Source: Octopus vulgaris (lineage: Eukaryota). Taken from it: DNA of 64,000 nt. A program made the position numbers and the translations under genes. The stretch spans positions 46,438,001-46,502,000 of the forward strand of contig OX597819.1 in assembly GCA_951406725.2 (NCBI GenBank). The letters are read 5' to 3'. Shown piece after piece: positions 1 to 64,000 of the stretch. The notes below the pieces were generated by a model, which ran no database searches, was not told where the DNA came from, and saw nothing but the letters and a program-made list of their open reading frames with translations. Position 1 is the stretch's first letter; every line of letters starts with the position of its first letter.

Positions 1-66
1 ATGGATGCGTGGTGTTCAATCATAATAATATAAATTATATACATACATATATGTACATACTTACAT

Positions 67-108
<42 letters not shown>

Positions 109-252
109 TATATAGATATATATATATATATATATATATGCATAATTGGGTACATGATGTCATAAAATGTAAGCAACATGAAATACGAAAGCAAATTTGA
201 GTATGCGAGCAACTAGAGAAATTTTTGGAAAACCAGTAAGTAACAAATTTAA

Positions 253-303
253 TTTGCCAAAATATTTTCGTCGCTTTGAGACCGCGACCTGATCACTGAC
301 AAA
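253..303 (-). ncRNA. Minimal type-I hammerhead-like motif with G3-C8 core variant
   Basis: Minus strand: stem I UUUGUCA/UGGCAAA, core GUGAUCA + extra G, stem II GUCGC/GCGAC, GAA, palindromic stem III AAUAUU, H17=U. Confidence 0.6.
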
Positions 304-321
304 ATTCCGTGCTGCATCTCT

Positions 322-373
322 TTTGACAGTGATCAGGTCGCGGACTCAAAGTGAAGAAAAATATTTTGACAAA
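322..373 (+). ncRNA. Decayed second copy of the G3-C8 hammerhead-like motif
   Basis: TTTGACA-GTGATCA-G-GTCGC...GTGAA-GAAA-AATATTT-TGACAAA; stems I and II carry mismatches. Confidence 0.45.
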
Positions 374-458
374 TTAAATTTAAATGTTGAAGTCAATCTA
401 ACGGTTTTTGTGTGTGTTCTTTAAATGTCTTATAAACACTTTCCACGCTGCAATTGTT

Positions 459-870
<412 letters not shown>

Positions 871-1519
871 GGGCGTTTGTGTGTGTTGGTGGGGATCCAC
901 ATTGACTCCGTCTACAAAATTCATTCATAACGAGAATAGTAAAATATACTTGCCCGAAACCATGCGATTGTAAACCGAGATTATTAGCCACACAGCCATG
1001 TCTACGCTCCAAATACAAAGTCTCTCTTTTTTTTTAATAATTCGCTCAATTCTCTTCCCGCTCAGGTTGATTTCAACCATAGACCACGCGGATATTAAGT
1101 TTGGCCAATCTGGCCGACATCTTTCTTCAATATCTCCAATCTTGGAGGGTCATAAAGGGGTCACAGACACTTCCCCTCCACCCTCATAAAATAAACATCA
1201 TCAACAATAACAAAAACAGCAACAATAAATAACTAGAATAAATAATTATAAAAAAAAAACTATGTTGTTACCCATAACAATGAATATTGTTTCCAATATA
1301 GGATGATATAGCGTGGTATATTTTGGTGTGATGTATTAATACGTATTATATAGTATGTTGTGATGGTTTGTGTAGTGTTATACGAGGTAGAAAACGGGAT
1401 AAATACGTGTAAATCCCGGTTGGGTGCCAAAAGATTTCTTATTTTTTATTACGTTCAATGGATAACGTTTTAATAGATATAGTCTGCATGACTACATCGG
1501 GACTACGGACACAAACACG

Positions 1520-1589
1520 TGATTTTTTTATGTGTATATAAATCTTTGTACATATATATTTGCACACATACAAATATATGCGATTGTGC

Positions 1590-1645
<56 letters not shown>

Positions 1646-2124
1646 TTGTGTGAGTGTATTGTGTGCGTGTGCATGTGTGTGTCTGTCTTTGTGTTTGCAT
1701 GTATATGCATGTGTGTGTATGTATATATATATATATGTGTTCCTCAAAAGACATACACGTATACGTACACACTTGTGCACATACATATATATACACTCAC
1801 GAGCATTCATACAAATGCACATATACACCTATATCTTTATGTGTGTGTATGTATACGCACATATATATATACATATATATATACACACACACATATATAT
1901 ATATATACATACATACATATATATATGTATATATATATATATATGTCTGTATATATATATATGTATGTGTATATATATATATATATGTGCGTATACATGC
2001 ACACATATATAAGCACACGTATATGTATATACATAAAACATACGCATGCACGTAGACATACACATAAAGATATAGGTATATATGTGCATTTGTATGAATG
2101 CTCGTGAGTGTATATATATATATA
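1520..2124. repeat. Compound (TG)n/(TA)n/(CA)n microsatellite containing a ~60-bp inverted duplication
   Basis: 1785-1844 is the near-perfect reverse complement of 2060-2119. Confidence 0.85.
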
Positions 2125-2333
2125 GTTAATCCAAACAAGAAAACAGAGAAAAAAAAGAGAAAAAAACACAGCAACGCAGGACGTGGAACAATTAAAGTAT
2201 TATTGACGCTCAGGAAAGAAGGGAAGGAGGGTTTAACGTTTCGAGCGGAGCTCTTCGTCGGAAACAAGGAGAAGGGAAGATCCCAAGGAGGGAAGACAGA
2301 GGAGAAAATATTTGAGCTGGTGGTGCTCAAGAG

Positions 2334-2338
<5 letters not shown>
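2125..2338 (-). mobile_element. Short HHR-bearing PLE-like element (family also at 25891-26097 and, truncated, at 43412-43515)
   Basis: Shares CCTGAGCGTC-AATAATACT...TTCCACGTCCT...GATTAACT tail with the other copies; flanked by (TA)n. Confidence 0.75.
2231..2265 (-). ncRNA. Minimal hammerhead motif (U4C variant)
   Basis: GUUU-CCGACGA-A-GAGC-UCC-GCUC-GAAAC-GUU-AAAC: 4-bp stem I, 4-bp stem II, ACGU palindromic stem III. Confidence 0.7.
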
Positions 2339-2384
<46 letters not shown>

Positions 2385-2386
<2 letters not shown>

Positions 2387-2805
2387 TTCAACTCAGGCAG
2401 ACTACGATTGGTGTATCCATACACGGATTTAATAAAAGGAATTGTCTAAAATGTGTATTAATACATTCAAATTGTAGGGATATAGAAATATAAAAATACA
2501 TACGAATGTTAAAAATATGCAAGGACAAATAAATATATAGATTTATAAATGTATATATGAAAACGCGGATGAGGATAATGAATTATGGAGTCCAGGGAAT
2601 AATAAATGTTCACAAAGAGCTTTTTGTACCATACTTAAGTGAAATGAAATATTCCTACGATCGTTTCAAGGGTTCAATCCGAGAGTATAAGTGAATCTTA
2701 CGATTCACTTCGAAGGAGTGCCCTCCCCCATCATCAGGTAAAAGAGAAGAATAGTGCTTGTGCCAGAAATGTGTTTATTTGTTAAACACATTTCTAAAGA
2801 AAATT
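2385..2805 (-). mobile_element. Short HHR-bearing PLE-like element in (TA)n
   Basis: ~420-bp non-microsatellite segment bounded by TA runs and containing an intact HHR core. Confidence 0.55.
2652..2741 (-). ncRNA. Hammerhead motif with intact core and expanded stem II
   Basis: UUAC-CUGAUGA-U-GGGGG...CCCUU-GAAAC-GAUC-GUA-GGAA; internal 9-bp hairpin at 2689-2710; one stem I mismatch. Confidence 0.7.
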
Positions 2806-2954
2806 TATATATATATATTATATATGTTGGGCGCAGGCCGAGTGCTTAGAAAGTTTGCGGACGAGAGTTCCGATCCTACTGCGTAGGATCTTAGGTAGAT
2901 CTAAGACTTACATCGGTAACCAAAGTATAGATTTCCATCGGATGGCTTGCATCT

Positions 2955-3207
2955 TCTTTACGTGTTTCAGTCATCTAACCGCGGCCAACCTGGACCACCA
3001 CCTTGAAGAATTTTAAGCGATAGAATCGAATATAGTACTTATACTCTCAAGCCTGGCAATTATTGGCTCGAAATTCTTTTGCCGAACCGCTAAGTTACGG
3101 GGATCTAAACACTCCAACACCGTTGGTCTGTGTGTAGGATAAAAATAGACACAGACAGACACGTACACACACACATGCACACACATATATATGTATATAT
3201 TTATATT

Positions 3208-3238
<31 letters not shown>

Positions 3239-3398
3239 TGTGCTTTCTTTTGTCTACGAAATCCACTTATATGGCTTTGGTCAAGCCGAGGCTATAGCAG
3301 AAGAAAAAACATCTGCCCACGTTGTAACGCAGTGAAACTGAACCCAGAACCATGTGGTCGGGAACTAAGCTTCTTACCATACAGGCATACCTGCGCCT
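2955..3398 (-). mobile_element. tRNA-derived SINE (family B) with internal microsatellite
   Basis: Reverse complement matches the head and tail of the copy at 40185-40603 and the head at 12559-12725. Confidence 0.75.
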
Positions 3399-3669
3399 AT
3401 TTCTAATTCCAACAGCCTGTCTTCTTGCATATTTTGTGACACTGGTTCGGTTTGAAACCTACACCTGTATGTTCAATGTTAATTTCACAAGAAGGTACGA
3501 CTGTGAGATTAGAATGCTGCCTTTGCGACCACGAGATTTCGGCATCAGTCTCACTGCGTGGCACTACAGGCTAGTGATTCCTACTACAGCCGTGGGTCGA
3601 CGAAACTATTTTGTGGAAGCTGGTGGTGCACACACACACGCACGCACACACACACACACACACACACAT

Positions 3670-3718
<49 letters not shown>

Positions 3719-4293
3719 GACACAGACACAGACACAGACACACACGCTTACACATACATGTATAGGTATGTACGAATGTATGTGTGTACCTGTTTGTGTT
3801 TGTCATCCGCCACAATGTCATCACTTGACAACCGATGTTGGTTTGTTTACTTACCTGAAGCAATGCTTCCTCAAAAGAGACTGATATAATTGCTAGACTA
3901 AAAATATGTCCAGACGTCGATTTTTTCGACAAAAGATTCCACAGCGGTGTCTCATCATGGCTGCGGTTTAATGATTGAAACAGTTAAAACATAAAACAAT
4001 TCGAGGCTCATCGTCGAAACTGGTGGAGGATCCGTGTCAGTGTTTGCATATATACAGCTCTGCACGATCTAAAAAACAATGATAACATACATGTAAAAGT
4101 GATTAATGGATAACGACAAATACATCACAAGAATTAACACTCTATTAAATGATAAGAGCAACTTTATACGGATTAGAAAGATAACATTCTTCAATTAAAA
4201 ATTAAGCTTAACAAATTAATTACTAATGCAAATGCACAGCTGCTATCTACGGAACAATAGATGTATATGTGTATGTTTGTGTATACCCCACCG

Positions 4294-4367
<74 letters not shown>

Positions 4368-4789
4368 CATGTATACATATAGCCACACACACAGACACAC
4401 AGACACACACACACACACATATATATATGTATATATATATGTGTGTGTGTGTGTGTGTCTGTAAGTATGTATGTATATACGTATGTATATGTATAGCTAT
4501 AAATAAAATATAAACTTTTCCGTCAACAATTCCAATAAAATTCACTGGGAATTAAAATTCCTAAAGAATTAGGTAATGCTTTAAAACAATACAGAAAAAG
4601 GGATAGATGTATGTTCATTGGAAGAATGCCAAATGTTTCCACATGAAACTAATCAAGAATGCAAAATCGCTATATTGGTCGTAATAATCATTTTCACCTA
4701 TACCTCAGTGACATAATTTGGGATAACATTTAGTATTAAAAATATCAACTATAGCATCAAATACACACAGTTAAATGCATTTTCGCTGT

Positions 4790-5090
4790 ATGTAAAGTAA
4801 TTTTACGTTCAATAGATGACATAGGTATGGGTTCTCCGTTTGGACCCAAGTTTGCTGATTTCTCTATATCAATACACTAAAAAGGAGCTGTGTTCTGTTA
4901 AAGATGTACTCGGTTTAACCTACACATTAGAAGATTTTTAGAATCTAAACAGACATAGGAAATAACTGTTTCAACTCCAGAATACTTTAAATAAAAATAC
5001 AGACGATTAATAAATCGATTTTTAGGTGAAAATATAGGGATATGAGAAACTACATATATCATATATCTGTTTATACTAAAGTAGTTCATG
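4790..5090 (+). pseudogene. Degraded Penelope-like reverse transcriptase fragment
   Basis: 4812-4868 translates IDDIGMGSPFGPKFADFSI, resembling the PLE RT motif G.(P/A)MGSPL.P..AD; downstream ISVYTK; stops and frameshifts present. Confidence 0.55.
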
Positions 5091-5139
5091 CTGAAAGAAT
5101 TGTATAAAAACTCTAATGAAAAAAATGTAGTTCAAAGGC

Positions 5140-5295
5140 GAAGACTTGGCTCGGTTATAGAACGTTTGCTTCCCAACAACACAAGTTCGGATTCAGTCCA
5201 ACTGCAGGGCGCATTTGGGCAAGTGCCTTCTACTATAGCCCCGGGACAACCAAAGCCTTTTGAATGGACAGAAGCTCTGTGGAAGCCCATCCTAT
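5140..5295 (+). mobile_element. SINE family B head fragment
   Basis: TTTGCTTCCCAAC...TTCAGTCC...TTGGGCAAGTG...TTCTACTATAGCC as in other copies. Confidence 0.7.
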
Positions 5296-5307
5296 GAATA
5301 TGTGTGG

Positions 5308-5353
<46 letters not shown>

Positions 5354-5431
5354 GCACACATATAGATAAATAGATAGACAGATACATAATAAATACATAC
5401 ATACATACATACATACATGCATGCATACATA

Positions 5432-5775
5432 ATGTTAACGTAAAGCTGAAGATCAGTGAAAGAGAGAACACCTACGCTGAACTATTGAGAAATGTGCAGT
5501 TACTCTATCCAGATTACAAGTTCAGGTTTATACTTGTAATTATTGGGGCCCTAACATACGTAACACACTGCTTAAATACAATCTTGAGAAATTAATTTTC
5601 TCAAAACAAGAAAGGAGAAACCTAATTCGAAGAATAGAGATCTAATCCATCACTGGAACTGTAAAAATCTGTAAAACTTTCCAGAAGTTTATCATTTAAG
5701 TATATATGATCATGTCTAGATATGCAACTATATGCATGAGAATACAACATAAAACAAAACATTCAAATCTGCATA
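5432..5775 (+). mobile_element. Short 3' fragment of an R4/Dong-like non-LTR retrotransposon
   Basis: Paralogous to 6618-7140 (ATGTTAACGTAAAGCTGAAGATC...); bounded by (CATA)n. Confidence 0.8.
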
Positions 5776-5827
5776 CATACATACATACATACATACATAC
5801 ATACATACATACATACATACATACATA

Positions 5828-7140
5828 AGATCTGAGGCATTGATGTGAAAACCCGAAAAATACTAACAAGCACAAATAATTACCACATAAACAGAGACGT
5901 AGATCGTCTCTACCTAAAACGCAAACAAAGCGGCAGAGGCTTTACATCGAACCAAAATGCCTTTGAATGTCGTATCATATCCCTTCGGCAACATCTTTTA
6001 ACAACAAGTGTCGAGGTGCATCCCTTGACCAAGTTTGCGTACATAAAACTTCGAAGGCAGCTCCTTGAGCAACACTCTTTTCTGATAACCTACAATACAT
6101 GCCCAAAGAAGTCGCACGACTCTACCACGACATATCATCAGACATATCATCAAAGAAGTCTATCATGGAACATTAGCCGGATTACTACCTCCCATTTTGA
6201 GAGCTATGCGTTTCCAATCCAGGAAAGGAAATATCAACCAAGTACCTGATGTACAAAAGGGATAGAGATGCGGGAAAAACCGTAAAATGTGACAACCGAT
6301 GCAGACTCTGTGGAGTTCACACTGAAGATATCACCCACATCATAAGCAGTTGTCCGAAAATGTGATCAAAGTATTATCTACCGATGAGACATGACGCTAT
6401 AGCTAGGACACTCTATAATGAAATCCGTCGAGAGGATAATCCCGAGGACAAAGAAATAAAAACCTACAATATGGTAGAAGCCATAGCCACTCATAATGAA
6501 AAGGAATACTGGTACGAGTGAAGACCTCAATAAAATGCAAGCGCAACAGAGCTGAAATAATGATTTGAGATAGGGAAGAGAAACTATGCACAGTTGTGGA
6601 AATTAGTTACCAAGCGGATGTTAACGTAAAGCTGAAGATCTGTGAAAAGAGAACACCTACGCTGAACTAATGAGAAATCTGCAGTTACTTTATCCAGATT
6701 ATAATTTCAGGTTTATACCTCTAATTATCGGGGCCCTGTGATATATAACTAAGTACCAATCTTGAGAAATTAAGCTTCTCAAAACTAGAAAGGAGAAAAC
6801 TATTAGGTTGGTGTAAAATTATTGTGGCTTTTTTTCAATAAATTTAATTCAACAAAAACAATAACAACATTTAGCAAAAACATCTTTATATGATTATTCC
6901 GGGACATATTTACCATCTATTTCAATTACTGTTTGGCGTTTTGTTTAAATTTTTTGTTGAATAAAATTTATTGAAAAAGTGCCGCAATGATTATGGACCA
7001 ACCTAATAATTCGAAAACTACAAATCCAATCCATCACTGGAACTGTAAAAATCAGTAAAACTTTCCAGAAGTTTATCATTTAAATATATATGAGCATTTC
7101 TAGATATGTAATTATATGCACGAAAATACATACAAATATG
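5828..7140 (+). mobile_element. 5'-truncated R4/Dong-like non-LTR retrotransposon (RLE endonuclease type)
   Basis: DVDRLYLKRKQSGRG; zinc knuckle CRLCGVHTEDITHIISSC; MRHD; degenerate RPD...VVEIS nuclease motif; stops and frameshifts; flanked by (CATA)n. Confidence 0.85.
6803..7006. mobile_element. Mariner-derived MITE (MADE/Hsmar1-like TIRs)
   Basis: TIRs TTAGGTTGGTGTAAAATTATTGTGGC / GCCGCAATGATTATGGACCAACCTAA; TA duplication at 6801-6802 and 7007-7008; empty site visible in the paralogue near 5623. Confidence 0.9.
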
Positions 7141-7222
7141 CACATACATACATACATACATACATACATACATACATACATACATACATACATACATACA
7201 TACATAAATACATAATACAAAA

Positions 7223-7473
7223 ATAACCTGTTGTTCATGTTGAAATTCCAATGAAGGAACCTTGGATCTAGGTTAGAAACTGGTTCTTTCTATATTGGCA
7301 ATAAATCTTGAAATAAACTGAATAATGACATACATATATACAAACATACACACATACATACAAATATAACCTGTTGCTGATGTTGAAATTCCAATGAAGG
7401 AGCCTTGGATTTAGGTTAGAAACCGGTTCTTTGTCTATTGACAAGAAATCGTGAAATAAACTGAATATTGACA
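7223..7473 (+). repeat. Two tandem ~108-bp copies of a probable LINE 3' UTR end separated by (CATA)-like sequence
   Basis: 7223-7330 vs 7366-7473 align (ATAACCTGTTG...GAAATAAACTGAATA). Confidence 0.75.
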
Positions 7474-7870
7474 CACATAGACAGTAGTATAGCGATATTC
7501 TTGGCCTGATGATTAGATAAGTTGAGTACCCGTCATTGAGTAATTATTAAACCAGGGGATCAGGCAGTTAAGAAACTTATGTAGCCTGGATTTTACTTGT
7601 TACACTCGCTCAAATTAGATTTGTGTTTGTGCGTGCGTGCGTGCGTGTGTGTGTATGCGTATGTGTGTGTGTGTGTGTGTCTCATTGTGTATGTGTTTGT
7701 CCCTCATCACCGCTTGACAACCGGTGTTGGCGTGCATACGTTCCCACAACAGAGCGGGTCGGAAAAAGAATACAGTTCTATATTTAAGAGATGAGGAATC
7801 ATGTACATTATTCGCATTATCTACATTATTTACATTTGACGGATATTTGTCCTCCTCTTCTTTGCTGCTA

Positions 7871-7912
7871 ACGCAACGTTTCGGCTGATATACCCTTCAG
7901 CATTCATCAGGC
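7871..7912 (-). ncRNA. Minimal hammerhead motif (inverted arm)
   Basis: GC-CUGAUGA-AUGCUG...CAGCC-GAAAC-GUU-GCGU; stem I truncated at the inversion junction. Confidence 0.65.
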
Positions 7913-7952
7913 TATTAACCCCAAGATTCCGAGTTCGATTCCAGGCAGTGAC
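7910..7952 (+). pseudogene. tRNA-Asn-like 3' half (SINE-type head remnant)
   Basis: GGCTATTAACC-CCAAGATT-CCGA-GTTCGATT-CCAGG-CAGTGAC is colinear with the metazoan tRNA-Asn(GTT) 3' half (GGCTGTTAACC-GAAAGGTT-GGTG-GTTCGAGC-CCACC-CAGGGAC, recalled from memory); B box present. Confidence 0.55.
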
Positions 7953-7974
7953 CTAAATAATAATAATAATAATG

Positions 7975-8034
<60 letters not shown>

Positions 8035-8119
8035 TCAGACGTGTAGTCATGATGGGTATATTGGGCTTCGTATATTTTACCCCAGTGTCACTTTGATGGC
8101 ATGAACTGCTCTCTCACTC

Positions 8120-8192
<73 letters not shown>

Positions 8193-8240
8193 TCGAGAAA
8201 ATACCTTAGGAATGAGAACTTAGTTTAGAAATTTCCCCTA

Positions 8241-8286
8241 GACGCCTGATGAAGGCTGGAGGGTATATCAGCCGAAACGTTATGTT
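8241..8286 (+). ncRNA. Minimal hammerhead motif with intact core
   Basis: GACGC-CTGATGA-A-GGCTG-GAGGGTATAT-CAGCC-GAAAC-GTT-ATGTT; first stem I pair mismatched. Confidence 0.75.
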
Positions 8287-9158
8287 AACAACAAACAAGA
8301 AGAGGACAAATAGCCGACAAATGTAAATAATGTAAATAATGTCGGAAATGGAAATCGACAAAATAAGTACCAGGCTTACAGAATAAGTATTGTTGGAGGT
8401 GTCAATGCGTTTGACCAATGTTTTCCAAGGCAGTGTCAGAACATGGCCGCAGTCTAATGACTGAATCAGGTGAAAGATAAAGATAGATAATACCAACATA
8501 ACATAAGTATTAAATACTTTTGTTAGAAGCCCTCCGTAGAAAACAAAAAAATAAAAGTGAAATTCATAGAAAAGAATGTTGATAGACTGAGCTTAGCTCC
8601 AGCCTAATGGAGTGCACCACTCTTCTGTCCCTCACACTTATACAATGGGCCCGAGCCGAAACATAAGAATCGATAGATACAATAAGCAATAAATATAAAG
8701 GGAAGACATTAAAAGTTATTGGACTGAACATGGTGGATCCTGCCCTTTCATGTGGTCGGTTTTACGATGGTATTTCAAGTGTTGGAAAACTTGATGATTT
8801 CTTCAGCAGACCGCCGGAGGATAAAAGCAAGACTGGCTTATCGTGAATTTTTGGGATAGAACAAGCGATTGAGAAAATCCAGCAATAACTAGTTCTTTTG
8901 GTGAAGATAGGCAGAGATTTTATTTTATTAGTCAGTTGGTTTGTAATGTTTGTCTACTTCAAAAACTGCCCGTTGCTGCGATGTGCTACTTTGACACACT
9001 GGCCAGTCATGTAGTATACTATAACACACATATTTATGATTATCTGTTTTTTTCCCCTTTCTCTCGTTCTCTCTCGCCCCCTCTCTCTCTCTATCTCACT
9101 CTCTTTCTCTACACACACGTACATATATATATATTTATATATATATATATATATAAGA

Positions 9159-9197
<39 letters not shown>

Positions 9198-9759
9198 AAG
9201 ACATACACACAAATCCGCACACGCACGTACATACACGCACAGACATATAATTATATAATTATATATATATATATACATAATTATACACATACGTATAAGT
9301 TTATAGAATGCATATATATTCGTGTATAAGTGCTATACACACACACACACACATATACTTACACATAGACGCATGCACATACGCATCCATATATTGAAAA
9401 AATATAGACAGACAGAGAGACGGATAGACAGGCAGACAAATAGAGATAGATAGATAGACAGACAGAGATAGATAGAGAAAGAGAGAGAGAGAGAAAGAGA
9501 GAAAGAGATAGATTTAACGTGAACGAGGTAAGTCTTATCGTACTTGCGTGACTGCGTGCAAATGTGCGTGCGGGCGTGCGCACACCTATGCATGTTAACG
9601 CAGTCTTTATAGTTTCTTAATCATAGACTCAGTGGGTATCCCTCGTGTCCTAATTTCCCTTCAGATGTTTACTCTGGACTTTTCATCGATACCATCAACC
9701 AATGTTTACGTCTATATATATATATATATATAATATCAGATACTATTAGGAGGAGGAGG

Positions 9760-9812
<53 letters not shown>

Positions 9813-9988
9813 GTGAGAGGAGGAGGAGGAGGAGGAGGAGGAAACATGGTAAATAGAGAGAGAGGGGAATAAACACAGAAAGTGAGATGAAAATACGCTG
9901 TGACCAAGTAACCGTGTCCTGAAAAATTAGGAAGACAGAGGAAGAAAGCGAAAGTGAGTGACAGGGAGAGAGAGATAGAAATACAGAG

Positions 9989-10027
<39 letters not shown>

Positions 10028-10441
10028 GAAAGAGTGAGAGAGAGAGTGAGAAAGAGTGAGAGAGAGGGTGAGACTAGATGGGGAGAGAAATAATACAATT
10101 GAGAGGAAGGTATGAGAAACCTCAATGGACGAATTTCTACTTCGTATTTTTTAATTGATGTCTCTTCGTAGTATTTACCTGGATAAACTATTTTCGGCGG
10201 CAATTTAAGCTATTCTTTCATTGTGGTTAGGTTTAACAATCAAGCTACATACAGGTACACACACGCTTACGCGCGCTCACGATGTACGCACGTACACATA
10301 CATGTATATGCACACACATATACATATATATATATGTGTGATGATAGATAGATAGACAGACACACAAGCAAGCAGTACCAATGGGTTTACAAGGTTGATG
10401 GTCGCTGTATATTAGATATGTGTGTGTCTGCGTAAGTGTGT

Positions 10442-10556
<115 letters not shown>

Positions 10557-10561
10557 TATAT

Positions 10562-11025
10562 AATTCAATTTTACACGCTAAGCCACTGGTTATAGAAATT
10601 TCTAATATTTCCGATTACCCTTTCATAATATTAATTATTGATAACTTTTCTGGATAATTTTCAAAATGAAAAATCCGGCATTTTTATTTACTGCGGACAG
10701 GGAGCTGCGCTTGCGCGGTAGATTTGAAAAATTAGAATGTATAAGCACGGGGCTTATACTGGATTACCTCATGTATATATATTTAATCTAAGGTCTACCT
10801 GCTGAAGAAGGCTTCGTCTAGCAAATTATTTTATTTGCTAAAAATAGTCTGATACCATTGGTCCAGGAGTTAGATAGGAAATGTTTTCATTTTTCATTCC
10901 CCTCGATTTTTCATTCCCTTCGATTTTTATCTTTAATAGTGGTTCGGAATTTAACTGTCCTTTCTAGCGTGTAGGTAGTGCTATGATGGCTACCTCTTAT
11001 GTGTTTAAATGTACATTGTATTTAT
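10562..11025 (+). mobile_element. Short HHR-bearing PLE-like element beside a long (TA)n
   Basis: Non-microsatellite AT-rich segment between TA/CA runs containing the HHR at 10798-10867. Confidence 0.55.
10798..10867 (+). ncRNA. Hammerhead motif with single core substitution (GAAA to GAUA)
   Basis: CCTG-CTGAAGA-AGGCT...TAGCAAAT/ATTTGCTA hairpin...AGTCT-GATAC-CATTG-GTC-CAGG; stems I, II and III all pair; GUC triplet. Confidence 0.75.
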
Positions 11026-11077
11026 ACACACACACACACACTCACATATATATATATATATACATATATAAATATAT

Positions 11078-11395
11078 AAAGACCCCCTTCGGTCAGGCAC
11101 TGACCATGGGTTTGCACCTAGAGAGATACCCTCTGAGGCACAAGTCTGGGCAAGGTTGTTTTATGGAAGACCAGCAGTCGCCCATGCATACCGGCCTCCC
11201 CTCTCCACGTCTCCGATGTTGTCCAAGGGAAAGGCAAGGGCCGATACAGCTTGGCACCTGTGACGTCGCAACTCATTTCTACAGCTGAGTGAACTGGAGC
11301 AACGTGAAATAAAGTGCCTTGCTCAAGAACAAGGCACTTTATTTAACGTTGCTCCAGTTCACTCAGCTGTAGAAATGAGTTGCGACGTCACAGGT
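11078..11395 (-). mobile_element. 5'-truncated SINE (family A) with fold-back duplication
   Basis: Near-identical to the reverse complement of 29717-30051; 66-bp arms 11256-11321 / 11330-11395. Confidence 0.9.
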
Positions 11396-11699
11396 ATATA
11401 CACATATATATGTATGTATGTATGTACGTATGTACATTTAACGCGCACAGACACGAAAAGGACTTTTGTGCGTTCCCAGAGGATATTACCCTCAGGGGCG
11501 CTAGTGTTGGTATGTTCGTAAATAAGTCACTATCCAAAATAAATAGGTCTAATGTTTAGAAAATACTATTTACTCGTTTAAGGGTTGTACTAGATAAATT
11601 AAGACAATAACTCTAATACTTCAAATACTAAGAAATAAGTATACTCAATTTGATTTATACTGAATAATTTAGGAAAGTGAATGGGTTATTTCCTTTGGT

Positions 11700-11888
11700 T
11701 ATATATAAGGATCCCTTCCAGGGGCCCTACTATCGATTTTTTTCCAACAATCTGAGTATGCCATGAGGTTTCCAGACCTCAGAGTTCTATGCATATGTCG
11801 AATTTCATCAAAATCGATAAAACAATTTAGGAGGAGTTAGATAGCAACTCCACAAAAACACCCACAGACAGAATTTCCCACATATGTA

Positions 11889-11895
<7 letters not shown>
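11700..11895 (-). mobile_element. Possible non-autonomous Helitron-like end
   Basis: GAATTTCATCAAAATCG...TTTAGGAGGAGTTAGA...CACAGACAGA running into TA resembles invertebrate non-autonomous Helitron termini; the other end was not found. Confidence 0.35.
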
Positions 11896-11930
<35 letters not shown>

Positions 11931-11950
11931 ATATATAAATGTGTGAGAGT

Positions 11951-12005
<55 letters not shown>

Positions 12006-12558
12006 TGCGACTGTGTGCGTCTGTTTCTGTATGTGAGTGTTTATGTTTGGATGTATATTTGTGTCCGTATGAATTTATTTCTAATCGTGACTCGGATTTA
12101 TTTCCTTGCTAATTTGCAATCATGTGAACTTGCAAAATATCCTTAAGGAACACATATATGAGTTAACGCTTACTTTCATTCAATAATTTTCCAGATACGA
12201 TTTCAAAAAAAAAAGAAAAAATAATAATACATTCAAAATTAAATCGTAAAGGAAATTATTCCACATGATGTAAAAGAATGATGAGTAAATAGAATATCAC
12301 TAAATATTTTTGGCTTTGAAGTTTTCTGTTTAAGCATATCACGGTTAAGATTGCAGCAGCGTATGTATATTCTTGATGTTTATCCATGAGCGCAGATGTG
12401 GCCTTGTGCTGAAGAGTGTCGCTTCAAAACAAAGATACTCCAAGCTCGGTCATAGTGTATATGACACTAAGCACGTATTTTGTTCCATTCTCTCAAGTAG
12501 CTCCATAACTTGAATTGGTCGACAAGAACACAGCATATATTTATGCATTTATACATAT

Positions 12559-12725
12559 AGACGCAGGCGAGGCTGTGGGATAAGAAGCTTGCTTCCCAAA
12601 CACATGGTTCCATTTTCAGTCCCACTGCATGGCACCTTGGTCTAGCGTCTTCTACTATTAGCCTCGTGTCGACGAATGCCTTGAGTGGATTTAGTAGACG
12701 GAAACTGAAAGAAACCCCGTGATAT
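12559..12725 (+). mobile_element. SINE family B head
   Basis: GCAGGCGAGGCTGTGGGATAAGAAGCTTGCTTCCC...GGATTTAGTAGACGGAAACTGAAAGAA. Confidence 0.8.
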
Positions 12726-12944
12726 ATGTATATAAATATATTTGTATATATCTTTTTGTGTAAGTTTGAAACTGGGATTGAATGTGGTACTTGCTATTTC
12801 TAGCAAAGTAGGTACTACCCAGCACCCTCATCAAAATTAGGGATGATTGAATTTTACATTTTTGGTTTTAAATTGTGAATAACTGCCTGAGTTATTTTGT
12901 AATTTCCTCATTAACATTTCACTAAATCAGCCATAAATTTAAAT

Positions 12945-12992
<48 letters not shown>

Positions 12993-12997
<5 letters not shown>

Positions 12998-13190
12998 TGA
13001 CAGTCTGGATTTAGCTAAACCATTCGGCGATGGAGTAGTCACTACTGATAAGGCGAAACTAGTCTAATCCGGTGATCTGTCAGTATATGAAAATGTGTAT
13101 CCTTGCAGTTCTAAGGTTCTAACTCTTATTTCTAGAGATAAAGTGCTACCCAAACCATCAGTCGCAATTTGTGACGGTTGAGCTTGTATA
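12993..13190 (+). mobile_element. Short PLE-like element with short 5' inverted duplication and degenerate HHR
   Basis: TACTGACAG...CTGTCAGTA inverted pair; CTGATAA-GGC-GAAAC-TA-GTC at 13045-13064; TA runs on both sides. Confidence 0.45.
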
Positions 13191-13213
13191 TGTATATATA
13201 TATATATATATAT

Positions 13214-13597
13214 CGTGGCACTATGTCGGTTACGACGACGAGGGTTCCAGTTGATCCGGTCAACAAGACAGCCTGCTCGTGAAATTAACGTGCAAGTGGC
13301 TGAGCACTCCACAGACACGAGTAATTTAACGTAGTTCTCTGGGAGATTCATCGTGACACAGAGTGTGACAAAACAGGCCCTTTGAAATACAGGTACAACA
13401 GAAACAGGAAGAAAGAGTGAGAGAAATTTACGGGGAAAGAGTAAAGCAGGGTTCTCGACCCCGAGCCCCTGCCAAAACCTCGTGAAACTTTAGGCGTTTT
13501 TGCTCAATAAATACTCACAATGCCCTGTCTGGGAATCGAATCCGCGATTCTACGACCGCGCGTCGGCTACCCTAACCACTGGGCCATTGCGCCTCCA
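13214..13597 (-). mobile_element. Full-length tRNA-derived SINE (family D)
   Basis: Minus strand begins TGGAGGCGCAATGGCCCAGTGGTTAGGG (A box) ... TTCGATTCCC (B box); matches 63891-64000 and 18131-18335. Confidence 0.85.
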
Positions 13598-13658
13598 TAC
13601 ACACACACAAACCCACACGCACACATACCTACATGCTCATGCATACACATATACAGAC

Positions 13659-13707
<49 letters not shown>

Positions 13708-13713
13708 TAAGTT

Positions 13714-13937
13714 AGAGATAAAACCACTATTAGGCAAATCATACAATGAAAAATTTAAGCCAATACATAAGATTAATTAATTTATATTATTTTAAATATT
13801 TATCAAAATTATTAAAAAAAGATAATGAGTATAACACAATAATTTTGATATATATTTAAAATAATATAAATTAATTAATCTTATGTATTGGCTTAAATTT
13901 TTCATTGTATGATTTGCCTAATAGTGGTTTTATCTCT
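13714..13937. repeat. 100-bp near-perfect inverted repeat with 24-nt spacer
   Basis: 13714-13813 vs 13838-13937, one mismatch; the element continues to ~14030 and lies between (TA)n tracts. Confidence 0.95.
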
Positions 13938-14069
13938 TAATGTAATATAATATTTTACTATAAAATTGGATTCAATCCTAAATCTGATTTTTCCCTGTAA
14001 GTTTGGATTTATTCTCTAATATTTTATTATATATATATATATATATATACATCGCATACATGCATATGA

Positions 14070-14120
<51 letters not shown>

Positions 14121-14204
14121 GCACAACAACACCCGGCTTCAACCAATATCCTCAGGGTGCCGATGCTTTGAGCGCGAATTTGTGCGTAAGCCCGTTGAAT
14201 ACGT

Positions 14205-14440
14205 GTGTTTGTGTGTATGTGCGCGATTTTGCTTTTGTTCTTGTCTTCCATCACTGCTTGACAACGGGTGCAGGTTTGTTTATTTCCCAGCAACATAGGG
14301 GTTCGCCAAAAGGAGTCGATTGAATAAGTCCCAGATTTAAGAAAAGAATATCTACTAGGTTCGATTTGTTAAACTAAATTCTTCAAGACTGTGCTCCAGC
14401 ATGACCGCGGTCCAATGACTAAAAGAAGAAAAACATCAAA
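14205..14440 (+). mobile_element. SINE family B tail
   Basis: GCTTGACAAC...GAATAAGT...GTGCTCCAGCATGACCGCGGTCCAATGACT. Confidence 0.7.
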
Positions 14441-14627
14441 GATACACACAAACACTCACACACACACAGACTCAAACCTGCACACGCACATACACACACA
14501 CAAACATTTTCGCGTATATTTGTGTTGGTTTGTCTTTCCCCTGTGTGTGTATGTATATATATATATGTGTGTGTGTGTATGTTTGTGTGTGTGTGTGTCT
14601 GTTTGTTTGTGTGTGTGTGTGTCTGTT

Positions 14628-14724
<97 letters not shown>

Positions 14725-14819
14725 AGTGTTACGTGAGATGTACAGAACTGAATATTGAAAGTCGTCAGAATTTTGGAAAGAATTTATTTATTATATCTTC
14801 ATTTTCCTATTGGCGCTTT

Positions 14820-15032
14820 CGTTCGTCTTTTCAATAAGATCGGTACCCACTACACATATCTTTTTCTCTCCTTGTTTCTCTCCTTGTTTTTTTTTTCTGT
14901 GTCCCTTTCTGTAGAAGAGCGTAGGCTCGAAACGTAAAAGACTTTTTCAATTCCTGAACGTTATACTAATACATCTGTTTGTTTTCTACACCACCTGTCT
15001 TCGTCTTTTGTTTTTGTCGTGAACTCTCCCCC
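14820..15032 (+). mobile_element. Short PLE-like element, sister family of 2125-2338
   Basis: Pyrimidine-rich leader, HHR-like motif, TTCCTGAACG...AATAC tail, ends at (TA)n. Confidence 0.6.
14905..14940 (+). ncRNA. Minimal hammerhead-like motif (A6U variant)
   Basis: CTTT-CTGTAGA-A-GAGC-GTAG-GCTC-GAAAC-GTA-AAAG; stems I and II perfect. Confidence 0.6.
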
Positions 15033-15125
<93 letters not shown>

Positions 15126-15534
15126 GTGTGTGTATGTATATATATGACATGTATACATATCACAAAAGCTATATTTCTGTCATATCTGGCGAAACGAAAG
15201 CAAACTTCCGGTTCACCTAGAAGCAAACATAAATGTTTTATATATCACGTCTGCAATTGGAAAATATTAACGCTGTTGTATACAGATTTCTACATTTCTA
15301 GCATTAAAATTTGAACGTTATATTGCTTTCTAATTTACGCATAGACGAATGTTTATCATCGACGAGATCACTTAAAATCCGTTAGTTTAGAAATAAAATC
15401 CCTTGTTATGATAGTTCTGCATGGAATTACAGACACCTCCCAGATATTTTTGCTGTCGGAAATGCAATAAGACAGTAATTAGCTAATTATAAATCTATAA
15501 CTAACTACACTAATATTGATTTAGAATTTTGGTT

Positions 15535-15670
15535 CAACTGGTACTTATTGTATCAAGCCTAAAAGGATGAAAGTCGACTTAGGCGGAATTTGAACTCAGA
15601 ACATAACGGCAGAAGAAATATTGCTAAGCATTTCGCCCGGCGTGCCAACGTTTCTGCCAGCACGCCGCCA
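15535..15670 (-). mobile_element. SINE family C
   Basis: Reverse complement of GGCG..GCTGGCAGAA.CGTT.GCACGCCGGGCGAAATGCTTAGC...GAGTTCAAATTCCGCC. Confidence 0.8.
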
Positions 15671-16805
15671 TGTGGAGTAGTTTGGGAGGATTGGTGAAAC
15701 GACAGGTTAGATCAGTTTGCTTTCGAATCTCCTCTGAAGCAGAATCTTTTTTTTTTTTTTTTGCATTGAGCTCCAGTTTTTGTTCGTGTACCCACAAAGT
15801 AAACCCTGAATGTTTAAAATTCATTCAACTTATGTCTGTTTCCATATTTGTTTTTAGAATTACGTATCCTGGACTACATTACACAATGTATCGATTTCTA
15901 TGACATTAGAATGGGATTTGAGGGATATTTGGCTGTTAATACTAACCATTTTAGTAACCAGGTAGAAGCTCAGACTATTCCTTCCTTTCATCTGTGTGAA
16001 CTTGAAGCAATATCAGAACACATATTTGTCAGAGCAGAACAACTTCTCAGGTTTTAGAAAGCAAATAAATGTGATTTAATGGCGTTTATACTTTTCAGAA
16101 AAATACAATAGATTTATAAGACACAAGAAATTATGTTCCACTCAAGAACTGGAATTGAATTTCGGAATCAGGTGTTCGATTAAGGGATACATATTTCTAT
16201 AGTAACAGTAATGTCAATTTAATCTACCAAAATATGTTTGGTACTAACTATTTTATTGACCCAGGGGGAATAAAAAAGACAAACAAAAAGAAGCAAAGTC
16301 GCCCAAAGTTGGATTTGAATTTAGAATATAGCGAAAGGAGATTAAAAACTACAAAAGAATTAGTCCAATGCTGTGCCATTTCTCCGCATGGTTTAATATT
16401 ACAATAAACTTGTTAACGGTGGAATGGTAAACTAACTGAATTCTTTTATTAGACTATCAAAGAAGATTTCGTTTAGCGGAAATGTGCCGTAACAGTTTTT
16501 CATGTTAAGAATTAAAGAAAGCGATGCATGCAGGCAATCTAATTTACAAATTTACCTATCCCTTGAAAGTCGGTAATGTTACGTACACAGATCAAACGCA
16601 AATAAATAAGCATAAAGACAAGAAGTGGTACCTAAATGTTAGCAAAAGGGCATAGGGTTACTTCGTCATCTAGTGCTGCCGTTTGTCGATTTGTGCTCAA
16701 TCGTTTCTGCTTTTGCTTATTTGTTTTAGACATACACACACACACATACACGTATAGAGGTATATACATATACACATACACAAATACGTGCATACATTGA
16801 TATTT

Positions 16806-17600
<795 letters not shown>

Positions 17601-17694
17601 ATAGAAACCGTCCACAAAATCTACGGTCGCCTTTAAACACGATAGAAGCTTATATATGCGTTGATTATTTTTATTACTATTATATTATCATCAT

Positions 17695-17753
<59 letters not shown>

Positions 17754-17932
17754 TTTAATGCACAAATATATGTATTTAACTAATCCGGTGGTACTAACAA
17801 AAAAGGTCACGCTGCAAGCAACATACTTAACCAATACAGTGGAGCGTAAAATATAGTCCTACGTAGTGGAAATTCAGTAATTCCAATTAGTAATGACATT
17901 TTTTCATACCTCTTGACTGACTATTTGTTTTA

Positions 17933-18091
<159 letters not shown>

Positions 18092-18099
18092 TGTGTGTT

Positions 18100-18130
<31 letters not shown>

Positions 18131-18335
18131 CATGACACTCCGTCGGTTACGACGACCAGGGTTCCAGTTGACACGATCAACGGAACAACCTGCTCGTGAA
18201 ATTAAAGTGCAAATGGCTGAGCATTTTACAGACACGTGTACCCTTAACGTAGTTCTCGGGTGATTCAGTGTTAAACAGAATGTACAACAGAAACAGGAAG
18301 AAAGAGTGAGAGAAAGTTGTGGTGAAAGAGTACAA
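18131..18335 (-). mobile_element. SINE family D, partial
   Basis: Aligns to 13214-13445 with an internal deletion. Confidence 0.8.
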
Positions 18336-20957
18336 ACTATTATTATTTTTTTTTTTTTATCATAAACTATTAATCAAGTACTAGGTTGTTTTGTATGGGC
18401 TAGAATTTTTCAAAATTGCTAAACTCGTACCTAAACAAGAAACTATTCTTTTTTCGTCTTTTTTTTTATTCAGTGACTAGGCTGCGGCCTTACTGAAATA
18501 CAGTATATGAAGGGTTTTATCGATCTAAGTACTTTCTCAGTTTGGTACTTTGTTTAGAAAGTTACAAGGTATAAAGATACACAGCATGAACACACCACGG
18601 ATATGAGTCAATATATACACAGGCCCGAATACAGAGATATACATATATATGTGTGTGCATGCATACGAATATATATGTATATACATATACATATATGCAT
18701 ATATAGATATACATATACATGCTCTGTTATTGTCTTGGAACTTTCTAAGAAGACGGTGTCAACAGCATTCGAAATCAAATAGTATAGATTTGAAACTACG
18801 TGCACTAATGCATTTAATCCAATACTTCATTATCCTCCCTATTTACACTACCCACATATACGACTAATTAAGCACAGTAATTATACAGCTGACGAATTAC
18901 TACAGCTTCCTATCAATAAATGTAACAATTTTTCATGGGAGGTTGTTATCAGTTATGCAAATCTAAAGCTTAAGTTATCCTTTCTTCTCTTTTATTTTGT
19001 AAAACAAATTTACAAGCTTAGTTTTGATGGGTAAAAGATAGGTATATGGCTGCTAAACCGAAACATTACCAGCTTTGATAGGCTCAATTTGCTTTACGGA
19101 CTATAAAACTTCTGCTGTATCTGTAACGTGAAATATGCTTGGTATTTCAGCCATACTCATTAAATACTTATTCCTTGTAGTTATGGATTTGCGTTTTTTC
19201 TGGAGCTTTTACTACTTATCAGCGCTTTCTTTCTCCCAAACCCCGCTATCGTGAAATATCTCAGTTATATAAATAAACAACAAATTCTATAGAGTTTTAT
19301 AGTTATTCGCTGTTTGTGTTTTAAGATAATTATTCTTTGGTTTATGGAGCAACAAATTGCTTGGAAGAATAACTAATGTATGTGTGGGTGGAGAGCCCGT
19401 ATGTAGTGGCTTGAACTTATAGGGATAGTAGTTAGATATTTCTCAAATCGCACACTACTGTGTTATACAAGAGAATGATACACTGATAAAAGAAGTGCAA
19501 GACAAATCTCTACAAAGACAGAACGGATCAGTAGTGATTGAGAGCTAAACAAGAACTTTTGAAAAAAAGACTATATAATGATACCATTATTATGATAATG
19601 CTGGTATCTAAAGATACTAATATTATCATAATATGTATATAGAGATTACTGCTACCTAAAGATGTAAGTAATGTCTGTACAATATGATAATGTTTTTATT
19701 TAAAATAATATCATGAATAATCAGTGTTTCAGATCCTGATAGATTTTTATTGCATTTTAAAGCTTATTGTTTCACTTTTTGTATGGTTTTTCTGCTTCAG
19801 TTTGTAAAACAAAAACAACGCGCTGTAGAATTAGAAAATTATTGTTTGAAGCAATTACGCAAGACACTTAATGGCTAAACACAAGCACGCACACACAAAC
19901 ACAAAACCAATGTACACCCTATAAACTTCTACCATAAATTCTTTATCTATTGAACAAAAGAAACCAGGAGATTAATTTCTTAATTATGGCATACGTTAGA
20001 ATAATTTAACAATGTGTCTATTAAACTTGTGCGGTAGAGACTGAACTATTGAGTTTATTATATATAAGAGTAATTTATCTAGTAAGCCATTATGTGCGTT
20101 CCATATCTGTGAAACTTGCTATATTACAACATTAATCAGTCCATAAAAATTATGCAAGAGACAGTTAGATATAGATTTTCTTTTCAGCTTGCCTCATGTT
20201 CAGTTTCCCAGCAGAATATATTCATTTGACTCAAATTTATTAAAACAGGATGCTTTTTCATAACCTCTTTGATCCATTGGAATCATAAAATTAATCGTTA
20301 ATTATATATTTTTAATAACAAGGAATCAAACGTGTAAGAGATTAATTAATCTCATTAGATCATAAATATTATCCACTTGTTTAATTATTAACCATTCAGA
20401 ATAGATGGGCAGCGTTTATGGCCGCTGCAAATAATCCAACTCCAGACTGTGGCAATCCATTAGAAGAGACTTTTAACTCATATAACATTACAAGAAAGTC
20501 TTGCTTGTCTCCATGAATCAAAGAAAATAGTCATTTTGTGATAGAAAACAACTCTAAAGTGAAATTATTGATTGAACAGAAATAACCATAATCAGTTCTT
20601 ATGCTTCAATAGCGAAAGAAACCAAAGAAAACTTATGGACTCAGCGAGAGAGAATATCTCGAATTGATCTGATATCGTAGTTTCATAAGATACCATATTG
20701 TATATGAAATAAAATTATTCTGCCTATAAAAGCAACGCGATATACACAGCGGGTTCGAAACCCAACGGCAACATGACTAAGTAATCCAGTGCATTAACCA
20801 CTTGACCACGTCATACACTTCACCTTTAATTCTTACGAATTACATGTTCTTTTTTTGTTGTCATTTAGTCCCATATCAACACTGATTGAAAGAATGAACT
20901 ATCAAATGCTTCGAGCCGTGACATTCCTGTTTTAGCTTTGTAAGTCTTGGACTCTAC

Positions 20958-21240
20958 CAATGACTCCCAAACTGTTTCGAGCTGCTGCCCTCTTGGCACC
21001 CAGGCCACATTCCTGGTGCCCCGCCATTCACCACCACAAACATAGACGACTCTCCGCATCAAATTCAAAACAACAGTATTTCACAAGTATAGCTTAAGCT
21101 AATTAACCCATCATTTTATTGTTTTTACATATAACGCCCCCTATTGGCCGCCCCATTATCGACCCCACTTTCCTTTAGCGCCCCAGTGGATCTTTTTAAT
21201 GCCCCTAAAGGAGCAGTACCGACCACTTTGTGAACCACTG
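20958..21240. mobile_element. Old hAT (Charlie-like) MITE
   Basis: Ends CAATGACTCCCAAACTG / CACTTTGTGAACCACTG resemble CAGTGGTTC.CAAA TIRs; putative 8-bp TSD matches at 5/8. Confidence 0.5.
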
Positions 21241-21920
21241 AGCTATACAGTCCCGTATGTCTTGCAGTTTTTTTTTAAGATGGCTAAATGTGTTTTAATC
21301 GAAGTACATTTGGTTATTTCTAGCAATGCGAAGTGACCATACAATTGCTGCTTTTGACTAGTACATTGAAAGCAGCAGATAAACTTGGCGTCACACTATA
21401 CTTTGAATACTGTAAGGTTCCAATGATGTTACACTTTGAACGAGAAAAGAATCTAAACCTTTTTACAGTCCCAGGTGCATTGGTATTAGAAGGATTAAAT
21501 AACTCAATTGGAAAACAAATTATTACTACGCACTCTATTCCCAAGGAACTTACGTTAGATCTATAAGGTAAGGCGGGAGATTCATGCACTGAAAGACGTA
21601 CAGAAAATAAACAAATAAATGATGATTAATTTAAATTTACTGCATTGGTAGAGAACGGAAAAAGCAAAGCTAGCCGTCAGCTGATGGCGACTGTCAAATA
21701 TTCAAAGTAAAGGGTGCTAGGGTTATAATCTCACGAAATTTATAATCTCTCAAAGTTAAGTTACATACTGATATCTGCCAGAAATTACACACACTGCTCT
21801 GATGATGATGGTGATGATGATGATAATGAAGATGACGAGATACACCTGTGGGACGACATTTGGCCCATCACATTTCATTAGGTAAAGGTAACAAATATGA
21901 TGCATATGTGTGTATGTTTA

Positions 21921-22031
<111 letters not shown>

Positions 22032-22239
22032 ATGCATATGTATATATAGTTTATTATAAAAGCTGCAAAATATCCACAGAACTATTACTCAGAGTTTCGC
22101 GTTCCAGTTCGTTGGACAGTTTTGGTGAATATTCTATGAATATTTTGCAAGTATATTACTCTACCCTTCGTATTCGAGTATTAATTTTCCCACATTGTTT
22201 TTCACTTATGAGCCTACCTGTGTGTGTGTTTAGATAGAC

Positions 22240-22351
<112 letters not shown>

Positions 22352-23172
22352 GAATGGATAAAATTAAGCAGGAACTCATATCGCAATGCCGTTCATTTGA
22401 AAAACACCACCAATTTATTTTCTTACTGTATTTCTATTATTCTCTAGCTAATACCTGTATCCTTGGCCGATATAATTTTCGGCCAAGGATTAAACAGAGG
22501 TAAAACAACAACAATAACAACAACGAAACCATATTATACAAATTTACCTCCTCTTAAGAGAACTAACTGAGTGTGTAAAATAAATATAAAAATAATGTAG
22601 AAAAATTGTAACGTGAATAAATACATATTACACAGAATGTCATCCTGGCCAGTAAAATTTGAGTGAAGTAGAAACAAATAGGAAACGATTCAATTCAACG
22701 TGAAAGCATCAAAGCTGTTCAGATATAATAATATGCTGCTTAGAAATTAGAAACAAGAAAGAATTCAGGCTTTTGTGTAAGAAAAGAGGCGCTATTGCTT
22801 AGAAATAGCGTTTAATATGAATATTTGAGATGAGGTTTCCGATTGCGTTATTATAGCAAAGAATTGGTGCCGAAGATATTCCAAGAAAACGTTCTGGTTT
22901 ACTTATGTGCACATCCTACATACATAGAGTTTTTAAGAATCAAACAAGCGTGACTTTATGTTGGTAAGTGTGGTGGTTGGTTTCTGGTGGGTTGGAATAT
23001 GTGTATGTGTGTGCGTGTGTGTGTGTGCGCACGCTTGTGTGGGTGTGTGCCTGCATACTTATTTTTGTGTGTGCTTCCTATATACATTTGTATATATGCA
23101 TGTATATGTGTATGTGTGTGAGTATGTGTGTCTGAGTGTGTGTCTGTACATACATATATATTACTATGCACA

Positions 23173-23215
<43 letters not shown>

Positions 23216-23508
23216 ATATAGATGCATATATGTGTATATATATATATATATGCATTTCTTTACGTATCTATGTACGTATATGTCGACATACATATACATG
23301 GTAATGGGTATATATATATGTGAGTGCATGTGTAAGTGTGTGTTTAAACACACGCACATGCACATAGAGAAAGAGAAAGGAAGAGAGACAGGCAGACAAA
23401 CACACACATATACACACAAACACGCTCAGACGTACAAACTCTCACATACACACTCACTCATACATGCAAACACATAGCGATTCAGAAGTCTCTGCAACAT
23501 TGAAATGG

Positions 23509-23612
<104 letters not shown>

Positions 23613-23616
23613 TGCG

Positions 23617-23689
<73 letters not shown>

Positions 23690-23714
23690 ATTATGACAAT
23701 TATTCGGTAGCCAT

Positions 23715-23775
23715 GATAAAGCTCCGAGTTTCGGATATCGGGGCGGAAACCTACGCCGCCATCTCTTCAGTTATC
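23715..23775 (-). ncRNA. Hammerhead-like motif (left arm)
   Basis: GAUAA-CUGAAGA-GAUGGCGG...CCGCC...AUCC-GAAAC-UCGGAG-CU-UUAUC; U16.1 changed to C. Confidence 0.55.
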
Positions 23776-23804
23776 CGGCCTTGATAGCATTTTTTCGATG
23801 TCCG

Positions 23805-23865
23805 AATAACTGAAGACATAGCGACGTGGGTTTCCGCCCTAACATCCGAAACTCGGAGTTTTATC
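23805..23865 (+). ncRNA. Hammerhead-like motif (right arm)
   Basis: AATAA-CTGAAGA...GAAAC-TCGGA-GTT-TTATC; core intact, stem II decayed. Confidence 0.55.
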
Positions 23866-23969
23866 ACGGCTACCGAATAATTGTCATATATTATATATCT
23901 ACAGATAAATTCGTCTATTTACATAATATCGAGGTCTCTTTCATTCTTTTATTGTCTTGGCATTTCTAT

Positions 23970-24001
<32 letters not shown>

Positions 24002-24324
24002 TCATTTTATATTTCTTTTTCATTCATCTTATTTTTAATTCTGTCTTAATATTCTTTTTGTTAATTTGTTGATATATCTTGAAACGAATACTGTTTTATA
24101 CATATTTAAGAGGATTATCGTTATCAAAACATGAGAGGACATTCGTTATGCTATATAGGACTCAATAAAACGGTTGTTCCGTTCAAGTGTATGAGAATGT
24201 CTAGCTCAATCGCCGTGGCTGGCCAAGATTTCTACAGGCTGCTTGAAGTTCTACCGAAATAACTTACCCGTTACAGTAAGGACAGTTAATGAATGAAGTG
24301 GAAATGTTTTATATATATATATAG

Positions 24325-24427
<103 letters not shown>

Positions 24428-24612
24428 TTTGTGTGTGTGTTTGTTCCTGCACATCCCGACATCGTTTGACAACTGATGCTGCTGTGTTTACGTCCTCGTA
24501 ACATAGGGGTTCGGGGCAAGAGACCGACAGAAGAAGCGCCAAGTCCAGGGGTCATTTCTTCGACTGAAAGGCGGTGCTCCAGCATGGCCACAGTCAAACG
24601 ACTGAAACAAAT
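24428..24612 (+). mobile_element. SINE family B tail
   Basis: Matches 40400-40590. Confidence 0.75.
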
Positions 24613-24664
24613 AATAGAGGAATATACATATATATACACACACACACATATGTGTGTGTGTGTG

Positions 24665-24912
24665 TGGAGGCGCGTGGCTTAGTGGTAAGGGTGTCAGCAC
24701 CATGATCGTAAGATTGTGGTTTCGATACCTAGACCGGGCGACGCGTTGTGTTCTTGAGCAAAACACTTCATTTCACGTTGCTCCAGTCCACTCAGCTGGC
24801 AAAAATGAACAACGCTGCGATGGACTGGCGTACCGTTCAGCTGGGTGAACACATACGCCATAGAAACCAGGAAACCGGGCCCATGAGCCTGGCTAGGCTT
24901 TAAAAAGGGCGC
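24665..24912 (+). mobile_element. tRNA-derived SINE related to family A with a different tail
   Basis: A box TGGCTTAGTGG, B box TTTCGATACC, central GTTCTTGAGCAA.ACACTT..TTTCACGTTGCTCCAGT.CACTCAGCTG. Confidence 0.85.
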
Positions 24913-24914
24913 AT

Positions 24915-24949
<35 letters not shown>

Positions 24950-25139
24950 TGGAGAATGCTGAAAAGTTCTTGACTTTGGATAAAAGAAAATACTATGAGG
25001 TTAGTTAATTATGATTTTATTCAGCATATTCCCGTCTCAGGTTCACACACTTACTGAAGGGTTCCTTCAATTTTTCTAAACGCTGTAAAAAATAAGCGCG
25101 GGAGCTTAAGCCTCTAAGCAGGTCCCTTAAACCGAGGAA

Positions 25140-25144
<5 letters not shown>
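24950..25144. mobile_element. Mariner-type MITE remnant
   Basis: GCTGAAAAGTTCTTGACTTT ... AAACCGAGGAACTTTT inverted ends; right end lost in (TA)n. Confidence 0.5.
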
Positions 25145-25171
<27 letters not shown>

Positions 25172-25180
<9 letters not shown>

Positions 25181-25843
25181 TTAATAAGGGTGAGAGAATT
25201 AGATACTAATTTAATAGTATATCTATTCAACACCAAGTGGCCCAGTGCTCCGAGAAACCTGGATTATTATAATATTTTATAATATATTATAATATTTTTA
25301 CAAAATAAATATAAGAGAGTGGTCACTATATGGCTCACTCTAGCACTAGTTAATCCAAAAGGTTTGAACCACAAAAATACATGTTTCCCATGAAAGTCAG
25401 TACGATTGTTAGCTCACACGAACAGGGCAAATAAAAATAACAAAAATACAGATTATTTTGGGACAATTGTTTCGCTATTAATGAATTAAATGTAATTTTA
25501 CTTACAAAAAAATCCACTTGTAGCTCCTCAGCCAAAACTATCTGGATGAAATCCACTCAATCACACGCCAGATTTTACAATAACGATAAATACACGTGTG
25601 GTTCAATTGATTACATCCGACGTTATAATTCAAATGCCCCTACTAACAGCGCGCCAAACTTTCACGGAAAACAAATACTGCATTTAGAAATAAATGTAGC
25701 ATAATTATAATTAATTAATAAGGGTGAGAGAATTAGATACTAATTTAATAGTATATCTATTCAACACCAAGTGGCCCAGTGCTCCGAGAAACCTGGATTA
25801 TTATAATATTTTATAATATATTATAATATTTTTACAAAATAAA

Positions 25844-25844
<1 letters not shown>
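25172..25844 (-). mobile_element. Retrozyme/non-autonomous PLE-like element: 534-bp unit plus 139-bp terminal redundancy
   Basis: 25172-25310 identical to 25706-25844; canonical HHR inside; (TA)n on both flanks; no credible ORF. Confidence 0.85.
25456..25537 (-). ncRNA. Canonical type-I hammerhead ribozyme
   Basis: UUUUGG-CUGAGGA-GCUA-(43 nt)-UAGC-GAAAC-AAUU-GUC-CCAAAA: all core nucleotides, 6-bp stem I, 4-bp stem II, ACAAUUGU palindrome, GUC triplet. Confidence 0.85.
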
Positions 25845-25890
<46 letters not shown>

Positions 25891-25893
<3 letters not shown>

Positions 25894-26097
25894 GTGACCG
25901 CGTGTGCACCGTTGGCGATTTTTTTCCTCCGTCTTCCCTTCTTTGGATCTTTCCTTTTCCTAAGTTTCTGACGAAGAGCTCCGCTCAAAACGTTAAACAC
26001 TCCTACTTTCCTTCTTTCCTGAGCGTCCAATAATACTATACTTGTTCCACGTCCTCGTGTTATGTTTTCTCTTTGTGTTTTCATGTTTTGATTAACT
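25891..26097 (+). mobile_element. Short HHR-bearing PLE-like element (same family as 2125-2338)
   Basis: Aligns to the reverse complement of 2125-2310; HHR at 25964-25998 GTTT-CTGACGA-A-GAGC-TCC-GCTC-AAAAC-GTT-AAAC (G12A). Confidence 0.8.
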
Positions 26098-26150
26098 ATA
26101 TATATAGACATACGTACATATATATATGTATATATATATATGTATGTATG

Positions 26151-26186
<36 letters not shown>

Positions 26187-27129
26187 CGTATGCTGTAAGT
26201 TACGTACAAACAAGGGGATCTCCCACTGAGAACGTAGCATATTTTTTCATAATGTAATATTTGTTTCATTTCCCATTTTTTATACACTCATAAGTAACGT
26301 AAGGGATCTCTTTTACGAAACATGATTATCTTGTCACACTGAGATATGGTAAAACCGCAATTGTTTTTAGTTTTTTTCCCTGGCCTGACAATGCTTTGTA
26401 TTGCTAGATAAATAAAATACCTATTCCACGTTTTCAGTGTATACGCAGTATGCAAATTAGTCTAATTAGTTTAGGTGAGTCATAGTTCATATGCACTTTA
26501 AGACTGATAAAGCCGACAATCTCTTTGTGAACACGGTATGGATAATCTTTTCTAATGAAGGTTTGCAGAAGCAAGACCAAACAATGAACGATCCAACATT
26601 TTCCAGCAACAGTGGAATAGAAGCCCGCGGTTAACGATTTTGTTTACTTTCCGCAGCGTCGATGAAATAAAGTTTTTATTAAAATAAAACGAGTTCAAAA
26701 AAATTTACATGCGAAATAATTTGAAATGATGTACAGTAGATTATGCATTAATATATACAAATACAAAAATAAAGGTACACATCCATACGTAAACAAACAC
26801 AGCATATATGCATACTTTTATATATGTGTGTGTAAGAGAGAGAGAGACAGAGAGAGAGAGAGTTTGTGTGCGTGCGTATGTGCCTATACACACGCAAAAC
26901 ACACATAGAGGATATATCTGTATATCTATTTTTTCATATGCACATGCACAGACACAAATACACTTAATCTTTTTTTTCATTCTCTCTCTCTCTTTATCTC
27001 TCACACTCTCTCTCTCTATCTCTCTCTCTCTCTCTCTCAAACACCAATATGTTCTTAAACACCAGCAAATACACACCTATACACATATAAACATACACAT
27101 GTATATACAACCCGGCAAGCACACACAGA

Positions 27130-27194
27130 GACACACACTTACACTTAAAAATATATACATATGTATATACGTATGCATATACATGTGTATAGTT

Positions 27195-27257
<63 letters not shown>

Positions 27258-27550
27258 CGTATCTGTGTGTGTATATATATATATATATAGATACATATAT
27301 ATATGCATACAAATATATCTATGTATATGTATATATACATACAAATATATATACATAGCCATACGTATACATACCTATAATGTATATATATATATGTAGA
27401 TATCTACATATATTTATATGCATATATATGTATATATATATATATGTGTGTGTGTGAGTGCGTATGTATATGTATATATGTACGTACATGCATATATACA
27501 TACACACACACACATACATACATAGATACATACATACATACATACATTCA

Positions 27551-27583
<33 letters not shown>

Positions 27584-27920
27584 TCACGCATTCCCGAATA
27601 TCCTCTCACCGATCGCGGAGATATTTCTTTCCAGTTCAACGAAGCAGAACAATAGACTTTGGATAATTCGGTTGTGAATCAATAATTTTGGCGTATCAAC
27701 ATCATCGCGGTAGTGTCATTACTACAATTGGCTGTGTTAAAAACACTGTTGAAATAATGGCGGTTTTTATATATGAAAATCATACAGCAATTAAAATGTT
27801 GTTTGAATGGGATTCATTTGCGAAGAACAATGCACTATACTTAAGACTCAGTTTGTATCATTCGTATATACGTCTGTATGTACGGTGCGTTTGGATGTAA
27901 TTATGTGTGTATATATACAT

Positions 27921-28018
<98 letters not shown>

Positions 28019-28361
28019 GTATATGTATATATATATGTATATATATATGTATATATATATATATGTATATGTATATATGTGTATGTGTGTGTGAGAGAGA
28101 GGGAGAGAGTGTGTATGTGTGATGGTGTGTGTGCATATATATATATATGTGTGTGTGTATATATACACGTTCATATATATATTTATGTATATATGTATGT
28201 ATGCGTGATCACGTGTGTATGCGTGTTGAGGTTACTTGTATCCCTATTATTATTATCCCTATTATTATTATTATTATCATCATCATCATGTCTGCGTGGA
28301 TGCGTCAGCTTATATGTGCATATATGTGCGTATGCGTTTGTGTGTGCGTGTATGTGTGCTC

Positions 28362-28408
<47 letters not shown>

Positions 28409-28410
28409 CG

Positions 28411-28454
<44 letters not shown>

Positions 28455-28464
28455 CATACATACA

Positions 28465-28537
<73 letters not shown>

Positions 28538-28540
28538 GAG
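27130..28540. repeat. Compound (TA)n/(CATA)n/(TG)n low-complexity region
   Basis: Read directly; includes a non-microsatellite interruption at ~27585-27900. Confidence 0.85.
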
Positions 28541-28646
28541 TGTGTATTTTGCGTATGCAAGTAGTGTATATGTTAATTCAAATATTTGAAGAAATCTGTC
28601 TGAAGCAGAAAATAAAATCCAGAGACAGTCAGACAGACAGACAGAA

Positions 28647-28772
28647 GAGAGGGAGAGGGAAGGTGAGAGGGAGAGGGAAGGTGAGAGGGAGAGGGAAGGT
28701 GAGAGGGAGAGAGAAGGTGAGAGGGAGAGGGAAGGTGAGAGGGAGAGGGAAGGTGAGAGGGAGAGGGAAGGT
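28647..28772 (+). repeat. 18-bp purine-rich minisatellite, 7 copies
   Basis: Unit GAGAGGGAGAGGGAAGGT, one substitution in unit 4. Confidence 0.95.
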
Positions 28773-29218
28773 GGGAGAAAGTGAAAGATGCATTAAGGGA
28801 GAAGTATATAATATTGTGTACACTAGTTCTATTGATGTGGTTTAAATAGTTTTTTAAAAAATCAATTGTTAAATCCACGAAAGCATTTGTATGTATGTAT
28901 GTATGTATGTATGTATGTATGTATGTATGTATGTATGTTCGTATGTATGTATGTATGTATGTATGTATGTATGTATGCATGTATGTATGTATGCATGTAT
29001 GTATGTATGTGAGGGTGTACTCTGTTTGGTGTACTCTCAGTTGTTTAGTAGGTCAGTGAAGTTACCTGAAATATAATTAACTATCGCATTTGAGGTGTGA
29101 AGAGAGTCGGCTTAATAGATTTATGAATATATACACACGCCTCAAATCAAAGATGGTGGATTGTGCATTGCTCCAATTGTACGCATATAAATTCACATAA
29201 ACACACGCACACACACAT

Positions 29219-29273
<55 letters not shown>

Positions 29274-29679
29274 TTGGTGATTACCTAGGGCACGTCATCT
29301 GTTTGTTCTAAAGGTGAAACAAGAACACGAATATACGGTTGATTGAATGGAATCGGATGGAATCAATCCAGTTCACTGTAATCTTAGAATTATTGGTCGA
29401 TATTTCCTTCAAACTCGGGATGTATGAAAGGCAAAGTCGGCCGAGGGGAAGTCTGAACTGGGGAGAACGTCTTGGAATATAACTAAATTCTGGAAGGCAA
29501 GATATATTTGTTTCTCTACCGATTCCGCTATACAGAACTCACAAGATTTCTTTTAGTTCTAAAGACGTAATATTTACGTAGAGATGTACGTGATTGTGCG
29601 TGCATGTGTGAATGTGTGTATGTACTGTGTAAGTGCGCATGTATGTGTATGCCTTTTTTGTGCGTATTCATATTTATAA

Positions 29680-29716
<37 letters not shown>

Positions 29717-29720
<4 letters not shown>

Positions 29721-30051
29721 TCAGTGGATAGAGCGTCGAGCTTACGATCGTGAGGTTGTGAGCTCGAATCCCGGACGGGGCTGCGTGTTGTGTTCTTGAG
29801 CAAGGCACTTTATTTCACGTTGCTCCAGTTCACTCAGCTGTAGAAATGAGTTGCGACGTCACAGGTGCCAAGCTGTATCGGCCCTTGCCTTTCCCTTGGA
29901 CAACATCGGTGACGTGGAGAGGGGAGGCCGGTATGCATGGGCGACTGCTGGTCTTCCATAAAACAACCTTGCCCAGACTTGTGCCTCAGAGGGTATCTCT
30001 CTAGGTGCAAACCCATGGTCAGTGCCTGACCGAAGGGGGTCTTTACCCTTT
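29717..30051 (+). mobile_element. Full-length tRNA-derived SINE (family A) in (TA)n
   Basis: A box TGGCTCAGTGGATAGAGC, B box GCTCGAATCCC, conserved central domain, tail ending CTTTACCCTTT. Confidence 0.9.
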
Positions 30052-30053
30052 AT

Positions 30054-30129
<76 letters not shown>

Positions 30130-30505
30130 GTTCGTATACACTCATATTTTACTGAAGTTAAAATTACTTCACAAACTCTTATTTTCGTATAACCGATCCT
30201 CGGACAATCGAGAGTATTATGTGTGCGTGTATAAGTCATTTGATCATCAGACGCCGAAGGAATTTACGACTTATTGGTCACCCTAGAATATACCGACAAA
30301 GTACTATTCAAAGTAACATGTGATCTTGAAATCCCCTTAGGCGCTAAATATTCGTAGGTTTAGTTTTCTCTGTGTACACAACTGAAATATCCCATCTGAT
30401 ATTTCGACTCTCACCAACCATAAACCGGAACCACAGGAATTACTCAACCCTGCCTGGTGCATACCTATTCAAGTACCTGATTCTATCTGAATCCTCATCT
30501 TACCT

Positions 30506-30606
<101 letters not shown>

Positions 30607-30724
30607 GTGCGAGCGCGCGTGTTTGTGTAAGCATATATGCATGTATGAATGTGAATGTGTGAGTATGTGCAACCATGTGTGAGTGTATGCGTGTGGTGTG
30701 TGTGACTGTGTGTTTGTGTGTGTG

Positions 30725-30762
<38 letters not shown>

Positions 30763-31859
30763 TGTGTCTGTGTATCTGTGTGTGTGGAGAACGTTTTTAC
30801 AATACACATTTGCTTCTAAACTGAAAAGATGTCTGCATCCAATACAGAAAATTACTAGCAACATTGAAATCTTTACATGTGTGCAATTCCTTACATCCAT
30901 TCCGCGCCGTATTGTATATCGCACTGTCTTTGGGCTGTTGAGAGCAGCATGTCAGTTGTTCCCATGATAAGGGGCTGTTAGTGTTTCCTTCAAGTGTTTT
31001 TCATATCTGGTAAGTGCGACCTTAATAGTGGTCGCTCCTCTCGACTCTATTTCATATCACAATATTTCCCCTTCAGAGAGACAGACAGGCAGAGAGTGAA
31101 AAAAGGAGGGTAGGGAGTGGGAGAACTCTAGAAGAGGAAGAGACAGAAATATGTATTGGGCCCCAGTCCTTGATTGGTATTTTATTTACCAGCCCCGAAA
31201 CTAGGAAATGTTACGTTGATCTCGGTGCGATTCGAACTGCAAGTTTTTCTATCAAATTATCTGACGACTCTACCGCTTCGCTGTAATAAACAACGTAGTG
31301 TCTCCTTCAAAGGTCAACCAGCCAAGAGCTAACCGTCTTTTTATACGGAACCATTTCCTATTAAACATTATTAGACCTAAAGTGCTGCCTTGTTTAGCAC
31401 CATATGGTAGCCAGCAGGGCGTTTTAATAGAGTCCACTCTCTGACCACCTTCTTGTTACTGATATTAATCTCCCTTATCAGTTTCACTGGTCTAATTAGT
31501 AACGTTAAAGGTCATGACAACTGTCCACATTTACCTAATCATCTTAATTATTATGTCTCGATAACAGTTTTATCAAACTCTCGATTCATTGAAGCAATCT
31601 TACTAACGTTTACCATTTCTTTTCCAGAAGTTCAGTCGGGGGTTACGGAAAGAACCACATCTTTCTTCGCACGCGTATTTGAAAATGTCATCATACGTCC
31701 GAAAATGCGTATGTATTATTATTACCTATTTTCTCCTCTTTCTCCTTCTCCTTCTCTTCCTCCTCTTCATCATGATCATCATCCTCATCTACATCCTCCT
31801 CCTCCTCATCTTCTTCTTCTTCTTCTTCTTTTACTATTATTATTATTATTAAAATTGTT

Positions 31860-33630
31860 TTGACTCTCGCTGTTCTATTTGCGGTTGTTCTTTACTTGAA
31901 AGCAGGCAATAACAAATCACCAACGGTTTCAAGTAGTGCCTTCTTCTGTGAGACAGACAATACTCTCCTTAGAATGCGAGATGTACCCAACAATGCTGTC
32001 TTCTGGATCACTTCCAGCCTGACAGCAGCTCCAATATTCTTAATAAGATTTTCAAAGCCTTTGGAAGCTGTTCTTAATGCTCCTTATACCACAGGTATCA
32101 CTATTATTTTCCTTATGCCCCGTAACTTTCCTATCTCGTCCCGCCGTGGCTAGTATTTCTCACTCTTTTTGAAACGCCTGGTATTGCTACATTTATTATG
32201 TTTGCTTCTTTTTCATCTTTATGGGTGATCACGATATCTGGCCGTCTCGCCTCTATGACTTAATCGCACTGTATGTTAAAATCCCAGAGTATTTTGTAAT
32301 GTTCGTTTGCCATTACTCGTCTGGCTTGTGTTCATACAATTGTTCGGCTCTCTCGAGGTTTGCTTTACCGCACAACAGCCAGTGGACATATCTGGCCACA
32401 TCGTCGTGTCTCCTTTTATATTCACGTTGTGCGTCAATATGGCTTATACTTTCTCCTTTCTCAGAGCACATCCTGCATTGTGGCGAGCCAGTGCCTTCAT
32501 CAATATGATATTTGGAGTAGTTTGTTCTGAGAGCCTGTTCTTGAGTGCTGCACACTAATGTCTCAGTGGGCTCTGAAGTCTCCTTTCTGTAGCCATTGCC
32601 AGGTTCTATTCCAATCAATCTCATCTTTATTCTTCAAGAACTGACGGGTCATTTTCTTGTCCGGCCAAATTTTCTCCATCAGCTCTCTCTGGTCTTTCTG
32701 GAATCGTGTTGGTTCTACGGTTTCGTTCACTTTAAGGTTTCCTGCATTTTTACTGCATCAATCATTTCTGTTTTACTCCCCTTGACACACCAAGCCAGGT
32801 TGTATTCCTCTTCCTTACACAACCTTCACAACACACCAATACCCACCCTCCTTTTCTCTTTACATACAATCTTGACACATCACTCTAGGAGTGTAGTTCC
32901 TTGTTCATTATCATTAATGTACATATTCTCCGGTCTGTCTCTTGTAATTCATTCTTCTTCCGAGATACTATTCCTACCCCATATCTCATCAAAGCAACCA
33001 TCCACATATTAATCGCTCTAATCTTATAGCGGCCATTTAGCATCGATTGAAGCACAAGCCGAGTTCTCCTCAATTATTCTTTCCTGTACATTTGTTTCAT
33101 CATGCGTTCATTCATCTTATTTCTTTCAGTGATACCCAGGTACTTATATCCTTCCTCTCCGACTTTCTTTATATTTTCGCCACTTTCCAGCTTGATACCA
33201 TGGCTTTTACTGATTTCCCCCTTTTTGAAAATCCTTACACCATATTTCTCGATCACAAATTCCATGCCAATATCTTTGCTAATCATCTGCACAGTTGTCG
33301 TCAAACTCTCAATTTCTTTTTCAGTCTTAGCAAATAGCATTAGGTCATCCATAAACCACAAGCTGTTTACTTTCACCCTGCCAAGCATGTATCCCACACG
33401 CGTCTTTCTTAAAACGCTGGTTAGTGGCAGTATATGCAGACAACAAATAGTAGAGGCGACAGATTGTCCCCTTAAAAGATTCTTCTTTCGATATTTACCT
33501 CTCCCAGCTTAACTCCTCATACTGTGAGTTCAGTTCGCCACGTTGCCATTCAGTTTTGTATTAACTTCAGGATATTGTTGGAGACCTAAAGCAGTTTAAG
33601 GCATTCAATGATCCACGTGTGTTGGACCAT
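31860..33630 (-). mobile_element. 5'-truncated R4/Dong-like non-LTR retrotransposon
   Basis: RT motifs F*GDNLSPL and FMDDLMLFAK...DIGMEF; QEQALRTN, CRMC..GESISHI, RRHD, RRPDIV nuclease motif; broken reading frame; TAA-type repeats at the ends. Confidence 0.9.
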
Positions 33631-33644
33631 GTCTGTTGTTGTTG

Positions 33645-33708
<64 letters not shown>

Positions 33709-33869
33709 TACTTTTTTTTCTTCTTCTTTCAAATTTGCTATCATTTCTTGCCGAGTGTCTTCCCGACTCCTAGGGCAAAGAAACTCATAGTATACATTGG
33801 TAGGCCATTAAACCAAACTCAGTAGTTCGTTCAATTTTTTTTTTTTTTTTTAAAGTTAAATTAAAATAC

Positions 33870-33970
33870 ATGAGCAGCAACAGTTCTCACATCGACAATG
33901 CTCTTCTCAATACGTGTGATGTACCAGTTAAGACAATCTTTTGCACTTCTTGCAGGGATGGTAAGCCAGG
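33870..33970 (-). mobile_element. R4/Dong-like 3' end fragment
   Basis: Translates PGLPSLQEVQKIVLTGTSHVLRRALSM*; abuts (TTA)n. Confidence 0.75.
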
Positions 33971-34168
<198 letters not shown>

Positions 34169-34174
34169 ATATAC

Positions 34175-34395
34175 ACTCAACAGATTAGACTGTTGGAAAA
34201 GAAAAGAATCCTAACATCGGGTTACAACATGTTGCCTTAGATGTCAAGAACCCTCCTATCTGGTTACAGCAAGTAATTTTCGATGCCAAGAACCCTCCTA
34301 AGTATCCTATCTGTCCTTAATAATACTGTTTTCTGCAGCTGCACTAAACTGGGTTTTATGCTTATTTCCTCTTTCCATCAGTTCAGATCTTTAGA
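34175..34395 (-). mobile_element. R4/Dong-like 3' end fragment
   Basis: Translates ISIKPSLVQLQKTVLLRTDRILRRVLGI; between TTA runs. Confidence 0.75.
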
Positions 34396-34407
34396 GATTA
34401 TTATTAT

Positions 34408-34620
34408 CAAGGCGGCGAGTTGGCAGAATCGTTAGCATGCCGTACAAAATGCTTAGCAGCATATTGTCCGTCCTTACGTTCTGAATTCAAATTCCGCCGT
34501 GGTTGACTTTGTCTTTCATCCTTTAGGGGTCGATAAATTAAGTACCAATGAAGCAATGGGGTCAGTGTAATCGACTAGTTTCCTCCCACAAAATTTCAGG
34601 CCTTGTGCCTATAGTAGAAA
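34408..34620 (+). mobile_element. SINE family C, full length, with (AAT)n tail
   Basis: AAGGCGGCGAGTTGGCAGAATCGTTAGC...TTCAAATTCCGCC...CCTTGTGCCTATAGTAGAAA. Confidence 0.85.
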
Positions 34621-34622
34621 TG

Positions 34623-34682
<60 letters not shown>

Positions 34683-34711
34683 GTAATAATAATAACAACA
34701 ACAACAACAAC

Positions 34712-34774
<63 letters not shown>

Positions 34775-35204
34775 TATCAACATCATCATCATCATTATCA
34801 TTACCATCATCAGCATCATCAGCAGCAGCATCATTTTTGACATAAGAAGTTTGAAAATGCAGATGAACCGGTCCTTACAACATTACGTACTCTAGGCTAT
34901 TGGTTTTAGTACGGGCGTAAATTATGCTAGAATTATCTGCAGCTGGAAATGGCTTCATTTGGTGAACATAAATATATACAACTACGAAACTTAGTTCTGT
35001 TCTTTGTTTTTTTGTTTTTTCGTGCTGCTTTCTCAAAATACTAACAAATTAAAGGAGGAGTAAATATCGTTAAGTTAATCAGGAGTACGCAGAAGTGAGT
35101 TGCACTTCTAGACAGTGTGAGAGAAAAGCCATCAATATTATCAAGTGATTACATATATTGAGTGCGCAATTATTTCTGATTTATGGATTAACTGATTAAC
35201 GAGA

Positions 35205-35805
35205 GTGATGAAAATCAAATATCCAATCAACATCATGGTATTTAGAATGATCACTAGTGATGGCGACGTTATGCCTCCATACATCTTCCTACACGGCCTC
35301 TCACTCAACATGGAGGCCTACATCAAGTGCCTGGAGGCGGCAGTCCTGCCCTGGGTCAAGAGGGTGTCTACTGGAAGAACCTATGTCTGGCAACAGGACT
35401 CTGCACCATGCAACACAAGCAGAAGAACCCAGTCATAGCTGTCAAACAATTTTTGCGACTAAATCACACCTAACAAATGACCACCTAACACTCCAGACTG
35501 TAAACTCCTTGATTAGTATGTGTAGAGCGCAGTTGAGCAAGAGACCAACATTTTCTCCTTGTAACACCAAAGATGACCTGAAGGCAAGGATTATGGCTGC
35601 ATTCACCAACTTAAACAAGGAGACAGTCCAGAAGAATTGCAGGAGATTCTGGAGTCGTCTGGAAGCCGGGGTTGAAGCCAATGGCGATTTTATTGAATAT
35701 ATTTGCTCATTAGTATTTCAAGATATGTTTTTGTAATTTTGGTAAATATATCTGTTAAAGTGAAATATCGCGTAATTTGGACAACAGTTTATTCACCGCA
35801 CCCTG
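35205..35805 (+). pseudogene. maT/mori-type (DD37D) Tc1/mariner transposase, 3' part with right TIR
   Basis: YVWQQDSAPC ... PPNTPDCKLLD with 37 residues between the second and third D; ends EANGDFIE; terminus CACCGCACCCTG + TA; in-frame stops. Confidence 0.9.
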
Positions 35806-35811
35806 TATTTA

Positions 35812-35943
35812 TTCAAAGTTTCCATCAAAGCAACCCAACATAACAGGGGCAATCTCAGAATTATGGAAGCTGCCCTTATAAACAAATTGAGAGCAGCCAC
35901 TAACAACATGAAGGAACTACACGAAGCGGACTGGTTGCTATAG
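35812..35943 (+). pseudogene. C-terminus of a Penelope-like GIY-YIG endonuclease domain
   Basis: FKVSIKATQHNRGNLRIMEAALINKLRAATNNMKELHEADWLL* fits the GIY-YIG R..EA..I......N end; followed ~100 bp later by an HHR as in PLE pLTRs. Confidence 0.7.
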
Positions 35944-36046
35944 CAATACCATTCCGCGCTTGTAACCTTCCTCCTTTTTGCCCTGTCGCCCCCTCCCGCC
36001 ACACACAAATCTGAGCAACAGCCTTTTCCAACTACCACCGTTCCGA

Positions 36047-36086
36047 ATGTCCTGAAGAAGGGATTTTCACCCCGAAATATAGAAAT
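36047..36086 (+). ncRNA. Minimal hammerhead motif in PLE pLTR
   Basis: ATGTC-CTGAAGA-A-GGG-ATTTTCAC-CCC-GAAA-TATA-GAAAT; core intact, one stem I mismatch. Confidence 0.7.
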
Positions 36087-36444
36087 ACAAGGTCTTAGTG
36101 CAAATTTGTTTTCTTTTCCTTTTGTAGTTTACTTTGCACCTTCTCGTATTTTTCCAGCCTTACACAACTATATTCTTTAAATTATACCTCACAATGCTTC
36201 AGCTAAACTACCTCATTTTAATATATATGTATGTGTGTGTGTGTATGAACTCAGGATTTACCCATCGCGTAGAATACATTAAAATTGTTTATCTTAAATA
36301 CTTGCAAATTCATCTGATGCGGTCAGACAGGACTTAGACTATACTGGAGTCCTGGAACAGTAGCAGCTTTAATATATTATCCCTGTCTATTCAATGTGTG
36401 CATACACATACACACACACATGTATATACATATCTAAAGAAATA

Positions 36445-36483
<39 letters not shown>

Positions 36484-37011
36484 ATGCATAATTATATATT
36501 AAACTTGCACACACACACATACACACACACATACACACACGTACACACGCAGGTATGATAGACTCTCCCGCCGGTTTCGTCGTATGAGCATCCTATAACT
36601 TACAATTTCTTTGTCAGTCATAACGTTTATGTCGAATGTCATATTTGAGTGCCACCAAAAATTTTCAAAGAAGCCCCCAGATGTTACAAGTTTGAAGATT
36701 ATGAGTGAGTGCAGGCGACATATTTCCGGCCGATTTTCTCCTATATCTAGCATCCCTAAGCCTGTTAATGCATATAAGACGGCAATGGACATTATATCAT
36801 GCAAATAGATTAAGGTCACAACAATTTGTCTTCTTTTCCTTTCACTGTACTTTTCTATGAAGCTCAGCTTTTACCGTTAGGGTGTAATCGACACCCCTCT
36901 CACTAGGAAATCATCTAATTTTCTTTGTTATAGAGTCTGTTGTCTGTGCTAGTCAAGTAAATATTGTAAGTCAATGTAGAGTTAAATATTTTACTCTGAA
37001 GCAAAGTTACA

Positions 37012-37350
37012 TGGCTCAGTGTTAAGAGCGCCAGGCTCACAATCATGAGGTAGTAAGTTCGATTCCCGGACCGGGCTGTGTGTTGTGTTCGTGAGCAAGA
37101 CACTTTATTTCACGTTGCTCCATTTTACTCAGCTGTAGAAATGTGTTGTGACGTCACTGGTGCCAAGCTGTACCGGCATTTGCCTTCCTCTTGGATATCA
37201 TCGGTAGCATGAAGAGGGGAGGCTAGTATGCATGGACAACTGCTGGTCTTCCATAAACAACCTTGCCCAGACTTGTGCTTCGGAGGGTAAATTTTTAGGT
37301 TTAATCCCATGGTCATTCATGACTGAAGGAGGGGGTCTTTACCCTTTACT
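37012..37350 (+). mobile_element. SINE family A, full length
   Basis: Colinear with 29717-30051, more diverged. Confidence 0.9.
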
Positions 37351-38525
37351 ATGAAGCATAAATACTTTAATTTCAAATGGTAATTTTATATTTATATTCA
37401 CATTCCTTAGAACGTACAGAAAGCATTCCAAACAATAATAAATCTTTGTAATGTATAAGCATAAAACAATATATTTTTCTTGTGTGATTTAAGTGTCAAG
37501 TTTTGATATTCACACCTTCTTACTCGAATTATCGATGTAAATATTACAGCTCTGTTTAGGAATCGAAACCGGGTTGGGTTATTAGCTTACGAAATAATAC
37601 TACAGTACTGCAGTATGGTGCATGCCACAAGCTGTTTTGATAGAATTGGGGGAATAGATAAAAACTTCACGAAAACAAAACCGAAAGCAAAAATAGTTTG
37701 ATTCCTCGTCAGTATTTTCGAGAAAGGAAAATTCCAGATAGAATATCTTTTATTCAAACAAATCAACACTGTGTGGAAATAAAGAAAATAATATGAATAA
37801 ATAAAAGACAATTGGGAGAAAAGAAAAATAATATGATAATAAACACCTTATCTTCCTATGCAGAAGATGTCGAATTTCAAGGGAGATAATCAAGTTTCAT
37901 TTATACATTTTATTATATTATTTCAAGTATAGGAAATGAAAACCAAAAACAACAGAGAAAATGTAAAATATTTTTAAAATATTCAAGACAAATATATCAT
38001 TCTAAAAGAAAAAGCAAATAATGTTAAAATATGGAAGAAAAGCAGAGCTAAATGAAATAATTGTGTGTGAATTAATTCTAATGCATGCAGAAGCTTAACA
38101 ACATGGAATAAGTCGAAAGATTTATGGGTAAAGAACCATAGAAGCATTGGCTTAATTTCTCTCCAATGGAAACCAACAGTGCTTACTGACTTCGATTTTC
38201 TGCGATACAAATTAAAAGATATAGTTTATGATGTTGCTGTTTTTTATTTTATTTCTTTTTTTTTCTATATATTTTTTATATTTATTTTTTTCGTTTATGT
38301 TTTTTTTCATTCGACATCAAAGTAACTATTTTTATTATTTTTTTTTCCTATTCTCGTTTTCTTGCCCTTTGCCCTCCATTCAGCTTTACTTTATTTCTTT
38401 TTTTTTTGTTTCTTTCATCTTTCTTTCTATTTTTCTATATTTTTCCTTGTGTCGCTCTCTCTTTCTCGCTTATTATTTCCCTGATTCTGTCTATCTATCT
38501 ACATATTTATCCATCTATCTGTCCG

Positions 38526-38562
<37 letters not shown>

Positions 38563-38632
38563 TTACCTACTATCTATCTACCTACCTACATATCTATCTA
38601 TCTATCTATCCATCTATCTATCTATCTGTCTG

Positions 38633-38700
<68 letters not shown>

Positions 38701-39292
38701 ATCTATCTAATTCCCTATATTTTCATATTTATGCCGTTCTTGTCTTTTACACTCTCACTCTCACTTAACTATCTCTCTCACTCTCTCTCTCTCTTTGCTT
38801 CCTCTCTCCTCCCCCTGCCCTCTCTCTCTCTCTCTCTTTCTCCCTGTCTCTCCTTTCCTCCATTTTTCGCTTCGCCAACTTATTCTCACAATATTTATGT
38901 CCTCAGTAACATAGATATCTTTCAAATTTCCTTTCTTTTATTGATATCTACTCGTGATATCTTTCTTTTTTTTTTTTCTTTTTCACATAATCTCTTACAT
39001 ACATACTTGCATACATACGTACACACATACATACAGAAATACATGCATTCGTTTCTACATTCATGAAAACACATATCCATACACACTCCTATATGTGCGT
39101 GTGTGTGTCTACGTAGCATGCATGTATATACATAGCTCTGTGCATATACATATATATGTGTTTACATATCAATATATATATGCATACATATTAACACGTG
39201 TACACACACACATACATACATATATACATACATACATACACACACACATACGTACATACATACATACATACATACATACATACATACATACA

Positions 39293-39325
<33 letters not shown>

Positions 39326-39415
39326 GTATGCATACATATATAGATATGTATGCATATCTATATGTATATATATGTGTGAGTGTGTATGTTTCTGTATATA
39401 CGTATGTATATGTTT

Positions 39416-39456
<41 letters not shown>

Positions 39457-39609
39457 GTATATGTATAAATATTTATGTATGTATATATGTGTGTATGTAA
39501 GTATGTATGTGTATGTGTGTATATACATATACATATATGTGTGTGTGTGTGTATGTATATCATATATATATTATATGTATATATATTCATACATACATAC
39601 ATACATGCA

Positions 39610-40150
39610 TACATATTTTTCCTCCATGGTTTGTATGAATTATTTGGAATCCACCTAATATTGAATATTGTTCGTCATCATGTGGATACTCCACGTGTTC
39701 TTCAACATCAACTATATGAAGAAATTGACAAATGCCAACTCTGTATTGAAGTCGATCGAGATGACCGACAAAATATTAATACATATGATCTTTCTCAAAA
39801 ACCGTCAAAAACACCCAACGTTGCCAGTTTGTTCGGCGATCCGATGGCCAATTCCTGCTTGACTGTCTATTAGCCTATCATCCTCCCAAACATCATCATT
39901 CTGAGTGTCGGTGTCTGCCAATGTTTCTTAACCAGAGCTTACACGATCCTTGTTATTTCTATAAGGTTTTGAGGATTCACACATGCAAAATAGTTGAATG
40001 GAAAGCCGCAGTAGTATGTCAAAAATCCATGGAAGCATTTTGTTATAGAAGTTTCTATTGCCAGAAAGAGTAAAGTCTCTTTCTCTGATGTTTTACATAG
40101 TTTAACATATTTCGAGCGACTGAAAACCCTTTTTTTTTTCGGGACGTACT
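39610..40150 (-). mobile_element. Possible old mariner relic
   Basis: Degenerate EDDR..TV.QELA-like helix-turn-helix stretch near 39840-39890; heavily decayed. Confidence 0.3.
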
Positions 40151-40184
40151 ATTGCAAACTTACACAAGTAAGCTTAGGAGTAGC

Positions 40185-40603
40185 TGTATGTTACGTAGCT
40201 TCCTTACGAACCACATGGTTCTGGGTTCAGTTTCACAGCGTGGCACCTTGGGCGAGTGTCTTCTACTATAGCCTAGAGCCGACCAAAGCCTTGTGAGCGG
40301 ATTGGGTAGGCGGAAACTGAAAGAAGCTCGTCGTATATATGTAGATACATACATATATATATATATATATGTATGTATGTGTGTGTATATGTTTGTGTGT
40401 CTATGTTTGTTCCCTCAACATCGCTTGACAACCGATGCTGGTGTGTTTACATGCCCATAACTTGGCAGATCGGCAAAGGAGACCGATAGAATAAGTACTG
40501 GGCTTACAAAGAATAAGTCCTGGGGATGATTTGCTCGATTAAAGGCGGTGCTCCAGTATGTCCACAGTCAAATGGCTGAAACAAATAAAAGAGTAAAAGA
40601 GTA
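40185..40603 (+). mobile_element. SINE family B, full length with internal (TA)/(TG) microsatellite
   Basis: Head with GGTTCAGT B-box-like motif, core CACCTTGGGCGAGTGTCTTCTACTATAGCC, tail ending AAAAGAGTAAAAGAGT. Confidence 0.85.
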
Positions 40604-41769
40604 AGTGATCGTGTGAGAAACAAAATAGGGGTTTTGAAGGAAGTACCTAAGAAATTAGTTTTTATAGGTTACCGAATGGTTATGGGGGGGGGGGTGTCCA
40701 CCAAAATAAAATAGTAATCAAACAGATTCATCGATAAAACATGGTTGAGAACACATTATTCACGTCCACGATCATCATGTTCATCGTGTTGATGATGATA
40801 ATGATGATGATGACAACGACGACGACGACGACTCTATGAGAACATAAATCGTTGATGTTCTGTCAGACCCGGTCACAGCTTCCACCGACGCCTCCCAATA
40901 TGACTACCATAACAGCAACAACTAAAAGCCTTGCCTCTTCTTGCAACCCCCTTATCACTACCACTACCACCACCACCACTACCACCACCACTACTACTAC
41001 CATCATTAACATGACCGTAAGTGGTGTCATGAGCGTCGACTAACTTAAGACTCGGACGGTGCAACGGAATATGTGAGCCTTCACCAAATCAAGTCCCAGG
41101 CAAGTGTAAATTGCGGTTGATAAATAACAAAAGACTATTCGTTGTATTATCGTTTGAATATCGCGTGTGCTGGATATCAACCATTCGGATTTATTACCAG
41201 ATTACTATTAAATTTACATAACTGATTATTATTCTCTTCTTTTTCTTTCTTTTATTTTTTTTTCTTCAGATTAGCAGTATGCGATTTCGTCGGTTCATTA
41301 GATAGTCACTTTGCTTTATTGGAAGAACGTTTTACATGAGATCCATTTGCCGCGTATGGCTTGCTCAGACTTTTCATTGGTTTAGTTTAGTTTGTCGACT
41401 AATTAGAACACCCTTTAATTAAAATAACTATTCCTACATCGGATTATTGAGACATCAGATAATATTCCATGTGTTAGATAATTGCTAGATTAAATTACTG
41501 CTTAATTGGATTATGGGTTAACATCCAAAATGTCACTTGCTCGGGAATATAAAGTAAAGTTTTTTGATTTATTATATATTAAGATTATTGGATTATCAGA
41601 TTTAGCAGTTGATCGGAAATATTACAGAGAATCAGAGCATCAATTAATTAGGATAACAGTTGATTAGATTTCCATTTAAAGGACAAACGTTGTTCATTAA
41701 AAAAAACCTATCACATGTTGAAAATTGTCTGAGAGGTTTGCTAATGGGTTGGTTTATATATACCGGATA

Positions 41770-41935
41770 AATATTTCGTTTGTATTTATGTTCTGAATTC
41801 AAATTCCGCCGAGGTCGACTTTGCCTTTCATCCTTTTGGGGCCGATAAATTAAGTACCAGTTGCGTACTGGGATCGATATAATCGACAGGCGCCCACCCC
41901 GCAAAATTTCGGCCCTTGTGCCTAGAGTAGAAAAG
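41770..41935 (+). mobile_element. SINE family C, 5'-truncated
   Basis: TTCAAATTCCGCCGAGGTCGACTTTGCCTTTCATCC; flanked by TATACC.GATAA.ATATTT-like duplication. Confidence 0.85.
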
Positions 41936-42288
41936 TAAATATACCAGATAATATTTATTGCATATATGGTAGAATTGTTAGCACACCGGTCAAAAGAATT
42001 AGTAGCATTTCATTCTGAGTTCAAATTCCGCGCAGATACACACATAGATTCATGCATTATCTGCGCTAAATATTGGCTTCAAATATTGGCACAAGGCACG
42101 GAATTTCGGTGAAGCGAGTAAATTGCTTACATCGAACCCGAAACTCGACTTTGGTCGAGGTCGATCTGACTTTTGGGTTCGATATAAATGATTTACCCGC
42201 TTCACCTTGTGCCAAAATTTGGCCTTTTTGCCATAACTTGAAACCAGTACTTAGTGCAGATTATGCAGGTATCTATGTGCGTATTTGT

Positions 42289-42343
<55 letters not shown>

Positions 42344-42486
42344 GGATGTGGATGTCTCATAATGACAGGATACGTTTTAATCGCAACTAAAATTGGAACA
42401 AATATATGTATTATGAAATGTGTCTGCTACATCACTATGGCCACCATCTACATAACTAAGAGACAACATGCGTGTAGGTATATATA

Positions 42487-42731
42487 CAGGGTTGGCCATA
42501 AGTCACCCGACAGTAAATCAAGAATCTTATATATATATACTTAATATTCAATTTTATTTATTCATTCCAATTATGAATAGTTAATAATTGAATGCTGTGA
42601 GTTAAAATCACCGTTTTTTTTTTTCAACATTTGTCTATTTATTAGCAAAGTTTCATATAAAATAATTTTTTGTTTTAGTCTTGGAATTGTATGGCTTCGA
42701 TTTACTGTCAGGTGAATTCTGGCCTACCCTA
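42487..42731. mobile_element. Tc1/mariner-type MITE
   Basis: ~35-bp TIRs CAGGGTTGGCCATAAGTCACCCGACAGTAAATC / GATTTACTGTCAGGTGAATTCTGGCCTACCCTA; TA on the left. Confidence 0.8.
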
Positions 42732-42745
42732 CATGTGTGTATAAA

Positions 42746-42807
<62 letters not shown>

Positions 42808-42841
42808 GTATGTATGTATGTATGTATATACATATATATGT

Positions 42842-42890
<49 letters not shown>

Positions 42891-43079
42891 TATATATATA
42901 TACACACATAGATTATCGATTAATTGTTGAATGATTAGTGACAGAGTGACACACTGGAGCCCTGTCATTTATTTTTCGATTAGAAGTCTGCATTTGACTT
43001 TCAGTGGTTATAAATTTACGAGGGAAATGGCATCTTCTGGCTACCACTTGCACTTCATTCTTTTTAACCATCACGTGCG

Positions 43080-43362
43080 CTATCATCATCATCATCACCA
43101 CCACTACCACCACCACAATCATCATCACCATCATCATCATCATCATCGTAATTATCATCATAATTGTCATTATCATCATCACTATCATCATCAATATCAT
43201 CATCATTACCATCACAATTATCATTATCAACATCATCATAATTGTCATTATCATCATCATCAACATCATCATAATCATCGTCACCGTCACCGTGGCCCGT
43301 CGTCGTCAAGGTCCCCATCATCTACATTATCCCCATCGTCATCCTCGTCGTCATCATCCTCA
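43080..43362. repeat. Degenerate (CAT)n microsatellite
   Basis: Read directly. Confidence 0.9.
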
Positions 43363-43546
43363 TGCAAGTAAGCATGCATGTACGTATGGATGGGTTGGAT
43401 GGATGAAAGGATTTACCCTCCTTCTTTCCCTCTTTCCTGAGCGTCCAATAATACTATATTTCTTCCACGTCCTCGCGTTGTTGTGTTTTATTGTGCTTTC
43501 TTGTTTGGATTAACTTTATATATATATATATATATATATATACATA

Positions 43547-44608
43547 CAAGTATCGGTTGAACAATTCATAGGCTGACCATGGAATGTGGTCAAATGAGGT
43601 TTATTTTCCCTTGCGTTTCACACACTGCTAGCGCATTGTCCTGATGAAACAACACTCATTTCGTCAGATTGACTGGGCGTTCGGTCTTGATAACATTTCG
43701 TAACTTCTTCAAGATGTTGGTATAGTATTCAATATTGATGGTGTGGCTCTTTTGAAGATAGTGAATAAACACAATGTCTTCTTTGGAGCTGGTTAGAAGG
43801 AGTGTTTCCACTGTATAGTTTGTCGCTTTGTCTCTGACTCAAAAGGATGAAGCCAACACTCATTGTGGGTTAAGAAACGTGCAATGAAACCATCTGGATC
43901 TGCTTCAAACTCTGTTGGATTTCCCCTTGATGTGACCAGCTTGGTGCGCTTTTGATCAGGTATCTGAAAACGTAGCACCCTCCGAACATGATCCTTCGTC
44001 ATACCAAGTTCATCGTGCAGAATATTCTCAACTCTCTCACGTAATAATCTAATAACATTGGCTGATCCATTTATAGTCAATCGCTATATGAAAATCTAAT
44101 CAACTGTTATCCTAATTAATTGATGCTCTGATTCTCTGTAATATTTCCGATCAACTGCTAAATCTGATAATCCAATAATCTTAATACCATATCATCCATC
44201 ACCATGTGGTGAACACGATCAATGTATTCCTTGGTGGTCAGACCTTGTGTTATCTTCAAGACTCTCCTTTCTAAATTCTCCCCTCCTAAATTCAGCTGAC
44301 TATATTTGCACTGTTGATAAGCTAGAGCATCATCCCTTAATTTAGCAACAATGTCAGCACGAATACCCTTGGAGGCTAAGCCCTTTTTATGCAAGTACTT
44401 GATAACATCACGATGCCAAATTTTTGTCCAGTTTCAAGAGAAATCCTTGTTAGTTACATTTGAAGTCTTCTTTGAATAGTCAGATGTTAGTTTACCTGGA
44501 AATAAACAAGGCAGTTATTAAGAAGAATTGAAATTAACGCATGCAAGATTTCACAGCTCTAGCATCACTCCTTCGTAGTCAGCCTATGGATGTTTCAGCG
44601 CTCACTTG
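43547..44608 (-). mobile_element. Internally deleted mariner element with both TIRs
   Basis: TIRs CAAGTATCGGTTGAACAATTCATAGGCTGAC / GTCAGCCTATGGATGTTTCAGCGCTCACTTG, TA on both sides; IKYLHKKG, ILHDELGMTK, FLTHNECWLHPFESETKRQTIQWKH. Confidence 0.9.
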
Positions 44609-45460
44609 TATGTGTGGTGGCGCTGGTGGTGGTAGAAAAGATTTTCTCATTTGTTTACTTGGCTAATGAACATTGTTGCTAATGTAGTTGCTGTTGTCTA
44701 ACACCAACTGACATGAGATCAAAGGGGTTTCCAACTGTGACAATACTGTCCTGCCTGGTACCACATTATCAAATTTGCTCATAGAATGTGATATGAAGTA
44801 GAGACGGTAGCATGTAACATGAAGTAGTTTACCTGCTATTTCTAGCCATCAACCGACCACATAATTTTCCTCCATGTAGTTATTACTAATATTATTGTTG
44901 CTACCACTGCTACTGCTGGTAGTGCTACTCCTACAACTGCTACTACTGCTGCTACTGCTGCTACTGCTGCTGTTCCGCTGCTATCATTGCTCCTGCTGCA
45001 TCGCTGCTTCTGGTGTCGTAGTTAATGCTTATCTGAACCATTGCTGTTACTCTTACTCTTACTACTGCTCTCAACGCTGCTGGTTCAGCAGTTGCTGCTG
45101 CTACTGCTGCAGCTGCTGCTGTTGGTGCTGCTACTGCTTATACTGTCGCTGCTGCTGATTCAACTGCTGCTGCTACTGCTACTGTCACCGCTGCTGCTCT
45201 TGCTCTTTGGAATAGTGTGAACGTTATTCGTCATGTTATCTAATTCCTTCTGAGCTGTCATAGAGCAGGCATGCCATCGAAAATGTTTCAACCGTGACCA
45301 TTCTATCGATATTTCAGATTCCAGTATCCAATAACTCTTTAATGAAAAACAGTAGGGATGCGATTTAAAGGTGACTTCGCTGCTATTTCTAACATCTCCA
45401 ACAGTTTTATTCAGGCTCGCTCGCTCGCCTCATAGTGTTATTGTTGTTCCTAATATTTAA

Positions 45461-47400
45461 CACTTGCAAGGCGGTGAGCTGGCAGAAGCGTTAGCACGCC
45501 GGGCGAAATGCTTAGCGGTATTTCGTCTGCCGTTACGTTGTGAGTTCAAATTCACTTGCAAGGCGGTGAGCTGGCAGAAGCGTTAGCACGCCGGGCGAAA
45601 TGCTTAGCGGTATTTCGTCTGCCGTTACGTTGTGAGTTCAAATTCCGCAGAGGTCGACTTTGCCTTTCATCCTTTCGGGGTCGATAAATTAAGTACCAGA
45701 TGAATACTGGGGTCGATGTAATCGACTAAATCCGTTTGTCTGTCCTTGTTTGTACTCTCTGTGTTGAGCCCCTTGTGGGTAGTAAAGAAATAGAAGTAGG
45801 TATTTTGTCTGCCGCTACGTTCAGAGTTCAAATTCCGCCGAGGTCGACTTTACCTTTCATCCTTTCGGGGTCGATAGAATAAGTACCAGTTACGCACTGG
45901 GGTAGATTTAATCGACTTAATCCGTTTGTCTGTCCTTGTTTGTCCCATCTATGTTTAGCCCCTTGTGGGCAATAAAAAATAAGAAACGTTAACACGCCGG
46001 GCGAAATGCTTAGCGGTATTTCGTCTGCGTTACGTTGTGAGTTCAAATTCCGCCGAGGTCGACTTTGCCTTTCATCCTTTCGGGGTCGATAAATTAGGTA
46101 CCAGTTACGCACTGGGGTCGATGTAATCGACTTAATACCTATGTCTGTCCTTGTTTGTCCCCTCTGTGTTTAGCCCCTTGTGGGTGGGAATAAAGAAATA
46201 GGTATTTCGTCTGCCGTTACGTTCTGAGTTCAAATTCCGCCGAGGTCGACTTTGCCTTTCATCCTTTCGGGGTCGATTAAATAAGTACCAGTTACGCACT
46301 GGGATCGATATAATCGACTTAATCCATTTGTCTATCCTTGTTTGTCCTTTCTGTGTTTAGCCGCTTGTGAGTAGTAAAGAAGTAGGTATTTCGTCTGTCT
46401 TTGTGTTCTGAGTTCAAATTCCGCCAAGGTCGACTTTGCCTTTTATCCTTTCGAGGTCGTACTAGGGTCTACATAATCGACTGGTCCCCTCCCTCAAAAT
46501 TTCGGGCATTGTGCCTAGAGTAGAAAAGAATATTTAACCCTTTGTTTAGGGCGGCGAGATTGTAGAATCGTTACTCTGCGTGGCAAAATGTTTAGCGGCA
46601 TTTCGCCCGTCTCTACGTTCTGAGTTCAAATTCCGCCGGAGTCGACTTTGCTTTTCATACTTTGGGGGTTAATAAAATAAGTACCGGTTGAACACTGGGG
46701 TTGATGTAATTGGAAACCAGTATTAACCTCTGAAAGGCAGTGAGATGGCAGAAATAGCGTACCGGAGAAAATTCTTAGCAACATTTCGTCCGACTTTAAA
46801 TTCTAAGTTCAAATTCTGCCGATCAAATTCTGCCTTTCGTCCTTTGGAGTTCGATAAAATAAGTACCAGATGAAAACTGGGATCAATGTAAACAACTCAC
46901 CACTACTCCGAATTTGCTGGCTTTGTGCCAAAATTCGAAACCAATCTTAAACGCCTGGTTAAGACGGTGAGCTGGCAGAATCGTTGGTACACCGGAAAAA
47001 ATTCTTAGCGGCATTTCGTCCGTCTTTACGTTCTGAGTTCAAATTCCACCGGGGTCGACTTTACTTTTCATATTTTAGGGGTCGATAAAATAAGTACCAG
47101 TTGAACACTGGGGTTGACGTAATTGACTAGTCAGCTCCCCTCCCCCGATATTACTGGCCTTGTGCTAGAATTTGAAACCAGTATAAACACCTGAAAAGCA
47201 GCGAGGTGGCAGAAACGTTAGCGTGCTCAGAGGAAAATGCTTAGCACTGTTTCATCCTACTTTACGTTCTGAGTTCAAATTCCGCCCAAATCTACTTTGC
47301 TATTCATCCTTTCGACATCGATAAAATATGTACCATTTGAGCACTGGTATCGATGTAATCGACTTACTCTGCCTACCCCAAAATTGAAATTAATATTTAA
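45461..47400 (+). mobile_element. Head-to-tail array of 10 SINE family C units
   Basis: Ten GTTCAAATT B-box motifs at ~45544, 45636, 45826, 46042, 46228, 46412, 46624, 46807, 47037, 47273, all in the same orientation. Confidence 0.9.
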
Positions 47401-47419
47401 CACCTTGTGAAACCTTTTT

Positions 47420-47940
47420 GGCGTTCCGTCCGTGATGAAGATAACATGGACGCCGCTCGGGCTCGAAAGATTCCTCGAGGAACGTGAGGACGGTGTGGCT
47501 GGAAAGTGGAGCATTTTCCAATCGAAGTTGGATGCAGAGTATTTGTTGGACACAGTGTGAGACGACTGTTGTTATCGTTAAGCCTAACTCATCATAAAGT
47601 CAATACCACCTTGAGCGATATCCAAACTACAGTGGAGAAGGCTAGCCCCTGGATTTGGTTAAAAAGAGACGATGAGCAATGGCTAGAGAAATAGTGAGCT
47701 TTATTTAATAACCAGTTGTTCTAGCAAGCGGGGCCTCATATCAGTGAGGAGGGCCGGTGCGCATTGATGCCGTCGAAAGGTAGGCCCCGAAACGGCGAGC
47801 ATTCTCTCCTGATGACCTCATACACTTGCTGGCTTCCGGTATGCGGAGTTCTTGGCTGGTAGCACTTGAATGTGCAAGTTGTTTCTAAGACAGCGATATC
47901 TAGGTCTACGTTCGTCAAATGTAAACTTCAATTTCTAAAA
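47420..47940 (+). mobile_element. HERO-like non-LTR retrotransposon 3' fragment
   Basis: EDNMDAARARK...GWKVEHFPIEVGCRVFVGHS...VEKASPWIWLKRDD* matches the HERO RLE C-terminus pattern P.EVGCRGF...AS.W.W.KR; structured 3' UTR follows. Confidence 0.8.
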
Positions 47941-47964
47941 CCGTAGTGCTTGATTGTGAAGCCG

Positions 47965-48260
47965 CATGGTTAGAGCGTCGGGCTCACAATCATGAGATAG
48001 TGAGTTCGATTCTCTGACCGGCTTGTGTGTTGCGTTCTTGAGCAAGACGCTTTATGTCGCGTTGCTCCAGTTCACTCAGCCGTAGAAATGAGTTGCGGTG
48101 TCACTGGTCTCAAACTGTACCAGACTTTGCCTTTCCCTTGGATAACATCGGTAGCGTGGAGAAAGGAGGCTGGTATGCATGGACGACTACTGGTCTTCCA
48201 TAAACAACCTTACCCGGACTTGTACCTGGGATGGGAACTTCCTATGGTCATTCATGATGA
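47965..48260 (+). mobile_element. SINE family A, diverged
   Basis: Colinear with 29717-30051. Confidence 0.85.
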
Positions 48261-50002
48261 TGATGGTCTGTACCCCAGTGTTCGATTTGAGGGAGGCTTT
48301 TCTGCCATTTCTAACATTTCAAATGACCGCCCACAGGCACTCACATCTCGTGGTATTATCATTATTGTTTTTATTTAACCCTTGGTCAAACCTGAGCGAG
48401 TATACCTATAAACAAAATCTTATCATTCGAATCATTTCGTCTCTTTGTATACTTAGGGCTACGTTCTTCAATGTATGTTTTAATTTATGAATCAGATGCG
48501 TGTAATTTGAGGGAGATCTGATTACTATTTCTGATAGGTCAAATAACAATGAAGATGTTCTTTCAACGCTTCGTGTTCTTGTTGTTGTGGTCGATGCTAG
48601 TGGTGGCAGCGGCGGCGGTGGTGGTTATGGGTGTGGTGGTAGTGTGGGGTTTGACAGCAACGGCTGGTGCTTCGGATGCAGTATTGATGTTTACTGCAGA
48701 TGATGGCAGAGTCGGTGCTGGCGGCGATGATGTCGTTTTTTAACCCAAGATCAGGCCTGATCCAGGTGGCACGTGCACAAAGACATCACAGCAGGGACTA
48801 CATTCCATTGTGTCCTTCTATTTTCAAGTTACTCAGGAGCACTTTGGGTGAGATTTAACTGGCATTTCTTGCAAGTCAATTGCTTAGAGATTATCTCGAG
48901 GGTTTGTCGTATCTGTTTGGTTTTAAAATTACAGGGAACATGGCTGCTAAAAAGTCTCACTGCAGCCATTGCTGCTACTGCTGCTGAGGGTGTTGATACT
49001 ATTACTGCTGCTGCTGCTGTTTCTGCCGTTGCTGCTGCGACTGTCACTTATAGTGCTGCCGTTGCTACTGTTATATAATTCGGGTAGAAAGTGATGTAGA
49101 GAATGACATCACAAAATATGCTCAATGAATGGATATTTACCTCTTAGTTGTAGAAATGAAGGCCTGAGCCAAGCGGTCATCGTTAGTGAATCTCAAGAAC
49201 TTAACGGTTAATTTCACGGACAAAAGTTCATTTCTATCATACGTTTACGGATGGCAGTACTGGTTGTGTGTCGGTAGTGGATTTGGTGGTAGTGGTGGAA
49301 GTAGAGATGGCGGTGGTGACGGAAGAGATGGCGATGGCAGTGGCGATGGTGACGGTGTCGGTGATGGTGGTGGTGGTTGTGGTGGTGGTGGTGGTGGTGC
49401 TGGTGGAGAAGATCGTGGAGATGTGGAGAAAGTGGTGATGGTGTTGGGTGGTAGTTGTAGATTTAGCAATGGTGATGGTGCTTGCAGTAGGGATGGTTGT
49501 GGTGGGGGATATTGTGGTTGTGGTAGAGGTGGTGGTAGAGGAGGTGGTGGTGGTGGTTGTGGCTTTAGTGGTGGTAGTATTGATTGTGTTTGTAATGTTG
49601 GTGGTGGTTATGCATATACTGATGGTGGTAGTAGTGGAGGTAGAGTAGGCAGCTGTGGTGATAGTAGTAGTGGTTGCGGTGATGGTAAAATCTTTGATCT
49701 TTGTTAACTGTTATATAGTTTTAAACGTTGTTTTAAAGTTTATTCGCGTTGCTGCCGCTATTACGCTTACTGTTACTGGTTTTAACGACGCTGATTCAAC
49801 AGACCGATAATTATAGCCACTCCAGCCGTGACTATCCCATTATTTTATTCTTCAGATGTATTTTATATTTAAGTACATTGTTCAATGTACCTTCCATTCA
49901 TCAAACATACAACAATTTAAAAGGAACGGTAAACAGCCCAATCACACCGGTATGGAAATCTCGCTGGACAGGCGTTCACCTTAGCAGCTATTTGGGACCC
50001 TA

Positions 50003-50615
50003 AGACCTATAATATTTATTTATTGATAGCAAGCAATAGCATACAGAATGTAGACTGGGCCCCTAGACCCGTGAAGATTCTAGACAAATCAATACATTGA
50101 GCCCTATGGTATTTAGTTAGTAACTACAAGTTACAGCTTTCATAGCTAAGAACTAGGTCTCCAGTCACGTGCGGTAGCCCTGCACATCAATTCACTGAAC
50201 CCTAAAGTAACTATTTATTGACAGCAACCCAAAGCATGTATAGTAAGAACTGGGCTCTTACTATACATACAGATCAGTACACTGGACCTTATTATATTTA
50301 TTTACGGACAGCAAACTGAAGCATGCATAGAGAAGAATTTAGGCCCTTACATCAGTGAGGACACCGGGTAAATCAATGCATTGGGGTTTATACTATCTAT
50401 TGAAATCAAGATAAGAACAGCGCCCTAGACCTGCGATAACTCAGATCAGTATTCTGGGCCCTATAATACTTATTTACTGAGAACAATTCAAAGCATGTAT
50501 TGAGTAGAATTGAGCCCCTACAGGGAAGAAGACAGAGGGTAAACCAATGGATTGGGTCATGTACTATTTATGGACAACGAGTCACAGCAGACATAGATCA
50601 GAATCGGGTCACACC
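50003..50615 (+). repeat. Highly diverged tandem repeat, ~75-100-bp unit, about 7 copies
   Basis: Recurring CCTATAATATTTATTTA.TGACAGCAA...AGCATG.ATAG..AGAACTGGGCCCCTA...ATCAAT.CA.TG. Confidence 0.65.
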
Positions 50616-50939
50616 ATTCGTGAGCTCCCTTGGACTACTACCCTGTCTGCTAGCAGCTTAAGACATCATTGGGCCTACGTTGACCATGGGGCTGTCACAT
50701 CTTCCAAAGCCTACTCAACTAAAAGCAAAATTCAGAAAATAGATTTGACTGCTGATTCTAAGAAGTCGAAGGACCAAGTAAGAAAAACCTTCTTACCAAT
50801 CTGGTAATTCTTGCAGTTGTTGGTGCCATTGCAGTTTTGGTCACTGGTGTGTCTTTTAGTCGTTGTTCTTTGTTTGTCGTTGCTGTTATTAATTAAAATG
50901 GTTTTAAATTGATACTGTTCTCAAGGCTTGATTGTTATT

Positions 50940-51149
50940 GCTATCGATATTGCTGTTGCTGCTGTTGTTGTAGTTTTTAATGCTGTCACAGTTGTTGCTC
51001 TTGCGGCCGTACCAATTGTTGATGTTGTTGTTGTTGTTGTTGTTGTTGTTGCTGCTGCTGTTGTTTTTATTGCTGCTGCAGTTCTGTCTTTACTGCTGTT
51101 GCTGCCGCCGCCGCTGCGTTTTTTTTTGTGGTTGTAGTTGTTGTTTTCA

Positions 51150-51181
<32 letters not shown>

Positions 51182-51418
51182 CCTGCTGTTACTGTTGTTA
51201 CTGCTGCTTTAACATGGTTGTTGTTATTGTTATTGTTGTTGTTGTTGTTGTTCATAGGAGGAATGATGATGGTGATAGCAACGGCGATGATGAGGACAAC
51301 AACGACCACGATGGCAACGATGATCAATTTCATGATGACGACAACCACAATGCCAATGACTATAATGATGATGATGATGAGGAGGAGGAGGAGGAGGGGG
51401 ATGGCAATGATCATGGTG

Positions 51419-51449
<31 letters not shown>

Positions 51450-51723
51450 AGATGAATGATGATGGTAATAGTGGTGCTGGTGACGCTGGTGCTGGTGGTT
51501 TTGGTGATGGTAATAACGATGATTACGGCGTGCAATATGATTACGACGATTGTGGGGGGGAGTGCTGGTAGTGTAATGGTGGTGATGGTGATGGTGGTAG
51601 TGGTGGGGTGTTAACAGTGGTGGCAGTGGTGATGATGCTGATGACGATGAGGTTGATGATGATGATCACGATAATGATGACGCTAATGATGATGATGATG
51701 ACGATGATGACGACGATGATGAC

Positions 51724-51760
<37 letters not shown>

Positions 51761-52755
51761 GTGATGACGATGATGATGGTGATGCTGATGCTGATGCTGA
51801 TGCTGATGCTGATGGTGACTACGATGACGACGATGCTGACGTCCATGATAACGTTATAAGAAGGAAGAGAATTTTTATGATGGTAACCACTGCTGCTGTT
51901 GCAGATGCTGCAGTTATTGATTCTATAATCTTTGCTGACGATGTTTATTGATTTTTGTTTATTGTTTATGCCCATTGTGTGTGTGGTGGTGGTGGCGGCC
52001 GCGGCGACGGTGGCGGCGGGGTGGATGGGGGGGGGTGAAAGCGGGGGGTGGAGGCGGCGGTATGGGAGGGGGGGCTTTTTTAATATATTTTCGTGGTGAT
52101 TCTGGTAGTGCTAGGAATGGGAGTGGAAGTGGGAGTGTAGGGGGGGCGTGCGGAGGTGGAATGTGTGGCTGTGGAATTTGTTATGTTCATTGCTCTCATA
52201 TTGCTCTATATCACTTGCTCCTCACTTCTCTTTCTCTCTCTCTCTCTTTCTCTCTCTCACACACTCTCTCTCCCTCTCTCTCGCTCTCTCATTCTCTCTC
52301 CCCATTTATATATATATATATATTTGGGCGTAAATATATATATTTATATATATATATATACACATAGACTTATCATTTATATAGACTTATCATTTATATA
52401 TATAATACATAAACGTACATATATATCAATATTTATACACATATATGTATAAGTATATACATATAAGAATACACACACATATATATACATATGTATATAT
52501 ATATGTGTGTATATATATATACATATATATATATACATGCATACATATGTATATACATATATGTATATATATATATATATGTGTGTGTATATACATATAT
52601 ATATATATATAAATATATATATGTTTATACACACACAATATATAATATATATACATATATGTATATACATATGTATGCATGTATATACATATATATGTAT
52701 ATACATATATGTATATATATATATGTGTGTGTGTATATATTTATACATATATGTG

Positions 52756-52787
<32 letters not shown>

Positions 52788-52826
52788 CAAATATATATAT
52801 ACATATATGTATATATATACATATAC

Positions 52827-52864
<38 letters not shown>

Positions 52865-53713
52865 ATATATATATATATAGGTATATACATATATATATAT
52901 ACATGTATATACATAGATGTATACGCATATGTATACATACACATACATACGTACATGTGTGTGTGTGCGTGTTTCCTCGTATACCAATTTGATATCTATG
53001 TGTTTTTGTTTATTGCTGGTTTTGTAATTCATATAATTTCATTGGCGATGTTATTGTTGTTTATGTTCATGTCTGTATCGATGACAACGATGATGATGAT
53101 CATCATCATCATCGTCATCATCATTTTGATGGTGGTTGTGATGGTTGTTGTTGTTGCTGTTGAGATGGTGGTGGTGGTGGTGGTGGTGGTGGTAGTCGTC
53201 GTCGTCGTTATAGTAGTAGTCGTGGTGGTAGTAATGATGATGGTGATGATGATGATGATGATGATATTCTTGTTAATTTTGCTGAGTCTTTTGTATTTTA
53301 TTTTATATCATTTTCATATTTTTATTTTATTTTATTTTTTTTCTGTGTGTGTTTTGTGTTCCGGTTTTTGTTTTTGCAGACGTTGAATCTGCTCCTGCAG
53401 ATATTAATAATGGTCGTTGGTGGTCACATTCATTACCATCACGTCCTCCACCAACAGCCCAGCAACTGCCCCAACCTTTACCGTCACCACCATCACTACC
53501 ACCACCATCTCCACTACCATCACTACCAACATCACCATCATCACCATCATCATCATCATCATCATCATGAGCATCATCATCATCCCCATCATTATCATCA
53601 TCATTACCGTCATCATCATCGTAACCAACATTATCATAATCATCAACATTATAATCGTTATCATCGTCGTCATCATCTTCATTGACATTATCATTAGCGT
53701 CTTCATCATCATC

Positions 53714-53811
<98 letters not shown>

Positions 53812-54060
53812 AATCATCATCATAATCATCATAATCATCATAATCATCATCATATTCATCATCATCATCATCATGACCATCGCCATCATCGTCATCTTCA
53901 TTATTGATCTTAAGATCTTTCGTCTTGAGAGGGTATTACTGCATGTATTTTCCTTGGATAGAAGCTATAATGGCGGTTATAGGGTTACTAATTACTGCTG
54001 AAATGTTTAGTGATAAGACTTTTTTCTGCTATTCATGATGGCGACAACGACGTTGGCGAA

Positions 54061-54126
<66 letters not shown>

Positions 54127-54430
54127 GGTGGTGGTGGTGGTGGTGGTGATGGTGGTGGTGGTCGTCGTCGTCGTGGTCGTGGTGTGGTGATGGTGGTGGC
54201 GGCGTTGGCGGCGGCGATGGTGGTGGTGGTGGTGCTGGTGCTGGTGCTGCTGCTGCTGCTGCTGCTGGTGATGATGCTGACGATGAGGGTGATAATGATG
54301 ATGAGGATGATGATGACGACGATGACAACGACGAAGATGATGATAACGATGAATGATGAATGGTGATGATGATGGCGATGATGACGTCGATGAAGATAGG
54401 GATGAAGATGATGATGATGATGATGAAGCA
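50940..54430. repeat. Large low-complexity zone: (GTT)n, (GCT)n, (GAT)n, (TA)n, (CAT)n, (GGT)n
   Basis: Read directly. Confidence 0.9.
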
Positions 54431-55329
54431 ATTGGAAACAGGGATGATGAGAACAATGATTATAAAGAATGAAAGATAGAATAGGTTAAATATTTGGAAG
54501 GAGGAGGAAAGAAGCATTTTTAATGATTAAGACTTAGAACTAGGACTGCATTGGCGCTTTTGCTCTTTGATATTAATCATTCTCTCAGAATTACTGAAAA
54601 TATATCCTCCTAATTTCTAACCACTTGAGAAACATTTAGCTCCGTGCTTTTTCTACTGTTTTGTCTCCCAGTTGCACATAATATTGCAATAATAGATAAT
54701 GTGTCTGGAAGATTATCAGGGCTCTTTGTGTTTGGTAAGTTAAATATAATTGACTGAAAGATTCAACAACTTTAGAAACGTCCTCAATTTTAATCTTCAG
54801 TTATTTACAGTTTGATTTAATTAAACTAAAATTGCTGTTGTCGATTTAATTAACTAAAATCGCGAATGTGGAAGACAGCGTAGAAATTTGGATGTAGTTC
54901 TGGCAGTTCCCATGGATTCACCTACCCTTAAGTATTGGACGATTGTCATTGCATAGAATGAAACTACATTCGAAAGAATTCAGGATGATACACATACAGC
55001 CATTATCATACCTAGAAGAGGTGCTCCCTACTGACTTGTATAAATCACTTACAGATACACTGCCTCTGACTTACAAGTACGTTGTTTCATCTTTCTACCT
55101 TTTTGACCACGACTATAATGGCCTCTAATTCTCAGAGTTGGCTGAGCTCGTGTCAATTCTTCTTCGTCATTTGTTCACTCATCACAGTTGTTCTTCCCAA
55201 CATCCAGTGGCCCAGCAACAAAATTTGCTAAGGGGGTGAAAACCCGGTTCCTAATTTTTTTAATGAAAAATGCGGATTTTTCCAATGTTAACATTAAAAC
55301 AAATGCAGATATAATAATTTTTATTATTA

Positions 55330-55832
55330 TGAGGGTCGGCTGAAATGTTCATAATCTGAGCAAGACACTCTCAATGGAATGTGACCAAATGAAGTTCATT
55401 TTCTAACATAGTTCCTCTTACTGTCCACACACTTCCATTAGTAGTTGCAGTGCTTGGGTCACACTGGTGAAGAAGCTTTTCTGTTGATAAATGGTCATCA
55501 ACCACAGATAAGATGTTCTCATCATAGTGATACTGGTGCTCAGCTGAGTGTTTTTCTATGTTGGGAAACAGATGATAACCAGAAGGAACCAAATCACTAA
55601 CATAGAGAGCATGATCAACCAGTTCAAAGCCAGTTACATACAGCAGCCATTGAAACCAAGGATTTGTTTGCTGAAGCATTGTCCTAATGAAACAAGACCC
55701 CGTTCATCAGTTTTTCTGGGTGTTTGGTCTTGATAGCCTTTCATAACTGCCTTAGGAAGTTGGTATTACAATTTTCCATTGATGGTGTGATCATTTTGAA
55801 GATAGCCAATAAACACAATATTTTTTGCATTA
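55330..55832 (-). pseudogene. Mariner transposase 3' fragment with TIR
   Basis: GFELVDHALYVSDLVPSGYHLFPNIEKH (degenerate HPPYSPDLAPSDYHLF); TIR related to that of 43547-44608. Confidence 0.85.
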
Positions 55833-56142
55833 ATGCATAGTATATATAATAATGTGAAGTATAGTTTGCAAATTAAAATGTTTAATTTTGGAAATGTATC
55901 AAGCAGAGCTAAAATAAACAGTAAAAATACAAATTGCAAGTATTTAAAAATGTGTGACACTACATGACAAAAACTAACAAAAAAGGGAAGAAAATAGTGC
56001 TGCTTGTATTCCAAAGGTACAATGAGAAGGCTCAGGAGAAGGATAGAGAGAAGGGATAGAGGGAAGCAAGTTAGAAGGAAAGAAAAGAATGAAAAGTGAA
56101 AAGATAAATTGGGGATCTGAAATGAGTACTAGGCAGGAAATT

Positions 56143-56333
56143 GGCCCCTGTGCTGGTGGCACGTAAAAACAGCACCCACTACACTCTCAGAGTGGTTGGC
56201 GTTAGGAAGGGCATCCAACTGTAGAAACACTGCAAGATCACACTGGAGCCTGATGCAGTCTCCTGGCTTCCCAGGCCCCAGTCGAACCATTCAACCTATT
56301 CTAGCATGGAAAATGGACATTAAACGATGATGT
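56143..56333 (+). mobile_element. RTE-like LINE/SINE 3' tail
   Basis: GGTGGCACGTAAAA...GGTTGGCGTTAGGAAGGGCATCCA.CTGTAGAAAC...GACATTAAACGATGATG. Confidence 0.65.
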
Positions 56334-56899
56334 CTTAACTATGCACTGGTCAAGTAGAAAAACGATGAGTGACAAAAAATTGGATTGTCTTTTGGTATTA
56401 AAAAAATTAAGAAAGAGAGTAGAGAAGGTTAGGGAAGAGCAAGTAGGAAGAAAGAGAAGGTGCGGAGAAATAAGGGAATAAAGATAGACGGTAGGTAGTT
56501 GACAGAGATGGACAGAGGAAGAAATGGAAGGCAGTAAAGAGAGAAAAGCAGCAGATAGGTAGAGAGGTAGATAGAGGGGAGATGAGAAGGACAGAGAAAT
56601 AGATAGAAAAGAGAGAAAGTCCTGCACCAAATATTGAACACTGCGTAGGGTACCACTGAGTGGGAACAGAAGTGAGTGTGTGACATTACAGTGACTAACA
56701 GACCTAAAATACTGCACAGAAGGTAAAAAAAACACACATATATAATGATAAAGGAAATTGGTGTAAACAGTGCTCAGGTGCACTACAACTAAAAAGGAAA
56801 AAATGGCCATCAGGTGTACTGTTGGCGGATTTCAGGACACATGGAAGTTTTGAAGGATGTAGTGTCTTGACAGCTAACTATTGATGCAGGTGGTTTATT

Positions 56900-57620
56900 C
56901 CATGCTTCTGCAATTCTGAGCATGAAAAATTGTTTCCGAAAGTCATGGGTGCTGTGTTGTTTTTGATTTTATAAGCGTGTCCATGAGTGTTTGTCACATG
57001 GAATTCAAAAAGTTACCCAAGGTTGTTGTTGTTGGAAATATGGTGGATATTCTTGTGGGTGTCAATCAAGACAGTTGCCAGACGTCTGGGCTTCAATGTA
57101 TCCAAGCCCAGGAATGCAAGACATTCAGAGTATGATAGATGTCTGACGGTGGGTATTCGCTTTGTTGCACATTTCTGAACAGTTTCCAGGAGATTTATAT
57201 GCTGAGAAAGTGAGGGGTTCCAGACTGGTGATGCAAATTCCAAGTGTGGACATACCATTGTTGTATACAATTTTAAATAGATAGCTGGAGAGTGGCTGAC
57301 AAAGGTCTTACTGAGTGATGCTAGCATCCCATCAGCCTTTTTGACATTCTTAGATATGTGGTTTGTCCAATGCAGATTCTTGTTTACAATAATACCCAGA
57401 ACATGTCCACCAGAAGACTTCTTGAGATAAGTGTTGCTGAAGGATTATGTAAAAGCTGGATTTTTCCTTCCAAAATGCATGGCGACACACTTGTCTACAG
57501 ATAGCTTGAGTTGACAGTCAGAGGTCCACTGCTGCAGTGTATCCAGATCTGATTGCAGGATATTATATGTTCTTTTTATTTCAAGGTACAGCTTGGTATC
57601 ATCTGCATATTTCAACACTA
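56900..57620 (-). pseudogene. CR1-like LINE reverse transcriptase C-terminal fragment
   Basis: LKYADDTKLY...LQSDLDTLQQW...KCVAMHFG; LYTTMVCPHLEFASPVWNP...LETVQKCATK. Confidence 0.9.
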
Positions 57621-57621
57621 A

Positions 57622-58796
57622 TTTTTCCAGGAAGTTTTCGAGCAAATTTCCCGGAAGTTAGAAAACCCCCGGAACATCCCAGAAGGTTTTCGACGAAATT
57701 TCCCGGAAGTTAGAAAATTCTCGGAACTTTCCAGGACGTTTTCGACCAAATTTCTCGGAAGTTAGAAATTCCTCGGATCTTTCCAGATACTTTTCGACCA
57801 AATATCCCGGAAGTAAGAAAATCATCGGAACTTTCTAGGAAGTTTTCGACCAGGTTTCTCGGAAGCTAGAAAATCATAGGAACTTTCCAGAAACTCTTCG
57901 ACCAAATATCCAGGAAGTTAGAAAATTCTCGGAACTTCCCGAGGACACTTTCGACCAAATTTCCCGAAAGTTAGAAACTACTCGTAACTTTCAGGGAACT
58001 TTTCGACCAAATATCCCGGAAGTTAGAAAATCCTGGGAACTTCCCAGAAAGTTTTCGACCAAATTTCCCGGAAGTTAGAAAAACTCGGATCTTTCCAGAA
58101 ACTTTTCAACCAAATATACCGGAAGGTAGAAAATCATCGGAACTTCCCAGGAAGTTTTCAACCAAATTTCCCGGAAGTTATAAAATATTTGGATCTACCC
58201 AGGAAGCTTTCGGCGAAATATCCCGGAAGTTAGAAAATCATCGGAAATTTCCAAGTTTTCGGTCAAATTTCCCGGAAGTTAAAAATCCTCGGAACTTTCG
58301 ATGAAATTTTTGACTAAATATCCCGGAAGTTATGAAATCCTTGGAGCTTTCCCGGCAATTTTCGACAAAATTACGAGGAAGTTAGAAAATCCTCGGAAGG
58401 TTCGAGTAAATTTCCGACCAAGTTTCCCGGAAGCTAGAAATTCCTCGGAAATTTCCAGAAACTTTTCGACCAAATTTCCCGGAAGTTAAAAAATCATCAG
58501 AACTTTCCAGAAACTTTTCGACCAAATACCCGGTAAGTTAGAAAATCATTGGAACTTCCCAGGAAGATTTCGACCAAATTTTCCTGAAAGTTAGAAAATA
58601 CTCGTAACTTTCAGGAGTCTTTTCGACCAGATATGCTGGAATTTAAAAAATCCTCGGAACTTTCCAGGAAGTTTTCTATCAAATTTCCTGGAAGTTAGAA
58701 AACCCACTGAACTGTCCAGGAAAATTTCGACCAAGTATTCCGCAAGTGAGAAAATTCTCGGAAAATTCGACCAAATTTCTCGGAAGTTAGAAAATT
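57622..58796. repeat. 52-bp minisatellite, about 22 copies
   Basis: Consensus GTTTTCGACCAAATTTCCCGGAAGTTAGAAAATCCTCGGAACTTTCCAGGAA; period 52 measured between 57635 and 57687. Confidence 0.95.
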
Positions 58797-59249
58797 TAAC
58801 TGAAGGTATTTTACCAGTGGTCATTCCTTGTAACCCTTCAATTTCTTCTATGAGACCGGATGCGTAAGAATATTAAAATTTAAGCATTAATTTATACTGC
58901 TCAGAACTAGTGTTTTCCCTAAAAATAAAACTAACTACCGGTTACCTTGTCATGAATGTTCATAGGATGCAGCCTATGAGTTTGCTGCATTTAAAGGTTA
59001 GTTTGATAAATATGACTGATGAAAAATGCATCATTTGACATGATTGCACCTAAGTCCTGTATGTTTATTAGTGCTCTGAATCACTATGTTACCTTGTGTC
59101 AAATATTGCAATTTGGGTGAATTTGTTTGTAATGAAGATGCTGAAACTTTGATGTACTAATTTTCGTATTTTTTCTTGTTTAGATCCTAGCGATCGATAT
59201 TCTTGTGTAATTAATTCCCTGATGTATACGACGTATTACAGGTAACTTA

Positions 59250-59830
59250 GAGAGAAATCCATTTGCAGTAATATGTTGACTCCTACCATATGGAGAGTTA
59301 AAGAACCATTCTTCGACTTTTCCTAAATTATGACAGATGATTCCATGATCAGTCTTGTCAAACGCCTTAACAATAACAAGGTTTTAACAGTCAAAGTTTT
59401 AAGAGATTATTAGAGGTAGTGTTATGTTGCTGTAAGAATTATGACAGGCAATTTCGTTCAGTCCGAAACCTATACCGAGTGTCATCTAAGTTGTTTTCCT
59501 CCAGGAATGGTATTACTTTTTGTCTTTGGACAAGGCATTGGATAATTTTAGACGTGTAAGACGAGAGGGAAACATGTCTGTAATTTTTAGCTTCAGCACT
59601 GCTACCTCCTTTGTACCTATATAGGTTTTATTATAGCTTCTTTCAATAGTCTCGGGAATATGGCAGTATCTGGCGACTTTTGAAACAGTACCTTTAATGA
59701 TTTCATGAGGTGGTTTTTGCACGTTTTGCGCAATATAACTGGAATACTATTTGGTACAGATGCTGAGTTTGGGCCTAAATCATTAATAGCCGCAAGTATA
59801 TCAACTTCCATGATATTAATTTTAAGTTGT
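59250..59830 (-). pseudogene. Decayed CR1-like RT N-terminal fragment
   Basis: AAINDLGPNSASVPNSIP...LFQKSPDTAIFPRLLKEAIIKPI, later GFG..NCLS and AFDKTDHG. Confidence 0.75.
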
Positions 59831-59859
59831 GTCTCTGCACTTGAGTTGTGGGATCAAAG

Positions 59860-60430
59860 AATTCGCTTGGATTATGCACGGGGCTGCGATACGAACAGAG
59901 AGTTTGGAGGTGAACCTATTGGCAAATGGCTGCATTTTGAGGCGTTCAAGTTCAGATTCCATTCTTCCGCCCAATTCCATGCTCGGTTCAGCGACAATTG
60001 GAGTATGTCGTATTGATTCCTAGGTGAAACAAGTTTGACGTCATCTGCAAATAGGAGAACTCTTCCATCAAGAAAATCTGACAGGTCGTTGATATAGAGA
60101 AGGAAAAGTATTGGCCCCAGCACCGACCCCTGGGGAACGCCGCTGCATGCATTCGTCTCCGCTGAGAGATCACCATTTATCTGCACCCAAAAAGTTCGAT
60201 AGCTAAGGAAGGAAGAAATCCACAAAGTCAACAATGGATGAATCTTGAATGCTCGAAGTTTGCGCAAGAGAAGTCAGTGATTAACGGAGTCAAATGCCTT
60301 TGCGAAGTCCAAAATTACCACGCCCACCAAGTCTTTTTCATCCATGGTCCTTGTAATCCATTCTTCAAGAAGGAGAAGATTTGTTAGGCAAGATCTTCAG
60401 GGTAGAAATCCATGCTGCGAGTCGGATATT
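59860..60430 (-). pseudogene. Well-preserved CR1/L2-like RT core fragment
   Basis: QHGFLP*RSCLTNLL...LDFAKAFDSVNH*LL...SGVPQGSVLGPILFLLYINDL...LFADDVKL...KCSHL; two in-frame TGA stops, no frameshift seen. Confidence 0.92.
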
Positions 60431-61829
60431 TCTTTGTACCATATAGAGATAATTGCATAATGCTTTGGTTGGAAATAGCTGTGGGAATGACATGAACATT
60501 GTGAATAAAAACAAAGTCGAGTATGCTATTTTCCCCTAATTGGACAGGTAATAATTTGTTGTATGGGAAAGTCTTTTTTTGTATCGAGGAAAGGGTTCAT
60601 ATCAACTTCAAAAAACTTGAGAGAGATGACAGACTGAGAGAGGACAAGAACCTTCACACATTTTCAGCATTGCAAAATTTTGGAGTTATTTTTGTCAGAA
60701 TAGAGCTGTCTTCAAGAATCCAAGTAATGCTATGTATTGAAGAGTAGCCGTAGATGCTGGTCATATTGTTGTACTTGTTGTTTGCTGCTACTGTTGTTGT
60801 TGTCACATACTTTTTATTTTGACGCTACTTTGCTACAGAAGTTGGTTAGTCATAAATTCCCTTGGTAATTTTAAGCCCAGCTTCATCACTTTTATTTATT
60901 TATTTTCGTTCTTTGTTTTTGCTTTGAAACGAAATCTAGCTTCAAGCATCTTATACAGATAATTTTTTAGACACTATTTTCTGAAACTGGTAAAATTATG
61001 TAGGGGGTGCAAATTTTGATCTTGCACCACCTGAAAATTCCAAGGGGTGCAGGTGCACCCGCTGCACCCCCTGTTCCCGGGCCCTTGCCAACATCCCAAC
61101 ACCTCGGCCATCAGGAATTTTCCTTCCAGATCATGTCTTATCCACATGTGTTAACTTGCAAAGTTCAACAGAAACATTGACGTCATCAGTTACAAGGGTC
61201 TAGAAGAACCGACAAAAGCCACGGGATCTGCCCTTTCCTCCAAACCATACAAATAAAATGATATGTCTTTAACGGCTATAAGAACAAAGCGCTTTCATGT
61301 GGCCAATGACTAAGGGCGTTGCTCCATATATATATGTACTTGCTTCTCGTTCACTGTGTGCATTGATAAATGCATCGCTTTAGAAAATTATCTTCGTCTA
61401 TAACTCCATTAGCATCACATCTGACAAATACAGATACGTATATATCCGGTTACATTCATCAAAACAAACCTCCCTGTCCTTATGCAAACCTGTCAACCGG
61501 AAAACAAAACCTCTAGCTTTGATTATTAAATTCATCTACATAGAAGCTTAACCTGCTGCCCGAATTATAAAATTTGTTTAAATATGTTCACTGCTTTCAA
61601 AGCAGACGGTTGATTGTTTCAGGTTAAAAATTCAAGTCTGGTTCGTTGCAAACGGTGTGACAGATTTCAAACAAATTGTAAACAATTTCATTTATTAAAA
61701 CGAATTGGTTTGCAAGAGAAGAGTTCTGTTAAAGGCGATAAGGATCGTTCATAGATAGACACAGGTCTTCATCTAGATTTAAACGTGCGGATGAAGGCTC
61801 ATTTCCTAATCTTTCTTTCATGGTTTCTT

Positions 61830-62040
61830 TTTATTATTGTTTCAATTATTTGACTGCCGCCATGCTGGGGCATTGTCTTCAAGGGTTTTAATCGAACAAA
61901 TCGACAATAGTACTATTTTTTAAAGTCTGGTGCTTATTCCATCGGTCTCTTTTGAAGAACTGCTAGATTACGGTGACATAAACAAACTAACTACGGTGGT
62001 CAAGCAGTAGTGGGAAACAAATAAAAATACAAAACTGAGA
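61830..62040 (-). mobile_element. SINE family B tail
   Basis: Reverse complement of the tail at 40400-40590. Confidence 0.7.
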
Positions 62041-62119
62041 CACACATAAATGTATGTACACGCACACGCACACACATAAATGTATGTACAAGCACACACG
62101 CAAACATATGTCGGAATAT

Positions 62120-62280
62120 CTTCCGGCTCAGAATGTTCTGAGTTCAAATTCCGCCGAGGTCGATATTTGCCTTTAATCCTTTCGAGTTCGTTAAGATAAG
62201 TACCAGTTGAGTACTGGGGATTGGTTTAATCGACTTTTCTCTTCTCAAAATTACTGGCCTTATGTGAACAGTTGAAAGTA
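62120..62280 (+). mobile_element. SINE family C, 5'-truncated
   Basis: GTTCTGAGTTCAAATTCCGCCGAGGTCG...AAGTACCAGTTGAGTACTGGGG. Confidence 0.8.
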
Positions 62281-62373
62281 ACGTAATTTCGTTTGTGCTT
62301 AATCTATCGACATGTTCGCCATAACGCCACGTAGATTAGCTAACTGACATTAATCTTTATATGCATATATAGT

Positions 62374-62377
<4 letters not shown>

Positions 62378-62415
<38 letters not shown>

Positions 62416-62434
62416 CATGCAAAGATATATGCAA

Positions 62435-62508
<74 letters not shown>

Positions 62509-62556
62509 GATATATATATATACATACATGTATATATATACATACATGTATATATA

Positions 62557-62592
<36 letters not shown>

Positions 62593-62692
62593 TGTATGTA
62601 TGTATGTATGTATATATGTATGTATATGTGTGTATATATGTATGTATGAATGTGTGTATATATGTATGTATATATGTATGTATGTATGTGTC

Positions 62693-62726
<34 letters not shown>

Positions 62727-62732
62727 TATATA
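62378..62732. repeat. (TA)n/(TATG)n microsatellite
   Basis: Read directly. Confidence 0.9.
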
Positions 62733-63378
62733 TGGAAATGGATAGTTTCCAGGCCCATGCGTAGCTACAGATACAACCTTTTTGATCGTGCAGTAAAGAA
62801 GTTTGCATTGAGACTATATGATTTCCGGTTTTATCGTACTCTACAAGAACCTTGTTTTCCTTACACAACGTCGAGTCGATCATCGGCTTCTGTGTGAAAT
62901 ATAACTCACACAGTCTCTGTCTAAATCCATCGGTTGAATCCGTTGTTTCCTGCCTTATCTATCTACCTGACTTAAATCGATTCCCTGCTTAACACCCATA
63001 CTCTCATGCATACGTATTTCTTCTTTTATTTTATGAGAAGTAATGTAGGTGCACGCCAAAAGTACACTGAACTATAATATCTCTCTACTGAATTAGGGCG
63101 AGGCAGTAAAATCACATAGAGTACAATTAAAGTAAACTTCACTTATATCTGAAACAATCAGAAAATGGATAAAGATTACAGAAAAATGTGTCATACAGAA
63201 GCAAGTATGGAGTGTTAGCAAGGAGTGTAATAGTAATTGACAGATTTGTGAAAGGTGTTCTATCGGAATCAACTGATCTATTTATAACGACAGGTGATTC
63301 TTAAACAAGGGCACACTATATAAGGACATATAATATATATATATATATATATATTGTGTGTGTGTGTGTGTGTGTGTG

Positions 63379-63460
<82 letters not shown>

Positions 63461-63819
63461 GAGAGAGACGTAGAGTGGCACAGAAAAACCTAGAGATGAA
63501 GAAAGTAAAACGGATAGTAAAATAAGAAGTGACATTAAACATTAAGGTTAAAATGATTGAGTCCAGAATTTTTTTCCTCTTTCATTTTCTGTCTACCTGC
63601 ATTTCTCTCTCTCTCCCTCTCTCTCTTTTGCTCTCTCTCTCTTTCACCCTCTCTCTCTCACTCTCTTCCATCCTCTCGCTCCCACTTTCTCTCTTTCCCT
63701 CTCCCCTATACACATATACTGACAGAGGTGTGGTCATTAACTCTTCCATTCTATATATATATATACATATGTATTTGTGGGTTTATATACATGCATATGT
63801 GCTTATGTATGGAGTACAT

Positions 63820-63887
<68 letters not shown>

Positions 63888-63890
63888 ATG

Positions 63891-64000
63891 TGGAGTCGCA
63901 ATGGCCCCGTGATTAGGGCAGCGGACTCGCGATAGTATGATCGCGGTTTCGATTCCCAGACCGGGCGTTGTGAGAGTTTATTGATGAAAACACCTAAAGC
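63891..64000 (+). mobile_element. SINE family D head (cut by window end)
   Basis: TGGAGTCGCAATGGCCCCGTGATTAGGGCAGCGG...TTCGATTCCCAGACCGGGCG; matches the reverse complement of ~13490-13597. Confidence 0.85.

Follow-up and report, generated by a model that had tools for sequence, protein, structure and literature searches.

SINEs are taught as parasites of LINEs. The insertion at positions 7771–8341 of the window (the whole 64-kb stretch of Octopus vulgaris DNA analysed here, AT-rich and microsatellite-rich animal DNA) joins a tRNA-like head to a hammerhead and a tail of the kind found in Penelope-like elements (PLEs), and raises the question whether a tRNA-headed element can be carried by PLEs. 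In our best reading, to which we give a probability of about 0.6, the insertion is a non-autonomous element with a tRNA head that depends on PLE proteins for its movement.

Structure of the insertion

All parts of the element, 571 bp in total, are enclosed by one TSD pair of 12 bp (7759–7770 on the left and 8342–8353 on the right, plus strand), in which 10 of 12 bases are identical; the empirical chance of such a pair is 0.0003 with 3 bases of slack. The flanks are the two parts of an older and unrelated SINE-like host repeat (7690–7770 and 8342–8495, plus strand), which are continuous in four uninterrupted copies within the window, at about 2955–3128, 14236–14444, 24436–24630, and 40404–40597. 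As a single TSD encloses all parts and the host repeat is unbroken in these four copies, 7771–8341 is one insertion. A preliminary description had placed the end of the element at 8342; it lies at 8341 instead, and 8342 opens the right TSD. As expected of a SINE, the insertion is short, non-coding and flanked by a TSD. Inspection of the ORFs of 7771–8341 revealed none with an RT plus GIY-YIG, and the insertion is not an autonomous PLE. No second copy of the head, the body, the hammerhead or the 86-bp segment described below was found within the 64-kb window. Two other origins were considered and rejected: an assembly artefact is ruled out by the 11% divergence of the two inverted arms and by the presence of the TSD, and a DNA transposon with terminal inverted repeats by the arms, which hold a hammerhead, are unequal and have breakpoints that differ among the copies.

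Further repeats are present in the window. A direct repeat precedes the locus (7215–7336 and 7358–7479; 122 nt, 89% identical, 143 apart), and about five related SINE-like copies form a cluster at 45681–47100, roughly 200–400 bp apart. LINE fragments at 33077–33508 and 59875–60273 (both minus strand) match Pfam RVT_1, and those at 5836–6246 (plus strand) and 57016–57444 (minus strand) gave no useful Pfam match; the fragment at 33077–33508 lies near long (ATT)n tracts at 33650–34770.

The inverted arms of the element, 7815–7912 and 8244–8341, are 98 nt long and 89% complementary. On the plus strand a minimal type I hammerhead (8241–8286, core 8246–8252 and 8274–8281, predicted cut after 8281) is followed by a proximal tail (8287–8341) which, judged by the arm alignment and by read ends, stops at the short class of 3′ ends. 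On the minus strand the hammerhead is 5′-truncated (core about 7875–7910) and is followed by its own proximal tail, both within 7815–7912. Beyond it lies a 44-nt tail extension (7771–7814, minus strand), which is found in the inverted copy only and is family sequence by read depth. The preliminary description had taken all of 7771–7912 for an inverted hammerhead plus tail, and this is right for 7815–7912, whereas 7771–7814 has no direct partner.

The core pattern CTGATGA..GAAACGT occurs at 8246–8280 on the plus strand and at 7876–7910 on the minus strand, that is twice in the window against 0.01 expected, a count reached in none of 100 shuffles of the window. In the direct hammerhead a bulged A on the 5′ side of stem II, the stem itself with five of five pairs and then GAA-ACGU-U can be recognized; the palindromic ACGU replaces stem III and the cut is predicted at GUU. 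The core is thus as intact as had been described, but stem I is damaged: four of its five pairs form and the core-adjacent pair is a C-A mismatch. In the inverted copy the junction cuts off stem I, and one pair of stem II is mismatched. The reads of the family restore a full 5-bp stem I (G>A at 7873 in 707 of 748 reads, together with the loose end behind 7911), and because the C-A mismatch is absent from them the direct hammerhead at 8241–8286 is likely impaired. Rfam scored neither a hammerhead nor a tRNA at the element. Free folding did not recover the hammerhead either (z −0.33 and −0.46), which is to be expected of a form without stem III.

Three structural marks of PLEs are therefore present, namely a type I hammerhead of the minimal form close to the 3′ end, an inverted 5′-truncated copy and a tail extension at one end only. 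Together with the TSD they make a PLE-type mobilisation of 7771–8341 well supported, in agreement with the PLE machinery that had been proposed for this insertion. An open frame of 42 codons on the minus strand (7771–7896) crosses hammerhead, tail and extension; by analogy with the anole element it may be the start of the ORF of a partner PLE. A second inverted pair is found at 23692–23778 and 23802–23888 (87 nt, 89%) beside a (TG)n tract. Its motif is different, CTGAAGA..GAAAC, hammerhead-like with a longer stem II and a short stem III, and this pair is likely the end-piece of another PLE family.

The tRNA-like head was recognized by motif match as the 3′ part of a tRNA-like sequence (7910–7953, plus strand) with a B box at 7933–7941; the B-box motif alone is weak, as it has eight matches in the window. 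By eye the head starts exactly at the inversion point, where it shares 2–3 nt with the inverted arm (7910–7912), and the head has no duplication of its own. The 5′ part of the head including the A box is missing from the window copy, and ARAGORN called no tRNA at the head. The preliminary description had suggested looking for an A box together with the head in other copies, and this box, TGGCGTAGTGG, is indeed seen in the loose ends before 7910 in all four sequencing runs that we aligned, about 33 nt from the B box. In the family both boxes are hence at tRNA spacing, and only the truncated window copy lacks the A box. The consensus of these loose ends spans 30 letters only; its GGGCAT pairs by hand with 7948–7953 at five of six positions, similar to an acceptor stem. 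These features make it likely that the family's own 5′ end is a head derived from a tRNA, with both boxes.

Of the tRNA-Asn-like 3′ half that had been described, the B box and the tRNA-like character hold. The assignment to Asn does not, as it depends on the look of the anticodon loop and thus on a base at 7915 which is private to the window copy: C replaces T in 629 of 648 and 669 of 681 RNA reads (about 97%) and in nearly all of the contig depth. An origin from tRNA-Asn was accordingly rejected.

Between head and hammerhead lie, all on the plus strand, an (AAT)n tract of 6 units, one GAT and 19 units (7956–8033), a segment of 86 bp (8034–8119), a further tract of (AAT)24 (8120–8191) and a body (8192–8240). 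The segment had been noticed before as an unrelated stretch of about 85 bp; it has no other match in the window, and within the element a T4 run on the sense strand occurs only there (8075–8078). It was probably inserted later into the AAT tract, and by analogy it is possibly the 3′ end of a TAA-targeting element of the Dong/R4 type. Passages in PMC3774820 place Dong elements in TAA repeats, and Dong-R4 accounts for 92.7 Mb of the O. vulgaris genome. The last 30 bases of the body are matched, with differences, by the consensus of the loose ends behind 7911, which run into sequence resembling 8211–8243 in all four runs. This family sequence contains a second, imperfect B-box-like motif just 5′ of the hammerhead, decayed in the window copy. 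With the simple repeat inside the element and a hammerhead plus PLE-type tail at its 3′ end, there is no LINE-derived and no A-rich or simple-repeat SINE end.

Other copies and wider searches

Part of the region 7700–8500 is matched by at least 22 public sequencing runs from 12 studies with six organism labels. Four of them, the RNA run X24 and the DNA runs X1, X9, and X6, were aligned on 7700–7985, with 7949–7985 skipped as repeat. The sequence is high-copy throughout 7771–7949 and the depth drops sharply at 7750–7769. Loose ends pile at 7815–7823 and at 7769–7771, which defines two classes of 3′ ends 44 nt apart, and in the three DNA runs the tail extension has 0.44–0.50 of the depth of the proximal tail.

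Among the 15 joints listed, out of 60, seven lead from the inverted tail (7791–7846) to the head (7910–7923), with seven different breakpoint pairs. None of these 15 joins tail and head in the opposite orientation (p 0.008 if both were equally frequent), and the others comprise one joint of host repeat and head, one of host repeat and hammerhead, and six inside tail and hammerhead. In a second table, of which 12 of 47 joints are listed, seven are tail-to-head and four of these carry A-box letters between their sides; in run X6 the depth of such joints is 44–55, equal to that of single-locus contigs there. In most joints the sides are shorter than 30 letters.

The depth of the head is 0.66, 0.82, and 1.11 times that of the hammerhead, and the depth of the tail is 2.7–4.5 times that of the head. 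As this exceeds the ratio of 2 expected from two tails per copy, many tails must be without a head. Assuming a genome of 2.8 Gb, as for O. vulgaris, we arrive at 4–6 × 10^4 heads and 1.5–1.9 × 10^5 tails, which are rough depth-based figures and not true counts. By rough arithmetic, random nesting of such numbers would yield about 150 head-in-tail joints per orientation. The number of joints therefore proves nothing, and only the orientation of seven to none, from a quarter of the joints, and the local anatomy argue against nesting. The head–tail link is not a one-off, since joints of inverted tail to head recur at different breakpoints. It had been reasoned that the tRNA-like part and the hammerhead tail might lie together here by chance nesting and be unlinked elsewhere; on the contrary, other copies join head to inverted tail at many breakpoints. 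The direct join of head, (AAT)n, and body was read in the window copy alone; the aligned reads end before the AAT tract.

In the RNA run both orientations are equally frequent and neither starts nor ends of reads pile up, as would be seen with a library that is not strand-specific or with copies that lie inside other transcripts. A joint 7812/7864 and loose ends at 7823 and 7908 reveal a few specific copies that are strongly represented in this run; they probably sit inside abundant host transcripts.

Pattern scans of viral contigs and of genome contigs yielded no copy of the element, and an autonomous PLE that could serve as its partner was likewise not found. Those of metagenome contigs yielded three loci, unrelated save for a similar minimal hammerhead. 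At one locus, L002 (581–740), such a hammerhead lies directly behind a short frame that may resemble the end of a PLE endonuclease. Copies annotated as spurious predicted proteins were also sought: the word index gave no match, and the full scan gave one unrelated bacterial repeat protein, a chance match. In a text search none of six short motifs of the element occurred in the main text of any paper.

Relation to known elements

The endonuclease-bearing PLEs (Penelope/Poseidon, Neptune and Nematis) share with the octopus element the minimal type I hammerhead, and according to passages in PMC4209133, PMC8557442, and PMC11167929 their hammerheads likewise carry a bulged base on the 5′ side of stem II, and palindromic positions stand where stem III would be. 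Such hammerheads occur as opposite-strand pairs 100–700 bp apart, as stated in part of PMC4209133. PLE insertions are characterized in sections of PMC8557442 as 5′-truncated, often with an adjacent inverted truncated copy, a tail of 30–40 bp at one end and the hammerhead in the pLTRs. The octopus insertion has the inverted 5′-truncated copy, the extension at one end and the two classes of 3′ ends in common with them, with an extension of 44 nt compared to the 30–40 quoted there. Unlike PLEs, the octopus element is without an ORF, and 5′ of its hammerhead it has a tRNA-like head, which includes the A and B boxes, followed by an (AAT)n spacer.

A precedent for the combination of a tRNA head with a hammerhead, which the preliminary description had not named, exists in the schistosome elements Sm-alpha and Sj-alpha. 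In the passages devoted to them in PMC6765202, PMC2770079, PMC8490949, and PMC4918200 they are short, non-coding and high-copy, and combine a type I hammerhead with a tRNA-derived part and what appears to be a Pol III promoter. The hammerhead of Sm-alpha is described as canonical and its tandem units are freed by cleavage, whereas the octopus copy is dispersed, PLE-shaped and has a minimal hammerhead; the descriptions of Sm-alpha in the consulted portions of PMC6765202, PMC2770079, and PMC4918200 mention neither an inverted copy nor a PLE tail.

Non-coding elements thought to use PLE proteins are also known. In the part of PMC8557442 that treats MRC1 of Chlamydomonas, this element is non-coding and no tRNA head is mentioned. 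The animal non-LTR retrozymes are non-coding and are thought, in passages of PMC7229834 and bioRxiv 10.64898/2026.07.22.740005, to depend on PLEs via a shared 3′ end or pLTR; PLEs have accordingly been proposed as their carriers, in the relevant passages of these two sources and of PMC7761336. Retrozymes are tandem and circle-forming as described there, in contrast to the single, non-tandem octopus copy. In the accessible text of bioRxiv 10.64898/2026.07.22.740005, a term search for 'tRNA', 'promoter' and 'polymerase III' found none of the three. Both the tRNA head with a hammerhead (Sm-alpha) and non-autonomous PLEs are thus known, and the part for which we found no paper is their union with the insertion marks of PLEs.

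From the side of the SINEs the 3′ end is the distinguishing feature, as it is of the PLE type and not of the LINE type, and the simple repeat is internal. Ohshima and Okada reportedly described the octopus tRNA-derived SINEs OR1, OR2, and OK in 1994. With the element presented here, tRNA-derived SINEs, among them octopus OR2 (named in PMC4758252), have in common the head with A and B boxes, the short body, the TSD and the very high copy number. Our search of the openly accessible literature found no description of a tRNA-headed element with the insertion marks of PLEs, and the consulted portions of the octopus repeat papers PMC13282606 (with supplement), PMC8967140, and PMC4758252 mention no such element. 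The family may already be catalogued in repeat databases such as Repbase, Dfam or SINEBase, under Penelope or as an unknown repeat.

Model of the insertion and alternatives

With its A and B boxes, and with no T4 run outside the 86-bp segment, the family is likely a template of RNA polymerase III, and the proteins of an autonomous PLE likely copy it. The Pol III transcript would run from the head through (AAT)n, body and hammerhead to the tail. Its 3′ part would be bound by a PLE protein, which would nick both target strands about 12 bases apart, and one cDNA would be begun on each strand, from a distal start site (giving the end at 7771) and from a proximal one (giving the end at 8341). Both cDNAs would stop early and be joined via the 2–3 shared bases at 7910–7912. 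The template would have to be the uncut RNA, because a cut after 8281 would leave head and tail on different molecules. The copied RNA likely included the head, since the inverted arm abuts it here and in other copies. In the sections of PMC11167929 on the anole PLE PAc, the protein nicks both strands with a preference for ATT, reverse transcription has two internal start sites bounding the tail, and hammerhead cleavage is unnecessary for insertion.

We consider it slightly better than an even bet that the family consists of true SINEs, which have a full Pol III promoter of the tRNA type and are parasites of PLEs and not of LINEs, that it has tens of thousands of copies in several related species, and that hammerhead and tail together are all that is needed in cis for an element to be mobilised by PLEs in vivo.

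The same parts could belong to two distinct families, one of them a tRNA SINE of the ordinary kind with (AAT)n as its end, the other made up of PLE end-pieces that lack a head. Chimeras of the two would then have arisen independently via PLE insertion into AAT tracts, nesting or template switching during PLE reverse transcription. The preference of PAc for cutting at ATT and the bias of PLEs towards microsatellites, as reported in passages of PMC11167929 and PMC8557442, would fit this idea, as do the excess of tails over heads and the abundance of both parts, which is enough for the chance nests estimated above. However, a PLE that lands in the AAT tract would place its inverted arm at the tract and not 5′ of the head, and one TSD surrounds all parts. 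Also the joints run seven to none in one direction among the 15 listed, at varied breakpoints, and the depths of head and hammerhead are close. We therefore think that separate families are unlikely, although template switching would be compatible with all of these points.

In another scenario the insertion is a truncated autonomous PLE, whose pseudo-LTR (3′ UTR) has captured a tRNA or SINE that now appears as the head, so that a SINE in its own right would not exist. According to part of PMC4209133, truncated PLEs account for most of the minimal hammerheads of animal genomes, and we could follow the family sequence 5′ of 7910 for 30 letters only. Moreover, the ORF of PAc begins inside the hammerhead and contains the tail, and the frame at 7771–7896 is open here. 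If the head were internal to a longer element, steady 5′ truncation should lower its depth, but the depth of the head is not much below that of the hammerhead. Furthermore, the letter before GGGCAT is C or T depending on the run, one joint begins at the third base of the head, and the two ends of the head can pair in the manner of an acceptor stem. These observations speak for a natural 5′ end where the tRNA starts. On these grounds a truncated PLE appears rather improbable.

Finally, a retrozyme of the Sm-alpha type, with tandem units that are cut by the hammerhead into monomers or circles and then retrotransposed, would share the tRNA, the Pol III promoter, the type I hammerhead and a similar unit size of about 300 nt, but is very improbable, as the window copy is non-tandem, a tail-to-head tandem joint is absent among the 15 listed of 60, the ends lie at two tail sites 60 and 104 nt past the cut site and not at it, and the hammerhead has the minimal PLE form and not the canonical one.

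Implications

If the reading as a tRNA-headed element moved by PLE proteins is true, a tRNA-headed SINE whose 3′ end and insertion scars are of the Penelope type would add a second class of carriers for SINEs. That PLEs carry short hammerhead elements has so far been argued mainly from co-occurrence and from the likeness of pLTRs, and such a SINE would support this idea directly from genomic sequence. The PLE insertion reaction itself is poorly understood, and the element would provide a natural minimal substrate for it, consisting of a body, hammerhead, and tail of about 150–200 nt with two mapped start sites. In the genome of O. vulgaris 6.83% is annotated as Penelope-like and 250 Mb as unclassified SINEs, and the family could explain part of both.
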